64,000 nucleotides of DNA from Kiritimatiellia bacterium (GCA_050949565.1 JBMNFY010000017.1:96001-160000), one strand, 5' to 3'; counted from the stretch's first letter, positions 1 through 64,000 are shown. Made by a program: numbers and translations. Notes: generated from the letters alone by a model not told the origin.

Positions 1-40
1 CAACTGCTATCCCAAAAACCATGTGCTTAACTCTTTTCAT
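1..40 (-). CDS. 5' end of a gene running off the window (MKRVKHMVFGIAV...), probable secreted/membrane partner protein
   Basis: ATG at 40 preceded by GGAGGAG Shine-Dalgarno, 12 nt after the stop of 53..1039; basic then hydrophobic N-terminus. Confidence 0.6.
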   Translation of the reverse strand, partial: MKRVKHMVFGIAV

Positions 41-52
41 TGTACTCCTCCA

Positions 53-1039
53 TTAGTTGTCGTGCTTGGGGAAGCGATTCATCCCCTGTGTCCCGACCGG
101 GACAGAGCCGAACTTCCCTTCCTTGTCATACCCTTTGATTGGGCCAGCAGGAATGTCATTGCCGCCGGATGTCAACCCGAACATCAGGCACCGCTTGATC
201 ACCGTCGCCAGCGGCAACTCGCGCGGATAGTATTCCTGCGGCCCCGGCCCGTTGTTCCAATCGGCGGGCGACAAATGATCCCGCGAGAGCGGCATCGTCA
301 GCGGCGGCCGGTCGGGGCGGAAGGTATAGATATCTCTCCACCCGCACTGGTGCCCGATCTCATGCGCGAGGATATGCGCCGAAACCGTGTTGGTCATCAG
401 GAGGCCTTGATTGGGATAACTCCTTCCCGCAACGCCGGGCGCGATATTCGGAACGATATAGATTTCAAGCCCGCCCGTGTTAGTCATGACGTTGACGATT
501 TCTTGCTGAATATTTCTGATCTCCGAATTGAGGTACCAAGATATCTCATTCGTGTACGAAACGGAGGCCTGCGCAAAGCGGAGCCCCTCCTGGCGGTAGA
601 TGTCGTTGACACCGGTGATGAGGCCGGGGATGTCGGACGCCGATCCGGCGTGGTTACCGTTGTTATCGCAGATGAGCATGAAATGCAAGGCGATAGGATC
701 GGCATAGTCGTACACCTCGAAATTGAATTGCGGCGAGGAGCCGACGAAGTGCGCGACATTGGCGGTCAGCGTTTCCGTGCCCGGCGCGAGGCCGACCACG
801 ATCTGGGGCGCGGTGCTTTGCGGGCCGAAGGCGAGCGCGGCCTTGCCGTCGGCAACGGACCACTGCACATCCTCCGCCCTGACGTTCGATGAAAAGGTGA
901 TCTGGAAGGTTGCGGAGCCGCCGACGAAGAGACCGCTGGGATTAAGGCGGGGATGTCCACGCCGAGATCGCAGCCCGACATGAGCAGCCGATTGACGACG
1001 CCCTCCTGCTGTAGCCCGTTGTCCTAATCGTGAGGTCAC
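53..1039 (-). CDS. Orphan C-terminal zincin metallopeptidase module, paralogous to the C-terminal ~300 aa of 2296..5055
   Basis: AHEIGHQCGWRD (HExxH) and DWNNGPGPQEYY motifs, colinear with the larger protein from LNPSG onward; first ~31 codons non-homologous in this frame; GTG start overlaps the upstream stop (GTGA). Confidence 0.7.
   Translation of the reverse strand: MTSRLGQRATAGGRRQSAAHVGLRSRRGHPRLNPSGLFVGGSATFQITFSSNVRAEDVQWSVADGKAALAFGPQSTAPQIVVGLAPGTETLTANVAHFVGSSPQFNFEVYDYADPIALHFMLICDNNGNHAGSASDIPGLITGVNDIYRQEGLRFAQASVSYTNEISWYLNSEIRNIQQEIVNVMTNTGGLEIYIVPNIAPGVAGRSYPNQGLLMTNTVSAHILAHEIGHQCGWRDIYTFRPDRPPLTMPLSRDHLSPADWNNGPGPQEYYPRELPLATVIKRCLMFGLTSGGNDIPAGPIKGYDKEGKFGSVPVGTQGMNRFPKHDN
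946..1035 (-). pseudogene. Degenerate fragment of a third copy of the zincin C-terminus
   Basis: Reads PHD*DNG-LQQEGVVNRLLMSGCDLGVDIP versus PHDWNNG(PGPEEYYERE)LQQEGLVYRLLMSSSTLGMDIP in 2296..5055; DNA 950-1015 resembles 2396-2461. Confidence 0.7.
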
Positions 1040-2280
1040 TTCTTTGCTTCATCCTCCTTCGGTCTGCCGATTTGATTCAGAACATCGCGAAAGAACATCA
1101 CGTCGGTGGACGACTGCTTGGGCGAGCGGTCCGCTATTCGCACAGCAAACCGCTTCCGCTCTTCGCTGGTCTCCCAGACTGGATCAAGCGAACGCATAGC
1201 CGCATCAATCATGCGCGCACCAGAGCCGGGAATCCATGCCGCGTCGACCGCCTTGAGCAGGGCGTTTGTAGCCACCAGATCTGCACCGTACTGGAGGGCA
1301 GCCACGTAGTTGTACCATGCGACGCTGTTCTCGGGGCTAGGCTCGCTTTCGTGCACGAACACCTCGAAGCGATCAGCGACCATGCGGATGAAGTCGCGCT
1401 TCGGCATGTCGAAATCGATGAGTGCCGTACGGTAGGTGTTTTGGTACCATTCCGGCACCAGTTCTTCGGGCGGGTCTCCAGCCGCCGTTGAGTAGTCCGG
1501 CCAGAAAAAGTCAGGATGGCTCACAAATCTGTCGATATCCTTGTCCGTGGGGGGAAGGGGTAACCCCAGTTCGTCCGACAGCTTGGAGAAGTGACCGCCC
1601 GCCTCCCCGCCGGCGTCCCTGAAGCACAGGGCGAGGCGTTTCCTCCGGTTGGAGCTCTTCCATTTTGAATGTGCCTCCAACTGGGCTTTGTCCAGAACGG
1701 CGGCGCAGACCGCGTCGGTCTCGCTCTGCTCCGCATAGATCATGAAGTTCTCGATCCGATTGCATTCGCGGCTGGATAAGGATAAGACTTCTTCCCGTCT
1801 ACTGAAAAGCGAAGCGTACCATTCCGCCCGCGTTTCGGACGGCGTCCTCGCAACGACCGCCTCGGCCAGCCCCGACATGTCGGGCGGCCACGCATTGATG
1901 CACGCCAGCAACGTCTGGTAACGGAACGCGTTCCCCTCCCGGAACAGGGCTTCGGCGAGAACGTTGGTCACGTCGTACGTCCCGCCCCTCACCAGACGGT
2001 TCAGAACCTCCGCCACCCGGTTCGAGTCCCCGCCGTCCGGTTTGGACAGCTCGGACAGCAGTTGGTCGCCGAAATGCCGGACGGCTCCTCCCGGTGGCAA
2101 GCCGTGCGCCAATTCAAATGCGGCGTTGGTGCCGTCGAACGTGTCGTACGGACGCCACCACAGCAGGGCGTTACGGTTTTCGCGCCAGCCTTCCACAAGC
2201 CCGGAAGGCATCGGAAGCTGTTCCGCCCGCGCCGCGAATGCGGCCAGCAGAACAATCATAGCCATGTTTCTGGTCTTCAT
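1036..2280 (-). CDS. Secreted hypothetical protein (candidate immunity/partner)
   Basis: 414-aa ORF with signal peptide MKTRNMAMIVLLAAFAARA and AGGAG RBS, 15 nt downstream of the zincin gene. Confidence 0.75.
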   Translation of the reverse strand: MKTRNMAMIVLLAAFAARAEQLPMPSGLVEGWRENRNALLWWRPYDTFDGTNAAFELAHGLPPGGAVRHFGDQLLSELSKPDGGDSNRVAEVLNRLVRGGTYDVTNVLAEALFREGNAFRYQTLLACINAWPPDMSGLAEAVVARTPSETRAEWYASLFSRREEVLSLSSRECNRIENFMIYAEQSETDAVCAAVLDKAQLEAHSKWKSSNRRKRLALCFRDAGGEAGGHFSKLSDELGLPLPPTDKDIDRFVSHPDFFWPDYSTAAGDPPEELVPEWYQNTYRTALIDFDMPKRDFIRMVADRFEVFVHESEPSPENSVAWYNYVAALQYGADLVATNALLKAVDAAWIPGSGARMIDAAMRSLDPVWETSEERKRFAVRIADRSPKQSSTDVMFFRDVLNQIGRPKEDEAKK

Positions 2281-2295
2281 TCTTTATCTCCTTTT

Positions 2296-5055
2296 CTATT
2301 GGGAAACGGGGGTTCGCGTAACCATGTTGCGCTCCCCGACATCGGTCAGTTTCAACATGCCGTTGCTACCCGCCCGGCCATAGACCCGTCCGGATGGGAT
2401 GTCCATACCGAGCGTGCTACTCGACATGAGCAGACGATAGACGAGCCCCTCCTGCTGTAGCTCGCGCTCGTAGTACTCTTCCGGCCCCGGCCCATTATTC
2501 CAGTCGTGGGGCAACCGCGCCTGTGAAACGGGGCCACTCACACCCTTACCGTGAATGTCGTCCCACCCGCAAGCATGTCCTAGCTCATGTGCCACAACGC
2601 AGTCCGCCGTGTTACTCGCGATCAGGATGCCTTCCTCTGCCCAGTTGCCCAGCGCCCCGGTGGCCTGAACCATGCTCCACGGGCAGAAATAGACCTCCAC
2701 CCCGTCGTTCTGCTGGATCTGGGCACGAATCAGCTTGTTGGTGTAAAGGTAGTCCGGCGTGTCTCGAGGTTCGGAGGCGTAAAATCCTTGGTTCGTGATC
2801 CAGGTCACGGACGCGAGGCGGAAACCGATGCCGACCTGACGGAAAATGTTCGAGGCCAAGCCGATCTTGGTGTTCACGGCGTCCAGCGTGATGCTTGCCT
2901 CCCCGTTCGTGCTGCAGAGGATGCCGACGTGAATCGGAACCGGGGGGGACTCCTCAAAGATTTTGAAATCCAGTTTGGGTTCGGGGATGCCGCAACCGTT
3001 TTCTATCCTTACCTTGATTGACCCCTCGCCCGGCTGGTTGCCGCGCAGCACGATAGCCCCCCTGCCGGTCTCGACGGGGGGGCCCGACCAGACCGCCGCG
3101 TCGCCGATCTTTGTCCAACGTATATGGTCGCCGTCCACATTGTTGGAAAACTCGAACTTGAATCTCGCCTCGTCCCCGACGCGGAACCCGCTGGGATTGA
3201 CCATGAGCCAGTCCCCTTCGAAGCAGAAAAGACGGACCGGCTCGACAATGATCGTGATCACGCGCAGTTCGGTCTGCCGCGTGACGATCGCGCCCGTGAA
3301 TGTCAGGACCTTCGCCCTGATCTTGAAATTCGAAACCGTCCCGCGCGGCAGGACCGAGACCGAGAGGTCCCGTGTCACCTTGGACACCTCCTGCCCGTCC
3401 TTGAGAAAACACGGCCCGCTCCCGCTGATGCTCCACTCCAGCACCGTGTCCTCCCGGTGCCCGTGCCACGCGAACGCCACGGCATTGCTGCTGTGCGCGA
3501 GCGCGTAGGTCGGCGACACCGGTTCCGTGACGCTGAAGGGGCTGGCGATGAAGCGCCGGCCGTCCCAGGGGTCTGGTTCGTCGGGGGCGTCCGGCGTGGA
3601 CGGCTCGAACGTGCGCGTGACGGTTCTGTCGCCGATCTCTGCCGTGATCGACGGCGAACCGTTTGTTTCCACGCCCGCGCCCATCGGTGCGGGTGCCCCC
3701 TGGGCCTGCTGCGCGGGCGCGGGGAAGACCGCGTTCACCCATGTCTCCATGTTGCCGCTCTCCGGCGTGGCGGTCCCGCTGCTGACGGACCACTGCGGTT
3801 GCCCCGCGATCTCCTCGCCGTCGGGCACGAAGCTGGCCGACACGGAAAAGGACGCGCTGTTGTCCGGGCCGAGGCAGATGATGTCGGGGATGTCGAGATC
3901 GATGCCGGCCACGGTCATCTCCGTGCCGGGCGGACAGGCCGGGGCGTTGGTGGAGAGCGGGAACGTCACCGGGAACTCATTGGTGAAGCCGTGTATGAAC
4001 GTGGCGTTGTCATGGGTGATGCGCACCGTGCCCGTGCAGGGGACGGTGTTGCTGGGGTCGAGATCGACGACCGTCAGCGGGTAGCGATAGCCCGCCGCTA
4101 TGGCGTAAGAGCGTTCCTGCACCCCCGAGTGCGTGATATGCCCGACGGACACGCCCGCGCGGCGCGCGGCGCGCAGCCCGTCAACCCGCACGGAGAACAG
4201 GGCCGTGCCGTAGGCCGCCCAGTCCGCATGCGCAAGGAGGGGGTTCACGCCCGCGTCCGCCTCCTCGCCGTCAGGCCGCCCGTCATCATTGGAGTCTGGG
4301 TCGCCCGGATCGCAGCCCAGCGCGTACTCGTGGAAGTTGTCCAGCCCGTCTTCATCCGCGTCCAGGGCGTCGTCCGGCAGCCAGGGGCAGAGGAAGGGCC
4401 GGTGCGCCGCCTCCCAGGCGTCGGGCATGCCGTCGCCGTCTGTGTCCCGCCGCCGCGGGTGTGTCCTGTTCAGAAACTCTTCCAGCGCGGTCAGCCCGTC
4501 GCGGTCATGGTCGCTGGCGGCATCGGAAGGATCGAGCGGGTCAAGCCCGAAGATGCGCTCCCAAGCGTCGGGCATGCCGTCCATGTCCGTATCCGCCGGG
4601 CTGCGCCCCTCGGCGATCCACCAGCAGTTGGTGCCGTCCGCCAGCGTCGGGAGCGCGGGAGCGGGCGTGCCTGCCCCCGCAGGCATGGCGGCAGCGCCGC
4701 CAGACGTTTGGTTCGACGGGGCTGACGGCGCGGCAGCCGGGGCTCCCGCCGCCTGTCCTTCCTGCGTGGCCGACTGCTGGGCGGTGGCGGCGGGGTTGTT
4801 CGTCACGTCGCGGGGCTTCGTGCAGCGCCCGTCCCTCACACAGGTCAGCAGCAGACCCACCATGAGGATGCGCAACACGGGCGACCAAGACGCCCATGTC
4901 TCCCGCCGGTCTGCCCAGACCCCGCGGAACACGCCCCGCTCCCACATGTACACCACGAGGCACAGCGCGTACGCCGCCACAACCAAAATGCCCGGCAGTC
5001 CTATAAACGCCGTTCCGCCGACATCCGTTCCGCCGCAAAAAAGATTCCCATCCAT
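2296..5055 (-). CDS. Large membrane-anchored/secreted protein with Asp-rich calcium-binding (TSP3-like) repeats and C-terminal zincin domain
   Basis: N-terminal hydrophobic segments, Ala/Pro linker, DTDxDGMPDAWE repeats, AHELGHACGWDD; start moved to the ATG at 5055 (GGAG RBS). Confidence 0.8.
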   Translation of the reverse strand: MDGNLFCGGTDVGGTAFIGLPGILVVAAYALCLVVYMWERGVFRGVWADRRETWASWSPVLRILMVGLLLTCVRDGRCTKPRDVTNNPAATAQQSATQEGQAAGAPAAAPSAPSNQTSGGAAAMPAGAGTPAPALPTLADGTNCWWIAEGRSPADTDMDGMPDAWERIFGLDPLDPSDAASDHDRDGLTALEEFLNRTHPRRRDTDGDGMPDAWEAAHRPFLCPWLPDDALDADEDGLDNFHEYALGCDPGDPDSNDDGRPDGEEADAGVNPLLAHADWAAYGTALFSVRVDGLRAARRAGVSVGHITHSGVQERSYAIAAGYRYPLTVVDLDPSNTVPCTGTVRITHDNATFIHGFTNEFPVTFPLSTNAPACPPGTEMTVAGIDLDIPDIICLGPDNSASFSVSASFVPDGEEIAGQPQWSVSSGTATPESGNMETWVNAVFPAPAQQAQGAPAPMGAGVETNGSPSITAEIGDRTVTRTFEPSTPDAPDEPDPWDGRRFIASPFSVTEPVSPTYALAHSSNAVAFAWHGHREDTVLEWSISGSGPCFLKDGQEVSKVTRDLSVSVLPRGTVSNFKIRAKVLTFTGAIVTRQTELRVITIIVEPVRLFCFEGDWLMVNPSGFRVGDEARFKFEFSNNVDGDHIRWTKIGDAAVWSGPPVETGRGAIVLRGNQPGEGSIKVRIENGCGIPEPKLDFKIFEESPPVPIHVGILCSTNGEASITLDAVNTKIGLASNIFRQVGIGFRLASVTWITNQGFYASEPRDTPDYLYTNKLIRAQIQQNDGVEVYFCPWSMVQATGALGNWAEEGILIASNTADCVVAHELGHACGWDDIHGKGVSGPVSQARLPHDWNNGPGPEEYYERELQQEGLVYRLLMSSSTLGMDIPSGRVYGRAGSNGMLKLTDVGERNMVTRTPVSQ

Positions 5056-5734
5056 CGTGCCATCTCCCCGCCGCCCGTGCCGCACCGGGCTCCGCGCGCC
5101 CCCACAAAAAGGCGCGGACCCCAGCCTGTGCCTCATCTGAAGGCTACCGCCAAGCGCCCGTTACGGAAGCACGAGACAGGAGGCCGCGCCCGAGCGGCGC
5201 ACCTCCGAGCATTTCGCTTCTGCATTTGGATAAACTGGCGGTCTCTTCTGGGAAGCGTTAATGCGCGTAAGCGCAAAATCAAAATGTGCAGGACGGTCTC
5301 TAAGACATCCAGCCGCAATGCACGCGGCCTCTCACCTCTGGTCATATCTCGCTGTCATCGCGAGAACAACGACGTGCCGTACCCTCAGCACACATTACCC
5401 TGCATGAAATCGTGCCGTCAGCATACGCCTCACCGGCAGGTATTGTCAATTGTGTTTTTTCGCGTTTTTCACCACCCCCAAAAAACCTACGGTGTCTTTT
5501 CTATTTAACGGACCGTAGCGGGGAAAAACTGCCAATCGCCAAACGGTCAAGCCGTCTGGCAAGACAAGCTCGTAGCCCTGTCACCGGCGAAATGATGGAT
5601 AATTGAAACGCTTGTCTCGACACTGTTATCGGCAAGGAGTTACTGGCGTTTTGAGTGGCATCTGCCGCATGAAAAATGCAATCATAAGAACTGGATGTTA
5701 CTCGGTGTGGGCCAAGCAGAAGGGAAGACATCAA

Positions 5735-7588
5735 ATGCAGAAAATCTGGATGAGTACGTTGCGGCATTTGACAGTGTGCGGATGCGTCTGGATGGCCGGG
5801 AGTTACGGCTGGGGCGACGCCAACAAGCAACCGGGCGCAACCAAGTCCATCGCTGATTGTCGGTTGGTGACTCAATTCGATGGCGTCGATCTGGCGGAAA
5901 TCGGATGCGAAAAGTTGTTGGCGGACGCCATACGGGCGGGAGCGGAAGCCATTCAGATCGAGCGGTGTGAGTTTCATCTCGATGGCGCGGCGCGGACGAA
6001 TGCGCTCGCAAAGCTTGCCAAGGAAATACGCTTCTTCGAGAAGGCGGGCTTCCCGGTGGCGGTTTGGACCACAACGCTGGGTTACGGCAACATGACAAAT
6101 CCAGACTTTCTGCGGCGCTTCCCGAACTATCGCCCGTTGCGTGCGCTGGAAGGAAACACAGCGGCGGTCTGTGCCACGGATGTCGCCTGCCGTGAGGCGA
6201 TTGCCGAGAATGTGCGTGACTTCATTCGGGCGGGGGCGAAAGTCATTCTCCTCGACGACGATCTCGTTCAAGCGTGCCGTCCCGGTATCTGCTGCGTGTG
6301 CGACGAGCATCTACGGCGCATCGCGGCCCGGCTCGGTGCCACGTCCGTCACAGCAGAACAAATTCGTGATGCCTACGCGGGCGCGCCCAACCCGCTCCGC
6401 ACGGCCTGTGTCGACGTCATGGGAGAGACACTCATGGAGTACGCTCAGGCGATGCGGGCGGCGGCAGATGAGATCGATCCGTCCGTGATGATCGCGACCT
6501 GTCTGAGCGTTTCGCAGTATGACCTCGACGGTGTTGACGTACCGGCACTCGTCCGCCTGCTCGCTGGCAAGGGAACTGACCGTCAGTTCGTGCGCCTGAC
6601 CGGTGCCACATACTGGGTGCGTCATCCCCACAACCTGCGCAATTGGGGACAGGGACTCGGCGGCATCGTTGAGTTCTTGCGGTGGCAGTCCGCGTTGCTC
6701 CATGCCTGTGACATCGTACCGCTGGACGAGAATGATCCTTACCCGCGCGATGTGGGCGTCGTCCCCGAGCAATTATGCGAAGCATACGACCGCGCAGTGA
6801 TTGCCGAAGGGGGCATCGTCCGGAACAAGTACATGATGCGCCACAACGTCAAGACGAACAAGGGCATTGATCCAGAATACCTCGCTGCCCATCTGGCGGG
6901 ACAGGACGAAGCCAAGCGGATCGCCGCGACATTCAAGGATGCCTCCCCTATTGGATTTGAGATATTTGCGCCGCCTCGTCTCGTGCGCGACGCCATCCTG
7001 CCTCAGCCGTATGCCGGCAAACGTGCGCTGGTCAAATTCTTTTCTCATCCGATGGCAGGTGCTTTGCTTGCGTCCAACGGTGCGCCAACGCGCTATGACC
7101 GTGATTCTGGCGCACCGCTGGCAGCGTTTGGACCCGCAGCCGCAACACTGCCGGATGCGTGGTTGACGCGCGGCGTACTGCTCGACCGTGACGGCGCGCA
7201 GACTCTCCAAAAGCGCGGCGTTGATGTGGGGTTGCTCGCGGCGGATGCCCGGAATATCGACGGCTGGCGTCTCTACCAGAATGCGAAGGGCGAGAAGTTC
7301 GCCGTTTCTGAAAAAAGCTGGTACGAGCTTGATTGCAGCGAAGAGACACCGACGGCGGTACCGGTCCGCGAAATTTGGCGCTTCTTCACCGGACAGGAAA
7401 TCCCGATCCGCCTCACAGGCGCGCGCGGCGTGCACCTTTTGGCGAAGCGCCGTCCAGACGGGGCGCTGGCTGTCCTTGTGAACAACATGCGCGAGACAAC
7501 CGCAGGACCGTTTGATATTTTTGTCTCCGGCAAGCCGCGTTCGATGACGTTGAAGGGGTATGGATATGGCGTGGCGGTGGAAAGATAA
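5735..7588 (+). CDS. Secreted hypothetical protein, possibly glycoside-hydrolase-like barrel
   Basis: Long ORF with signal-like N-terminus, ILLDDD and CCVCDEH motifs; family not recognised with certainty. Confidence 0.55.
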   Translation: MQKIWMSTLRHLTVCGCVWMAGSYGWGDANKQPGATKSIADCRLVTQFDGVDLAEIGCEKLLADAIRAGAEAIQIERCEFHLDGAARTNALAKLAKEIRFFEKAGFPVAVWTTTLGYGNMTNPDFLRRFPNYRPLRALEGNTAAVCATDVACREAIAENVRDFIRAGAKVILLDDDLVQACRPGICCVCDEHLRRIAARLGATSVTAEQIRDAYAGAPNPLRTACVDVMGETLMEYAQAMRAAADEIDPSVMIATCLSVSQYDLDGVDVPALVRLLAGKGTDRQFVRLTGATYWVRHPHNLRNWGQGLGGIVEFLRWQSALLHACDIVPLDENDPYPRDVGVVPEQLCEAYDRAVIAEGGIVRNKYMMRHNVKTNKGIDPEYLAAHLAGQDEAKRIAATFKDASPIGFEIFAPPRLVRDAILPQPYAGKRALVKFFSHPMAGALLASNGAPTRYDRDSGAPLAAFGPAAATLPDAWLTRGVLLDRDGAQTLQKRGVDVGLLAADARNIDGWRLYQNAKGEKFAVSEKSWYELDCSEETPTAVPVREIWRFFTGQEIPIRLTGARGVHLLAKRRPDGALAVLVNNMRETTAGPFDIFVSGKPRSMTLKGYGYGVAVER

Positions 7589-7855
7589 AGAAGACAGTCA
7601 TGCCGATCGGTGTAAGCGTGGCGGCGACTACATACGTCAAAAAGAGGTACAAATGAAAAATAGTTCGCGCCGTCCAAATTTCGTGTTTCACGGTTGAGTA
7701 TTGAAAACTAGAGCATGCCGATCCCGATTTCGACACCGATTGCCCCAGAAACACCCAATTCCACCCAGAACGCATAATACGAAATTATCCCTGTGGCATG
7801 GGGTGGCTCAGGTGTGCTAGTATTATCGCGGATTTAACCCGAAGGGAGGATATGT

Positions 7856-8908
7856 ATGGCTGAAAATCAAGGTAACACTCGTAAAGGGCGCGGATGTGGA
7901 TTCGGTTGCGCGCTGATTGTCATTCTGTTTGTCGGTCTCGGCGTATTGACCGCGCTGGCGCTGGCGGGAAGCCTAGGCGCTCTTTCGGCGCGAAAAGGCT
8001 CTCCTCTGGACAGCCTGATGCGACCGTACAACACCGCCTATGGTGTGGGCGAGGACGAAGCTCCAGACATGATCGAACGCTGGTCGTCCGGCGCGGGCGA
8101 TTTGAAGGTCGTGCGTGTGCCGGTCAACGGTATGATCATGTTGGGTGATTCGGCATGGTATGCCGGCAACGCCAACACGGTGTTGCGCTCGATCCGCCGC
8201 GCAACGCACGACCCCGAGGTGCGGGGGCTTCTGCTGGAGATCAACAGCGGTGGCGGCGGCATCACGGACAGCGACATTATCTACAAGGCACTGCTGGATT
8301 TCAAAAAAGCCCAGGAAGGACGTTACATCGTGTCGTTGATGGGCGATGTGGCCGCGTCGGGCGCGTATTACATCGCGCTGGCGTCCGACCGGATTTTGGC
8401 GCATCCGACGACGCTGACCGGTTCGATCGGCGTGATCATGCAGTCGTACAACTTCAAAGACCTGGCGGCGAAGTTGGGCGTTCAGGACGTGACGATCAAG
8501 TCCGGCGCCAACAAGGATCTTTTGAATCCGTTTCATGAGGTCAAGCCTGAGCAAAAGGAGCTGCTGCAAAAGGTGATCGCGGCGATGCACGAGCGCTTTG
8601 TGGGGTTGGTGGCTGAAAACCGCAAGTTGCCGAAAGAGACTGTGGCACCGCTCGCAGACGGACGTGTGTTTCTGGCCGCCGAAGCGGTGCAGCATAAATT
8701 GATCGACGCAATCGGCTACAATACGGATGCGCAGGCGGCGATGGCGGAACTGCTGAACACCAAGGCGATCAAGGTGATTCGGTATGAAGAGCATGTGACC
8801 CTGCGCGACATCTTTTCGCCCCGTCCCGGGATCGGGGTGGATACGGGATGGCGGCAATGGCTCATGGAAGCGACGGAACGCCGGTTGCTGTACCACTGGT
8901 CATGGTAG
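7856..8908 (+). CDS. sppA: Signal peptide peptidase A (S49)
   Basis: INSGGG, DVAASGAYYIA, TGSIGV and KSGANKD motifs; N-terminal TM helix. Confidence 0.93.
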   Translation: MAENQGNTRKGRGCGFGCALIVILFVGLGVLTALALAGSLGALSARKGSPLDSLMRPYNTAYGVGEDEAPDMIERWSSGAGDLKVVRVPVNGMIMLGDSAWYAGNANTVLRSIRRATHDPEVRGLLLEINSGGGGITDSDIIYKALLDFKKAQEGRYIVSLMGDVAASGAYYIALASDRILAHPTTLTGSIGVIMQSYNFKDLAAKLGVQDVTIKSGANKDLLNPFHEVKPEQKELLQKVIAAMHERFVGLVAENRKLPKETVAPLADGRVFLAAEAVQHKLIDAIGYNTDAQAAMAELLNTKAIKVIRYEEHVTLRDIFSPRPGIGVDTGWRQWLMEATERRLLYHWSW

Positions 8909-11220
8909 TTGGTCATGTACACATGCAGGGCATCTGCGGCGTGGGCATGGCCGGCGTGGCCTATCTGCTTGCGCGGCGCGGCTGGAGTGTGAGCGGGTGC
9001 GACGCGCACCTGAATGCGTGGGCCGACTGGCTACGCACGTACGGCGTATGCGTCGAGCAAGGCCATGATCCCGCCCATCTGACAAACGTCGACTGCGTGA
9101 TCGTCACACCAGCGGTCCCGGCTTCCGACCCCGAATTGCTCGCCGCGCATGAACGGGGCCTGCCGGTCTTCCGTCGCGGCGAGGTACTGGCGAAGCTGGT
9201 GTCGGACGCACGCGGCATCGCTGTCTGCGGCGCACACGGCAAGACCACCACGAGTTGTTTCACGGCGCGGTTACTGCAAGAATTGGGGGCTGTGCCGGAG
9301 TGGTGCATTGGCGGCACCACGCCGCGCCTCGGCGGCGTGGCGGGCTGCGGCAACAGTGATCTGCTGGTGGCGGAAGCGGATGAAAGCGACGGCACACTTG
9401 CGCAGTATGCGCCCGCTGTCACAGTGCTCACCGGCATTGATCTGGATCATTTGGAGCACTTCGATGGCGAGACCGCGCTGACCGCCTGTTTTGCCTCGGT
9501 CGTTGCCCGCACGCGCGAAGGTGTCGCGGTCTGCTGTGACAACGCGCGAGCCGACCAAGTGGGTGCCGCAGCCACGGTGCCGCTGCTGCGTTACGGTCTG
9601 GCGGCGGATGCCGATCTGTGTGCGACGGATGTTCGCGTCGAAGCGGGGCGCGTCACGTTTGACGTGACGTGGCGCGGCGTATCGCAAGGGCACATCGCCT
9701 TGGGCGTGGCCGGACAACATAACGCCGTCAACGCGCTGGGCGCCGCCGCTGCCGCACTGTTGCTGGGTCATGCGCCTGAGGCTGTGTTTGCGGCGCTGCC
9801 GCGCGCCTGTGACGAACTGCCGGGACGCCGTTATGAGTGCGTGGCGGATGTGCAGGGCATTCGGATCATCGCCGATTACGCGCACCATCCGGCCGAACTG
9901 AAAGCCGCGCTGGCAATGGCGCGCGAAGAGCGTCCGGCGCGTCTGGTCGCGCTCTTCCAGCCGCATCGTTACACGCGTACGCTGGCGCTGGGGCCAGAAT
10001 TCCCTCCTGCTTTTGCCGAAGCCGACGAAGTGATCCTGCTACCGGTTTATGCGGCTTCCGAAACGCCGCTGGACGGCGGTTGCATCGAAGACCTGTATGC
10101 CCACTTCCGTCACTCTGATAGCCCGCAGCATGCTGACACCGCCGTATCCGCACCGCGCATCGGCCCGCGCCTCAAACTGGCGCGCACGCTGGAGGAGGCG
10201 TGGGCTTACCTGCGGCTGACACTGGCGTCGGGTGATTTGGTAGTGATCGCGGGTGCTGGTGATGTGATCGGCATGGTCGACTTGATCCGCGCAGATCTCG
10301 CGCGTGGTTGGCCGGCACACCGAGACCCCGAAGGTTTTGAGGCGGCATTGAGGGCGTTGCCAGGGGTTGAGGCGGTGCCGTTCGGTGCGTTGACGCACTG
10401 GTCCTATTATCAGGTCGGCGGCTGGGCACGTTGGCGCGTCGAGGTCGTCGACGAAGCGGCGCTGACGGCCGTGGTGCGTTTGTGCAACGCGCACGGGGTG
10501 AACTGGCGCTTTGTGGGGGCGGGCGCCAACTCCTGGTTCAGCGACCTAGGCGAAGCAGGCTGCGTGGTCCGCTTCGCGCCGGGAGCGTTCCGGGGATTCG
10601 ACGTGCATGGTGACGAGGTAACGGCGGAGTGCGGCTGGATGGGGCCAGCGCTGCTGGATCGGCTGGAGCGCGAGGGGTTTTCGGGGCTTGAGTGTCTTGA
10701 TAGCGTGCCGGGCACGCTGGGCGGCTGGCTGGCGATGAATGCCGGAGCGCACGGTGGCGAAATCGGGGCGCGAGTTGCTTGGATTCGCTGTTTGAATCCG
10801 GTCGGTGAAATCGCTATACTGGACGCTATCGATTGTGGATTTGGCTACCGTCGGTGTGATGGGCTGGCCGGGTGTGTCGCGTTGGCTTGCGGATTGCGGC
10901 TGGAACGCACGACACCGGAGCAGGTCGCAACGTTGCGGAAGGCAGTGCGCGCCAAGCGGATGCCCCTTTCGGGGTTGCGCTGCGCGGGATCGGTTTTCAA
11001 AAATCCGGAGGGCACGGCCGCCGGACGCATGTTGGATGCAGCGGGGTGCAAGGGCATGCGGATCGGCGGCGCGTACGTGACGGATTTTCATGCGAACATT
11101 GTTGCGACCGACAGGACTGCAACAGCCTCGGATGTGTTGGCGGTGGTGATGCGGATGCGCGGTCGTGTCGTGCGCCACAATGACGTGCGGCTGACGGCGG
11201 AAGTTAGCGGTTTTTTTTAG
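8902..11220 (+). CDS. murC: Fused UDP-N-acetylmuramate--L-alanine ligase / UDP-N-acetylenolpyruvoylglucosamine reductase (MurC-MurB)
   Basis: GICGVGM, GAHGKTTT, EADESDG, DYAHHP, FQPHRYTRT (MurC), then GAGAN, PGTLGG..MNAGAHG, GSVFKNP, HAN (MurB). Confidence 0.93.
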   Translation: MVVGHVHMQGICGVGMAGVAYLLARRGWSVSGCDAHLNAWADWLRTYGVCVEQGHDPAHLTNVDCVIVTPAVPASDPELLAAHERGLPVFRRGEVLAKLVSDARGIAVCGAHGKTTTSCFTARLLQELGAVPEWCIGGTTPRLGGVAGCGNSDLLVAEADESDGTLAQYAPAVTVLTGIDLDHLEHFDGETALTACFASVVARTREGVAVCCDNARADQVGAAATVPLLRYGLAADADLCATDVRVEAGRVTFDVTWRGVSQGHIALGVAGQHNAVNALGAAAAALLLGHAPEAVFAALPRACDELPGRRYECVADVQGIRIIADYAHHPAELKAALAMAREERPARLVALFQPHRYTRTLALGPEFPPAFAEADEVILLPVYAASETPLDGGCIEDLYAHFRHSDSPQHADTAVSAPRIGPRLKLARTLEEAWAYLRLTLASGDLVVIAGAGDVIGMVDLIRADLARGWPAHRDPEGFEAALRALPGVEAVPFGALTHWSYYQVGGWARWRVEVVDEAALTAVVRLCNAHGVNWRFVGAGANSWFSDLGEAGCVVRFAPGAFRGFDVHGDEVTAECGWMGPALLDRLEREGFSGLECLDSVPGTLGGWLAMNAGAHGGEIGARVAWIRCLNPVGEIAILDAIDCGFGYRRCDGLAGCVALACGLRLERTTPEQVATLRKAVRAKRMPLSGLRCAGSVFKNPEGTAAGRMLDAAGCKGMRIGGAYVTDFHANIVATDRTATASDVLAVVMRMRGRVVRHNDVRLTAEVSGFF

Positions 11221-11223
11221 GAT

Positions 11224-11324
11224 GAGGATCTTGCAAAACCTCTCGTGGCATGGGCGTCCCGCCCATGAAACACGGGCAAGATGCCCGTGCCACACCTGTA
11301 GGCAAGGGTTTTTGCAAGAGCCTC
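11224..11324. mobile_element. ~100-bp MITE-like element with internal palindrome pair (copy 1)
   Basis: Terminal inverted repeats gaggatcttgcaaaacc / ggtttttgcaagagcctc; near-identical copy at 47532-47631. Confidence 0.65.
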
Positions 11325-11340
11325 TAGATGAGAGAGCGGA

Positions 11341-12246
11341 TTGAACGATATGAAACGGGTTGCGGTCATCATGGGCGGGACCTCCAACGAGCGCGAAGTG
11401 TCGCTCCGGTCGGGTGCTGCGGTGGTTGAGGGGTTAGAGGCGGCGGGATACGATGCGCGGCCGGTGGTGCTGGAGCGGGATCAATTGGAGGGGCTACCCG
11501 AAGGCATCCAAGCGGTCTTCATCGCGTTACACGGCGGGTACGGCGAAAATGGTGGCGTGCAGGCCGATCTGGATCGTCTGGGGTTGCCGTACACCGGGCC
11601 GGGCGCTGCGGCCAGCCGGATTACGATCGACAAGATCGCCACCAAGCGTGTACTGGAACGGGCGGGCGTGCCGACCGCGCCCTACGAGGTGCTGCCGCGC
11701 GGTGTGTCGGAGACCACGCTGTCGTTGCCGGTGGTGGTAAAACCGCCGCGCGACGGATCGAGCGTCGGCATCACCAAGGTGAACGTTGCGGACGAGTGGC
11801 CGGCCGCGTTGGCGGCGGCGCGTGAGGTTGACGCGCAGGGCGAGGTGCTGGTGGAGACCTACATACCGGGCCGCGAGTGGACGGTGGGCGTGCTTGATGG
11901 CGAGGCGTTGCCGGTGGTTGAGATTCAGACGCCGCATGATTGGTATGGCTTTCAGGAGAAGTACACAGCAGGTGTGACGCGTTACGCATTTCCGCAAGCG
12001 GAAGAGGACCGGCCGCTGGTGGCGTCGTGTCAAGTGCTGGCGCTGGTGGCGTTTAAAGCGGTGGGATGTCGTGGCGTGAGCCGCGTGGACTTCCGGGTAA
12101 CGCCTGACGGGAAGCCGTACGTGCTGGAAATCAATACGGTGCCAGGGTTCACGTCGACAAGCCTGTTGCCTAAGGCGGCGGCCCAAGCGGGGATTTCATT
12201 CAGTGCGTTGTGCGCGCGGTTAGTGGAAAGCGCGGCCTGCGGATGA
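11341..12246 (+). CDS. ddl: D-alanine--D-alanine ligase
   Basis: GGTSNEREVSLRSG, LHGGYGENG, KPPRDGSSVG, LEINTVPGFT. Confidence 0.96.
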   Translation: MNDMKRVAVIMGGTSNEREVSLRSGAAVVEGLEAAGYDARPVVLERDQLEGLPEGIQAVFIALHGGYGENGGVQADLDRLGLPYTGPGAAASRITIDKIATKRVLERAGVPTAPYEVLPRGVSETTLSLPVVVKPPRDGSSVGITKVNVADEWPAALAAAREVDAQGEVLVETYIPGREWTVGVLDGEALPVVEIQTPHDWYGFQEKYTAGVTRYAFPQAEEDRPLVASCQVLALVAFKAVGCRGVSRVDFRVTPDGKPYVLEINTVPGFTSTSLLPKAAAQAGISFSALCARLVESAACG

Positions 12247-12265
12247 TGGAAGGCCGGGATCAGCA

Positions 12266-13138
12266 ATGAAGTGGAAACTGTCCATAGGGAGCAAGGGTAA
12301 AAAACGGGGCAACCGGCTCATGAAAAGCGGTCGGCGTGTGACTGGCGTCGTGACGGATCTGCCAGCCAGCGTGAAACTTACGGCCGCGCTTATGGCCTGT
12401 GTCGTCGTGTTGCTGCTCGGCGTGTGGGGGGTGTGGAAGCTGTTCATCGCCTACTATTTCAAGGGGCAGTCGCTGTTCGTGTTGCGCGACCTGCGCAGTT
12501 CGGTGGTGATCGTGACCGGGCGGACGCTGACGCCCGACCTGATTTGCGAAAAACTCGGACTGCGCGAGGGAGTCAACCTCTTCTCGATCCCGATTGAGGA
12601 GAAGCGGCGCGAACTGTTGGAGCAGGCACCGAACATCCGCGAGATTTCCATCGTGCGGCGCATGCCGGACAAACTGGCAATCACGATCGTAGAGCGCGAG
12701 CCGATCGCGCGTGTGGGGTCACACGGCCGCGTAGTCGATAAAGAAGGCGTGGTGTTCATCCGTTACGCGGGTACGGGGGGACTGCCGCTCATCAAGGGCA
12801 CAGAGTTTTCGCAGATCAAGCCCGGCGAACGCCTGCACGGCAACGAGTTGGCTGCGGTGCGCTTGATCCATAGTACGCTGCGGCCCGAATGTTCGATGCG
12901 GTTACTGGCGGTGGATGCGTCCAAAGAAGACTATCTGTTACTGACCTTCTCTGATTACCGTCAGGCGAAGTTTGCATGGCGCGGGATGGCGAATGACCTG
13001 AAAGAACCCGACGTGCTAATGCAGCGGCATTTTGACAATTTGGCGAAGGCCATGGAAAGTGAGATCGGCAAACCGAGGATGATGTGGGACGCGACGCTGC
13101 CCGATCGTGTCTTCGCGATGCCAGTGGGGGTTCAATGA
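12266..13138 (+). CDS. ftsQ: Cell division protein FtsQ/DivIB
   Basis: Single TM helix, POTRA-like segment (..RRMPDKLAITIVEREPIA), located between ddl and ftsA. Confidence 0.8.
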   Translation: MKWKLSIGSKGKKRGNRLMKSGRRVTGVVTDLPASVKLTAALMACVVVLLLGVWGVWKLFIAYYFKGQSLFVLRDLRSSVVIVTGRTLTPDLICEKLGLREGVNLFSIPIEEKRRELLEQAPNIREISIVRRMPDKLAITIVEREPIARVGSHGRVVDKEGVVFIRYAGTGGLPLIKGTEFSQIKPGERLHGNELAAVRLIHSTLRPECSMRLLAVDASKEDYLLLTFSDYRQAKFAWRGMANDLKEPDVLMQRHFDNLAKAMESEIGKPRMMWDATLPDRVFAMPVGVQ

Positions 13139-13157
13139 AAGGAAGAGGCAAGGGCAT

Positions 13158-14357
13158 ATGGCGATTCCTCCAATAGCGGCGTTAGAGATCGGCACGTCGC
13201 GCACCGTGGTGTGCGTGGGCGAGTCTGAGAATGGTCGCGTCAAGATCACCGGCACGGGGTCCTATCCCACGACCGGTGTGCGAAAAGGCCAGATATTCGA
13301 TGTGACGCAGGCGCGCACGGGTGTTGAAACGGCGGTGAAGCAAGCCGAGAAGCAATCGGACGTGAGTATTTGGCAGGTGTTGCTGGCGTTGTCCGGCGGC
13401 CATATCATGACTACTGTCAATCCGGGGATGTTGACAATCCGCTCGAGCGATTACGTGGTTTCGCGTGACCACATCGAAGAGGTGATTGAAAACGCCAAGG
13501 AAGTGCATCTCGATCCTGATCGGCAAGTGCTGCACACGATCACCCAAACGTTCACGGTGGACGATCAGCCCGGAATCGTCAAGCCGGAGGGCATGCGCTG
13601 CAAAATGCTCTCACTGAACGTCATGGCGGTACACGGCGTAAAGAGCCGGATCGAGAACGCAGTCAATGTGGCGAAAAGCGCGGGTCTGGAAGTGGTCGAT
13701 GTGGCTTTTTCAGGAGTGTGCGCGGCTTTGGCGGCACTGACGGTGGAGCAAAAACGCAACGGCGTGGTATTGATCGATCTGGGCGGCGGCACCACAAACT
13801 ACGTCGCCTACAGCAACGATGTGGTTGTGGCGCTCGGCAGTGTGGCGGTCGGCGGCGATCACGTCACCAATGACATCGCCTTGGCATTTAACATTCCGCA
13901 GAACAGTGCCGAGGAGTTGAAACGTACCGAAGGTTCCGCGCTGATTGATGCGGAGAGTGGAACGGAGCGGATCACGCTGAAGACTGCCGTAGGTTTTGAG
14001 GAGCGCACGCTGAGTTGCAAGGCACTGCACACGGTGATCAATGCGCGCATGGATGAGACATTGCGCGTGGTACGTGCGCGACTGCACGAGGCCGGTGTGT
14101 TGCCGCATGTCGGCGGCGGTGTGGTGCTGACGGGCGGCGGCGCTTATCTGCGCAGAGTCACCGAGTTGGCCCAGCGCGTTTTCGGCGCACCGTGCCGCAT
14201 CGGTGTGCCGGTGAATGTCGACGGTTTGGAGCAGGAGGATCAGCCCGCCGCGCTGTGCACAGCGGCCGGTCTGGCCTTGTACGGACACATGACCTATGAA
14301 GACCGTGGTGTGCTGGCACCGGTCAAAAACATCTTTAGGGGGTTGTTCAGGCGATGA
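13158..14357 (+). CDS. ftsA: Cell division protein FtsA
   Basis: LEIGTSRT, IDLGGGTT, VGGDHVTNDIA, VLTGGGA, amphipathic C-terminus. Confidence 0.95.
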   Translation: MAIPPIAALEIGTSRTVVCVGESENGRVKITGTGSYPTTGVRKGQIFDVTQARTGVETAVKQAEKQSDVSIWQVLLALSGGHIMTTVNPGMLTIRSSDYVVSRDHIEEVIENAKEVHLDPDRQVLHTITQTFTVDDQPGIVKPEGMRCKMLSLNVMAVHGVKSRIENAVNVAKSAGLEVVDVAFSGVCAALAALTVEQKRNGVVLIDLGGGTTNYVAYSNDVVVALGSVAVGGDHVTNDIALAFNIPQNSAEELKRTEGSALIDAESGTERITLKTAVGFEERTLSCKALHTVINARMDETLRVVRARLHEAGVLPHVGGGVVLTGGGAYLRRVTELAQRVFGAPCRIGVPVNVDGLEQEDQPAALCTAAGLALYGHMTYEDRGVLAPVKNIFRGLFRR

Positions 14358-15544
14358 ATCAGGAGCAACAACATACAGGATTGCTTTTGCTCGGCGTGGG
14401 GGGCGGCGGTTGCCGTCTTGCCGCGTCGGTCCGCGCCGCCTACGGTGAGGGTCTGCGTGTACTGTGTGTCGATACGGACGCGCAGCCGTTACGCACTGCG
14501 GCTGGTGCCGGCATACCGACTGTGCTGCTTGGCGGCTCGCGGCTCTCCGGCCACGGCACAGGCGGCGACGCGATTCTCGGGCGTCTGGCCGCACAAGATG
14601 ATCTTGAAACACTGTGCGCCCAAATGCAGGATGTGAGAACGGTGGTGATCCTCGCAAGTTTGGGCGGCGGCACGGGCGGTGGTGCCACGCCTGAGATTAT
14701 CAAAGCCTTGCACGATATGGGCTTGGCCACCGTCTGCTTTGCCACGCGGCCATTCACCTTTGAGGGTGATGCCCGCGCAAAGTTGGCTTCCCGTGTGCTG
14801 CCGATGATTGAGGAGACGGCGGATTCGCTGATCGTAATCCCGCTGGATGATCTGTTCAGCGACGCGCACGAAGAAATGCTGGCCGATGCGATTCAGGTTG
14901 CGGAAAATTTGATTTCTGCAGGCGTGACGCTGCTGTGGCGGCTGTTGACCAAGCCAGGCTTCATCCAACTTGATCCCGAAAGACTGCATACCATGGTGCT
15001 GACAGGTGGCAATGCGCGCCTGGGTTTTGCGTCAGCCTCTGGAGCGGATCGTGCGCGTCATGCGGTCGAGGCGCTCAAGAGCTGCCATCTGCTGCGCAAA
15101 GGTGACTCGTTGACCAAGGCAAGCGCTGTGATGCTGGGCATTCTAGCTGGTCCCGATTTGCGGCTGGCTGAAATCGGCGAGGTCATGGATGCGTTACGCC
15201 GCCATGCTAAAAAAGGTTGTTTGTTTGAAATGGGCACAGTGCTCGATGCGCGGTATGAAGGGCGCATCGAACTGGTCGCCCTCTCGTTTGAAAGCTGGAG
15301 TGCCGCAGTCGGCCAGCCTGTTCCGGCGGCCACGGATGCCGTGCCGCCTAGCGCTGCGGAACCGCCGGTGGCCGACACCTTCCCCATCCAGCCGGGAAGC
15401 CGGCGTAGTCGCATGAAAGGCAGCAAGCTCTCCTTCGGCGCAACCGGACGCGGCAAGTTCCGCGACGTGGAACCCACATTGCATGAGGGACAGGATCTCG
15501 ATGTGCCGACCTATATTCGGCGCGGGATCGCACTGGAACGTTAG
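14354..15544 (+). CDS. ftsZ: Divergent FtsZ
   Basis: GVGGGG, DTDAQ, LGGGTGGG, PFTFEG and C-terminal DLDVPTYIRR; directly after ftsA; T7 loop atypical. Confidence 0.88.
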   Translation: MNQEQQHTGLLLLGVGGGGCRLAASVRAAYGEGLRVLCVDTDAQPLRTAAGAGIPTVLLGGSRLSGHGTGGDAILGRLAAQDDLETLCAQMQDVRTVVILASLGGGTGGGATPEIIKALHDMGLATVCFATRPFTFEGDARAKLASRVLPMIEETADSLIVIPLDDLFSDAHEEMLADAIQVAENLISAGVTLLWRLLTKPGFIQLDPERLHTMVLTGGNARLGFASASGADRARHAVEALKSCHLLRKGDSLTKASAVMLGILAGPDLRLAEIGEVMDALRRHAKKGCLFEMGTVLDARYEGRIELVALSFESWSAAVGQPVPAATDAVPPSAAEPPVADTFPIQPGSRRSRMKGSKLSFGATGRGKFRDVEPTLHEGQDLDVPTYIRRGIALER

Positions 15545-15567
15545 AACGGCTGAACAGAGGGGGCGGG

Positions 15568-17850
15568 ATGAAAAGAGTGTGTGCGCTTCTGGTTTGTTTG
15601 GGCGCGGCTTGGGCGATGGCAGAACCGCTAGCAGGAACCCAACCGCTGACCGGAACGAATGACCTTTCCGATGCCTATCTGAGCGGGCTCGACCGTTTCA
15701 CGTTGCGCGAGACGGAACGCATCGCGGCCGAGAGATCAACGCAATGGCGTCGTCGTTTGTCCGAGGGCGGTCCGGCTGCCGCCGCGTGGCTGGTCACGAA
15801 CAGGACCGAACTGGGCCGCATGCTCGGCGTACGTGATGCGCGCGTGCCCTTCGATGCGCCCGAAACGCTCGGCACACTTTCGCATGACGCGGTCGTGGGA
15901 CATACCGAGACGCATACGCTGTTGCGCATCCGCTGGCCGGTGATCGGTGATTTTGCAGCCGAGGGCCTGTTGCTCGAACCGACACAGTCGTCGGCCATCA
16001 TCACCAACATCGTGCATCTGCCGCATGCGGGCATCACACCTGAACAGGTACTGGGGCTCACGAATGGTGCCGCTGCAGCGTCGCGTCTGGGCTTTCGCTT
16101 CCCGCCGTCGAATTGCCGAATGGTTGTGCCCGCTGTGATCAGTCGAAAAAAATCCAAATACCTGAGCGAACTGCCCGATCTTTCCCGCAAACCGGGCGCG
16201 GCCACGCGCGGCGGCAGAGTCATGACCGCCCGCGAATTTGTCTATCGCCCGGCCTATGTGATGGGACGGCATGTGATCGGCTATGAGGTACAGGAGGTGT
16301 TGGCGCTGATCGATTGGTTCCGCGCCCAAACCCCGTCGGCATCGGTCCAAGTCGAGGGATGGGGCGACGGCGGCATGCTGGCGCTGTATGCGGGAGCGCT
16401 GGACATGCGGATCGATCATACCGTGGTGGCCGGCTACTTCGGCCCGCGTGAGGCCTTGTGGCGCGAACCGATCGACCGCAACGTTTTTGGTCTGCTACGT
16501 CACTTCGGCGATGCAGAGATGGCCGCGCTGATCGCGCCGCGGCGGCTCACCGTCCTGTCCACACCGGGACCGGAAGAGACGATCACACGTGAGTTGAAGC
16601 AGGGCGAAGGCGGCGCTCCGGGCGAGTTGGTCTCGCCGACAGCGGATGCCGTCGACCGCGAGGTGGCGCGCGCCCGCGAGTTGGTGCCGTCCGACGGCGG
16701 CGGCTGGCTCGTGCGGGTGACGGAACGCGAGGCCGCCGACAGCCACGATTCCGCTGCGTCCTTGGCGGGCGGCAAGTGGCACGGTGCGACGGTCGATGCG
16801 GCGGCGTGTGCGGCACGGGAAGCGCGGCTGGTCAAGGGGATGAATGCGTTTTCGCAGCATCTGATAGCGGTTTCGCCGGCGGTGCGCCATGCGTTTCTCG
16901 CCGACCTTGATCTCTCTTCGCCCGCAGCGTTTGACCGTTCCGCCGCAGCGTACCGCACGTATTATCTGGAGCGCGTGATGGGCCGCATTGACAGTGCACG
17001 GACAACAGCGTTGAATCCGCGCACGCGCGTGATCGAGAAGACCGCTGCGTATACCTGTTACGAGGTGGTGCTGGATGTGCTGCCTGATTTCATACTTTAC
17101 GGGTTTCTGTTGGTTCCAAACAACATTCAAGCGGGCGAGCGACGCCCGTTGATCGTCGCGCAACACGGACGCGGCGGCACACCGCGCACGCTCATGTCAT
17201 TGCAGAACGGCGGTCGTAAAACGTACCACGAGATCGCGCCACGCCTTGCGGAACGGGGCTACCTCGTGTTTTCGCCGCAAAATCCGTATGTGTTTGAAGA
17301 CCGCTACCGTCAGCTCGTCCGTAAGGCGAATCCGCTGCAATGGACCCTCTACTCATACATCCATCTCCAGTATGAGCAGATGTTCGACTGGCTGGACACC
17401 TTGCCCTTTGTGGACGGCGCGCGCATTGCGTTCATCGGCCAATCCTACGGCGGCAAGACAGCGGTGCGCGTGCCGCCGGTGATGCCGCGCTTCTGTCTGG
17501 TGGTGGCGACAGGCGACTTTAATGAGGGCATCATCAAGATGGCCTCGACCCGCTATCCCTTCAGCTTCGCGCTGGTGGATGAGTACGAGATGTTCGAGTT
17601 TGATCTCGGCAACACCTTCAACTACGCCGACCTTGCCGGTCTGCTGATACCGCGTCCGTTCATGGCGCAACGCGGCCACACGGACGGTGTGGCCTGGGAC
17701 GAGTTTGTCGGCTACGAATATGCGCGTGTACGACGCCTGTATACGAGACTCGGCTTGTCCGACCGCACGGCGATTCACTGGTTTGACGGCGGACACGAGA
17801 TTGCGGTCGATGCCGCCTGCGATTTTTTTGACCGCTTCCTAAAACCGTGA
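15568..17850 (+). CDS. Secreted tandem alpha/beta-hydrolase (dienelactone hydrolase-like)
   Basis: Signal peptide; two hydrolase repeats with GWGDGG and GQSYGG elbows; C-terminal GGH. Confidence 0.75.
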   Translation: MKRVCALLVCLGAAWAMAEPLAGTQPLTGTNDLSDAYLSGLDRFTLRETERIAAERSTQWRRRLSEGGPAAAAWLVTNRTELGRMLGVRDARVPFDAPETLGTLSHDAVVGHTETHTLLRIRWPVIGDFAAEGLLLEPTQSSAIITNIVHLPHAGITPEQVLGLTNGAAAASRLGFRFPPSNCRMVVPAVISRKKSKYLSELPDLSRKPGAATRGGRVMTAREFVYRPAYVMGRHVIGYEVQEVLALIDWFRAQTPSASVQVEGWGDGGMLALYAGALDMRIDHTVVAGYFGPREALWREPIDRNVFGLLRHFGDAEMAALIAPRRLTVLSTPGPEETITRELKQGEGGAPGELVSPTADAVDREVARARELVPSDGGGWLVRVTEREAADSHDSAASLAGGKWHGATVDAAACAAREARLVKGMNAFSQHLIAVSPAVRHAFLADLDLSSPAAFDRSAAAYRTYYLERVMGRIDSARTTALNPRTRVIEKTAAYTCYEVVLDVLPDFILYGFLLVPNNIQAGERRPLIVAQHGRGGTPRTLMSLQNGGRKTYHEIAPRLAERGYLVFSPQNPYVFEDRYRQLVRKANPLQWTLYSYIHLQYEQMFDWLDTLPFVDGARIAFIGQSYGGKTAVRVPPVMPRFCLVVATGDFNEGIIKMASTRYPFSFALVDEYEMFEFDLGNTFNYADLAGLLIPRPFMAQRGHTDGVAWDEFVGYEYARVRRLYTRLGLSDRTAIHWFDGGHEIAVDAACDFFDRFLKP

Positions 17851-17928
17851 CGCGCGGGATGCCGTGATCGGGACCCACACGAAAGCAAGTGCCTTCGTGT
17901 GAGTAACAGAGATGTTTTGCGCAGCGCC

Positions 17929-19422
17929 TTACGAACGGTAGTTGGGCGCTTCCCTAATGATCTTGACGTCGTGCGGATGGGCCTCGCGCACGCCCGCACC
18001 GGTGATACGGCAGAAGAGACCGTCGCGCTTCAGATCTTCAATCGTGCGGGCACCGCAGTAACCGAGCGACGACCGCAGACCACCGCAGAACTGGGTCATG
18101 ATCTTCTTGACCGTGCCGGCCAACGGCACGATGCCCTCAATGCCCTGTGGCACGAGATCGTCCTCTTTGACGTTGTCCTGATCGTAGCGCTGGCGGCTGC
18201 CTTTGCCCTCTTTCATGGCGGCGAGGCTGCCCATGCCGCGATAGACCACGTAGTGACGCCCTTCGTGGATGATCTTCTCGCCTGGGCTCTCTTCAGTACC
18301 AGCCAGCAGCGAACCGAGCATCACAGTGTCCGCGCCAGCGACCAGCGCCTTGGGCACATCGCCAGAATGACGGATGCCGCCGTCGGCAATGATCGGAATG
18401 GAGCCGCCGAGCGCCCGCGCCGCATTGTAGACAGCGGTGAGCTGTGGGATGCCGACACCGCACACGACGCGTGTGGTGCAGATCGAGCCGGGGCCGATAC
18501 CGACTTTGACAGCGTGAGCACCGGCCTTTTGCAAAGCCTCGGCACCTTCGGCGGTAGCGATGTTGCCGCCGATCACATCAATGTCGGGATAGTGTTTGAC
18601 GATCCAGCTCACCATGTCGAGGATGCCCTTGCTGTGACCGTGGGCACTGTCAACCACCACCACATCGACCTCCTCGTCCGCCAGCATCTCCATGCGTTCA
18701 TGGTCGTTGGCACTGACGGCGGCAGCCACGCGCAGGCGGTAGCGCGAATCGCGGGTATAAAGCGGTTGAGCGTTCTCAACCAACTCCAATACGTCGGTGA
18801 AGGAATAGAGGCCGACCAACCGCCCGTTTTTGTCCACAAGGGGCAGCTTGCCGATCTTGTTCTCCATCATGATGGTGTAAGCCTGTTCCAGCGTGGTGTC
18901 GGGCGCGGCTGTGATCACGTCCGTGGTCATGACCTCGGAAACGCTTGTCGCACTCTTTTTAGCGAAGCGGAGATCGCTGGAAGTCACGATGCCCGCGAGA
19001 CGATCCTGATCGTCGAGGATCGGAAAACCGCTAAACGAAAGATGGTGCTCTTGGCGATATTGCTGGACGTAGGCCAGAGAGTCGGTGTTGTAGAAAGCGA
19101 CCGGCCGCATGATCAGACCGTTGAGGTGGTGCTTGACACGGCGCACATGCTGGGCCTGAAGTTCGGGCGGCAGGTTCTTGTGGATCACGCCGATACCGCC
19201 CAGCATGGCCATGGCGATCGCCATACGGGCCTCAGTCACGGTGTCCATCGCGGCACTGACAAACGGGATGTTGAGAGTGATGCGGCTGGTCAGCCGCGAG
19301 GAGATCGTGGTCTGGTCAGGGAGAAAGTCGGCATACCGAGTGACCAGTGTGACATCATCAAAGGTCAACCCTTCGAACGGGAACTGTTCCATGAAAGCGG
19401 CAATATTGGCATTTACGTGCAT
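17929..19422 (-). CDS. guaB: IMP dehydrogenase
   Basis: LTFDDV, SAAMDTVT, CBS pair, KVGIGPGSICTTR, YRGMGS. Confidence 0.97.
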   Translation of the reverse strand: MHVNANIAAFMEQFPFEGLTFDDVTLVTRYADFLPDQTTISSRLTSRITLNIPFVSAAMDTVTEARMAIAMAMLGGIGVIHKNLPPELQAQHVRRVKHHLNGLIMRPVAFYNTDSLAYVQQYRQEHHLSFSGFPILDDQDRLAGIVTSSDLRFAKKSATSVSEVMTTDVITAAPDTTLEQAYTIMMENKIGKLPLVDKNGRLVGLYSFTDVLELVENAQPLYTRDSRYRLRVAAAVSANDHERMEMLADEEVDVVVVDSAHGHSKGILDMVSWIVKHYPDIDVIGGNIATAEGAEALQKAGAHAVKVGIGPGSICTTRVVCGVGIPQLTAVYNAARALGGSIPIIADGGIRHSGDVPKALVAGADTVMLGSLLAGTEESPGEKIIHEGRHYVVYRGMGSLAAMKEGKGSRQRYDQDNVKEDDLVPQGIEGIVPLAGTVKKIMTQFCGGLRSSLGYCGARTIEDLKRDGLFCRITGAGVREAHPHDVKIIREAPNYRS

Positions 19423-19502
19423 TGATAACCTCCTGATTCCTTCGCTTTCCCGCTATTGTATACCCGATTCTGACGTCTTTTGCAATCCTGTTCGCTTGTG
19501 AA

Positions 19503-19531
19503 TTGACGCCTTTGCTACTTTTCACCATAAT
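19503..19531 (+). promoter_or_regulatory. Putative sigma70 promoter
   Basis: TTGACG-17 bp-CATAAT upstream of 19549, divergent from guaB. Confidence 0.5.
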
Positions 19532-19548
19532 CGGGGCGTATTCAGATC

Positions 19549-20622
19549 ATGAAACGATCAATTTCCATCCTGTGGCTGGCCCTGCTGGTCGGACTCGTCG
19601 TGCTCGCGGCCTGGCAGAGCCGCCGTTTGGCAGAGGTGCGGCGCGAGCGGTTGCCGGAGTCCTATACGGGGGCGACCTCAGATGTGCCGCCTGCGATCAC
19701 CTTCGTGATGGTCGGTCTGGGCGGCTTTCGCGGCGTGGTCTCTGAAGTGCTCTGGTTTCGCGCCAACCGGCTGCAAGAGGCGGGGCGCTATTTCGAACTC
19801 GTGCAACTTGCCGACTGGCTGACGATGCTCGACCCGCACGCCTCAGAAGCCTGGGTCTACAACGCATGGAATCTCGCCTACAACGTCAGCGTGATGATGG
19901 GACGGCCTGAAGACCGCCTGCGTTGGGTTTTGAACGGGATCGCGCTGCTGCGGGATGAAGGCTTGCGTTTCAATCCGCGCGATGCACGCCTCTATCGCGA
20001 ACTGGCCTGGTTTTATCAGAACAAAGTGGGAGATGTGCTAGACAGCGCGCACCTCACGTACAAGACGGCTCTCGCGCGTCAACTCGCGCCCTGCGTCAAC
20101 ACCAACGGCACGGTTCACGTCACCCCCGAAAACCGTGAGCGATTATCCGCGCTGCGTCTGGATGCCGACCGGATGGTCGCTTTGGAACAGCGCTTCGGGC
20201 CACTGGACTGGCGGCTGGCAAACTCTCATGCGATCTATTGGGCCGCGCAAGGGCTTGAGTTCGCCACCGGCCACGAACGCCTGATGTCCCGGCGCGCCGT
20301 TTACCAGCCCCTGATCCTCAGCGTCGCCAACGGCCGCCTGGCCGACGACATCGAAGCCCAGCAGTGGAAAACAGCCCCCAATCTGGATCTCGCCCTGCCG
20401 ACCGCCGAATTTCTCATGGACACCTACCGCAACCACCCTTCGGCAACCATGAAGATGGTGACCCGGCGTTTTCTCTCGCATGCCATCTATGACCTACACC
20501 GAAACAGACGCGAGGACGAAGCGCGACAGCTTTTCGCGCACTTGGTCGCCTTGCCATCCGAGTCCAAGCGTCAGCCTTCTTTCGAGGACGTGATTAAAAA
20601 AGTCGAGCAACGCTATGAATAA
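19549..20622 (+). CDS. Membrane-anchored hypothetical protein (helical-repeat-like)
   Basis: N-terminal TM; LGGFRG, WVYNAWNLAYNVS and LYRELAWFYQNK segments. Confidence 0.7.
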   Translation: MKRSISILWLALLVGLVVLAAWQSRRLAEVRRERLPESYTGATSDVPPAITFVMVGLGGFRGVVSEVLWFRANRLQEAGRYFELVQLADWLTMLDPHASEAWVYNAWNLAYNVSVMMGRPEDRLRWVLNGIALLRDEGLRFNPRDARLYRELAWFYQNKVGDVLDSAHLTYKTALARQLAPCVNTNGTVHVTPENRERLSALRLDADRMVALEQRFGPLDWRLANSHAIYWAAQGLEFATGHERLMSRRAVYQPLILSVANGRLADDIEAQQWKTAPNLDLALPTAEFLMDTYRNHPSATMKMVTRRFLSHAIYDLHRNRREDEARQLFAHLVALPSESKRQPSFEDVIKKVEQRYE

Positions 20623-21706
20623 TCATCCCCGTATCATGTTCAGACTGGCGGCACTGGCGACGTTCTTGCCGCTCCTTCTTGTTGCAAAGGTGCCAGAAGA
20701 AGCGCGTTTGCGGGCCGCCAGTGAAGCCCTGCTGCAAACACCGTTGAGCGTACCGAATCTTCACATTCTCTCTGAGTATGTGCGCAACAGCGACAACCCG
20801 CCCGCTTTGCGCAGTCGCGCTATGGCGGCTTACGCCATGGCCTTGCTCTTGCAGGGCAACACGAACAACTTTGTCCGGGCGCAACAAGCGCATCGGGCGG
20901 CCTACCCCGATGATGCCCAACTCATTCCCCTTACCGCCGAGCACTACTCCGTCCCGTGCGATGCCTGCAACGGAACGGGACGGCGCGAAAAGGCGGTCTG
21001 TCCTCAGTGCTTCGGACGCGGCTCCCAATTTCAACTGAGCCCACTTGTCGCCCAAACGTACCAAAAACGTCTGGGCGAGATCGTCGCGCAATGCCGGGAA
21101 AACGCCGAATACGCCGAAAAGTTTCGGGAGGCCACAAAGACATCGCACGATGACAAGCAAATCGAGTTGTTGCAAGCCCTCACCAACAGCTACCCCCACC
21201 GGACGGATCTCGCGCCCGCAATCGCCCTGCTCGACGATGCACTCGCAAAACGCGAGGTCCGTCTCCGCGCCGCGCAGGAGCAAGAGGAGCGTCGGCGCAT
21301 CGAACGCGAAGCAGCCGCATTGAAAGTACTTGCCCAAGGCCCAGACAGACCCCGCGCCATCCGGGAGTTGCGCACATACCTTGCCGCACACCCGAACGTT
21401 GCTCCTGCCTTGGAACTGCAAGCGGTGCTGGATGAACTGGTTGCCAAAGAAGAACAGCAGCAACGACTGAAAAAAATCGGGATCGGACTGGCAGTGTTGA
21501 CCGGATGTCTGTTCTTGATCTCCGTGATCCGCTTTTTCTCATTCTCTCGCCGCACCTCCTCCTCCTCGGGACCCTTGCCGGGCATGGACAAAATTGACAA
21601 GGCCGACTTCACGGATCCCCTCAGCCTGACGGCGCAAGACAGCCTGACCCGCGCAAAATACAAGACTGCCCGCATCCCTCGCGAGGAAGCCGGGGTTGAG
21701 GACTAA
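20615..21706 (+). CDS. Hypothetical protein with signal peptide, DnaJ-type CxxCxGxG zinc-finger pair, coiled coil and C-proximal TM helix
   Basis: CDACNGTG...CPQCFGRG; overlaps the upstream stop. Confidence 0.7.
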   Translation: MNNHPRIMFRLAALATFLPLLLVAKVPEEARLRAASEALLQTPLSVPNLHILSEYVRNSDNPPALRSRAMAAYAMALLLQGNTNNFVRAQQAHRAAYPDDAQLIPLTAEHYSVPCDACNGTGRREKAVCPQCFGRGSQFQLSPLVAQTYQKRLGEIVAQCRENAEYAEKFREATKTSHDDKQIELLQALTNSYPHRTDLAPAIALLDDALAKREVRLRAAQEQEERRRIEREAAALKVLAQGPDRPRAIRELRTYLAAHPNVAPALELQAVLDELVAKEEQQQRLKKIGIGLAVLTGCLFLISVIRFFSFSRRTSSSSGPLPGMDKIDKADFTDPLSLTAQDSLTRAKYKTARIPREEAGVED

Positions 21707-21820
21707 ACGTGAAGCAAAGCCAACCGCTTATCGCCTTGTCGTGGCCTTTGTCCCCCTGTTACACTGGAAGGCGATTCATCCCGGCGGAGCCTTTGTGCCG
21801 GGCATGCTTTTGGAGGAGAG

Positions 21821-23089
21821 ATGAAAACAACGCATGACACGGTCGTGATTCTGGATTTTGGCGCCATTAACAGTCAGGCCGCCGCTAAAATTGTTCGTTC
21901 GCTCAAGGTGTATTGCGAGGTGTTGCCCTACACGGCACCGGCCGAGCGAATCGCCGCGCTGAAGCCCAAGGCGATCATCCTGCAACGCGGCGCGACCTGC
22001 GGCGAAGCCACGCTGGGACGCACCCCCACCGCCGACCCCGCCGCGTTCGGTGTGCCGGTGCTCGATCTCAATGACCTGCCGTGCGACACGGCAACCATCG
22101 AACCCTTCCTGCTCAAGCAGTGCGGCCTGCGGCAGGATTGGACGATCGAGGCTTTTATCGCGGATGCTATCGCCGATATCCGCGAGACGGTCGGCGACCG
22201 CAAGGTGCTGCTGGCGATGTCGGGCGGCGTCGATTCCTCGGTCTGCGCGGTGTTGGTCCACCGTGCAATCGGCGATCAACTCACCTGTGTCTTTGTCGAC
22301 CACGGCCTGATGCGTAAGGATGAACCCGAGGAGGTCGCCCGGGTTTTCCGCGATGGCTTCGGTATCGCGCTGCGCCACGTCAACGCCGAGCGCCGGTTCC
22401 TGAACAAGCTGGCCGGTATCACCGATCCGGAACGCAAACGCATGATCATCGGCGAGGAGTTCATCCGCGTGTTCGAGGAGGAGGCACGTGCCGCAGGTGC
22501 ACCCGATTTTCTGGTACAAGGCACGATCTATCCCGACATCATCGAGAGCGGCGGCGAAGGCGGCAAGTCGGTCAAAGCGCACCATAACGTCGGTGGGCTA
22601 CCCAAAAACATCGACTTCAAAGGACTGCTGGAGCCGATCAAATACCTGTTCAAAGACGAAGTCCGCCAAGTCGCGCTGGCGCTGGGCATCCCCGCTTCAA
22701 TCGCCATGCGCCAACCGTTCCCCGGCCCTGGTCTGGCTGTGCGCTGTATCGGCGAACTAACCAAGGAGAAGCTCGACATCCTGCGTGAGGTCGACGCGAT
22801 CTTCCGTCAGGCGATCGTCGACAACGGACTTGAGAAGCAAGCCAGCCAGTACTTCGCAGCGCTGACCGGCAACCGCTCGGTCGGCGTCACCGACGGTGCG
22901 CGCACCTACGCCTACACGGCGGCACTGCGCGCGGTGCAAACCACCGACTTCATGACCGCACGGTTCGTCAAGATTCCGATGGACATCCTTGAGAAAATCT
23001 CGGAGCAGATCACGACCAACGTGCCGCAGGTCAACCGCGTGGTGTACGACATCACCAGCAAGCCGCCTGCCACCATCGAGTGGGAGTGA
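21821..23089 (+). CDS. guaA: GMP synthase with internally deleted glutamine amidotransferase domain
   Basis: ILDFG start, SGGVDSSV, QGTIYPD, KAHHNVGG, QPFPGPGL, SKPPATIEWE; 422 aa with no GICYG or HPE motifs. Confidence 0.92.
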   Translation: MKTTHDTVVILDFGAINSQAAAKIVRSLKVYCEVLPYTAPAERIAALKPKAIILQRGATCGEATLGRTPTADPAAFGVPVLDLNDLPCDTATIEPFLLKQCGLRQDWTIEAFIADAIADIRETVGDRKVLLAMSGGVDSSVCAVLVHRAIGDQLTCVFVDHGLMRKDEPEEVARVFRDGFGIALRHVNAERRFLNKLAGITDPERKRMIIGEEFIRVFEEEARAAGAPDFLVQGTIYPDIIESGGEGGKSVKAHHNVGGLPKNIDFKGLLEPIKYLFKDEVRQVALALGIPASIAMRQPFPGPGLAVRCIGELTKEKLDILREVDAIFRQAIVDNGLEKQASQYFAALTGNRSVGVTDGARTYAYTAALRAVQTTDFMTARFVKIPMDILEKISEQITTNVPQVNRVVYDITSKPPATIEWE

Positions 23090-23690
23090 GCACGGGCGTC
23101 CTCGCCCGCAACAGCATGTCTTGCAAAAGGATAGTTTCAGGGTTCATTGCGGAGCACCGGGAGGGGCAAGTGTCACTTGCCCGCAGCGGCGCATGCGCCG
23201 CCCACGCCCGCAGTACCGGCAGTGCCCACAGTCCCCGCAGCAATCTGGAGTGCGCGGGGCGCGGCACCACACTCCAAAATCTGGACGCAAAACTTGGAGT
23301 GCGGCGGCAAGCGGTATCCCGCGCGACGCCGCTTTCTTCAGCGTCCGGCGTTCAGAAGCGGCGGCGGTCACGCCGCCCGGACGAGCAGACGCTCGTCCCT
23401 CCCGGCGCTCCGCGAGACGAATCGTGGGCTGGAGGGCGAGTGTCCCCACGAGCCGCCCTTCCGCTGTGCGGAAGGATATTTCGGGGTTCATTGCGGAGCA
23501 CCGGGAGGGGCAAGTGTCACTTGCCCGCGGCGGCGCTCCGCGCCGCCCCCACCCGCAGCACCCGCAGTCCCGGCAGCACCCCCCCAAAAAAATCTGCGTA
23601 ATCTGTGGGTGCTCAAAAACCCGAGCCATGCACCCCCCAAAAAAATCTCTGCGCCTCCGCGTCTCTGCGTTAAAAAAACGCTCACCTTCC
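23090..23690. repeat. Intergenic mosaic of REP-like palindromes and short repeats
   Basis: ggttcattgcggagcaccgggaggggcaagtgtcacttgcccgc at ~23141 and ~23485; ggagtgcggcggcaag..gccgcttt; ggagggcgagtgtccccacgagccg; ctctgcg 9-mer runs. Confidence 0.8.
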
Positions 23691-23697
23691 CGCGCGC

Positions 23698-25686
23698 TCA
23701 GACGAGCCGCTCTTGGGCTGCTTCCTGCTCGTGCTGGAGACGCTCCAAGTCTGAGGCGTCGCGTTCCCACTCTTCAGAAAACACCTCGATCTGATCCTGC
23801 ACCACCTTGAGGCGTTTGTTCGTCGCCGCGAAATCCGTGTCGGGTTCGGGGTTGAACAAGATACCGGAGAGCGTCTCAAGTTCGGCTTCCAACTCGGTGA
23901 TGCGCGCTTCGGTTTTGGCGACCTTCTCCTTCAACGCCCGGATCTTCGGTTGCAGCTTGGCGCGCGCTTGAGCACGCGCACGCCGCAAATCCTTGGCACT
24001 GACCGGCGCGTCTCCCTCTTCCGTTTGGGCAGCCTGTGTAGACGCACCGGACGGTGATTCGTCACGATTCTCGTCGGCAATTTTTTCGCGATAGTAGTCG
24101 TAGCCGCCGGGAAAACGCCGCACGCCTGCGGGCGAGATTTCGATGATCGACGTGACCGTGTTGCGCACGAACTCAATATCGTGACTCACCAGACAAACCG
24201 TGCCGTCATACTCCCGGAGCGCCTTTTCCAGCGTGGCACGTCCTTCGAGATCCAAGTGCGTGGTGGGTTCGTCCAGCAGCATGAAATTCGGCGGCGCGAG
24301 AAACAAACGCAGAAAGGCGAGACGAATCCTCTCGCCGCCGCTGAGCACACCGGTCGGCTTGCCGATGTCATCCGCAGAAAAACCGAACGCGCCAAGCTGC
24401 GAGCGCAACTCGCGTTCAGTCGCCGCAGGCTTGCTCCGTTTGGCGCACTCGAAAACCGTGATCTCCGGCGGTATCGTTTCGGAAAATTCCTGTGAAAGGT
24501 AGCCCGGCACCACCTTGTGCCCCAGCGTGCAGGTGCCGGATGTGGGCGTGCGCACACCGGCCATGATGCGCAGAAGCGTGGTCTTGCCCATGCCGTTGTA
24601 ACCCACGACCGCGATTTTGTCGCCGCGTGCAATCGAGAGGTTGACATCGTGTAGCACATTACGCTGACCGTCGTACGAGAAACAGACCTGCTCCAGGCAC
24701 ACGATTTGCGCCCCGGCATGCGGTGCCGGTGCCAGCCGCAGATGACCGGCGGCCATACTGCGCTTGGGCAGAATGATCGCCTCCTCGTCCAGGCGTTCGA
24801 TCATCTTCATGCGGCTCTGCGCCTGAGAAGCTTTTGTGCTGGTCGCCTTGAAACGTTCGACAAAACGCTCAAGCTGTTCGCGCCGACGGTCTTGATTTTC
24901 CTTGGCAGCCAGCAAGTTGGCATGGCGGATCTCACGCTCGCGCAGATAGAAATCGAGATCGCCGTTGTAGCGCGTGGCCGTGTTCGCATCCACCTCGATC
25001 GTCGTGGTGGTCAGCGTACGTAGCAGGTAACGGTCATGCGAGATCAGCACCAGCGTGCCGTCATACGCGCGCAGAAAGCGTTGCAGCCACTCGACGGCAG
25101 GCAGGTCGAGATAGTTGGAAGGCTCGTCCAACAACAGCAGATCGGGCTTCGAAGCCAACACGCGCGAGAGTTCCGCGCGCATCTGCCAACCGCCGCTAAA
25201 ACTGGCGAAGGGCTTGTCGAACTCCTCGGCCGCAAAACCAAGTCCGCCGAGCGAGACCTTGACGCGGGTCTCGATCTCATAACCGCCGAGATGCTCGAAT
25301 GCGGTCTGCACCTCACCCAGACGCGCCAGCAGCCGCGCGCGTTCCGGTTCATCCGTCGCTGTCGCCAGCGACGCCCCGAGCGCGTGCAACTCGTGTTCCA
25401 TCTCAGCAAGTCCGGGTGTCCCGCGCAACGCATATTCAACCAGCGTCTCAGTCTCGGACTCCGCCTCAAGATGCTGACGGATATGCCCGATGCGCGGCGA
25501 CTGCTCAATGATGACCTCGCCAGCATCAGGATCAGCCTCGCCCAGAATCAGGCGGAAGAGCGTTGACTTGCCGGAGCCGTTGGGTCCGATGATCCCGATG
25601 CGCTCACCGGCATTGATACGAAAGTTGACCTCACTCAGAACCTGTTGCGTGCCATACCGCACGCCGATATTACGAAACTCAATCAC
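23698..25686 (-). CDS. ABC-F family ATPase (YheS/Uup-like)
   Basis: Two ABC domains (GPNGSGKST, FSGGW, LLLDEPSN; GYNGMGKTT, LSGGE, LLDEPT), C-terminal coiled coil, no TM segments. Confidence 0.92.
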   Translation of the reverse strand: MIEFRNIGVRYGTQQVLSEVNFRINAGERIGIIGPNGSGKSTLFRLILGEADPDAGEVIIEQSPRIGHIRQHLEAESETETLVEYALRGTPGLAEMEHELHALGASLATATDEPERARLLARLGEVQTAFEHLGGYEIETRVKVSLGGLGFAAEEFDKPFASFSGGWQMRAELSRVLASKPDLLLLDEPSNYLDLPAVEWLQRFLRAYDGTLVLISHDRYLLRTLTTTTIEVDANTATRYNGDLDFYLREREIRHANLLAAKENQDRRREQLERFVERFKATSTKASQAQSRMKMIERLDEEAIILPKRSMAAGHLRLAPAPHAGAQIVCLEQVCFSYDGQRNVLHDVNLSIARGDKIAVVGYNGMGKTTLLRIMAGVRTPTSGTCTLGHKVVPGYLSQEFSETIPPEITVFECAKRSKPAATERELRSQLGAFGFSADDIGKPTGVLSGGERIRLAFLRLFLAPPNFMLLDEPTTHLDLEGRATLEKALREYDGTVCLVSHDIEFVRNTVTSIIEISPAGVRRFPGGYDYYREKIADENRDESPSGASTQAAQTEEGDAPVSAKDLRRARAQARAKLQPKIRALKEKVAKTEARITELEAELETLSGILFNPEPDTDFAATNKRLKVVQDQIEVFSEEWERDASDLERLQHEQEAAQERLV

Positions 25687-25738
25687 GGGGAGGTATCATG
25701 CTAAAAAGTGACGCTGCTGACAATCGTATTCATCCAAC

Positions 25739-27673
25739 TCACCGATCGAAAACGACAAAGCATGCATCATGCGCACCGAGAAAAATTTTGGCGGTGACGC
25801 GCCCATCGGGGTCACGGCGGACATCGGTCTCCAGCAACTCGATCTCGCCAGTCGTTGGATCCCAGCGTTCGGGAGCGCCCTTTCCCGTGTCTCGAAAGGT
25901 GCAGGTCACGCTTCCCGGCTCAGCGTTCTCGTTCAAGAGATAATAGACCTCGTGCGCCGCTGTCCGCCGGTGCATGAAGCGCACCTGCATGCCCGGTGCG
26001 TCAGACTGCCAGACACAATCGGGCTTGAGCCCCGGCAACTCGCGCATGTTCGCAGGCAACACCACGCAGTTGGCTGTGCCTGAAAACCGTGCGACTGTCG
26101 TCGACTCGGAGGCGTCATCTTCCGCCATGAGCCAGACCCGCACACCACGTGACGCCAGCGTCCGCACCACGCGTTCGTCATCCGCGTGTCGCAGCGAAGC
26201 GGCGGCGACTGCCAACTCCGTGTACTCGCGTCCGGAAGCAAAGCGGATGCGCCCCTCTCTGACCGACGCGTCTGCCAGCATCGTGCCGTTCACGGCATCG
26301 CACGAATACGCGGCCAGCGAGGGCAACGGCTTTTCTGACCACACCAACAGATCCCCTGCTGGCGCCCCCTGCTGCAACATGACCTGACACCGATGCGCAT
26401 AGAGACAGCCGTCGCGAAGCTGCTTGAACACTGCTTCATCACTGGACAGCGCCCCGCCGACATCCAAGAGTATGCGTGTCGTGCCGTCGGCCAGCAGACG
26501 ATCCACCGCATGTTTCCACGGAAACGGCAGTAACACAGCCGCCGGTGAAGGCTCCGTTTCAAAGGGTGCCAGCCACCCCATCACGAAACGGCGACCCAGC
26601 GTCCGCGCCCCGCCTGCGGCAAGCCGATTGGAATCGCGCACCTCCTCTTTGGCGGAGGCGATGAGGATCGGTCGCCGGAAATACCGGGCCACCTCGACGG
26701 ACTCCACGGGCACCTCGTCGATCCGGATGGCGGCCTCCAGTCCGGCTTCATGCACGAGTTCATTCACGGTCTTGCCACAACGGTCGCGCCACAACTCCCT
26801 GAGTGTCCGCGCCGCGTGCTGCCGCACGAAAGCAGCGGTCGATCCACCTCCCACGGGTACCCCCGCCAACACAGGCAGATGCCGGAAAAGGTTTAAGCCG
26901 CTCCGCTTCAAAAACGCTTCCGGCATGTCAGGCGGCCATGCGTATTCCGTTTGAGGATGTCCGGAGAAGTGTACCCAGAGCAACGTGTTGCCGTATGTCC
27001 GCTCAAACTGTTTCTGAGTGGCAAAGAGCCATTGATTCACATGGCGGAAGAACGTCGTCTCGGAAAACGGATCAATGCGTTGCGGTTCCAATTCCACGCT
27101 CCCGAAACGGAAAACGCGCCACGCGCCGTTTGTCGGCAACGCCGTATCGGACAGGTCGATAAGCTGATGCGGTTGAAGATCGGAAGCACCATCGGGCACC
27201 GCCAGATGCGCCACACTGCGGTATGAGGGCGGTGGCGTAAAAATCTGCGGTATCGTTTCAACTGTGTTCGACGAAGCAGCTTGTACGGTCTCCTGACTCC
27301 ACACCAGCTTTCTGGCGCGCGGGACTTTTTCTGCGTCCTCCTTCGCGACGCAAAAATCACAGAGGCCGACATCCAGCCCCAATTGACGGGCCCGCTCCAG
27401 TGCCCGTTCCAAACCTTGCCATGCCGCCTCATCGACGGTCATCGGCACGGAGAGCAGCACCCCGCCCGCGCCGATGTCACGCGCGCGCTCAAGCTGCCGC
27501 TCCAGCCACTCCGCTTCGGCGGCGTCGCGCCGCACAGTAAGTGCCACACACACGCGCGTCACATTCTGCGGCGGAGTGCGGAACTGATCGTCAAGCTCGG
27601 TCGCACGCGCGGTTAATACCAGCGCGCCGATCCAGCAGACGCAAGAAAATAGGCTGTACGATGATTTCACCAC
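25739..27673 (-). CDS. Secreted GH106 (alpha-L-rhamnosidase)-like protein, short and divergent
   Basis: Signal peptide, LDDQFRTPP start, FMHRRTAAHEVYYLLN and PERWDPTTGEI segments. Confidence 0.55.
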   Translation of the reverse strand: MVKSSYSLFSCVCWIGALVLTARATELDDQFRTPPQNVTRVCVALTVRRDAAEAEWLERQLERARDIGAGGVLLSVPMTVDEAAWQGLERALERARQLGLDVGLCDFCVAKEDAEKVPRARKLVWSQETVQAASSNTVETIPQIFTPPPSYRSVAHLAVPDGASDLQPHQLIDLSDTALPTNGAWRVFRFGSVELEPQRIDPFSETTFFRHVNQWLFATQKQFERTYGNTLLWVHFSGHPQTEYAWPPDMPEAFLKRSGLNLFRHLPVLAGVPVGGGSTAAFVRQHAARTLRELWRDRCGKTVNELVHEAGLEAAIRIDEVPVESVEVARYFRRPILIASAKEEVRDSNRLAAGGARTLGRRFVMGWLAPFETEPSPAAVLLPFPWKHAVDRLLADGTTRILLDVGGALSSDEAVFKQLRDGCLYAHRCQVMLQQGAPAGDLLVWSEKPLPSLAAYSCDAVNGTMLADASVREGRIRFASGREYTELAVAAASLRHADDERVVRTLASRGVRVWLMAEDDASESTTVARFSGTANCVVLPANMRELPGLKPDCVWQSDAPGMQVRFMHRRTAAHEVYYLLNENAEPGSVTCTFRDTGKGAPERWDPTTGEIELLETDVRRDPDGRVTAKIFLGAHDACFVVFDR

Positions 27674-27720
27674 GCCACCAGTTTAGCAGATTAGGGGGCA
27701 TTGAACACGGCAGAACAAGT

Positions 27721-27865
27721 AGGATTTAGGAATTAGGAATTAGGAATTTTAACGCAGAAGCGCAGAGACGCAGAGTTTTTTGAGGGGCGCCGCGAAGCGC
27801 GGTAGCGCGCTCCCAGACAAACCAATGCACTAATTAACTTGGGTTGCGGGCTTCGCCCGCGTTAG
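27721..27865. repeat. Repeat mosaic ending in the GCGGGCTTCGCCCGC hairpin
   Basis: ttaggaa x3, acgcagag repeats; ~110 bp homologous in inverted orientation to 60745-60870. Confidence 0.75.
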
Positions 27866-28116
27866 TAGTGGCCTCTGCACTGGACGATCTCCACGGCACC
27901 GTCCTTTATCCGGTAGACAAGCCGGTGGGTATCGTCTATACGTCGCGACCACCAACCGGAAAGGTCGCCTTTCAATGGCTCTGGTTTGCCGATGCCGTCG
28001 TAAGACGACCGTTGGATATCCCGGACAAGCTGGTTGACGCGCCTCAAGGTCTTGCTGTTCTGGCCCTGCCAGTACAGGTAGTCCTCCCACGCCTCATCGG
28101 TCCACAGCAGGTGCAT
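27862..28116 (-). CDS. yoeB: Txe/YoeB family toxin
   Basis: AWEDYLYWQ, GIGKPEPLKGDLSGWWSRRI..HRLVY, CRGHY. Confidence 0.95.
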   Translation of the reverse strand: MHLLWTDEAWEDYLYWQGQNSKTLRRVNQLVRDIQRSSYDGIGKPEPLKGDLSGWWSRRIDDTHRLVYRIKDGAVEIVQCRGHY

Positions 28117-28117
28117 C

Positions 28118-28375
28118 TCACTCCTCGATCAGCTCGTGTCTCTCCAGTTCTCCCGCCTCGGCTTTCGCGATGGAACTGTGCAGACGGGCTACGTTTCTGT
28201 CGCAGTAGAACGGATCAGCGATCTCGAACGGAATCTTGCCCAACCTGAGCGACTGGCGGACGAAAATGTTGAAAGCCGTCGTCAGGTTCATTCCGAGTTC
28301 CTTGAATAAAATCTCGGCGTCTTCCTTGATCTCGCGGTCAAGCCGTAACGTGACATTCACAGTGTCGTTGCGCAT
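28118..28375 (-). CDS. RelB/DinJ family antitoxin
   Basis: VTLRLDREIKEDAEILFKELGMNLTTAFNIFVRQ..IPFEI; directly upstream of the toxin. Confidence 0.9.
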   Translation of the reverse strand: MRNDTVNVTLRLDREIKEDAEILFKELGMNLTTAFNIFVRQSLRLGKIPFEIADPFYCDRNVARLHSSIAKAEAGELERHELIEE

Positions 28376-28407
28376 GAGTTTTCTCCTCAGTTGCCGTCAT
28401 TATTCCA

Positions 28408-28427
28408 TTGATACGCGTGCATATCAA
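28408..28427. promoter_or_regulatory. Inverted repeat, probable toxin-antitoxin autoregulatory operator
   Basis: ttgata-cgcgtgca-tatcaa upstream of the antitoxin. Confidence 0.45.
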
Positions 28428-28673
28428 GTGCAATATATGCGCAATACACTAGTTTTTTTTCGCGCACGTAGAGGTTCTTAGAGTAATGCTGCTCAGGTTT
28501 TTATCCACAGATGGGCACAGACTACGCAGATTTTTTTGGGGGCAGGACCGGCCGCAAGTCGCGGGTCGCGAGTCAACCTCTCTTATTGCGACCACGCAGT
28601 GGCTCGCAATCGTGAGAGTAAAAGCATTGCTCGGCCCTTCACGCGAAGGCGCGAAGGCGCGAAGCTTGGTGTG

Positions 28674-28825
28674 TGGCGGCTTGCGGAGCGTCGGGAGGGA
28701 CAAGTGTCACTTGTCCGGGCCGCGTTATGCGCGGCAAAAGTCGTACACCGTGCAGCGTTTCATGTTCACGCACGAACAAGGCGCACTGATCCCGATAGCG
28801 ATACCGATTCCGATACCGATTCGCA
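28674..28825 (+). repeat. Direct repeat, left flank of the PIN toxin-antitoxin module
   Basis: Colinear with 29634-29765 (ttgcggagcg.cgggagggacaagtgtcacttgtccgggccgcg.tatgcgcggcaaaag.cgtacaccg...ccgataccgat). Confidence 0.85.
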
Positions 28826-28859
28826 CGCCCCCCAATTGCATTGTCCTGACGTTCGGTCT

Positions 28860-29273
28860 CTATTGATTTGCAAGCGTGTTTAGGAAAGACGCGGGGGTCA
28901 GCACGGATACGCGGCCGATGGCCGAGCGCGGGAAATGCCGGACATTGCCAGTGACCAGCGGGGCACCGAGCGCAGCAGCCGCCTCAAGAAAGATAATGTC
29001 ATCGGGATCGGGCAGAGGTGTTTTGAGCGGAAACGGAGTATACGGCGCGACCAGAGCGCACGCCCGGATGGCATCAAGCAGGAGTTGGACGTCGTCGGTG
29101 GAGAAGCGGAACTTCGGGCGACAAAGCACCTCTTCGTATTCCGCCAGAATGCCATCGGTGAGCACGGGCCGACAAACCCCGTCCAAAATGGCGTCGAGGA
29201 TGCGTCCCGGCGGACCGCCGGGTGTGAGTATGCCCGACACTACAACATTGGTGTCGAAGACGGCGGCGATCAC
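28860..29273 (-). CDS. PIN-domain toxin
   Basis: VFDTNVVVS, ILAEYEEVL, PDPDDIIFLEAA, LVTGNVRHF. Confidence 0.92.
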   Translation of the reverse strand: MIAAVFDTNVVVSGILTPGGPPGRILDAILDGVCRPVLTDGILAEYEEVLCRPKFRFSTDDVQLLLDAIRACALVAPYTPFPLKTPLPDPDDIIFLEAAAALGAPLVTGNVRHFPRSAIGRVSVLTPASFLNTLANQ

Positions 29274-29572
29274 GTCTGCCCTTGCCGCGCGCGGCGGGCG
29301 TTACGCGCCGCGCGGATTTCGCCTTCGATTTCGGCAGGTGTCATTGCCGCCACGCCGTTGCGGCGGCTTGTCTGCCGCAGATCGGACAGTGCCAGCCGAG
29401 CGCGCGCCAGCCGTACTGCTTCGACCAGACGTTCGGGAGACTCGCCCTCGGCGAGATTGACCAGCAGGGCCATGGGTTGCCCATTGTTGGTGACCAGCGC
29501 CGTTCCGTATGCGGCGAGCTTCTCCCGGACGAGCTTGGGTGCCTTGAGATCCTTAATGGCCAGATAGTTCAT
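29270..29572 (-). CDS. Phd/YefM-like antitoxin
   Basis: LVTNNGQPMALL; overlaps the toxin start by 4 nt. Confidence 0.8.
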   Translation of the reverse strand: MNYLAIKDLKAPKLVREKLAAYGTALVTNNGQPMALLVNLAEGESPERLVEAVRLARARLALSDLRQTSRRNGVAAMTPAEIEGEIRAARNARRARQGQT

Positions 29573-29578
29573 GGGGAC

Positions 29579-29608
29579 ATGATAATCTGATTATCAGGAG
29601 ATTGTCAA
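29579..29608 (-). promoter_or_regulatory. Toxin-antitoxin promoter with overlapping palindromic operator
   Basis: TTGACA-18 bp-TATCAT ending 6 nt before the ATG; inverted repeat tgataatc-t-gattatca at 29580-29596. Confidence 0.65.
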
Positions 29609-29633
29609 GGCCGCCACAACGTTCGGATGAGTA

Positions 29634-29765
29634 TGGCGACTTGCGGAGCGCCGGGAGGGACAAGTGTCACTTGTCCGGGCCGCGCTATGCGCGGCAAAAG
29701 CCGTACACCGCGCAGCGGTTCACGTTCACGTACGGACGAGGCACCGATCCCGATACCGATCCGCA
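29634..29765 (+). repeat. Direct repeat, right flank of the PIN toxin-antitoxin module
   Basis: Matches 28674-28825. Confidence 0.85.
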
Positions 29766-29783
29766 AGCCTGGCGCAAGAATTT

Positions 29784-30046
29784 TGCGGTGACAAGAGCCG
29801 CGCTGTGCGCGGGTCGCGGCACCGCTTTCCCTCCGCGCCGTGCGCAGAGACACTCTTAGTCCTCACTCTTAGTCGGTTACGCTTAGTCGTTCACACTTAG
29901 TCTCCAAAACTTGGTCGATTGCACTAATGACGAGTGTGGGGACGAAGTGTTTTGGACGAGGTGTAACCGACGAAGTGTGGGAACGAAGTGCGGCTCGTGG
30001 GGACACTCGCCCTCCCGGCCCTCGTGAACGTTGAACGTTGAGCGTT
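29784..30046 (+). repeat. Composite direct repeat, left flank of the FGE-domain gene
   Basis: tgcggtgacaagagcc..gcggcaccgcttt + cttagtc runs + gacgaagtg runs + cggctcgtggggacactcgccctcc + tgaacgt heptamers; same order at 31185-31413. Confidence 0.85.
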
Positions 30047-31030
30047 CTACCGGAGGATTCTGGCGACGCGAAAGCCAGCATCAATGCACCGGCAGTCCTG
30101 ACCGCAGACACTGCGCCCCGCAGAGCGACAGCCCCATGCGAGGCTGATAAAGCTCCCGCCCCGCATCACGCGGGACGTCCCCGCAGGAGCACCGCCCGGA
30201 TCCTGCGCAACCTCCGGATAAGTCTCGCACCAGTCGAGGCACCACTCGTCCACGTTGCCGTGCATGTCGTAGAGGCCCCATGCGTTAGGCAGATAACTGC
30301 CCGCCGGCGCGGTTCCCGTGTTCGGCGCGCAGTCCTGACTTTCTCCGGAACCACCGTTGTGCCAGTAACGCCCGACCTCCGACACGTTCGGGCAGTTTCC
30401 GATCACCGTCAGGTTCTTGCCACTATTCAGCGCCGTGCCCGTCCCCGCCCGACAAGCGTACTCCCACTGCGACTCCGTCGGCAGATCAAGGGTCGCCAGC
30501 CCGGTCTTCGCCCGTAGCCTGCCCATGAACGATTCCGCATCTACCGCGTCATTTGCGGGCCAGTGCGTCCCTGCGGAATAACCGCGAATGTCGCTGTAGG
30601 TCACCTGCTCTACCGGACGGGTCTGATAGTACGTCGTGTTACTGAAATAGCTGGGTCGGTTCCCCATCACCAGTTCCCACTGCCGTTGCGTCACCTCGAA
30701 GACCCCGATATAGAAGTCCTTCGTCAGCGTCACCCGATGTTGCCGTTCGTCATCACTACGGCTCAGTTCGCCCGAGGGACTACCCATCGTGAACGTCCCC
30801 GCCGGGATGCGGCGCATCACCAATTTTGTGGTTTTGTATTCGTCCGTCCAGCCGTCTGACGGCACACCGCTGAGATAGCTCACGGGATAGTTTGACGCCG
30901 ACGTCCCGCCGGAGAGGTCGACCACCATATAAAGGCCGTTCTCCGCCCGCACACTCGACCCTACCGGGTCACTCGCGAGACAGCCCCCCGCCCCCAATAT
31001 AACCGCCACCCAGAAAACCATCCGCCACAT
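30047..31030 (-). CDS. Secreted formylglycine-generating-enzyme (FGE-sulfatase, C-type lectin fold) domain protein
   Basis: FTMGS, EVTQRQW, LPTESQWEYACRAG, NAWGLYDMHGNVDEW, RGGS, GFRV; GGAGG RBS before the ATG at 31030. Confidence 0.9.
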   Translation of the reverse strand: MWRMVFWVAVILGAGGCLASDPVGSSVRAENGLYMVVDLSGGTSASNYPVSYLSGVPSDGWTDEYKTTKLVMRRIPAGTFTMGSPSGELSRSDDERQHRVTLTKDFYIGVFEVTQRQWELVMGNRPSYFSNTTYYQTRPVEQVTYSDIRGYSAGTHWPANDAVDAESFMGRLRAKTGLATLDLPTESQWEYACRAGTGTALNSGKNLTVIGNCPNVSEVGRYWHNGGSGESQDCAPNTGTAPAGSYLPNAWGLYDMHGNVDEWCLDWCETYPEVAQDPGGAPAGTSRVMRGGSFISLAWGCRSAGRSVCGQDCRCIDAGFRVARILR

Positions 31031-31184
31031 AACCGCCTCCGTTTTGATGGCAAAAAATAACACAGGAGAGGGTGGAGAGTGAATAACGAATTAACAACGG
31101 GCTGAGCGGCGCATGGGCAAACGGTACGTGTCGCCTTCACCGCATTGTCTGTTGTGTTTACTTGGAAGATGTAAAATTTTTGAG

Positions 31185-31609
31185 TGCGGTGACAAGAGCC
31201 GCGCTACGCGCGGGGCGCGGCACCGCTTTCTTCCGCGCCACGCGCGGAAACACACTTAGTCCCCCACGCTTAGTCGGTCACACTTAGTCCTCCAAAAACT
31301 TAGTCGATTGCGCTAACGACGAAGTGTTTGGACGAAGTGTCGCGACGAAGTGCGGCTCGTGGGGACACTCGCCCTCCCGGCCCACTTGAACGTTGAGAGT
31401 TGAGCGTTGAGCGCTCGGAATTGAAGTGGCCCTTTCAGGGCACGCTGGCACGGGGCGACGATACCCAGGGCTGCGCTTCGCTTGCCCTGGGCTAAGGTGA
31501 AGCCGCCCCTTCGGGGCTACTCCCAAAAACCTCTGCGTCTCTGCGTTAAATAAACCCGAGCCATGCCACCCAAAAAACCTTCGTGCCCTTCGTGCTTTCG
31601 TGTGAGATT
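31185..31609 (+). repeat. Composite direct repeat (right flank of the FGE gene, to 31413) plus further REP-like palindromes
   Basis: Matches 29784-30046, then gccctttcagggc..cccagggc..gccctggg..gccccttcggggc and 9-mer runs. Confidence 0.85.
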
Positions 31610-32614
31610 TCACTTTTTTGAGGCGCAGATCACGGAGTCCATCGCTTGACCACGGCGCAGGACTTTGACTTTTGAGAACCCGACGGACGTAAGATCATCG
31701 CGCATTTCGCCGAAGGTGAAGGTCCCGCCGCCGGGCGTGTTGACCAGCATGTTGACCGCAAAGAGCGCACCGCTTGCCGGGCGTGTGCGAGACGCATCCA
31801 CGAAGACGTCGCGGATCAGAATCTGACCGCCAGGCTCAAGGGCCGCAAACACCTTCGCGAACAGTTTGCGGTTCTGCTCCCGCGAGTTCTGATGGACGAT
31901 CGCGCTCACCCATGCCAGATCGGCCCCCTTCGGCAATGCGTTTTTCATGAAGTCACCGGGGAACAGCCGCACCCTGCGCGTAAGCCCGGCCTGCCGCATC
32001 CGCCGCTTGGCCATAGGAATCACGTCGGGCCGATCCATGATGGTTGCACAGGCGTCGGGATTGAGTTGGAGGAAGGGAATGGTCCATGTACCGGAGGCAC
32101 CGCCGAGATCCAGCAGGTGCGTGAACGTCAGCTTGCCAAGGCTGGCGACGAGCGGTGTCGCCACAGGATCGGACACCTCGTGCATGGCCTGGATGAATGA
32201 AGCCAGATCGCCATCGGCGCCCAGAACACTCGGACGGCGGACGGCGGGCTTGCCGCGCAACACGACACTGGCCAACTGCCCCCAGGCGCGCTGACAATTA
32301 CCAAGGTGGCGCACCATGCCCAGCATACTCTGCGCCCCATCTGCGGTCAGGACTTCGGCCACCGCTTTCGGCACGCGATAAACGGGTTCAGTGTCGGTCG
32401 ACTTGGTCAAAAAACCAAGCGCGACGAGCGCATCCAGCAGGATAATCACAGCCCTGAGATCGCCTTTGATGCGGGCGGCCAATTGCACCGCATTCATGGG
32501 GCGAGCGTGCAAGATCGTAAAGACGTCCAGTTCCGCTGCGGCGATGATCACGCATGACGGTTGGAACCCGCGTGCCATTTCGAGGATCGTTTCCTTATTC
32601 AGTTTCTTTTTCAT
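31610..32614 (-). CDS. SAM-dependent O-methyltransferase (family 2, with dimerisation domain)
   Basis: AAAELDVF, LLDLGGASG, GDFM, LEPGGQILIRD. Confidence 0.88.
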   Translation of the reverse strand: MKKKLNKETILEMARGFQPSCVIIAAAELDVFTILHARPMNAVQLAARIKGDLRAVIILLDALVALGFLTKSTDTEPVYRVPKAVAEVLTADGAQSMLGMVRHLGNCQRAWGQLASVVLRGKPAVRRPSVLGADGDLASFIQAMHEVSDPVATPLVASLGKLTFTHLLDLGGASGTWTIPFLQLNPDACATIMDRPDVIPMAKRRMRQAGLTRRVRLFPGDFMKNALPKGADLAWVSAIVHQNSREQNRKLFAKVFAALEPGGQILIRDVFVDASRTRPASGALFAVNMLVNTPGGGTFTFGEMRDDLTSVGFSKVKVLRRGQAMDSVICASKK

Positions 32615-32626
32615 CAGCGTCTCCTT

Positions 32627-34981
32627 TTAAGGGCGTTCAAGTGCGTCAGCGATGCGCGCGCGTACACGGCGCAACGCAGCCGGGTCGCGCGTGAAATCAG
32701 TCATGCTGCGGATCAATTCGCCGGTCATCGCGTCGGCGGCGGCGCGCCCCGCGCAGTGTTCCAGCATCTGTAACCACTCGTAATCCTCTATCCCGTCGCG
32801 CACTTGGGCCAGCCGGATCGAAGGCAGTGGCCCATCCGTTCCCGGATAGAGCAACTGGCCGTCGCCGGGCATTTTCAGCGAGTGCTCCGCCACCCATTCG
32901 TGCAAGAAGGTGTCGCCGGTTTGGAGCGGCGGACGGTCCGGCCACAGATTCACATGCCAGAAGAGCAGGCCGTCCGAGCGATAATGGTAGGTCAGCCACC
33001 CCAGCACCCGTCCCTCGATCGGCGGATATTCGTATGACGCGAAGTTCGCATGCGGCCAGGTCGGTCCGCAGCAGACATACCACCAGACCTGACGCCCCTG
33101 AGCGCGCAGACGCGCGGAGAGTTCTGGATCGTACACGCTGGTCAACGGACAAAACCAGTCGGTGATGTCCTGCTCTGGATAGTTTTTGCCATCGCGCATG
33201 TCTCGGTACATCATGGCCGTCGTCATCATCGGAATATCTGGGAAGTCGCGTTTGAGCGCACGCCACAACTCGGCGATTGCGGGATAATAGTCGTGCCGCC
33301 GCTCGTCGAATCCGTAGAGGTACGCGTATTTCTCAAGACCGTGCCGCCGCAACTCCGCGACATACGGTGTGAGGCGCGCCTTGAGGTCGTCATAAAAAGC
33401 TGGTGTATAGACATCGAGCGGAGAGTAACAGATCCACTTGACCGGGCGGGTCGGTTTCGGCACCAAGTTCAGGATGTTAAAACGATTCATACCGCGCTCG
33501 CGCGCATACAGCAGGTCGTCGATGCGGGGCGGCTCGGTTCGCGAGATGTCATCTGGATTGAGCCGGTGGCTGAGCATCAGATCGTGGGTTTTGCGCTTCA
33601 TCTCCTCGAAGCGATCCGGATACTGCGCGCGCGTGAAGCCGTCCATCACGCAGAATGCGGTGGGCATGCCGAAGGTCACGGGATTGGCGAATCCGCGCAC
33701 ACGCACGGTGATCGGCAGAATCCGCAACGGCTGGTCTCCAACGCTCACAGTGATCTGCCCGCGGTAGGTGCCCGGCACGGCATCCGGCGCGGCGCGCGCC
33801 GTCAGCCACACGCCTTGGGTGGCGGCAGGCCGCACCGTGAACGGAGCGGCCGGCAACAACGGATCGGGCAGCCAGTTCTCATCGACCGGAGCACCGCAGG
33901 GATGCGGATGGTACGGGCGCTGCCTGCGAATGTAACCGACGCGTTGCCAAGTCACCTCGCCGTCAAAGCGCCGTCCCGCGTCATCGGTCAGCGCCGTCAC
34001 CGTCACATTCACGTTCGACACCGCTACGCCATCGGCGGCCGTCACCAGAAGCTGCGCACTCTCGCACTCACGGCGCGCAAGGTCCAGTGCGATCTCTGGT
34101 GCGGCAATCTCAGAAGCAGTCGGATAGGTCAGCGGCGTGATGTGGCGCATCGCGTCGGCGGTCCACACCGCGCAACCGCGCGGGACCGGATTCGTGCGCG
34201 TCAGCGGAACCGCAGGCAGAGCTAACGTTTGCTCGAAACGCTCCTCGCCAGCGCGTGCGGTGACCGCCAGTGTGCGGTCCGGACCGCCGGTCGCGCTGAA
34301 AACCGCTGTCGCGCCGTCGCCAGAAACACGCTCCCGTTCTTCGCCCCGTTCCAGCACGCGGCACTGCCACTGCGCGCGTTTCCAGAACGCGAGATTTACC
34401 ACCACGCCGTCGGGAGAGCGCGGAACGTCGGTATGCAGCCGTACCGACTTGATGCCGAGCGCCGGCACGCGCCGTTCCAGCGTGAGGTCGTCAAACCAGA
34501 CACGTCCGGAACCGTTGCGCAAAAAGACGAAGACCTGTATCTTCTCCACCGGCTTTTCTGGGTAAAACACCTCCGCCGTGTATTCCCAGTCGTGGGTCGG
34601 TTGCGACCACGAGGCCATCACGGCCCACGCATTGCCGCCGCCGGCATACCAGATATCGAGGTAGATGCAGTACTCCGAGGCCGCGACATTTTCGGCGCGG
34701 CTCCAACCGCCGAACACGATCGGCGTGGTGTCGGGCCGGTCGTAGACGATCTCCTGCATCACACCGCCCCGCCCTTTACTGCCCGCCGGCACGTCACAGC
34801 GGATCGAGCGCGTCCCGCCATGCACCTGCGCCGTATCGCAGGCGTAAGCGCCATAGGCACGCCACCCCTTCAGAGTGCCGTTGTCCGACACCTCTTCGAA
34901 TCCGCCGTTGCGCAACTCCTGCGCCGACGCCACGCACAGGCTGAACACCGTGCAACTGATCACTAACGCTCTAACGTGCAT
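32627..34981 (-). CDS. Secreted GH123/DUF4091-like glycoside hydrolase with N-terminal CBM-like domain
   Basis: Signal peptide, LRNGGFE, LARRECESAQ, YGFDE, WWYVC, GDGQLLYPG..PSIRLAQVRDGIEDYE; GGAGG RBS. Confidence 0.75.
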   Translation of the reverse strand: MHVRALVISCTVFSLCVASAQELRNGGFEEVSDNGTLKGWRAYGAYACDTAQVHGGTRSIRCDVPAGSKGRGGVMQEIVYDRPDTTPIVFGGWSRAENVAASEYCIYLDIWYAGGGNAWAVMASWSQPTHDWEYTAEVFYPEKPVEKIQVFVFLRNGSGRVWFDDLTLERRVPALGIKSVRLHTDVPRSPDGVVVNLAFWKRAQWQCRVLERGEERERVSGDGATAVFSATGGPDRTLAVTARAGEERFEQTLALPAVPLTRTNPVPRGCAVWTADAMRHITPLTYPTASEIAAPEIALDLARRECESAQLLVTAADGVAVSNVNVTVTALTDDAGRRFDGEVTWQRVGYIRRQRPYHPHPCGAPVDENWLPDPLLPAAPFTVRPAATQGVWLTARAAPDAVPGTYRGQITVSVGDQPLRILPITVRVRGFANPVTFGMPTAFCVMDGFTRAQYPDRFEEMKRKTHDLMLSHRLNPDDISRTEPPRIDDLLYARERGMNRFNILNLVPKPTRPVKWICYSPLDVYTPAFYDDLKARLTPYVAELRRHGLEKYAYLYGFDERRHDYYPAIAELWRALKRDFPDIPMMTTAMMYRDMRDGKNYPEQDITDWFCPLTSVYDPELSARLRAQGRQVWWYVCCGPTWPHANFASYEYPPIEGRVLGWLTYHYRSDGLLFWHVNLWPDRPPLQTGDTFLHEWVAEHSLKMPGDGQLLYPGTDGPLPSIRLAQVRDGIEDYEWLQMLEHCAGRAAADAMTGELIRSMTDFTRDPAALRRVRARIADALERP

Positions 34982-35169
34982 ATCGTACCTCCTGCCGGGA
35001 TGACTACTCCGGCCACAAATTATGCTGCAACTCTGGACAGCGACCACAGCGTTCAAGTGGAACCATGAAACACATGAAACTTCATGAAAAACAGTGGCAC
35101 CTTGGCGTTGGCGTCCTTGGCGGTTCCAGAAAACGCTCAACTTTCAATGCCCAAGTAAGTGGGCAAAAT

Positions 35170-35330
35170 TTGGGGTGCGGTGACAAAAGCCGCGCTGTGC
35201 GCGGGTCGCGGCACCGCTTTCCCTCCGCGCTGTGCGCGGAGACACACTTAATCCCCACACTTAGTCGTCTACACTGTCTCCACACTTAGTCGATTGCGCC
35301 AGCAACGAAGTGTCTTGACGAAGTGTCGGC
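35170..35330 (+). repeat. Composite repeat of the same family as 29784 and 31185
   Basis: gtgcggtgacaaaagccgcgctgtgcgcgggtcgcggcaccgcttt + cacacttagtc + acgaagtg runs. Confidence 0.8.
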
Positions 35331-35354
35331 GGATGCGATGATGCACCGGCGCGC

Positions 35355-35915
35355 TCACGGCGCGGCGCCAGCCTTCAGCGCGTCCGCCGCCTTCTGGTAT
35401 TTCGCGATTGCATCGCGGATGCACTCCAGCGCGGCGCGCGACGAGATGGTGGCGGCGGTGATAGCGTCTACCTCGCCGCCGTCTTTTTTAACGCGCCAGT
35501 CGGCATTCAACGCCCGGCCCAGCAGCGGCTTGCGGAAGGTGTCCGACTCAATCTTCGAGCCGAGGCCAGGAGTTTCGCTGGCCACGAGCTGCTGATAGTT
35601 CACCAAGCGTCCGTCGCCACTCAGCCCGACCATCAGGACAATCTCGCCGCCGTATCCGTTTTTGGAACGGCCTTCAACCGCGACGGCAGAGAGCTGTCCC
35701 CCTTTACGGGCGACGAAGAAAGTTTCGCCCGCCACTTCTTTTTTCTCCGGCAACGGAGCGCCCTCGGGCAACACTTTAGCCGCCGCTGTTATCGTGCGTT
35801 GTTCCAACGCGGCCTCGATCGGTGCTTTGGTGATATTGTAGACCGCAGCGAGCAACGCAGAGCTGATCGCGCAGATGAGCGTGAGAACGAGAATCAGTTT
35901 GGCAGTGTCTTTCAT
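35355..35915 (-). CDS. rnfG: Rnf complex subunit G
   Basis: GYGGEI, ETPGLG, DAITAATISS (FMN attachment site); start MKDTAK at 35915. Confidence 0.92.
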   Translation of the reverse strand: MKDTAKLILVLTLICAISSALLAAVYNITKAPIEAALEQRTITAAAKVLPEGAPLPEKKEVAGETFFVARKGGQLSAVAVEGRSKNGYGGEIVLMVGLSGDGRLVNYQQLVASETPGLGSKIESDTFRKPLLGRALNADWRVKKDGGEVDAITAATISSRAALECIRDAIAKYQKAADALKAGAAP

Positions 35916-36976
35916 GAACGGGCGTTCCTCTTCTTGGTGCCGAAAACGCGGTTGCGCGTGGCGCGGTCGATGAGCGGCGTGAAGGCGTTCATGATCAGAA
36001 TCGCGAAGCTCACACCCTCGGGATAGGAACCGGTTTTCACGGTACGGATCAGCATGGTGATAATGCCGCAACCGACGCCGAACACCAGCATGCCACGGTG
36101 TGTAAGCGGCGAGGTCACCATATCCGTAGCCATAAAGAACGCCCCCAGCATCAAGCCTCCGGTCAACAGATGCACATGCGGCGGTAGCGACGTGTCGGGC
36201 AAGATCAGATGCAGGATTACGGCATATACAAAGACAGTAGCCAGATAGGCAACCGGGATATGCCAAGTGATGACCCTGCGGAACAGCAGATAGGCGGCAC
36301 CGAGCAGCAGAGCCGCAGCCGATGTTTCACCGATGCAGCCATTGACATTGCCCAGAAAGAAATCCTTGAGCAATGTGGGATCGTTGAACAGCGGCATCGG
36401 CGCTCCGGTCTTAAGCGCATCTTTAGCGAAAGTCAGCGGCGTGGCAGTAGTCATGGCGTCCACGACTTTGGGCGTTGCCTGCGTGGCGGCACTGCTGGCG
36501 GCATAGCCCACTTTTTGAATCCAGGGCGAAGCACTCCAGGTGGTCATTGCGCCGGTGAATGAGATGAGCATAAAGGCGCGCCCCGCCAGCGCGGGGTTGA
36601 AAGGATTGTAGCCGAGTCCGCCGAAAACCTGTTTGGCCACGGCAATGGCAAAAACCGAGCCGACCACCGCCATCCACGTTGGCAGAGCGGGCGGCAGGTT
36701 GAAGGCCAACAACAGGCCGGTGACCACGGCACTGCAATCCGACAGTGACGACGGGCGCTGCATCGCTCGCCGGCAGAGCCATTCGGTCAGCAGGCAGGTT
36801 GCCACGCAGACTGCGACGAGACGCAGTGCCTGCCACTGGAAGAGCCAGAGCGACATGGCAAACGCCGGCATGAGTGCAATCACGACATCAAGCATAATGC
36901 GCGTGACCGACTCGCCACTGTGCGTGTGCGGCGATGAACTGATGATGTAAAGGTCTGATGAGGCTTCGGGTTTCAT
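35912..36976 (-). CDS. rnfD: Rnf complex subunit D
   Basis: SSSPH, KQVFGGLGYNPFNPA, DAMTTATPL, GCIGETS, FFMATD. Confidence 0.95.
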   Translation of the reverse strand: MKPEASSDLYIISSSPHTHSGESVTRIMLDVVIALMPAFAMSLWLFQWQALRLVAVCVATCLLTEWLCRRAMQRPSSLSDCSAVVTGLLLAFNLPPALPTWMAVVGSVFAIAVAKQVFGGLGYNPFNPALAGRAFMLISFTGAMTTWSASPWIQKVGYAASSAATQATPKVVDAMTTATPLTFAKDALKTGAPMPLFNDPTLLKDFFLGNVNGCIGETSAAALLLGAAYLLFRRVITWHIPVAYLATVFVYAVILHLILPDTSLPPHVHLLTGGLMLGAFFMATDMVTSPLTHRGMLVFGVGCGIITMLIRTVKTGSYPEGVSFAILIMNAFTPLIDRATRNRVFGTKKRNARS

Positions 36977-37000
36977 TGGAAAAGGGACAGAATGGCTTTT

Positions 37001-37252
37001 GGTTTCAAGGTTTCTGGGTTTCTGGTTTCAAGGTTTCTGGGTTTCTGGTTTCAAGGTTTCTGGTTTCAAGGTTTCTGGGTTTCTGGTTTCAAGGTTTCTG
37101 GGTTCAAGGTTTCTGGGTTTCTGGTTTCAAGGTTTCTGGGTTCAAGGTTTCTGGGTTTCTGGTTTCAAGGTTTCTGGTTTCAAGGTTTCTGGGTTTCTGG
37201 TTTCAAGGTTTCTGGGTTTCTGGTTTCAAGGTTTCTGGGTTTCTGGTTTCAA
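37001..37252. repeat. Simple-sequence array of ggtttcaa / ggtttctg / ggtttct units
   Basis: About 30 tandem 7-8 bp units with an imperfect 23-bp higher-order period, between rnfC and rnfD. Confidence 0.95.
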
Positions 37253-37261
37253 GGGTTGGGG

Positions 37262-38605
37262 TTACGGGGCTTTTTGGGCGGCTCGGTTGGCCATCACCGC
37301 CGCCTTACCGCGGCGCATGTGTTGAACCAGCGGACGGCGCGCAGGACAAACAAACGCGCACGCCCCGCATTCGATACAGTCCATCAGCGCGACCCGCTCG
37401 GCGCTTTCGATGTCGTCCGCCTCAATGCACTGGCTTAGCTCGGCGGGACACAGGCGCATCGGACAGGCATCCACGCAACGCCCGCATGAGATGCAGGCCT
37501 GCGAAGTGAAAGCGGTGATTTTCTTTGGTGAAAGCAACAGCAGGCCGGAAGCAGTTTTACCGGTGGGAATCGCGAGACTACCAACCGCGAAACCCATCAT
37601 CGTTCCGCCCGAAAGCACTTTGGCCGCGCGACCGGTGATGCCGCCGCACGCCTCCACAAGGTCACTGTACAGCGTACCGCAGGGCGCGAGCAGATTCGAC
37701 GGCTGCGCAATGGCGTCGCCGCTGACCGTGATCACGCGGCGCACCAGCGGCATGCCGTTGACGACAGCGTCAAACACCGCGAAGGCGGTGCTGACATTCT
37801 CCACGACACAGCCGACATCCATCGGCAGCCCGCCGCGCGGCACTTCGCGCCCGGTGACCGAATAGATCTGCTGCTTCTCGGCACCCTGAGGATAGCTGGT
37901 GGGCAGCACGACGACAGCCACATCGCCGGCCGTATCACGAAAGGCCGTCTCGATAGCGGCAATGGCTTCCGGCTTGTTGTCTTCGATCGCAACACGCAGA
38001 CTGCGCGCGCCTAAGATGTGTCGGATGATCTCTGCACCGATACGGATCTCGGCGGCATGCTCCACCATCAGCCGATGGTCGGCGGTCAGGTACGGCTCAC
38101 ACTCCGCGCCATTGAGGATCACGGTGTCGATCGGCTTGTCGCTGGGCGGCGCGAGTTTAACGCGCGTGGGGAAGCCCGCGCCTCCCATGCCGACGATGCC
38201 GGCCGCGCCGATGTGTTCGACCAACTGCTTGGCGTTGGTGAAACGCCACTCGGGGAAGGTCGGCATCGGCTGCCAGGTCTGTTCCGCTGCAGTTTCAATC
38301 ACGATGGCGGCGCAGGCGCGACCTGCGGCGGTGAGCGTTTCTTCGAGGGCGACCACCTTGCCTGCGGCTGGCGCGTGGATCGGCGCGGAGATAAATCCGC
38401 CGGCCTCGGCGATCAGCTGCCCCCCCGTGACCGTATCGCCGACCTTGACAACCGGCTTGGCGGGCGCGCCGAGATGTTGCGACATCGGTACGGTCAGGCG
38501 CGCGGGTAACGGCAACTCACGGATCGGCTCAGAAGCGGTGAGCGTTTTGTTGTATTCGGGGTGGACGCCGCCCCGGAGGGCATGTGGAGATCGGATGGTA
38601 ACCAT
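37262..38605 (-). CDS. rnfC: Rnf complex subunit C
   Basis: GGVHP, GIVGMGGAGFPT, NGAECEPYLTAD, two CxxCxxCxxxCP clusters. Confidence 0.96.
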   Translation of the reverse strand: MVTIRSPHALRGGVHPEYNKTLTASEPIRELPLPARLTVPMSQHLGAPAKPVVKVGDTVTGGQLIAEAGGFISAPIHAPAAGKVVALEETLTAAGRACAAIVIETAAEQTWQPMPTFPEWRFTNAKQLVEHIGAAGIVGMGGAGFPTRVKLAPPSDKPIDTVILNGAECEPYLTADHRLMVEHAAEIRIGAEIIRHILGARSLRVAIEDNKPEAIAAIETAFRDTAGDVAVVVLPTSYPQGAEKQQIYSVTGREVPRGGLPMDVGCVVENVSTAFAVFDAVVNGMPLVRRVITVSGDAIAQPSNLLAPCGTLYSDLVEACGGITGRAAKVLSGGTMMGFAVGSLAIPTGKTASGLLLLSPKKITAFTSQACISCGRCVDACPMRLCPAELSQCIEADDIESAERVALMDCIECGACAFVCPARRPLVQHMRRGKAAVMANRAAQKAP

Positions 38606-38621
38606 GGGAAAGAAAAACGGG

Positions 38622-39440
38622 TTAGGATTCAGGGTTTGGGGGTTGGGACGCGGAAGCGTCCTTGCGGATGCAGTGGGCAGGACACTTAGCCACGGTCTCT
38701 TCGTTGGTCAAAGGCTTGGCGTAATCAACCACCGCGAGGAAACCGTCCATGCTGATCGCGTCATCGGCCAGCTTGGTGCACATCCGGCAACCGATGCAAC
38801 CTGTGCCGCAGACCTTTTTCACGGCGGGGCCCTTGTCTTTCGAACTGCACAGCACATGAATCTCGGCCGCCGCCGGAACAAGTTTGATCAGCTTGCGGGG
38901 ACAGGCCGCGACACACTTACCGCAGGCGATACAAAGTGCTTTATCGACCTTGGCGATACCATTCTCGATACGGATCGCGTTCACGGGACAAACCCGGGCA
39001 CAGGAGCCGTAGCCCAGACAGCCGTAGGTGCAAGCCTTGTCACCGCCCGCCGTGGCCTGCGCGGACGCACAATCGACGATGCCATTGTAGGCGGAGCGCC
39101 GGAGCGCTTCGGTGTCGTCGCCGCAACAGAGTACAATCGCGACGCGCCGTTCCACCTCGGCTGCGGCACGCCCGAGAAAAGCGGCGATCTCTTGCGCGCA
39201 GGCAGTCCCACCGGGCGCACAGAGATTGCACGCCACATTGTCGGCCACAATCGCACGCGCATAATCGGCGCAACCCGCATATCCGCATCCGCCACAGTTC
39301 GCACCGGGCAACATTTCGGTTACTTTGTCGATGCGCGGGTCTTGCGGCACGCTCCAGTGTTTCTCTGCCAAGGCCAAAGCCGCCGCACTGGCCAGGCCGA
39401 TACCGCCGATGCAAAGAGTAGATGTTGTAATCAGATCCAT
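38622..39440 (-). CDS. rnfB: Rnf complex subunit B
   Basis: LPGANCGGCGYAGC, CLGYGSCARVCP and ferredoxin motifs. Confidence 0.95.
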   Translation of the reverse strand: MDLITTSTLCIGGIGLASAAALALAEKHWSVPQDPRIDKVTEMLPGANCGGCGYAGCADYARAIVADNVACNLCAPGGTACAQEIAAFLGRAAAEVERRVAIVLCCGDDTEALRRSAYNGIVDCASAQATAGGDKACTYGCLGYGSCARVCPVNAIRIENGIAKVDKALCIACGKCVAACPRKLIKLVPAAAEIHVLCSSKDKGPAVKKVCGTGCIGCRMCTKLADDAISMDGFLAVVDYAKPLTNEETVAKCPAHCIRKDASASQPPNPES

Positions 39441-39468
39441 GAGAAGATGTGCTACGAATGAAGAAGGG

Positions 39469-40047
39469 TTATCTGACCAGACCGCTGAAGCCCATGAAAG
39501 CCAGACTCAGCAAACCAGCGGTCACCAGCGAAAGCGCCACGCCCTGAAAGCAACGGGGCGGGACGGCGCGCTCGATTTTCTCGCGAAGACCGGCGAAAAT
39601 CAGTAGGGCGAACGAGAAGCCGACTGCGGCGGAAAAGCCGAACAGCACCGATTTAAAAAAGCCATATCCCTCTTGCATGTTCAGCACCGCGACACCGAGA
39701 ACCGCGCAGTTCGTGGTAATCAGCGGCAAGAAAATGCCGAGCGCGGCGTGCAGCGACGGCGTGAAACGTTTCATCACGATATCAATGAGTTGCACCAGCG
39801 CGGCGATCACCAAGATAAACGAGAGGGTCTGGAGAAACTTGTCAAGCCCCAGCGGCACGAGCAGGTAGGTTTGCAGGCACCAGGTGGCCGCCGAGGCGAT
39901 GGTAATCACAAAGATCACCGCGCCTGACATACCAAGCGCGGTCGAGATTTTTTTTGAGACGCCCAGAAACGGGCAAATCCCGAGAAATCGACTCAGCACG
40001 AAGTTGTTGACAAGAATCGCACTGATCATCAATAACACGTATTCCAT
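39469..40047 (-). CDS. rnfA: Rnf complex subunit A
   Basis: NNFVLSRFLGICPFLGVS, LGIFLPLITTNCAVLG. Confidence 0.95.
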   Translation of the reverse strand: MEYVLLMISAILVNNFVLSRFLGICPFLGVSKKISTALGMSGAVIFVITIASAATWCLQTYLLVPLGLDKFLQTLSFILVIAALVQLIDIVMKRFTPSLHAALGIFLPLITTNCAVLGVAVLNMQEGYGFFKSVLFGFSAAVGFSFALLIFAGLREKIERAVPPRCFQGVALSLVTAGLLSLAFMGFSGLVR

Positions 40048-40124
40048 ACCAGAACCTCACAGGGGCACAAACAAAAGTTCGTGAAAGGGTACCGGATTTG
40101 CTGCGGCGTTTCAAGCCGAACTAG

Positions 40125-40188
40125 AAAGGAGTTTCCCCAAAAAATCTGGTCATCCCAGAATGACCAGATTTTTTGGGGAAATTCCTTT
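40125..40188. other. Long near-perfect inverted repeat (29-bp arms, 6-nt loop)
   Basis: aaaggagtttccccaaaaaatctggtcat-cccaga-atgaccagattttttggggaaattccttt, one mismatch. Confidence 0.9.
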
Positions 40189-40198
40189 TACGGCGATG

Positions 40199-40228
40199 TT
40201 GACCCGGCAAGCGGTGCCGTGGTATCAT
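40199..40228 (+). promoter_or_regulatory. Putative sigma70 promoter
   Basis: TTGACC-18 bp-TATCAT with TGn extension. Confidence 0.4.
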
Positions 40229-40280
40229 CCGAAATGATATGAATTGTTAATCGGGCGATTTATTGAGGAGGAGTTGATTG

Positions 40281-41243
40281 ATGAAGAGACGCGATTTCCT
40301 GACATCTTCGGCGGTTGCCGGAGCTGCTGCAATGTGCAGTGCGCCACGTACCGCTGCGGCTCAGGCGAGTGGAGGCAGCGGAATGCCAAAGTTGACGCCG
40401 CCGGAAAAACCGGCCGAACTGAACCTGTGCCTGCAATGGGGAGCGATCCCGGGCGGCGAGATGAAAGAGAAGCTGGACTTCCTTGAGGCGAACGGCTTCT
40501 CGGCGGTCGAGATTCCCTCGGGTGACTGGCCGATCAAAAATTGCGACGCGTTGCTTGATGCGATGAAAGGGCGCAAGCTGTTCATCGCCACAGCCTGTGG
40601 ACCGAGCAATTTTGCGTATGCGGAGCCGGAGAAGCGCGAAGCCGAAGTGCAGAAGTTCCTGCCGGTAATCGAGGCACTCGGTAAGATGAAGTCGGTGGGC
40701 TTGATCATCTGCCCGGCGCGCGGCAAGCTGAGCGAGCCGGGGTGGTTGACCGCCAAGGAATTGCGCAAGGATTTTGTCGAGAACACCGGCAAGCGGCTGG
40801 CGGAACACGCGCACAAGCACGGCACGTCGATCGTGCTGGAGCCGCTGCGGCGCAACGAAACCCCCTTCCTGCGGCAGGTGGCGGACGGCGCGCGCATCGC
40901 GGCGGATATCGGTCCGGGCGCAACGGTCATGGGCGATTTCTGGCACATGGAACTGGAAGAAACCAGCTTCATGGGCGCCTTTATCAGCGGCGGCAAACTG
41001 TTGACGCATGTGCATATCGCGGGTCTGAAAGAGCGTATCATCCCCGGCGTGCACCGCGATGCCGACAACTATGTGGACGGCTTCAAGGGACTCAAACTCA
41101 TCGGCTACCGCGGCGCGGTCAGCTTTGAGGGCGGCTGGCCCAAGAATCCTGAGGATCCCAAGAAGGGGCTGCCGCAGGAGGAGAGAATCCGGTTGATCCG
41201 CAACATGGTCACGTTGCTGCGCGAGCAGTGGGCGATGGCGTGA
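40281..41243 (+). CDS. Tat-exported sugar phosphate isomerase/epimerase (xylose-isomerase-like TIM barrel)
   Basis: KRRDFL Tat motif, LEPLRRNE, DFWHM, HVH, SFE. Confidence 0.88.
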   Translation: MKRRDFLTSSAVAGAAAMCSAPRTAAAQASGGSGMPKLTPPEKPAELNLCLQWGAIPGGEMKEKLDFLEANGFSAVEIPSGDWPIKNCDALLDAMKGRKLFIATACGPSNFAYAEPEKREAEVQKFLPVIEALGKMKSVGLIICPARGKLSEPGWLTAKELRKDFVENTGKRLAEHAHKHGTSIVLEPLRRNETPFLRQVADGARIAADIGPGATVMGDFWHMELEETSFMGAFISGGKLLTHVHIAGLKERIIPGVHRDADNYVDGFKGLKLIGYRGAVSFEGGWPKNPEDPKKGLPQEERIRLIRNMVTLLREQWAMA

Positions 41244-41302
41244 GGAAGTTTGTTAGTTAATTAGTGCATTAGTGCATTAGTGAGTTAGTAGGAGAGAGAG
41301 AG

Positions 41303-42613
41303 ATGCAAAACCGTAGAGAGTTCATTAAGAGTTCAGGTGTGTTCGCGGCGATGATGGCGGCGGCACCGACCATTTCAATCGCGCAGAATGCGCCGCGCGT
41401 GTTCAAAGTCGGCATGATCGGCGCGGGTGGACGCTGCGTAGGCGCAATGGCGCAGATCATCGAGGCGGCCAAGAGCCTCGGCCATGACGCCAAACTGGTG
41501 GCCGTCTGTGACTTCTTTGAAGATCGCGCCAAGAACGCCGCGAAGAAGTTCGGTTGCGACGAGAAGAACGCCTTCTGGGATGCGAACAGCTACAAGAAGG
41601 TCGTGGCCTCTGACTGCGAGATCATCGTGACGGCCACGCCGCCGAGTTTCCGTCCGGTTCACGTTGAAGCGGCGATCAAGGCCGGCAAGCACGTCTTCGC
41701 GGAGAAGCCGGTGGCGGTCGACGGACCGGGCGTGCGCCAGTTCCTGGCGGCGGCCAAGCTGGCCAAGGAGAAGAACCTCGCGCTGGTAGCCGGCACGCAG
41801 CGTCGCCACCAGAAGGGCTATCTGTTGCAGGCGCTGGCGTTGCAGCAGGGCAAGGTCGGCCAGATACTGGGCGGCGCGGTGTACTGGAACGGCACGGTGC
41901 CGTGGGTGCGCGCACGCAAGGAAGGCATGAAGAACGATGCCTACCTGTGCAGCAACTGGGTGAACTGGACTGAGCTGTCCGGCGACCACATTGTCGAACA
42001 GCACGTCCATAACCTGGACGTCGCGAACTGGTTCATCGGTCGCTACCCGCGTACGGCTGGCGCCTTTGGTGCGCGCACGCGTCGCGTGTCTGGTAACCAG
42101 TACGATTTCTTCGGCGTCGACTTCGATTACGGCGACGGCGTCCGCATCCACAGCCAGTGCCGCCAGATTGGCGGAACCAGCAGCTTCGTGGGCGAGCGCT
42201 TCCGTACCGAGCAGTTCGAAATCTCGGGTGGTGGCAGGATCCAGAAGGTCGGCGGCGAGGCCCTGAAGCTCGAAGGCGACAGCTACACGCTGAACGGCAA
42301 CACCTACCCGATCAAGGATGGCAACCCGTATGTGATCGAACACGAGAATCTGCTGCGCGGTCTGCTCGGCCAGATCCCGATCATGAACGAGGGCGAGGCG
42401 GTGGCGATGTCCACGGCTTGTGCAGTCATCGGCCGCATCTCGGCCTATACCGGCCAGACGATCCGCATGTCGGATATCCTCGAAAACAAGGACTCGCCCT
42501 ACTACAACCTCGCCTGCAAGCCGACTTGGCAGGATTTCGAGGCGGGCGATGTGCCGATGCCGGAGTACGGCGACGATCAGGCGCCGCTGCCGGGCAAGCC
42601 TTGGGGCAAATAA
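41303..42613 (+). CDS. Tat-exported Gfo/Idh/MocA oxidoreductase
   Basis: NRREFI, IGAGGR, EKPVA, GTQRR, GDHIVEQHVHNLD. Confidence 0.92.
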   Translation: MQNRREFIKSSGVFAAMMAAAPTISIAQNAPRVFKVGMIGAGGRCVGAMAQIIEAAKSLGHDAKLVAVCDFFEDRAKNAAKKFGCDEKNAFWDANSYKKVVASDCEIIVTATPPSFRPVHVEAAIKAGKHVFAEKPVAVDGPGVRQFLAAAKLAKEKNLALVAGTQRRHQKGYLLQALALQQGKVGQILGGAVYWNGTVPWVRARKEGMKNDAYLCSNWVNWTELSGDHIVEQHVHNLDVANWFIGRYPRTAGAFGARTRRVSGNQYDFFGVDFDYGDGVRIHSQCRQIGGTSSFVGERFRTEQFEISGGGRIQKVGGEALKLEGDSYTLNGNTYPIKDGNPYVIEHENLLRGLLGQIPIMNEGEAVAMSTACAVIGRISAYTGQTIRMSDILENKDSPYYNLACKPTWQDFEAGDVPMPEYGDDQAPLPGKPWGK

Positions 42614-42961
42614 TAAACAAGTTGTTTCTCACACGAAGACACTAAGGGCACTAAGGTTTTTTGGGAGCACTGCTCTGTTGTTTCACGCGAAGGCGCGAAG
42701 ACGCGAAGGTTGGAGGGCGAGTGTCCCCACGAGCCGCCTTCCGCTGCGCGGAGGGATGGTCTCAGGTTCCCTCGCAGAGCACCGGGAGGGACGAGCGTCG
42801 CTCGTCCGCGGGCAAGCGGACGCTTGCCCCTCCCAGCGCTTCGCAAGCCCGACACAAGTGCTGGAGGACGGCATTTGGGTGGCGCGCAAAAATGGAAAAT
42901 TTGTGGTCTTCGTGGCCTTCGTGTGAGATTGAATTGCGTTGCGGGCTTCGCCCGCATTAGG
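42614..42961. repeat. Intergenic repeat mosaic between convergent genes
   Basis: 9-mer runs, ggagggcgagtgtccccacgagccg, gggagggacgagcgtcgctcgtcc, terminal gcgggcttcgcccgcattag. Confidence 0.8.
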
Positions 42962-42962
42962 C

Positions 42963-44429
42963 TTATATCTCCCAGCCCTTGCGGTAGCTGCGCTTCAGGA
43001 ATGTGTTCGCGCTCTCTTTATTGGTGAAGCGGCCCGCCTTGGCGTCCCACTTGAGTTCGTCGCCACTGTCTTCCGCGATCGCCGCCACGCCGAGCATGAC
43101 CACCTCGTTCAGGCGCTGCGAATATTCGAGGTTCGCGCAAGGCACGGGACCTCCCATGCAGCCGCGCAGGAAGTCGACCTGATGTCCGCCCTTCACACGC
43201 GGAATCGTCTTCTCCGGCGACGGCTTGCTCAGTTCCCCGGGGAAAAAGCGTATCCATTCCCCGAAACAGCCCATCACGATATACCCCTTCTCGCCGACAA
43301 AGATCGATCCGTCGTCACCAAGATCGACGTTGTATTTTTTCTCGATCTCCTCCAGAAGCGGCGGCGTGAACCAAACCTTGCGGTCCTTGATGAGCTTGGA
43401 AGTCGAGCCGCCGACAAACCATGTGGTATCGTCCCACGGCGTATCCCCCTTGAGGCCGTCATACCAGTGAACCGTCACCGGCGCGAGATTACCGCGTGCA
43501 GGGAATTTCCAAATCACGTGGTCGCGCAGGTTCCACGAATCCTCCGATCCATGCCTCACGTCCGTCACGCGGACGCTCTCCGGCGCGCCGAGGTTCAGCG
43601 ACCAGAACGCGGGATCGAGGATGTGATTGCCCATGTTGCCGAGCGTGGCGCTGCCAAAGTTTTTCCAACTGTACCAGCCCATCGGATGGAGTCCCTCGCG
43701 TCCGCTGCGGAAACCGGTATGGGGCGACGGTCCGATCCAACTGTCCCAGTTCATCCCTGCCGGGACCGGCTCCTCCGGCGGCAACCTGTTCATGCGCCCG
43801 TTCAAGCGCTGCGTCCAAGTATGCACTTCAGTGACCTGCCCGAGCGCGCCTGCTCCGATGTACTCCACGAGACGCCGCACGGCCTCCTGCGAGTGCCCCC
43901 ACTGCCCCATCTGCGTGACGGCATGGTGCTTGCGTGCTTCCGCGAGCATCCGCCGTCCCTCCTCCACGGTAAAGGAAAGCGGCTTCTCGATGTATGCGTG
44001 GATACCGTTCCGGAACGCCAGCAGGGCCGGCATCAGATGGTGATGGTTCGGCGTCGCGATGAAAACGGCGTCCACTCCGTCCGCCATCTGCTTGTAGAAC
44101 TCGCGGTAATCATCGAACTCGGCGATGCCATTCGTGTCAATGCTGAGCTCCTTCATCGAGGCCAGCTTCCGCTTGACACCCCGTATCATCGCCGGATCAG
44201 GATCCACCAAGGCGACGATCTTCGCGAGTTTCGTCCAAGCGACGCTGGACGCCAACCCGCCCCCCATTCTGCCAAGCCCAAGGATCGCGACCCTAAGCGG
44301 CTTTGAAGGATCCTTTATCTCGCACCGTTTGAGTCCAGCGTTCTCCTGTTGGCTCAACACCGGCGCCGCCATGAATCCCGCGCCTGCGGCAGCAGTCGCC
44401 CCCATGAACCCTCGTCTTGTCATGTTCAT
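42963..44429 (-). CDS. Tat-exported Gfo/Idh/MocA oxidoreductase
   Basis: TRRGFM, LGLGRMG, ATPNHHH, EKPL, NWDSWIGP, GNMGNHILD. Confidence 0.92.
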   Translation of the reverse strand: MNMTRRGFMGATAAAGAGFMAAPVLSQQENAGLKRCEIKDPSKPLRVAILGLGRMGGGLASSVAWTKLAKIVALVDPDPAMIRGVKRKLASMKELSIDTNGIAEFDDYREFYKQMADGVDAVFIATPNHHHLMPALLAFRNGIHAYIEKPLSFTVEEGRRMLAEARKHHAVTQMGQWGHSQEAVRRLVEYIGAGALGQVTEVHTWTQRLNGRMNRLPPEEPVPAGMNWDSWIGPSPHTGFRSGREGLHPMGWYSWKNFGSATLGNMGNHILDPAFWSLNLGAPESVRVTDVRHGSEDSWNLRDHVIWKFPARGNLAPVTVHWYDGLKGDTPWDDTTWFVGGSTSKLIKDRKVWFTPPLLEEIEKKYNVDLGDDGSIFVGEKGYIVMGCFGEWIRFFPGELSKPSPEKTIPRVKGGHQVDFLRGCMGGPVPCANLEYSQRLNEVVMLGVAAIAEDSGDELKWDAKAGRFTNKESANTFLKRSYRKGWEI

Positions 44430-44541
44430 TTCCGCACTCCTTTGATTAGAAAGTTTCACGCGCCGTCTTCGTGTCTTCGCGTGAATACCAAAAACCTTCG
44501 TGCCCTTTGTGCCTTTGTGTGAGAAAAACTTCGCCGGTCGC

Positions 44542-45936
44542 TTACGCCTTCAACTCCCAGCCCGGTTCGTACGGCGGCATCCAGAACTTCGATGCGGGGC
44601 CTTTCGGATCCTTCAACTTGCCTGTCGCCGAATCGACGTGCACGGCGTCACCGGTCTGCAGCGAGACGTTGCCGAGTTCGGTGAGAAGGTTCGACTTGAG
44701 GGAGCTGTCGATCGGTTGCGCCGTATTGAGGTCGCCCGCAAGCACGCAGTCCGTGAAGCGCTGAACATGCCAGATGTCGCACGCGCGGATCGGATCGGAG
44801 AGGCGGGTGTCCCCTTCCTGATCGCCTGTGTCCGCAGCGTCCCACTCCTTGATGACTTTCTTCCCCTTGCGGTCATAGATCGCCGACTCGCCCCTCGGAC
44901 CGAAAAACGCAAGACCGTCATCGCAGTAAACGAGTGTACCTGTCCACTTGCCCATGAACGGCTGGGCGCCCGAATGTGAGCACCCCTCCCAGGTCAGGAA
45001 TTTCTTGTCGGGGAACTGCACCGTCAACATGTGCGTATCCTCCCACTCGAAGTCCTCGCCTTCGTAGAAGAGCTTGCCGCCCCCCGCGTAGACACGCTCC
45101 GGCCACTCGGCATCAAGCGCCCAGCGCGCGATGTCGACAAAGTGGAGGCCGTTGTTCGGCAGGTCGCCCGTACCGTAACCCTTGAAGAAGCGCCAGTTGT
45201 AGTGGACAATGTTCGAGCGGTACGCGCGGCGCGGCGCACAGCACTGCCAGAGGTCCCACCCATCGGCCCCCATCCAGGCAGGGACGGCGACCGGCTTCAC
45301 ATTACGGATCGCGGGACGGTCCGAAAGACACCACGCCTTCGCCCAGCGCGGTTTGCCGATCTGTCCTGAGCGGATAAAGTTGATCGCCTGTTTCGTCGCA
45401 TGCGAACTGCGGCGCTGCGTCCCGAGTTGGAAAACCCGGCCTGTCTTGCGCTGGACCTCGGCGAGAGTCTCTGCCTCGCCCGCCGCGATACCGATCGGCT
45501 TCTCAAGGTAGAGCGCCTTCCCCGCCTTCATGGCCTCGATGCCGATGTAACAGTGCGAATGATCCGGTGTCGCCACAAGGACGGCGTCGACATCGTCGCG
45601 GCGGACGGCCTCGCGGAAATCCTTCACCTTGGCGGGCGTGCGTCCAGTCATCTTCGTGACAACAGACGCCGCATCATCCAGCGCCGTCACATCGACATCG
45701 CAAAGGACGGTGATCTCGCAATTCTTCAACTCTGCGAAGCGGCTCATCACTTGGAAGCCCCGCCCGCGCGCACCCGTCGGGTCCACAACAAAACCATTGC
45801 CGTGATCCTTCGTACGTGCACAACCGACCACGCACAGGCGCATCTTCTTCGACGGCGTCGCCGCGCCGAAAAGCGTACTGACGGACGCAATGGTGAACGC
45901 ACTCCCGCCGGCCTTGATGAAATCCCTTCTGTTCAT
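44542..45936 (-). CDS. Tat-exported Gfo/Idh/MocA oxidoreductase
   Basis: NRRDFI, ATPDHSH, EKPI, GTQRRS, NNGLHFVD. Confidence 0.92.
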   Translation of the reverse strand: MNRRDFIKAGGSAFTIASVSTLFGAATPSKKMRLCVVGCARTKDHGNGFVVDPTGARGRGFQVMSRFAELKNCEITVLCDVDVTALDDAASVVTKMTGRTPAKVKDFREAVRRDDVDAVLVATPDHSHCYIGIEAMKAGKALYLEKPIGIAAGEAETLAEVQRKTGRVFQLGTQRRSSHATKQAINFIRSGQIGKPRWAKAWCLSDRPAIRNVKPVAVPAWMGADGWDLWQCCAPRRAYRSNIVHYNWRFFKGYGTGDLPNNGLHFVDIARWALDAEWPERVYAGGGKLFYEGEDFEWEDTHMLTVQFPDKKFLTWEGCSHSGAQPFMGKWTGTLVYCDDGLAFFGPRGESAIYDRKGKKVIKEWDAADTGDQEGDTRLSDPIRACDIWHVQRFTDCVLAGDLNTAQPIDSSLKSNLLTELGNVSLQTGDAVHVDSATGKLKDPKGPASKFWMPPYEPGWELKA

Positions 45937-46291
45937 GTCCTGACTCCCTTTTGCACTGGCTTCGGAGCCCTCCTCCTATGACCCACAGGCATTATGAAAA
46001 AAAACCAAAACGCATGGTCGCGCAAACTCCGAGGCCAGCGAAAACAGCATACACCACCCTGCGGCAGATCGTCCAGCGGATTCACGTGTAATCGGCGTTC
46101 GCAAAATGGCGGCGCTCCGCGAGCCCGATCACAAGCCGGAGGGCGCAACTAAGGGACAGGTGTTTAGCGCTAGGGGGCCGCGTGGCACGGGCATCTTGCC
46201 CGTGTGGCGGCGTGAAACGCCGCCCGGACGAGCAGGCGCTCGTCCCTCGCTGTTGTCCGCAAGATACCACATGTTCTAAGATGTCACAACG

Positions 46292-47521
46292 TCACAGACG
46301 GATACTCCTGACAACGCCATAACCGCGCCGGGGCACGACCTCCGTCTCTCCGAAACAGGCCGCCTGCCGCTCTTGCAGCGCACGCGCATTTTTGGCGACC
46401 GTCAGGCAGACGCCGCCGGGCTTCAGTGTGTCGTACGCGGTTTGGATAAACAGTTCTGCAATCCGGAAATCGGAGTAGTAAGGCGGATTGCCCGCAAAGA
46501 GATCGAAGCACGCATCCGACTGCGGCAGGCCGCAGTCGGAAAGCACAAGCGTCGCACGGTCAAGCAAACCAAGGCTCTCAAGGTTGCGCCGGGTGGCAAA
46601 CAAGGCACGCGCATGCGCATCAATGAATGTCACGCGCACATCCGGCTGACTGCGCGCAAGCAGGATACCGACCAGCCCGCAACCGCAACCCATGTCCAAG
46701 ACGTGCTGGCCGGGAGTGAGATCGCGGGCCGCGACTTCCGCCAGAGCGAGTCCGCCGGTATCGGGTCGGCGGTGACAGAAAACGCCCGGCAACGAGATGA
46801 GCGGACAGGGTTCAAGGCCAGGCAACGAAGCGGGAAAGGTGGCGCTAAAATCCCGTACACGCGCCAGCGCCCCTTTTTTCTTGGCGATGCAGCAACAGAC
46901 GCCCTTTTTATCGAAGCGAACACGCAACGTGCCGAAAATGGCGCGCACCTGTTTGAAAAGCGCGGCGCTGCTGGCTTCACAGGCCATCAGACAGAGACCG
47001 CCATCCACCAGACGCTCATGAATCTCTTCAAGCTGATCCAACACCAACTCTCCGGTCATGGTGCCGGGGGTGGACATAAAGAGCGCGGCGGCGAAAGGGC
47101 CATCCGGCAAGGAAGTCGTGCAATGGACCGCAACCGCCGATTGGTCAGAAGCGACGTCCGGCAACGTGTCGGCCAGAGTCTCGTCGCACAGATGCACCTC
47201 GCGATCATGCGTAAAACGCGGATGGGCACCATGGGCCGCTAACGTGCGCTGAATGGCGCGGGCATGGTGCAGGTCGAATGCATGGCACGCCAGTGCACGC
47301 TCCGGAAAACGCGCTGCGGCCGCCAGAGCGATGCAGCCGCTCCGGTTGCCCGCAGTCAGGAGCGCCCCCTCCGGCGCGGCGTCGAGTGACGGCAGATTGG
47401 CGAGCAGCAGACGTTCGGTGGCGTGCAGTCCCGAACGCGAAATCACGGCCAGCGTCCCATCGAGAAAGGTCTCGGTGACGGCGCGGCTTTTCGGAAGATC
47501 AGTGATGCGAATGGTTTGCAT
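46292..47521 (-). CDS. RsmC/RlmG-like methyltransferase (MTS domain)
   Basis: PGVFCHRRPDTG, VLDMGCGCG, NPPY, LKPGG. Confidence 0.8.
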   Translation of the reverse strand: MQTIRITDLPKSRAVTETFLDGTLAVISRSGLHATERLLLANLPSLDAAPEGALLTAGNRSGCIALAAAARFPERALACHAFDLHHARAIQRTLAAHGAHPRFTHDREVHLCDETLADTLPDVASDQSAVAVHCTTSLPDGPFAAALFMSTPGTMTGELVLDQLEEIHERLVDGGLCLMACEASSAALFKQVRAIFGTLRVRFDKKGVCCCIAKKKGALARVRDFSATFPASLPGLEPCPLISLPGVFCHRRPDTGGLALAEVAARDLTPGQHVLDMGCGCGLVGILLARSQPDVRVTFIDAHARALFATRRNLESLGLLDRATLVLSDCGLPQSDACFDLFAGNPPYYSDFRIAELFIQTAYDTLKPGGVCLTVAKNARALQERQAACFGETEVVPRRGYGVVRSIRL

Positions 47522-47531
47522 AGCGGGTTTT

Positions 47532-47631
47532 AAGGCTCTTGCAAAACCTCTCGTGGCATGGGCGTCCCGCCCATGAAACCCGGGCAAGATGCCCGTGCCA
47601 CACCTGTAGGCAAGGGGTTTGCAAGACTCTC
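47532..47631. mobile_element. ~100-bp MITE-like element (copy 2)
   Basis: Near-identical to 11224-11324, same orientation. Confidence 0.65.
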
Positions 47632-47638
47632 GGTTTTG

Positions 47639-49393
47639 TCAATGCGGGATAAAGGCTCCAAAATCAGGTACAAACAGACACTGCGCACCAAGCCGACGGG
47701 CTTGGGCACGAAGGTCGTTGTCATCGGTGACCAGAAGAATCTGGATTTTGGACGACTCCAACGTGTGGAAGCGGATGTTATCGAGCAGCACATTGTCGGC
47801 GCGATGCTCGCCCTCCCCACCGGAATAGGTCACGGTCACGTTGGGCGCGACCGACGTATCCGTACGGGTGGGGCCGTCGAAGACGATCTGCGTGCGCAGC
47901 GCGGGAGAGGCACTGACCAGGCGCACGACATCGCGAACGAGCATCTCACGCTTTTTCGACTCGGTGAGTGAGGCACCGCGCGGCGGGTTATAGCGGGATG
48001 GCAGCCCGTAAAGCACGTTGTGGCCATCCAGCAACAGAATGGCCGGCGTCTCGCCGCAGAGCGCGCGCGACAGCAGGGCAGCCTCTGGCGGCAGGTCCTC
48101 GGCCTGAGGTGGCGGCGGCACACCCAACGCCTCGATCGCGGCTATACGCCGCTGGAAGGCCTCTTTCAAGCGAGCCATGGCCGGTGCATCCAGCACATGC
48201 AGCTTGGCCAAATCGTCAAGGAATGTACGCAAGCGCGGCAAAGCGTTGTCGCCCACATCCTGAAATCGCGCGGTCAGTGCGTCTTCAAGCGCCGAGGCGG
48301 GAGCGTTAGGATTGAGCAGATTGTCGAGGCGCAACATTTCAGCAGCGAGTTCACTCTCCACTGCTTGCAGGTCGGCCGTCGGGCGCAATGCGTTGCGGAG
48401 CGCGGCGCGCACCGTCGCCAGCGTCTGCGCAACCTGCTCACGCCGTTCGGTCAATCGGGCGCGGTTGCCGCTGTGACGGTCGGCCTCGGCCTGCTTGCTC
48501 AAGGCGGCTTCGGCCCGTGCGAGCAGTTCCGCATGCGGCGCGGTCTGATGCACGTCGCGCTCGACCTCGCGCGCCTGGCCGAGCCAACCGTGAAACTCCT
48601 GCGCAAGCGCCCGATCGACGGCTGCGGCCACACGCTCCTCGCGATGCGTTTGTTCACGCTTCAGTTCAACGGTCACTTCCTCCAGCTTACGCTCGGACTG
48701 CCGCAGGGTTTCGCCCAGCTCTTTTTCGCGTTGGCGGGCCGTATCGCGCTGTTCGACAACTTCATCCTTCTCGCGTTGAAGATTCTTGAGCTGCCCCTCC
48801 ACCCCTTTCAGACGGCGGTTCTCAGTTTTGAAGTCGCGCAGTCGTTGTTCCAGCCGCTCCTTTTGAGCGAGCCATGCTTCACGTGTCAGCGTGACACCCA
48901 TGTCATCACCATCCGGCACACGTCCCAGCAGGCTGTGGAGATCGGCAAAAAGGTCACGCAGGTACTCAACGGCTTTGTCGGGCTCAATGGCGTGAAATGC
49001 GTCGGGCCGCTGCATCCAGTCTTCGGCGTACTCCTGAACCTCATCGCGGTCATCGAGCAGCAGCGCGACCAGCAACGCCGGTGCGCCGAGCAGCGCAGCG
49101 AAGGCGTGACGGGCTTCGATCAGGGTGTCAATCGCGATCAGTCCCGTGAGTGTACATGTGCGCGAACGCCGCGCGAGAATGCATCGCAACTTATCCGACA
49201 CCTCGCCCGCGCCGCAGACGATCTGGTGCAGACGCTTCCGCAGGACCGGGATGTTGCCAGCACGAAAACCACCCCTCTGGAAGGCGGGCTCGGTAGCGAC
49301 AAGCATGTCCAACTCAACCTCTGGCATCAAATCGATCAAACGAGCGATTTCTTTTTCGCACTCAGGCGTAAGCGGTGTGGAACAGAGAGCCAT
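47639..49393 (-). CDS. Coiled-coil protein with C-terminal YacP-like NYN (PIN-fold) domain
   Basis: LLLDGHNV, IVFDG, ADNVL and VTDDNDL acidic motifs; long central coiled coil. Confidence 0.8.
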   Translation of the reverse strand: MALCSTPLTPECEKEIARLIDLMPEVELDMLVATEPAFQRGGFRAGNIPVLRKRLHQIVCGAGEVSDKLRCILARRSRTCTLTGLIAIDTLIEARHAFAALLGAPALLVALLLDDRDEVQEYAEDWMQRPDAFHAIEPDKAVEYLRDLFADLHSLLGRVPDGDDMGVTLTREAWLAQKERLEQRLRDFKTENRRLKGVEGQLKNLQREKDEVVEQRDTARQREKELGETLRQSERKLEEVTVELKREQTHREERVAAAVDRALAQEFHGWLGQAREVERDVHQTAPHAELLARAEAALSKQAEADRHSGNRARLTERREQVAQTLATVRAALRNALRPTADLQAVESELAAEMLRLDNLLNPNAPASALEDALTARFQDVGDNALPRLRTFLDDLAKLHVLDAPAMARLKEAFQRRIAAIEALGVPPPPQAEDLPPEAALLSRALCGETPAILLLDGHNVLYGLPSRYNPPRGASLTESKKREMLVRDVVRLVSASPALRTQIVFDGPTRTDTSVAPNVTVTYSGGEGEHRADNVLLDNIRFHTLESSKIQILLVTDDNDLRAQARRLGAQCLFVPDFGAFIPH

Positions 49394-49457
49394 ATTTGCT
49401 GGTCTCTATCTTAGGGAAGACCCCGCGCGGGCGCAATCTGAAAAAGCCCCAGACTTT

Positions 49458-50678
49458 TTAGGGCGCGCGCGCAGCGCGGCGATGGAGGTCGAGCCACAAG
49501 AAGCGGGGCCGATAGATCTCGGTCGTCTTGGGCAAACTGCCGCTCTGGTTGACATTGTAGCTGATCAGCAGGCGACCGGGCGGAGAGAGATGCGGATGCG
49601 CTTTGGCGTTGTACGTGTAGGTGGTGCCGCCATTGGAGGGATTGTAGATTTCAGGCTCCTGCGCACGGTGGATAAGGATGCCGTCGCCGAAGGGGCCGGT
49701 GGGCGTTTCGCCAACCGCGATCATCATATCGGGCGTCTGCACGTCACGGCAGTAGACCATCAGAAACTTGCCGCGGTACAGCCCCTCGCTGATCGGTGTG
49801 ACACTAAACTCGGTGGAGATACGGCGGTGGAGCGTGGCGGCCTCGCGCACGGCGACGGCGATATCCGGGCTCCATGCATGACCATCCCAGAAGCGCCACT
49901 GCGCGGGATCGGCGTACGCCTCACGCCGCACACGCGCCACCACCGCATCTTTGCGCGAACCCCGCTGTTTGTTGTCGCGGTACCCGTAGGCGTAGACATA
50001 TCCGTCCGGTTGGAAGGCGCCCGCCGCTTCGGAGAGGTCCATGAGAGCGACGCCGAACATGATGTCGAATGTTTCGTCCTTGTAGAGCAACGGGATATCG
50101 GGACGGACGCGCACACGCTTGAAATCGGGCCGACCGTTGACCAGCGGCAGGGTGATGAGATCAAGCCGCACCGGCTTCCAACCCTTTTCGGCGAAAGCGG
50201 TGATGAAGACGGAATCGCCGATCGCAATGCCGTCATTCAGCCAAGCGTGCGTGCCGGTGAAGAGGTGGCCGAGACCGCCGTCAGCCCGCTCGCCAAAGTG
50301 GAACGAGATCGCCTCGCGGCGCGGTGCGGTACCGTCGAGAATCGCGGCGGAGTGAGACGGCATGCCGCCGCCTGTAATGACGCGTGTCTGGGGGTCCGCC
50401 TCGCCGATGCGCGTATCGCTGAATAGAAAGAGCGTACACGTTGCCGAGCGCGCTCCGACGGCCGCGTCATAGCCGTTCAGGGGGACCGAATAGACACCGT
50501 CCGCGCCGAGCCAGCCGGAGGTGCGCTCGAACAGGGCCGTCCACTCCGGTGCGCGCGTAACGGCTGGCGGGCGTTCATCATCAGCGAAAACACCGACGCC
50601 GACGAAAACGAGAAGCAGGACGAGCGGTCGGAAAAACTTCAGCCAGGCATGGAGAAACTCATGAAGATGCGCGTACAT
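49458..50678 (-). CDS. Secreted DUF4185/DUF5005-like protein
   Basis: GWLGADG, LFLFSDT, YVYAYG, WRFWDG, YNAKAHP..LLISYNVN. Confidence 0.7.
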   Translation of the reverse strand: MYAHLHEFLHAWLKFFRPLVLLLVFVGVGVFADDERPPAVTRAPEWTALFERTSGWLGADGVYSVPLNGYDAAVGARSATCTLFLFSDTRIGEADPQTRVITGGGMPSHSAAILDGTAPRREAISFHFGERADGGLGHLFTGTHAWLNDGIAIGDSVFITAFAEKGWKPVRLDLITLPLVNGRPDFKRVRVRPDIPLLYKDETFDIMFGVALMDLSEAAGAFQPDGYVYAYGYRDNKQRGSRKDAVVARVRREAYADPAQWRFWDGHAWSPDIAVAVREAATLHRRISTEFSVTPISEGLYRGKFLMVYCRDVQTPDMMIAVGETPTGPFGDGILIHRAQEPEIYNPSNGGTTYTYNAKAHPHLSPPGRLLISYNVNQSGSLPKTTEIYRPRFLWLDLHRRAARAP

Positions 50679-50819
50679 GATTCCACTGTATCCGACAGAA
50701 CAACGGGCTGTCAATTGCCGGGCGCGATTCGCTCTGCCTTCCCGCTTGACTCAAGATGACGATTCGCGTAAAAAGGTGGCGGATTGTGGGTCGGCGGTTT
50801 CATGGTGGAAGGAGATAAC

Positions 50820-51287
50820 ATGAGGACATGTAAAATCGCAGGGGTTGTCTTGGGTGGGGGATTGGTTTTTTTTGTTCTTTGGGTGTTTCGGCCTTACGAA
50901 AGGGCAGACCCTAGAATGGTTGAGCCGAACCTTAGAGCGCTTGAGGCACCTTACCAAAAAGTCGTAACAACTAGTATTGGTGACGGTGGCAGCATGGGTT
51001 TAAGAATTGTCGATTGTAATGGGAAGGTTTTGGATTTCTGCCTTCCTGCACCTATGGATGAACCTACATTGCGTTATAACAAATTGTTCATGGGGTCCAC
51101 ATATTACACAGAGCCCGGGTCATCAGAAGTGCCAAATGCGCACCACACCAAGCTTCGGCTGGCGGAAATAATCCGTTCTCAAACAAAACCTGACCCAGAA
51201 AACGATGTTTTTGTATATCGCCTGACAGGACGCTGGCGAGACTTATGGGTACATATGATGCGTGAAGATGTCTTTCAGGTCTACTGA
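50820..51287 (+). CDS. Hypothetical membrane-anchored protein, lower GC than its surroundings
   Basis: AGGAG RBS, N-terminal TM helix, visibly AT-richer codons. Confidence 0.7.
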   Translation: MRTCKIAGVVLGGGLVFFVLWVFRPYERADPRMVEPNLRALEAPYQKVVTTSIGDGGSMGLRIVDCNGKVLDFCLPAPMDEPTLRYNKLFMGSTYYTEPGSSEVPNAHHTKLRLAEIIRSQTKPDPENDVFVYRLTGRWRDLWVHMMREDVFQVY

Positions 51288-51392
51288 AGGAACGCTGGAG
51301 AAGCGGGGTCGTGAGAAACGGGCTCGTTGGTGTGTTAACGTATCGCCACGGCAAGGCAACTGTGGTAGAGGAATTATGATGACTAATGGCAA

Positions 51393-51723
51393 CCATGCGG
51401 CCGTTGCCGTCCTGGAAGGGATGGATGAATTCGAACTCGTAGTGGAAGACGCAACTGGCGATGAGCGGGTGTTCCGGCGTGTCTCTGAGCCAGGCCAGAA
51501 GACCGGCGATCAGGGCGGGCACGCGGTCGGCGGGAGGCGCGAGGTGGATGATTGCCGCGCCGCGCTGGATACCGACACCGCCGGAGCGGAAACGCCCCGG
51601 CTCGTCGATCAGACCGGCCATGATGACGCCGTGTGCGGCCAACAGGTCGTCGCGTGAATGGGGCGACCACTCGAACATGCGCTCGTAGGCGGCAAAGGCG
51701 TTGCGGACTTCTTGGATTTCGCG
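51393..51723 (-). pseudogene. Internal fragment of a Fic-family gene
   Basis: REIQEVRNAFAAYE...HYEFEFIHPFQDGNGRM; truncated 5' at the repeat end and 3' just after the Fic motif. Confidence 0.85.
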
Positions 51724-52956
51724 GGAGAAACGGGGTCGTATTTTGACATTAGACAAACAAGGGTCGTGAAAATTTTGGAGTGCGGTGACAAGAACCGCGC
51801 TGTGCGCGGGTCGCGGCACCGCTTTCCCTCCGAGCCGCGCGCGGAGACACTCTTAGTCCTCACTCTTAGTCGAATACACTTAGTCGTTCACACCTAGTCG
51901 ATTGCGCCAGCGACGAAGTGTTTGGACGAAGTGCGGGTCGCGGCACCGCTTTTGCATACACTTGCCACCGCACCCGGTGCTTTGCGGCGCGCGCGGAACC
52001 GCTTGCCGCCGCTCGGGATCTCGAAGGGGAGAAACGGGGTCGTATTTTGACATTAGACAAACAAGGGTCGTGAAAATTTTGGAGTGCGGTGACAAGAACC
52101 GCGCTGTGCGCGGGTCGCGGCACCGCTTTCCCTCCGAGCCGCGCGCGGAGACACTCTTAGTCCTCACTCTTAGTCGAATACACTTAGTCGTTCACACCTA
52201 GTCGATTGCGCCAGCGACGAAGTGTTTGGACGAAGACAAGCGACGAGGTGTAACCGATGAAGTGTTTCGACGAAGTATAGCGACGAAGTGCGGGTCGCGG
52301 TACCGCTTTTGCATACACTTGCCACCGCACCCGGTGCTTTAAAAGCGGCGTCGCGCGGAATACCGCTTGCCGCCGCCAAGTTCTTTCGCCAGACTTGCGG
52401 TCACGCCGCCATCCCGTAAAAATCTCCGCGCCTCTGCGTCTCTGCGTTAAACGTTTTTTAACTCAGAACGCTGAACGTCGAACGCTGAACTCTGAAGTAA
52501 AAAACTCCTTGCCTATAACTCACGCCCAAAGCTATCCCCGCGTTCGGCAAGGACTATCGCACCGAGATCGTCGTACCGAAATTGTAGGTCAGATACGCCC
52601 GTTTCCTCGCGGCATCATAGGTCACGATCCAACGCGCGGGCAACGTCCCGGAGAAACGGGGTCGTATTTTGACATTAGACAAACAAGGGTCGTGAAAATT
52701 TTGGAGTGCGGTGACAAGAACCGCGCTGTGCGCGGGTCGCGGCACCGCTTTCCCTCCGAGCCGCGCGCGGAGACACTCTTAGTCCTCACTCTTAGTCGAA
52801 TACACTTAGTCGTTCACACCTAGTCGATTGCGCCAGCGACGAAGTGTTTGGACGAAGTGCGGGTCGCGGCACCGCTTTTGCATACACTTGCCACCGCACC
52901 CGGTGCTTTAAAAGCGGCGTCGCGCGGAATACCGCTTGCCGCCGCTCGGGATCTCG
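51724..52956 (+). repeat. Three direct copies of a ~300-350 bp composite element (starts 51724, 52028, 52650)
   Basis: Each begins ggagaaacggggtcgtattttgacattagacaaacaagggtcgtgaaaattttggagtgcggtgacaag; the first ~200 bp look identical by eye. Confidence 0.92.
52554..52649 (-). pseudogene. 3' tail of a gene (..GTLPARWIVTYDAARKRAYLTYNFGTTISVR*) cut off by repeat copy 3
   Basis: Protein-like sequence ending in a stop, with no start of its own. Confidence 0.5.
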
Positions 52957-53090
52957 TAATGTGTTCGACCAGTCGTACAACACCGGCGCCATGTCCCCAG
53001 CGCCAACTAAAAACCACAATCTGGCCTCAAACCGTCACGCCCCGGCTGTACATACAGCCTAATTCGGAATCGCGATCACGCCGCACGGCA

Positions 53091-53119
53091 TTGACAGGTT
53101 ACGCCCACTGCGCTATGCT
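53091..53119 (+). promoter_or_regulatory. sigma70 promoter of the cobalamin uptake operon
   Basis: TTGACA-17 bp-TATGCT immediately upstream of the riboswitch. Confidence 0.75.
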
Positions 53120-53124
53120 CCACT

Positions 53125-53270
53125 CGTACTTTGCACCGGCTATCGGAAGCCCGTGAGAATCGGGCGCGGTCGCGCCGCTGTAATCGGCTACAAGCCCCCG
53201 GATGCCATTTCCTGCTGGGAGAGAAGGCGGGGGCAAGGTCAAGCCGTAAGCCAGAAGACGGGCCGGATGC
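53125..53270 (+). ncRNA. Cobalamin riboswitch
   Basis: GGAAgcccGTGAgAATcgggcgCGGtcgcGCCgCTGTaa...GCCAtT...AGAAGGC...AAGCCAGAAGAC (B12-box-like), upstream of a TonB receptor and ABC transporter; boundaries approximate. Confidence 0.88.
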
Positions 53271-53404
53271 AAGCTGCGGCACTCCTTCGCGCATGAGGAG
53301 CCGAGGCCTGTCGTCCGGCCGTTTCCGGAACTGCTTCTGCTCTCGCCCCTGCGGCCTCATACGTGTTGGCTCTGCCCCAACCTTCGCGTAAGCGGATACG
53401 TATC

Positions 53405-55435
53405 ATGTCTCTGTCTCACCGTTTCACTGCCGCCACATTTGCGGCGTGTCTGGCCGCAACCGGCCTGACCACCCTCGGCCAAACAACCCCCGAGGCCCCG
53501 GAGTCTTCATCGACAGCACCGTCTGTCTCCAACGCCATTCCGCCGATCATCGTGCAGGCCAGCCGGACCGGCAAAACATCGTTGCAAATGCCCGCCTCCG
53601 TGCAGGTCATCACAGCGCGGGAAATCGCCGAATCGGGCTACTCGTCAACGGCGGAAGTGCTCGAAAAGCAGGGCGGCGTTACCCTGCGCACACTCAACAG
53701 CAATCCCGCGCTCACGCAACTTTCGATGCGCGGATTCGGCGAAAGCTCCTTCGGCCGCGTTCTGGTCCTCGTCAACGGCGAACGTCTCAATAATCCTGAC
53801 ATGTCTTCGCCGAGCCTGCTGCGCGTCCCGATGACGTCCATCTCGCGTATCGAGATCGTGCGTGGACCGCAAACCGTACTTCACGGCGACTTCGCCTCGG
53901 CCGGTGTGATCAACATCATCACGGACGACGCAACCGCTGAACAGCAGACCACGCTCGGTGCTTCGGTCGGTGCTTACGACACCTACTCGGCCTTCGTCAA
54001 CACCACGGGCATGTTCGGTGAGGACGGCGTCTCCTACCGCGCCAGCGCGGATTGGGAAAAGTCCGATGGCTATCGCGACAACAGCGATTACGAGACCTAC
54101 CAGTTGAACGCCGCGCTGCGCAAAGATTTCGGCGAGAACCGTTTCCTCTCGCTCTCCACCTTCTACCACGACGCGGAGTACGGCCTGCCGGGCGCGCTCT
54201 CCCGCGAGCGCTATCACAACGCGCCGCGCAGTTCCACCACACCGCGAGACCGCAGTGAGTTGGAGAGTTATGGTATCCGCCTGGGCGGGCGTACGACCGT
54301 GGGTGCCGACGGTATGTTCGATTTGAACGCCACAGCCAGTCGCCGCGAGACCGACAGCCGCTGGCTCAGCGCCACCAGTCAGGCCTTCTACGGCAGTGAG
54401 ATCGATTCATACGCGCTGCAGCCGCAGTACGCACACGACTTACGCATCGCCGGTCACCGCTCGATCCTCACGCTCGGCACCGACCTGCGGTATGATATGA
54501 CTGATTTCTATTCGGATTTCAATTCGCCTTTCTACACCTCGTTGCTTGATTGGGAGTTCAACCGCGCCAGTATCGCCGGCTATGCGCAGAACGAGTTCTT
54601 CTTCACTGATGACCTCTCGCTGACGCTCGGCGGACGAACCGAGTGGTTTGACAACCGCGTCAAGAATGCCGCCTCGACGACCTCCTACAGCAAGCGTGAG
54701 TCGGCCGTTGAAGCCGCCCTGCTCTATCGGCCTACTGAAACCTCCAAGGTCTACGCCAAAGCCGGACGCTTTTACCACGCGCCGTTCATCGACGAGATCT
54801 TCGCAGGCGCAGGCACGCCGAATCTCGCCCTCGCCCCAGAAACCGGTCTCAACCTCGAAATCGGCACGGAGGCCCGCATTGCCAACGAATGGCTGGCCGC
54901 ACTCTCGCTCTATCACATGGACATGGACGACGAGATCTATTACGACCCCGCCGCCTTCCAGAACCGCAACTCGCCGGGCGACACACGCCGCATGGGCCTT
55001 GACGCCGCACTGCGTTGGTCGCGCGATCGGGTCGGCTCCGCCTCGCTCGCTTACAGCGCGGTACGCGCGAAGTTCGATGGCGGCCCGTATGACGATAACC
55101 GCGTGCCGCTCGTACCGACGCATACCATCGGCATCAACGGCGACTATTACTTGCTACACAGTCTCGCGCTCATGGGCGGGGTGCGTCACGTCGCGCGCCA
55201 GTATCTCGGCAGCGACTTCAACAACAGCGCGCGGCCACTCAAGGGCTACACGTTGGTCGATTGCGGCCTGCGGTACGAACCTTCCTTCATCGAGGGTCTG
55301 CGTGTGACGCTGAGCGTCGATAATGTGTTCGGTCGCAACTACTGCGATTACGCCGGCTGGTCTAACTTCAGCGGCGACCATTACTATCCCGGTCGTGGCC
55401 GCTTCTGGAAAGTCGGTGCTACATTCACCTTCTAA
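53405..55435 (+). CDS. btuB: TonB-dependent receptor, probable cobalamin transporter (BtuB-like)
   Basis: Signal peptide, IIVQASR TonB box, MRGFG, IEIVRGP plug, C-terminal Phe; riboswitch upstream. Confidence 0.85.
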   Translation: MSLSHRFTAATFAACLAATGLTTLGQTTPEAPESSSTAPSVSNAIPPIIVQASRTGKTSLQMPASVQVITAREIAESGYSSTAEVLEKQGGVTLRTLNSNPALTQLSMRGFGESSFGRVLVLVNGERLNNPDMSSPSLLRVPMTSISRIEIVRGPQTVLHGDFASAGVINIITDDATAEQQTTLGASVGAYDTYSAFVNTTGMFGEDGVSYRASADWEKSDGYRDNSDYETYQLNAALRKDFGENRFLSLSTFYHDAEYGLPGALSRERYHNAPRSSTTPRDRSELESYGIRLGGRTTVGADGMFDLNATASRRETDSRWLSATSQAFYGSEIDSYALQPQYAHDLRIAGHRSILTLGTDLRYDMTDFYSDFNSPFYTSLLDWEFNRASIAGYAQNEFFFTDDLSLTLGGRTEWFDNRVKNAASTTSYSKRESAVEAALLYRPTETSKVYAKAGRFYHAPFIDEIFAGAGTPNLALAPETGLNLEIGTEARIANEWLAALSLYHMDMDDEIYYDPAAFQNRNSPGDTRRMGLDAALRWSRDRVGSASLAYSAVRAKFDGGPYDDNRVPLVPTHTIGINGDYYLLHSLALMGGVRHVARQYLGSDFNNSARPLKGYTLVDCGLRYEPSFIEGLRVTLSVDNVFGRNYCDYAGWSNFSGDHYYPGRGRFWKVGATFTF

Positions 55436-55740
55436 TGTGGGCGAAGCCCGCAACCCAATTCAATCTCACACAAAGGATTAACATGATTTGGAGGGCGAGT
55501 GTCCCCACGAGCCGCCGGGGCGCGGCAATGGAGGGCGAGTATCCCCACGAGCCGCCTTCCGTGCATAGCGCGGAGGGAAAGCGGTGCCGCGACCCGCGCG
55601 TAGCGCGGCTCTTGTCACCGCACTCCAAATTGTGTGCGTCCAGTTCTGTGGGCGGCGTAACCGCCGCCGGGCAAGCAGACGCTTGCCCCTCCCAGGGCTC
55701 CGCAAGCAATGAAACCAGAAACCGGAAACCAGAAACCAGC
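55432..55740. repeat. Repeat mosaic between btuB and btuF
   Basis: ctaatgtgggcgaagcccgc, two ggagggcgagt.tccccacgagccg copies, an inverted gagtgcggtgacaag unit, four gaaacc(a/g) heptamers. Confidence 0.8.
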
Positions 55741-55752
55741 CAATGGCGGCGC

Positions 55753-56637
55753 GTGGTTGCATGCTGGCTGGTGGTAGCGCTGTCGACGCTGACGGCCTGC
55801 ATCCGGCAAGACCCCCTGCCCGCCGACAGTGGCATGCGGCTGGTCTCGACCGCCCCCCACCTGACCGAGTGCGTGTGCGCGATCGGCGCGGGGCACCTTC
55901 TGGTCGGACGCACGGCGACCTGCGACTACCCGCCGGAGGTTGTGAGCGAAATTCCCATCACCGGCGACTTCGCCGTCCCGTGGCTCGAGCCCCTGCTTGC
56001 CGTCCGCCCCACGCATGTTCTGGAAACCGTGCTTTCCGATCCCGCGCTCCGCGACCGGCTCACGGCGCTGAACATCCCGGTGGTGCATGTGCCCTGCACG
56101 CGGCTCGATCAAATCCCCGATGCGCTCCGCCAGCTTGGTGTGCTCTGCGACCGCTCAACACGCGCAAATCAATTGGCAGACGATATCCAGAGTGGTATCG
56201 AACGCGCGCGCCAAGCGGCCTCTTCATACCAGGCCCGCCCGCGCGTGCTGTTGCTCTTCGCGCCGGATGTCTCTATCACCGCCGGGCCTAACGCCTTTGT
56301 CACCACTCTGCTCGAACTCGCGGGCGGCGTCAGCGTCGGGCACGATCTTGAGGCCGATTACCCGCGTGTCTCACTCGAATGGATCATCGCGCAAGACCCG
56401 GACCTGCTACTCTGCATCTTTGAAACCACGCTCCCGCCGCTGGAAGTTTACGCCCGACAGACCGGCTGGCGCTCCCTGCGCGCCGTGCGTTCCGGCCGCG
56501 TCTACACGGTCACCGATCTGAACACCGTCAGCCGACCCGGCCCGCGTGTGCTAGACGGGATCGCACAAATCAAAGTGGTCCTAGATCAAGACGCCGAACG
56601 ATTCGCCAAACAGTCCCCTACTCCGGATCGCCCATGA
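55753..56637 (+). CDS. btuF: Cobalamin ABC transporter substrate-binding lipoprotein (BtuF-like); start codon uncertain
   Basis: LTAC lipobox, RLVSTAPHLTE, LVGRTATCDYP, SLEWIIAQDPD, SRPGPR. Confidence 0.8.
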   Translation: MVACWLVVALSTLTACIRQDPLPADSGMRLVSTAPHLTECVCAIGAGHLLVGRTATCDYPPEVVSEIPITGDFAVPWLEPLLAVRPTHVLETVLSDPALRDRLTALNIPVVHVPCTRLDQIPDALRQLGVLCDRSTRANQLADDIQSGIERARQAASSYQARPRVLLLFAPDVSITAGPNAFVTTLLELAGGVSVGHDLEADYPRVSLEWIIAQDPDLLLCIFETTLPPLEVYARQTGWRSLRAVRSGRVYTVTDLNTVSRPGPRVLDGIAQIKVVLDQDAERFAKQSPTPDRP

Positions 56638-57611
56638 CCCCCTCTCGCACAACAACCTGCCTACTACTCCTCACCGTGCCTGTGGTGCTCATCCTGTGCT
56701 TGATGGCCGGCCCGGCGGGATTCGGGCTGCCAGACACCTCGACGCTTGCGGGTCGCGCATTGCTGGAGTTGCGGTTGCTGCGCGTCGTGACCGGCTTTGT
56801 GGTCGGCGCGGCGCTGGCGCTCTCGGGCTGTGCGTTACAAGCCATCCTGCGCAATGCGCTGGCCGAGCCCTATGTACTCGGCGTGAGCAGCGGCAGCTCG
56901 CTCGGCGCGGCATTGACAATCGTGACCGGCCTCGTGCAGTTGACACCGCTCGCCTTGCCGGCCGGCGCTTTCGTGGTCGGCGGTCTGACCCTGTTACTGG
57001 TCTGCCTCGTGTCAGGACGCGCCGGTCACTACTCGCCCAACACCCTGATTCTCGTCGGTGTGGTCGCCAGTTCCATGCTCTCAAGTCTGCTGATGCTCGT
57101 CCTCGCCTTGGCCGACACGCTCGCTTTGCACAGCATCACTTGGTGGATGATGGGCAACTTGCAGGCGACATCATGGACGCTCGTGCTGATTGTGACCGTA
57201 CTGATTGCCATCTCCGCCGCACTGCTCTTCAGCCAAGTTCCCGCACTGAACGCCCTGCTGCTCGGCAGCGAGACCGCACGCCACCTCGGCGTGGAGACGC
57301 GCATCGTTTTGCCACTGGTACTCGGTGCCGCCGCGCTAGCCACCTCCGCCGCCGTCTCGCTCGCGGGCTGCATCGGATTTGTTGGTTTGATCGTTCCGCA
57401 TACGTTGCGTCGCGTAGTCGGCGCAAACCACCGTCGACTGCTGCCGGCCGCGACGTTGTGCGGCGGTGCATTTTTGGTCGTGTGCGATACGCTTGCGCGT
57501 TTGCTTTTTGCGCCCCGCGAAGTTCCGGTCGGCGTGATCACCGCGCTTTCCGGCGGCCCCTTTTTCCTCTATCTGCTGCTGCGCAACCATGAAACACATG
57601 AAACTCCATGA
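56634..57611 (+). CDS. btuC: FecCD/BtuC family ABC permease
   Basis: LQAILRNALAEPYVLGVSSG, IGFVGLIVPH, EVPVGVITA. Confidence 0.88.
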   Translation: MTPSRTTTCLLLLTVPVVLILCLMAGPAGFGLPDTSTLAGRALLELRLLRVVTGFVVGAALALSGCALQAILRNALAEPYVLGVSSGSSLGAALTIVTGLVQLTPLALPAGAFVVGGLTLLLVCLVSGRAGHYSPNTLILVGVVASSMLSSLLMLVLALADTLALHSITWWMMGNLQATSWTLVLIVTVLIAISAALLFSQVPALNALLLGSETARHLGVETRIVLPLVLGAAALATSAAVSLAGCIGFVGLIVPHTLRRVVGANHRRLLPAATLCGGAFLVVCDTLARLLFAPREVPVGVITALSGGPFFLYLLLRNHETHETP

Positions 57612-57637
57612 AAATCTGTGGATAGAAAAACCGAGCC

Positions 57638-58414
57638 ATGATTCACTTGGAACACATCCATGCCGCCTACAACGGCCAGCCGGTATTGACCGATGTCTCG
57701 CTGCACCTTGCGCACGGTGAGTGCGCCGCGCTGGTCGGCCCGAACGGTGCGGGAAAGTCATCGCTGCTGCGCGTCATCACCGGCCAGCTTCCAGCGCGAG
57801 GTTCGCGCCGGATCGCCGGCGGCGATCCGGCCCGTTGCAATGCGCGCGAATTTGCCCGGCATGTAGCGGTGGTCCCGCAAGATCTTCCGCAGGACATCCC
57901 TTTCGCGGCCTACGAATTTGTGTCGCTCGGGCGTACCGCCTATCTGCCGCGTTTCGGCACCCCTTCCAAAGCCGATCACGATGCGGTACAGGAAGCAATG
58001 GACGTGACCGGCACCTGGCACCTGCGTCACCGCGCACTGCCAGCGATGAGCGGCGGCGAACGCCAGCGGCTGGCCATCGCCGTGGCCTTGGCGGCACAGC
58101 CCGACATCCTGTTGCTGGACGAGCCCACCTCGCATCTGGACCTGCGTCACCGCGTGGACCTCATGGCACTACTACTGCGCCTCAACCGCGACCGTAAGAT
58201 CACCATCCTGATGGTGATACACGACCTCACTCTGGCGAGCCAGTTTTTCTCGCGGATCATCCTGCTGAGCCAAGGGATCAAACTCGCTGACGGCACCCCC
58301 GCCGAAGTCCTGCGCCCCGATCTTTTAGAAGCGGCCTACGGCTGCCCGGTCAACGTCATTCCGCTACCGGATCTCGCAACCGTCTGCGTACTGCCCGCTC
58401 TCGCGTCAACTTGA
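57638..58414 (+). CDS. btuD: ABC ATP-binding protein (BtuD/FepC-like)
   Basis: GPNGAGKSS, MSGGERQR, LLLDEPTSHLD, HDL. Confidence 0.88.
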   Translation: MIHLEHIHAAYNGQPVLTDVSLHLAHGECAALVGPNGAGKSSLLRVITGQLPARGSRRIAGGDPARCNAREFARHVAVVPQDLPQDIPFAAYEFVSLGRTAYLPRFGTPSKADHDAVQEAMDVTGTWHLRHRALPAMSGGERQRLAIAVALAAQPDILLLDEPTSHLDLRHRVDLMALLLRLNRDRKITILMVIHDLTLASQFFSRIILLSQGIKLADGTPAEVLRPDLLEAAYGCPVNVIPLPDLATVCVLPALAST

Positions 58415-58465
58415 CAGACCCGCATCCTGTATCTGATAATCCCAAAAAACCGTGGAGATTATGCA

Positions 58466-59974
58466 ATGGGTTTCTTGATCGGCATCGACTGCGGCGGCAC
58501 CGCTACAAAAGCGGCCGTCATCGACCCGCAGGGGCGGACGCTCGGCACGGCAACACGCAATGTTCAGGTACTCGAGCCGCATCCCTCGTGGTCGGAACGC
58601 GACATGGAGGCGATGTGGCGCGACACCTGTGCGGTGGTGCGCGAAGCACTGGCAGCGGCGAATCTTTCAGGCGATGCGATAGACAGCATCGCCTGCACCG
58701 GACACGGCAACGGCCTGTATCTGATCGACGCTGACGGCCAGCCGGTCCGCCACGCGATCAACTCGACCGACCAGCGCGCCGCTGACATCGTTCGGACGTG
58801 GCGGGCAGACGGTCTCGATGTGCGCGTCCTGCCGTTAACCGCACAGTCCCTCTGGGCCGCACAGCCCAATGCGCTGCTCGCCTGGTTGCAAGCGTACGAG
58901 CCGCAAAGCTTTGCACGTGCCAGCCACCTGTTGATGGCCAAGGATTACATCCGTTTTCGCCTGACCGGTGTCGTGGCGATGGAAGAGACCGACATGAGCG
59001 CGACCAGCCTCATGCATGTGCCCGACGGCACATACGACGACAGACTGCTGGCGTGGTTCGGTATTCCGGACGCAAAGCGCCTGTTGCCGCCACTGGTCAA
59101 AAGCGCCGAAATTTGTGGCACTGTAACGCCTGCAGCCGCGGCCGCGACCGGCCTGCGTACCGGCACGCCGGTGGCCGGCGGGATGTTCGACATTGACGCC
59201 TGCGGCCTTGCGTCGGGCTGTATTGACGAACAACAGCTCGTTATGGTGGCCGGCACGTGGGGCAACAACCAATATATCGACCGCCAGCCGTTGATCGACC
59301 GCGACCTGTTCATGACTTCACGTTATTGCATCCCCGGCTGGTTCTTGATGCTGGAAGGTAGTCCAACGGGCGCTGGCAATCTGGACTGGTTTGTGCGCGA
59401 GTTCCTCGGCGACACGCAAACGGTTCTGACGCAGACCGACGGCGGCACACTCTTCGCATGGGCGGACCGCACCGTGGAGCAAACCCCGCTGAATCGGGAC
59501 ACTCCCCTGTTCCTTCCTTTTCTCTACGGCTCCAATCTCGGGCATCCAGCGCAGGCCTGCCTGCTGGGCATGAAAGGGCGGCATACCCGCGCCGATGTGC
59601 TGCGCGCCGTGTACGAAGGCTGCATCTTCGCGCATAACCGGCATCTACAGCGCCTGTATACGTTCCGTGCGCCGCCCGCGACGATCCGGCTCACAGGCGG
59701 CGCGGCGCGTAGCGCGGTTTGGTCGCAGATGTTTGCCGATGTCTTCCAAGTGCCAATCGAGATCCCGGCCGGGCAGGAACTCGGCGCGCTGGGTGCCGCC
59801 ATTGCGGCGGCTGTCGCCTGCGGGATCTACGCTTCGCTTGAGGACGCCGTGCGCGGCATGACACGCATCGAACGGACGCACCAACCCGATCCGGCGCGGG
59901 GCGCACTGCACGCCGAGCGTTACGCGCGTTATGACGAAGCCTGCCACCTGCTCCGCCCCTTCTTCACCGCATAA
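58466..59974 (+). CDS. FGGY carbohydrate kinase (L-xylulokinase-like)
   Basis: IGIDCGGT, TGHGNGLY, KDYIRFRLTG, FLPFLYGSN, LTGGAARS. Confidence 0.88.
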   Translation: MGFLIGIDCGGTATKAAVIDPQGRTLGTATRNVQVLEPHPSWSERDMEAMWRDTCAVVREALAAANLSGDAIDSIACTGHGNGLYLIDADGQPVRHAINSTDQRAADIVRTWRADGLDVRVLPLTAQSLWAAQPNALLAWLQAYEPQSFARASHLLMAKDYIRFRLTGVVAMEETDMSATSLMHVPDGTYDDRLLAWFGIPDAKRLLPPLVKSAEICGTVTPAAAAATGLRTGTPVAGGMFDIDACGLASGCIDEQQLVMVAGTWGNNQYIDRQPLIDRDLFMTSRYCIPGWFLMLEGSPTGAGNLDWFVREFLGDTQTVLTQTDGGTLFAWADRTVEQTPLNRDTPLFLPFLYGSNLGHPAQACLLGMKGRHTRADVLRAVYEGCIFAHNRHLQRLYTFRAPPATIRLTGGAARSAVWSQMFADVFQVPIEIPAGQELGALGAAIAAAVACGIYASLEDAVRGMTRIERTHQPDPARGALHAERYARYDEACHLLRPFFTA

Positions 59975-60740
59975 GCATACCGCCGGTCACGTCCAGCGTC
60001 GTTCCGGTTATATAGTCAGCGGCGGATGAAACCAAGAACACCACCGCATTGGCGATGTCCTCCGGCTCGGCGATGCGGTTGAGCGGGATGCGGCTCAGAT
60101 ATTTATCCAGATTCGCCGCCAGTTTGTCCGCCACCATCTCCGTGCGCACCATGCCCGGCGCGACGGCGTTGACGTTGATGCCGCGGACTGCCACCTCACG
60201 CGCCACAGCGCGGGTCATCGAGACCAGCGCTCCTTTGCTGGCATCGTACGGAAGACGTCCGGAGGTCGACCCTAGAAAGGCCGCCTGCGAGGTAAGGTTC
60301 ACGATCTTGCCCTTGCGTCCCGCCGCCGTCAGACGGCGCACAAACTCCTGACAGGCCACGAACGCGCCAGTCACATTGACCCGGAAGGTCTTCTCCCACT
60401 CCTCTAAGCTGTACATCTCAATCGGCCCGCCGGGACAATACGCCGCGTTGTTGACCAAAATATCCACCGCCCCGAAGCGCTCTTCCAGACGATCAAACAT
60501 CCCGGCGATCTCCTCTGCCCGCTCCAGATCGGCCCGCAACGCCACGGCTTCCGTCCCGAAATCCCGCGCGATCCCCGCTACCACTTCCGCCGCCTTCTCG
60601 GGACTGCCGGAGCAACCCACGCCCACGCGCACACCCTCCGCCGCCAGACCACGGCAAATCGCCGCGCCGATACCGCGCGAACCACCGGTCACCAGCGCCA
60701 CCTTGCCTTGCAATTCAAGTTTCATAAATCCGCCTTCCAA
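59964..60740 (-). CDS. Short-chain dehydrogenase/reductase
   Basis: TGGSRGIG, NNAA, YDASK, NAVAPG. Confidence 0.92.
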   Translation of the reverse strand: MEGGFMKLELQGKVALVTGGSRGIGAAICRGLAAEGVRVGVGCSGSPEKAAEVVAGIARDFGTEAVALRADLERAEEIAGMFDRLEERFGAVDILVNNAAYCPGGPIEMYSLEEWEKTFRVNVTGAFVACQEFVRRLTAAGRKGKIVNLTSQAAFLGSTSGRLPYDASKGALVSMTRAVAREVAVRGINVNAVAPGMVRTEMVADKLAANLDKYLSRIPLNRIAEPEDIANAVVFLVSSAADYITGTTLDVTGGMLMR

Positions 60741-60744
60741 TCAT

Positions 60745-60926
60745 CTAATGCGGACGAAGCCCGCAACCCAAGTTAATTAGTGCATTAGTGCATTAGTTTG
60801 TCTGGGGGTGCGTTGCCGCGCTTCGCAGTGCACCCCAAAAAACCTCCGTGTTCTCTGTGCCTCTGTGAGAGAAAAAAACCGAGCCATGTCCCAAAAAACT
60901 TTGTGCCCTTTGTGTCTTCGTGTGAG
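60745..60926. repeat. Repeat mosaic inside the sugar operon
   Basis: ctaatgcggacgaagcccgcaacccaagttaattag, tagtgcat repeats, 9-mer runs; homologous to 27750-27865. Confidence 0.8.
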
Positions 60927-60979
60927 GAAACAATTTGTTTTTTATTGTGCTTGTTGAGCCGTAAGGCACTAAAGTGCAC

Positions 60980-62032
60980 TTACTTTTTCGCTGCCTTCAG
61001 TATCACGCGCAAAGCCTCTCCGCGTTCCATCAATTCGAACGCTTGCGCGAAATGCTCCAGCGGCAGCGTATGCGTAACCAGACTGCCGAACGGCATGTTG
61101 TCGCGCGCGAGCATCCGTACCGCCTCCGTCACATGCGCCGACGTGGAATCACTGGTACCGACCACCCGCAATTCGCCGTAGTGGATCAATCGGCTATCGA
61201 CATCCAACGCACTCTTACCGACAGGCAGCGAGGCAAAGAGACAGACCGTGCCGCGCTTGCGGACCAGCGTCAACGCCTGCTCCTGCGGTTGCGCGGCCGG
61301 TGCCGTTACAATCACGACATCCGCCCCCAGCCCGCCGCTCTCATCCTTCACCAAACGCGTCAGATCCTCATGCGCGGGATCGACCAGCCGATCAAAGCCG
61401 AACGCGGCGCACCGTGCCAGACGGGCGGGATTGGTCTCGGAAATGATTACCTTGGCGGCACCCGACGCGCACGCCGCAAGACCGTTCAGAATCCCCATCG
61501 GTCCCGCCCCCATCACCAGCACCGTGTCGCCGCACGACACCCCGCTGTTCAGGCAGGCATTCACCGCGCAGCTCAACGGTTCGGCCAGTGCCGCCCGTGA
61601 TGCCTCGAGACCTTCCGGCACCTTGATAACGTGTCCGCCGCGCACCGCTAACGCAGGAATCGCCACGTATTCCGCCATACCCCCGTCGTACGCAAACCCC
61701 ATCGGCCGCACGTCCGGACACAAGTTGCGCCAACCGCGTTGGCAGTACGCACACACACCGCACGCCACCGATGTCGCCATCACCACACGCATGCCGGGCG
61801 CAAAATCAGAACCAGCACGACTCTCCACGACTACGCCACAAAACTCGTGTCCCATCACCACCGGCGGACGCATTCGCGGGTTGCCGCTGCGAAACGCCTT
61901 CAGGTCCGATCCGCATACCGCACAGGCCTCCACCTCCACCAACAGTCCGCCATCTTCGCAAACCGGCGCAGGTATGCTTTCCGCTCGCACATCGCCCTTG
62001 CCGTGATACACCACAGCCAGCATCTTCAGCAT
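60980..62032 (-). CDS. Zinc-dependent alcohol/polyol dehydrogenase (sorbitol dehydrogenase-like)
   Basis: CGSD, GHE, CGVCAYC..C, EPLSC, GAGPMG. Confidence 0.9.
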   Translation of the reverse strand: MLKMLAVVYHGKGDVRAESIPAPVCEDGGLLVEVEACAVCGSDLKAFRSGNPRMRPPVVMGHEFCGVVVESRAGSDFAPGMRVVMATSVACGVCAYCQRGWRNLCPDVRPMGFAYDGGMAEYVAIPALAVRGGHVIKVPEGLEASRAALAEPLSCAVNACLNSGVSCGDTVLVMGAGPMGILNGLAACASGAAKVIISETNPARLARCAAFGFDRLVDPAHEDLTRLVKDESGGLGADVVIVTAPAAQPQEQALTLVRKRGTVCLFASLPVGKSALDVDSRLIHYGELRVVGTSDSTSAHVTEAVRMLARDNMPFGSLVTHTLPLEHFAQAFELMERGEALRVILKAAKK

Positions 62033-62712
62033 CCTTCCGGCGCACCGTCCAGAATCTTGTCGGATGCACTGACGCCCAGACGGTCCGCGCCCATGCGCAC
62101 GTAGCGCACGGCCGTCTCCCAGTCGCGGATGCCGCCCGAGGGCTTGACCTTGGCGCGCCCCGCGCAGCGTTCGAGCATCACCCCGACCGCCTCCGGCGTG
62201 GCGCCCTCACCGTTGAAGCCGGTGGAGGTCTTCACAAAGTCCGCGCCGGCCTGAATGGCAAGCTCGCACGCGCGGGCCACTTGGTCCAACGTCAGCAGCG
62301 CGGTCTCCAGAATCACTTTGACCAACACCCCGTGCGGCTTGGCCTCGGCCACAACTGCCGCGATGTCGCGCCGCACATAGTCGTCGTCGCCCGAGAGAAA
62401 CTTGCCGATGTTCATCACCATGTCCAGTTCGTCCGCGCCATCCTCAATGGCCAGCCGGGCTTCGAGTGCCTTCACCTCAGAGCGGTTCGCGCCGTGCGGG
62501 AAGCCCACCACGACCGCAACGGTCGTCGCGGAATCCTTGAGCAACGTCGCCGCAAGCGCCGTATCCGTGGGACGCACACACAAGTTGCCGACCCCGCGCG
62601 CCGCGCACAAAGCCGCGTTCCTGCGGATGTCGTCATCGGTCATCGCCGGCTTCAACACCGCATGGTCCATCATCTTCGCCACACTCTCTTTTGTGATCTC
62701 TCGCTCGCTCAT
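62026..62712 (-). CDS. deoC: Deoxyribose-phosphate aldolase
   Basis: DHAVLKP, VGFPHG, ELDMVMN, KVILET, DFVKTSTGF, SGGIR. Confidence 0.93.
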   Translation of the reverse strand: MSEREITKESVAKMMDHAVLKPAMTDDDIRRNAALCAARGVGNLCVRPTDTALAATLLKDSATTVAVVVGFPHGANRSEVKALEARLAIEDGADELDMVMNIGKFLSGDDDYVRRDIAAVVAEAKPHGVLVKVILETALLTLDQVARACELAIQAGADFVKTSTGFNGEGATPEAVGVMLERCAGRAKVKPSGGIRDWETAVRYVRMGADRLGVSASDKILDGAPEGC

Positions 62713-62732
62713 CGCACCCTCCTGACGCACTA

Positions 62733-63527
62733 TCAATGCATCTCCCGTCCGCCGGTGATGTTGACCGCCTGGCCGGTCATGTAGTCCGCACCAGACGAAC
62801 AGAGGAAGACGGTCACATCCACCACATCCTCGATACTGGCCAAGCGGCCGAGCGGCACCTTGGCGGTGAACTGCTTGACGACTTGCTCGCGCGTCTGCTT
62901 GAGGTTATCGATGTAGTTGGCGGACATAAAGTTCCACACACCTGTTTGGTCCGTGATGCCGGGACAAACGCAGTTCACCTGGATGCCGTCCTTGGCGAAC
63001 TCATACGCCAACGCCTGTGTCAGCGTGATGATCGCACCCTTGGCTGCCGAATAGTGGCTGCATAAAGCCGAACCAGTCTTGCCGGATTTCGAAGCAAAAT
63101 TCACGATCTTGCCGGACTTGCGCGCCTTCATCAGGGGCACGACATGCTTGATGAAAAAGAAGGTGCCTTTGCAGTTCACCGCAAAGACAAAATCCCACTC
63201 TTTTTCAGTAATCTCTTCAACGGGCTTTTGACCCGCCACACCCGCGACATTCACGAGGATGTCGATCGTTTTGTCGAACCGTGTTGCGGCGAGTTCCACC
63301 ACCGCCTTGACGCGCGACTCGTCCGTCACATCAGCGGCCAGCCCCGCCACATCGTATCCGGCGGATGTCAATTCTGCGACAACCGCATCAACCGTATCTT
63401 GCTTGAGATCCGTGACGACCACCCGTGCGCCGCGCTGGGCCAACCCCAGCGCGACGCCCTTACCGATCGCACCGGCCGCGCCGGTCACCAGTGCCGTCTT
63501 GCCCTTGAAATCCAAAAAGTTACGCAT
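62733..63527 (-). CDS. SDR oxidoreductase (sorbitol-6-phosphate dehydrogenase-like)
   Basis: TGAAGAIG, SKSGKTGS..SHYSAAK, KVPLGR, MTGQAVNITGG. Confidence 0.85.
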   Translation of the reverse strand: MRNFLDFKGKTALVTGAAGAIGKGVALGLAQRGARVVVTDLKQDTVDAVVAELTSAGYDVAGLAADVTDESRVKAVVELAATRFDKTIDILVNVAGVAGQKPVEEITEKEWDFVFAVNCKGTFFFIKHVVPLMKARKSGKIVNFASKSGKTGSALCSHYSAAKGAIITLTQALAYEFAKDGIQVNCVCPGITDQTGVWNFMSANYIDNLKQTREQVVKQFTAKVPLGRLASIEDVVDVTVFLCSSGADYMTGQAVNITGGREMH

Positions 63528-63533
63528 CGCTTC

Positions 63534-64000
63534 TTACCTGAACAGGTTCAGGAAGGGGCAGCCACCTGTGCCCAGATCAATGACGCTGACGGTGTGTACG
63601 TTATCGTTCACCGTATTCAACAGCCCCGGGAACTTCATGTCGAAATTCACGACGATCAGCTTGTCGCCCCACACCATCGGCTCGCACGGCTGATCCAGCA
63701 GACCGTCGGCACCGTCAGTGTCCCCGTTTTCCCACAGCAGTCCCAGCGTCCCTGCCTTGATATCCCAGTAGCGCACCGCGTTACGCTCGGAGTCGGTAAT
63801 GATGACCCAGTTCTTTTGGGGGTAATAGCAGATGCCGTCGCAGCTCGGGAAGATCTTGGGATCGTAGATGAGCGTCTCGGGCTTGGCATAGGAGCCATCG
63901 CGCTGCATGCGCATGATGTAGAAGTGACCGTCGCCGAAGTTTCCGACGTAGATGTTGCCCTCCTTGTCAAAGCACATGCCGTCAGCGGCGGCGGCATCCT
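63534..64000 (-). CDS. C-terminal part of an SMP-30/gluconolactonase-like beta-propeller protein
   Basis: ADGMCFDKEGNIYV and CDGICY repeats; frame open to the window end. Confidence 0.65.
   Translation of the reverse strand, partial: DAAAADGMCFDKEGNIYVGNFGDGHFYIMRMQRDGSYAKPETLIYDPKIFPSCDGICYYPQKNWVIITDSERNAVRYWDIKAGTLGLLWENGDTDGADGLLDQPCEPMVWGDKLIVVNFDMKFPGLLNTVNDNVHTVSVIDLGTGGCPFLNLFR

Follow-up and report, generated by a model that had tools for sequence, protein, structure and literature searches.

The window, a stretch of 64,000 nucleotides from the genome of a Kiritimatiellia bacterium (G000), carries on its minus strand at 51393..53020 three direct copies of one 300-350-nt unit. These copies and the features around them are the following:

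50784..51287, plus strand: ORF167, located in a lower-GC block and coding for a small secreted or membrane protein
51297..51327, minus strand: a degenerate fourth family end, made of the tail and 8 nt from the outer side of the core (plus strand: GGAGAAGC-GGGGTCGT)
51328..51399, plus strand: a left-end leader and codons 1-8 (MMTNGNHA) of a small ORF, 94% to L028 6956-7027
51393..51723, minus strand: a Fic-domain fragment
51724..52023, minus strand: copy 1, 300 nt, the body of a composite repeat with the core at 51732-51755 and the tail at 51724-51731
52024..52027, minus strand: the filler cctt, 4 bases that separate copy 2 from copy 1
52028..52376, minus strand: copy 2, 349 nt including a 62-nt insertion, core at 52036-52059 and tail at 52028-52035
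52377..52553, minus strand: abundant short genome repeats (hundreds of partial matches) and an imperfect palindrome
52554..52649, minus strand: the last 31 codons and the stop of a gene for a large beta-strand-repeat protein, the gene body being absent
52650..52956, minus strand: copy 3, 307 nt, core at 52658-52681 and tail at 52650-52657
53120..53281, plus strand: a cobalamin riboswitch (Rfam), given as context

Read on the minus strand, all three copies share one terminus, which consists of the 24-nt core TGTCTAATGTCAAAATACGACCCC followed by the 8-nt tail gtttctcc, and past this tail the sequences diverge completely. The first-pass annotation had described three copies with one invariant end and a different partner for each, and both observations held: copy 1 runs into residues 80-189 of a Fic protein, copy 2 into four bases and then the start of copy 1, and copy 3 into the last 31 codons of another gene. 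Its statement that the opposite ends vary was right for copy 2, which starts elsewhere, but not for copies 1 and 3, which share their start point (cgagatccc...). The latter two have 260 nt in common at 100% identity (51724-51983 and 52650-52909, repeat finder). The corresponding stretch of copy 2 (52028-52287) reaches 83% in an ungapped comparison with this repeat because of its 62-nt insertion and nothing else, and the last ~205 nt, read from the sequence, are identical across copies 1, 2 and 3.

Behind the degenerate fourth end follows a 15-nt partial self-repeat and the remaining core is deleted, as seen with the repeat finder (51293-51312) and from the counterpart in the sister genome G004. 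The small ORF that starts with MMTNGNHA is complete in G004, where the left-end leader precedes it. The block with ORF167 has a GC content of 0.46-0.47, compared to about 0.60-0.66, and synteny with G004 resumes at 53083. A search of the window against Rfam gave nothing within the array, the riboswitch being its sole match, and neither tRNA nor tmRNA genes were found in the window. As a side observation, small variable ORFs adjoin the ends, and among the neighbours is an ORF with a match to Pfam Hfx_Cass5; this gives the region some likeness to integron cassettes.

The Fic-domain fragment behind copy 1 (Pfam Fic, E 8.1e-17) corresponds to residues 80-189 of an intact gene of 256 aa in G004, with a DNA identity of 99.1%, and is cut directly past GNGRM of the active-site motif. 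In G004 the intact gene sits between dprA and a gene for an outer-membrane protein; its flanking genes there share no more than 84-88% identity with counterparts that are found at another place in G000. A tblastn search of the G000 assembly returned no other pieces of this Fic gene: residues 80-189 were the sole high-identity match, and the remaining matches are Fic-family paralogs of 23-34% identity. At the breakpoint the intact gene reads ...gcgcc/ccgcgaaatcc, with 'cc' as the sole overlap with the end. The CTCC or TCC target that had been suggested for the insertion was abandoned with this comparison, as the intact gene does not have CTCC at this place and CTCC belongs to the 8-nt tail of the element itself and is present in many related ends throughout the genome. 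Unrelated to the end is the other Fic junction (51393-51399), a 7-nt microhomology join (CCATGCG) to the start of the small ORF; to judge from this microhomology, it would need no transposase.

The 31 codons behind copy 3 are 77% identical to the C-terminus of an 810-codon frame (stop-to-stop) at C17:432774-435206. The body of the truncated repeat-protein gene was not found in the genome, where the search gave this 77% paralog only. As the first-pass annotation had noted, the Fic fragment and the 31-codon gene tail are each in frame with the same repeat-derived ORF (MPRPAHSAV...RPRFS), which we take as chance, the probability being about 1 in 9 for two frames. Expressed chimeras were considered and rejected: the Fic piece is short of 79 N-terminal and 67 C-terminal residues and stops within the active-site motif.

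A repeat family with a transposase gene

We searched this genome for the core with up to 3 mismatches and obtained 40 sites, 18 forward and 22 reverse, with 0 for the reversed pattern as control. The sites are clustered, occur in both orientations and fall into few types according to their inner context and the 8 nt past the core. All three window cores read GTAT where most members of the family read GTAG, a motif inside the core (GGGGTCGTAG). The tail gtttctcc is also present on other solo ends, and 35 nt match C8:40806-40995 at 97%. The head of the window copies is built from ~13 nt similar to the left-end leader, followed by the core (with GTAT for GTAG) and by gtttctcc, and is joined to the common composite repeat.

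The head had been called unique to the array. This is true of the exact 49-mer, which has 3 matches in this genome and 0 in 120 other genomes of the family, but not of its last 36-45 nt, which belong to the 40-core repeat family. As the 49-mer is confined to this array, all three copies descend from one local founder. The exact 41-nt head had 0 matches in a collection of species-representative genomes. Besides solo ends there are short two-ended units whose cores are 136-230 nt apart; these are internally deleted derivatives without the gene. A reading of the ends as hairpin REP sequences was rejected, since six 61-nt stretches, folded as DNA on both strands, gave no stable fold (z -0.58 to +1.54 against shuffles).

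The gene belonging to these ends lies on another contig than the window. It is an ORF of 351 aa for an HUH/Y1 protein (G000:C8:242526-243578) that is flanked by perfect inverted 24-bp cores at C8:242458(-) and 243575(+), its stop codon lying in the right core. The window core is identical to these terminal inverted repeats (TIRs) at 23 of 24 positions. Thus a Y1 gene with the same end, which the first-pass annotation had advised looking for, does exist, and its remark that terminal inverted repeats are lacking does not apply to the family, which has TIRs of 24 bp that are merely absent from the window. The protein matches Pfam Y1_Tnp (E 1e-11), with NHYHLL as HUH motif and the tyrosine in SVYIHLNPVR; H60, H62 and Y120 are invariant in 8 homologs. 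With NCBIfam models it scores 53.7 bits for REP_Tyr_transpos (below the cut-off of 80) compared to 17.3 for IS200. A profile of the 8 homologs matches domain IV of DnaA in the PDB at 237-327 (8btg_A, E 1.1e-5; 1j1v_A, E 0.0019), while IS200-type transposases in the PDB gave E 0.17-0.5 with the same profile. DnaA was reached by the profile only, the single 351-aa protein giving 0 hits in the PDB search, and Pfam Bac_DnaA_C matched weakly in 1 of the 8 homologs (E 0.058).

The link between transposase gene and core extends beyond one genus. Homologs with a core on both sides are present in G006 (96% aa identity) and G009:C235 (72%), and for the G007 homolog (72%) a single core was detected, 5' of the gene. 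Between G000 and G006 a unit of 1,149 bp is 97.4% identical with dissimilar flanks; it includes the 8 nt past the left core, that is the tail, and stops at the right core. Genes common to both genomes have about 80-83% identity, so the unit looks like the result of transfer rather than of strict vertical descent. The full-length gene was not found in G004 (26 cores, 78% complete) and G023 (6 cores, 99% complete). An arrangement with one TIRYT transposase gene between TIRs is known as a TIRtron, a class named by Di Nocera et al. (2013, PMC3733652). Judged from its sequence, the sharp end of the window copies is a TIRtron/TIRYT terminus, composed of a 24-bp TIR and an 8-nt tail, and by the same comparison the window head is a diverged left-type end of this family.

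Junctions at the fixed end

Fusions of the end to other genes are not confined to the window. On contig C1 of G004 a family end runs at +8, with 0 microhomology, into the middle of a gene; G000 has this gene intact at C17:525575. On C8 of G000 a family end adjoins the stub of a signal-peptide ORF. We also scanned 107 core sites, from G000 and 43 relatives' loci, for tandem arrays of period 6-699 touching a core. From the 17 arrays found, 16 include the tail and one lies upstream without the core. In 16 of the 16 tail-containing arrays, which come from related genomes so that some may be inherited instead of being independent events, the outer boundary lies 9-11 nt outside the core, the original core being the reference for partial units, and this distance is fixed whatever the tail sequence. 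The inner boundary varies and lies inside the tail, inside the core, 6-31 nt or up to 634 nt upstream. A fixed outer and a variable inner boundary in all 16 show that one-endedness is general. Microhomology at the novel joints of these arrays amounts to 0 nt in 7, 1 nt in 4 and 3-6 nt in 5 of them. The scan tolerates few mismatches and several arrays visible by eye were missed, as was a 255-nt duplication at C17:961k that ends at +8. The window junctions are also at +8 (for copy 1 at +6 to +8, given the 'cc' overlap) and thus slightly inside the +9 to +11 of the arrays. Partial units of 15-16 nt starting at CGACCCC recur at the fourth end of the window (51297-51327), at C15:513 and in L028, L074 and L087, and these common starts hint at a second preferred break inside the core.

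Four public metagenome contigs (L087-L090), chosen for carrying the 41-nt head, show the locus in other forms. L088, a contig of the same strain, matches the window at 100% on either side, yet position 50954, inside ORF167, is joined straight to 52649. The deletion comprises 1,694 bp, one of its endpoints is the last base of gtttctcc and the joint has 1 nt of microhomology. ORF167 is intact in G000 and has a full-length paralog, so L088 is the derived form. In L089, a two-copy form, the Fic fragment is joined to copy 2 and copy 1 is missing, with the junction between gene tail and copy 3 present. L090 has one copy between the Fic fragment and the upstream flank of copy 3, a form due either to recombination or to the collapse of repeats when short reads were assembled. 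In L087, from a 93% relative, partial units of different subfamilies are chained behind the head, and each of them stops at a tail of its own. When 5 loci were compared with 5 genomes of the genus no exact empty site was found for a solo end or a miniature element; synteny breaks and a 4.25-kb indel were seen near the repeats.

Words of the stretch occur in metagenomes of bioreactors, wastewater and digesters, with 13 studies and 19 runs in all. In 4 of the runs, each from a different study, contigs agree fully with the window over 51110-51753 and about 52455-52678 and extend 29-30 nt into the repeat, which is as far as such contigs can. Thus the Fic junction and the gene-tail junction are present in independently sequenced samples of 4 studies, one of which could be the source of the window's assembly. 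The junction between copy 2 and copy 1 is given by this assembly alone, bins 51988-52135 being uncovered in 4 of the 4 runs. Together with L089 and L090 this means that the copy number either varies between samples or is overstated here.

Relation to known systems

Classical DDE insertion sequences cause adjacent deletions with one endpoint exactly at the terminus of the element and the other at a variable site nearby. The junctions described here resemble them in the endpoint exactly at the terminus, but the enzyme is of another class and only a solo end is present at the site. The enzymes of IS91, ISCR and Helitron elements form a different HUH class, with two tyrosines or with a helicase. 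The likeness to these elements (PMC13181058, PMC4778049) is one of behaviour only, namely a fixed end with a variable boundary and the capture of adjacent or foreign sequence. Captured DNA moves with the element there, whereas here nothing shows that the fragments move on.

With IS200/IS605 elements (IS608, ISDra2; PMC6006769) the family shares the HUH/Y1 chemistry, the lack of a target duplication, asymmetric ends and a cleavage at a set distance from the recognised end, which in our case is deduced from the junctions. In contrast to them it has perfect 24-bp TIRs and no subterminal hairpins, and no conserved flanking tetranucleotide was seen outside the family ends listed. Their transposases are of about 130-150 aa, compared to 351 aa with an extra DNA-binding domain here. 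REP/RAYT systems including REPIN and BIME (Bertels and Rainey 2011, PMC3116915) are similar in that a Y1 enzyme is flanked by short inverted cognate repeats, which are dispersed between genes and often clustered. GTAG, which is conserved at one end of the repeat in REP sequences, is located inside the core in most copies here and is GTAT in the three of the window. The repeat of our family is non-palindromic without a stable hairpin and the protein is about twice as long, and the 97.4% identity of the unit between genomes that are ~80% alike looks transfer-like rather than strictly vertical.

The closest relatives are the TIRtrons and TIRYT, which according to the passages in PMC3733652 and PMC6006769 are known from genome surveys; these passages hold no TIRYT biochemistry. 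No other works in the library searched mention the class by name. Most TIRYT belong to subclass 2.1 of TnpA-Y1 and have DnaA_C-like C-terminal domains (Quentin et al. 2018, PMC6006769). Shared with the published examples are an HUH/Y1 gene nearer to TnpA-REP than to IS200, a C-terminal DnaA_C-like helix-turn-helix (published as of the DnaA_C, HTH_23 or HTH_28 kind), long inverted repeats with a GGGG tip and no hairpins that flank the gene, and a moderate abundance of the repeats also as singles, dimers and clusters. The tip GGGGTCGT agrees in 6 of 8 positions with the published GGGGWSAS, which according to the passages of PMC3733652 was seen in some but not all TIRs and is not treated as obligatory. 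Different from the published elements, the window has solo ends only, and these are fused to another repeat family. The asymmetric 8-nt tail, the partial duplications with a fixed boundary, the adjacent deletions and the gene fragments at solo ends go beyond what these passages report. The element class is already known, though little studied, and new are the anchored one-ended junction pattern and the cleavage-site prediction resulting from it.

Proposed mechanism and alternatives

The explanation that we prefer, with a probability of about 60%, is that the array consists of solo left-type TIRtron ends which were rearranged by TIRYT nicking and one-ended joining, together with homologous recombination. 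TIRYT would be supplied in trans from the intact copy on C8, would bind the 24-bp core as double-stranded DNA and would nick about 8-10 nt outside the GGGG tip. HUH enzymes stay linked to the 5' end at the nick, and from this the strand retained should read 5'-GGAGAAAC-GGGGTCGT..., which is the plus strand of the window. The enzyme-linked 5' end might then be joined to any available free 3'-OH. If this came from nascent DNA just upstream, a partial tandem duplication would result, from further along the same molecule an adjacent deletion, and from other DNA a gene fragment adjoining the end. If the strand were extended from the other side of the nick and rejoined after a variable distance, a tandem duplication would result that is fixed at one boundary and variable at the other. 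Such events, occurring repeatedly, and homologous recombination between near-identical copies would build the array and keep altering its copy number. The first-pass annotation had proposed a one-ended, HUH-like insertion or adjacent deletion; the Y1 gene with the same end, the deletion in L088 and the 16 arrays speak for this part, whereas binding, the position and strand of the nick, the joining chemistry and catalysis by TIRYT are what we infer from the junctions. A nick at the outer edge followed by joining would be the simplest account of the boundary, the homology-free joints, the partial units, the deletion and the gene fusions. With GTAT instead of the usual GTAG the window cores could be poor substrates. 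Other points speaking against this explanation are the position of the window junctions slightly inside +9 to +11, the microhomology at the Fic 3' junction and in 5 of the 16 arrays, the possible inheritance of some arrays, the missing pair of filled and empty sites, and the cores in G004 and G023, where no full-length gene was found.

Much of the locus could also be obtained without a transposase, if the ends were passive fossils of old insertions of a TIR-bounded element and all later changes came from host recombination, by unequal crossing-over between the abundant repeats, and from random illegitimate deletions. The 205-260 nt of identity among the copies are a good substrate for homologous recombination, the one-copy L090 and the two-copy L089 are its expected products, and this process surely adds to the changes in copy number. 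The Fic 3' junction with its 7-nt microhomology is a plain join and the region lies between two synteny breaks with G004, both of which agree with such a history. It leaves unexplained why independent breaks should fall on the same nucleotide with the three window partners, in L088, on C1 of G004 and in 16 of 16 arrays, and it has to contend with the lack of any other Fic part in the assembly, so that we consider fossil ends unlikely. A mistake of the assembly, by which the array or at least its third copy would be a repeat mis-join, seems very improbable to us. The unsupported junction between copy 2 and copy 1 and the lower copy numbers of L089 and L090 would fit it, but these short-read contigs may themselves be collapsed repeats and the window lies on a contig of 1.97 Mb. 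The junctions of the end with the Fic fragment and with the gene tail are moreover unchanged in the 4 runs of 4 studies, in L089 and in L090, and one end with several partners holds even at two copies.

The constant distance could alternatively be set by a protein bound to the core, either a TIRYT tail or a host factor, which stalls replication forks so that template switching of the nascent strand, through slippage or microhomology-mediated repair, produces the duplications, deletions and inserted fragments without HUH catalysis. That the boundary depends on the distance from the core and not on the sequence, with tails differing between subfamilies, agrees with such a barrier, and the 3-6 nt of microhomology in 5 of the 16 arrays would fit template switching equally well. 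The remaining 11 arrays have 0-1 nt, which is little for template switching, the repeated starts of 15-16-nt units at CGACCCC suggest a second specific site instead of random re-annealing, and the single strand has no stable hairpin (z -0.6 to +1.5) that could stall a fork on its own. We regard such a barrier as quite improbable and rate both fork stalling and host-driven recombination at fossil ends lower than nicking and joining.

Within the nick-and-join explanation a bolder form can be formulated, namely that TIRYT works on a single terminus. Its DnaA-like domain would bind there, the nick would be placed 8-10 nt outside and the joining to any 3'-OH would be homology-free, so that a lone end would suffice for duplications, deletions and fusions. 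We put this forward as a tentative idea with somewhat less than even chances. If it is true, TIRYT would rearrange DNA from one end, an activity so far undescribed for Y1 transposases, and the junctions would represent the first map of TIRYT cleavage sites, with a possible second site after GGGGTCG(T) in the core.

Conclusion

In summary, the sharp end shared by the three window copies belongs to a repeat family whose 24-bp core flanks a Y1 transposase gene in more than one genus, and breaks at this end recur on its outer side. If the conservative part of our interpretation alone holds, the locus is an ordinary solo transposon end amid a repeat junkyard. Beyond this the junctions give a concrete prediction of the cut position and strand for TIRYT. 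A further suggestion from them is that solo ends may stay hot spots even where no transposase gene is close by, with neighbouring DNA being duplicated, deleted or fused there. Active solo ends of this kind would account for part of the mosaic arrays of repeats and the gene stubs that are frequent in repeat-rich uncultured bacteria.

Surroundings of the repeat array

The three-copy repeat array lies between a degenerate left-type end of the TIRtron family and genes of cobalamin uptake, with the following features in the window and in the sister genome G004.

50784-51287, + strand: ORF167, a small lower-GC secreted/membrane ORF
52470-52520, - strand: imperfect palindrome, ttttttacttcagag...ctgagttaaaaaa
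53120-53281, + strand: Cobalamin riboswitch (76 bits, E 6e-18)
53363-55435, + strand: TonB-dependent receptor gene, downstream of the riboswitch
55435-56637, + strand: periplasmic binding protein gene, downstream of the riboswitch
L028 (G004), about 7020-7715: different small lower-GC secreted/membrane ORF(s)

The riboswitch starts about 160 nt from the end of the array and forms an ordinary B12-uptake operon with the two genes behind it. The palindrome is one member of a family of short repeats that is very abundant and builds long tandem arrays at other sites of the same genome. Another repeat family, distinct from the TIRtron ends, is represented on contig C6 (L009:4670-5180), where a GC-rich unit some 200 nt long is repeated three times in tandem, directly against a truncated TIRtron-family miniature element.

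In the interval from the DUF4185 gene to the degenerate left-type end, the window's genome (G000) and G004 have different small ORFs at one and the same position, and this exchange beside TIRtron-family ends looks like a cassette-style replacement; ORF167 has a paralog (73%) at C17:1146578-1147039. The Fic gene of G004 (L027:2917-3687) is 99.1% identical to window 51393-51725, whereas its neighbouring genes are differently arranged and only 84-88% identical, which suggests that the Fic gene itself was recently transferred.

On contig C8 two miniature-element clusters bracket a 4.25-kb block of four ORFs, each without a Pfam family (L001:4287-8533; C8:220286-224532). The relative G002 lacks this block and its flanks meet within 6-12 nt in two contigs, and the endpoints of the indel do not coincide with the inverted repeats.

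Cores and transposase genes

At C9:27891-28664 (L017) a diverged copy of the core (the 24-bp TIRtron terminal repeat), with three mismatches, adjoins another match to Y1_Tnp within a 425-aa ORF. This second match is the weaker one (E 4.4e-4), and the pair may represent a second, older element of the TIRtron class. Searching with the transposase TIRYT revealed no full-length homolog in G023 (99% complete, 10 contigs) or in G004 (78% complete). These genomes carry six and 26 cores, respectively, and TIRtron ends may outlive their transposase gene.
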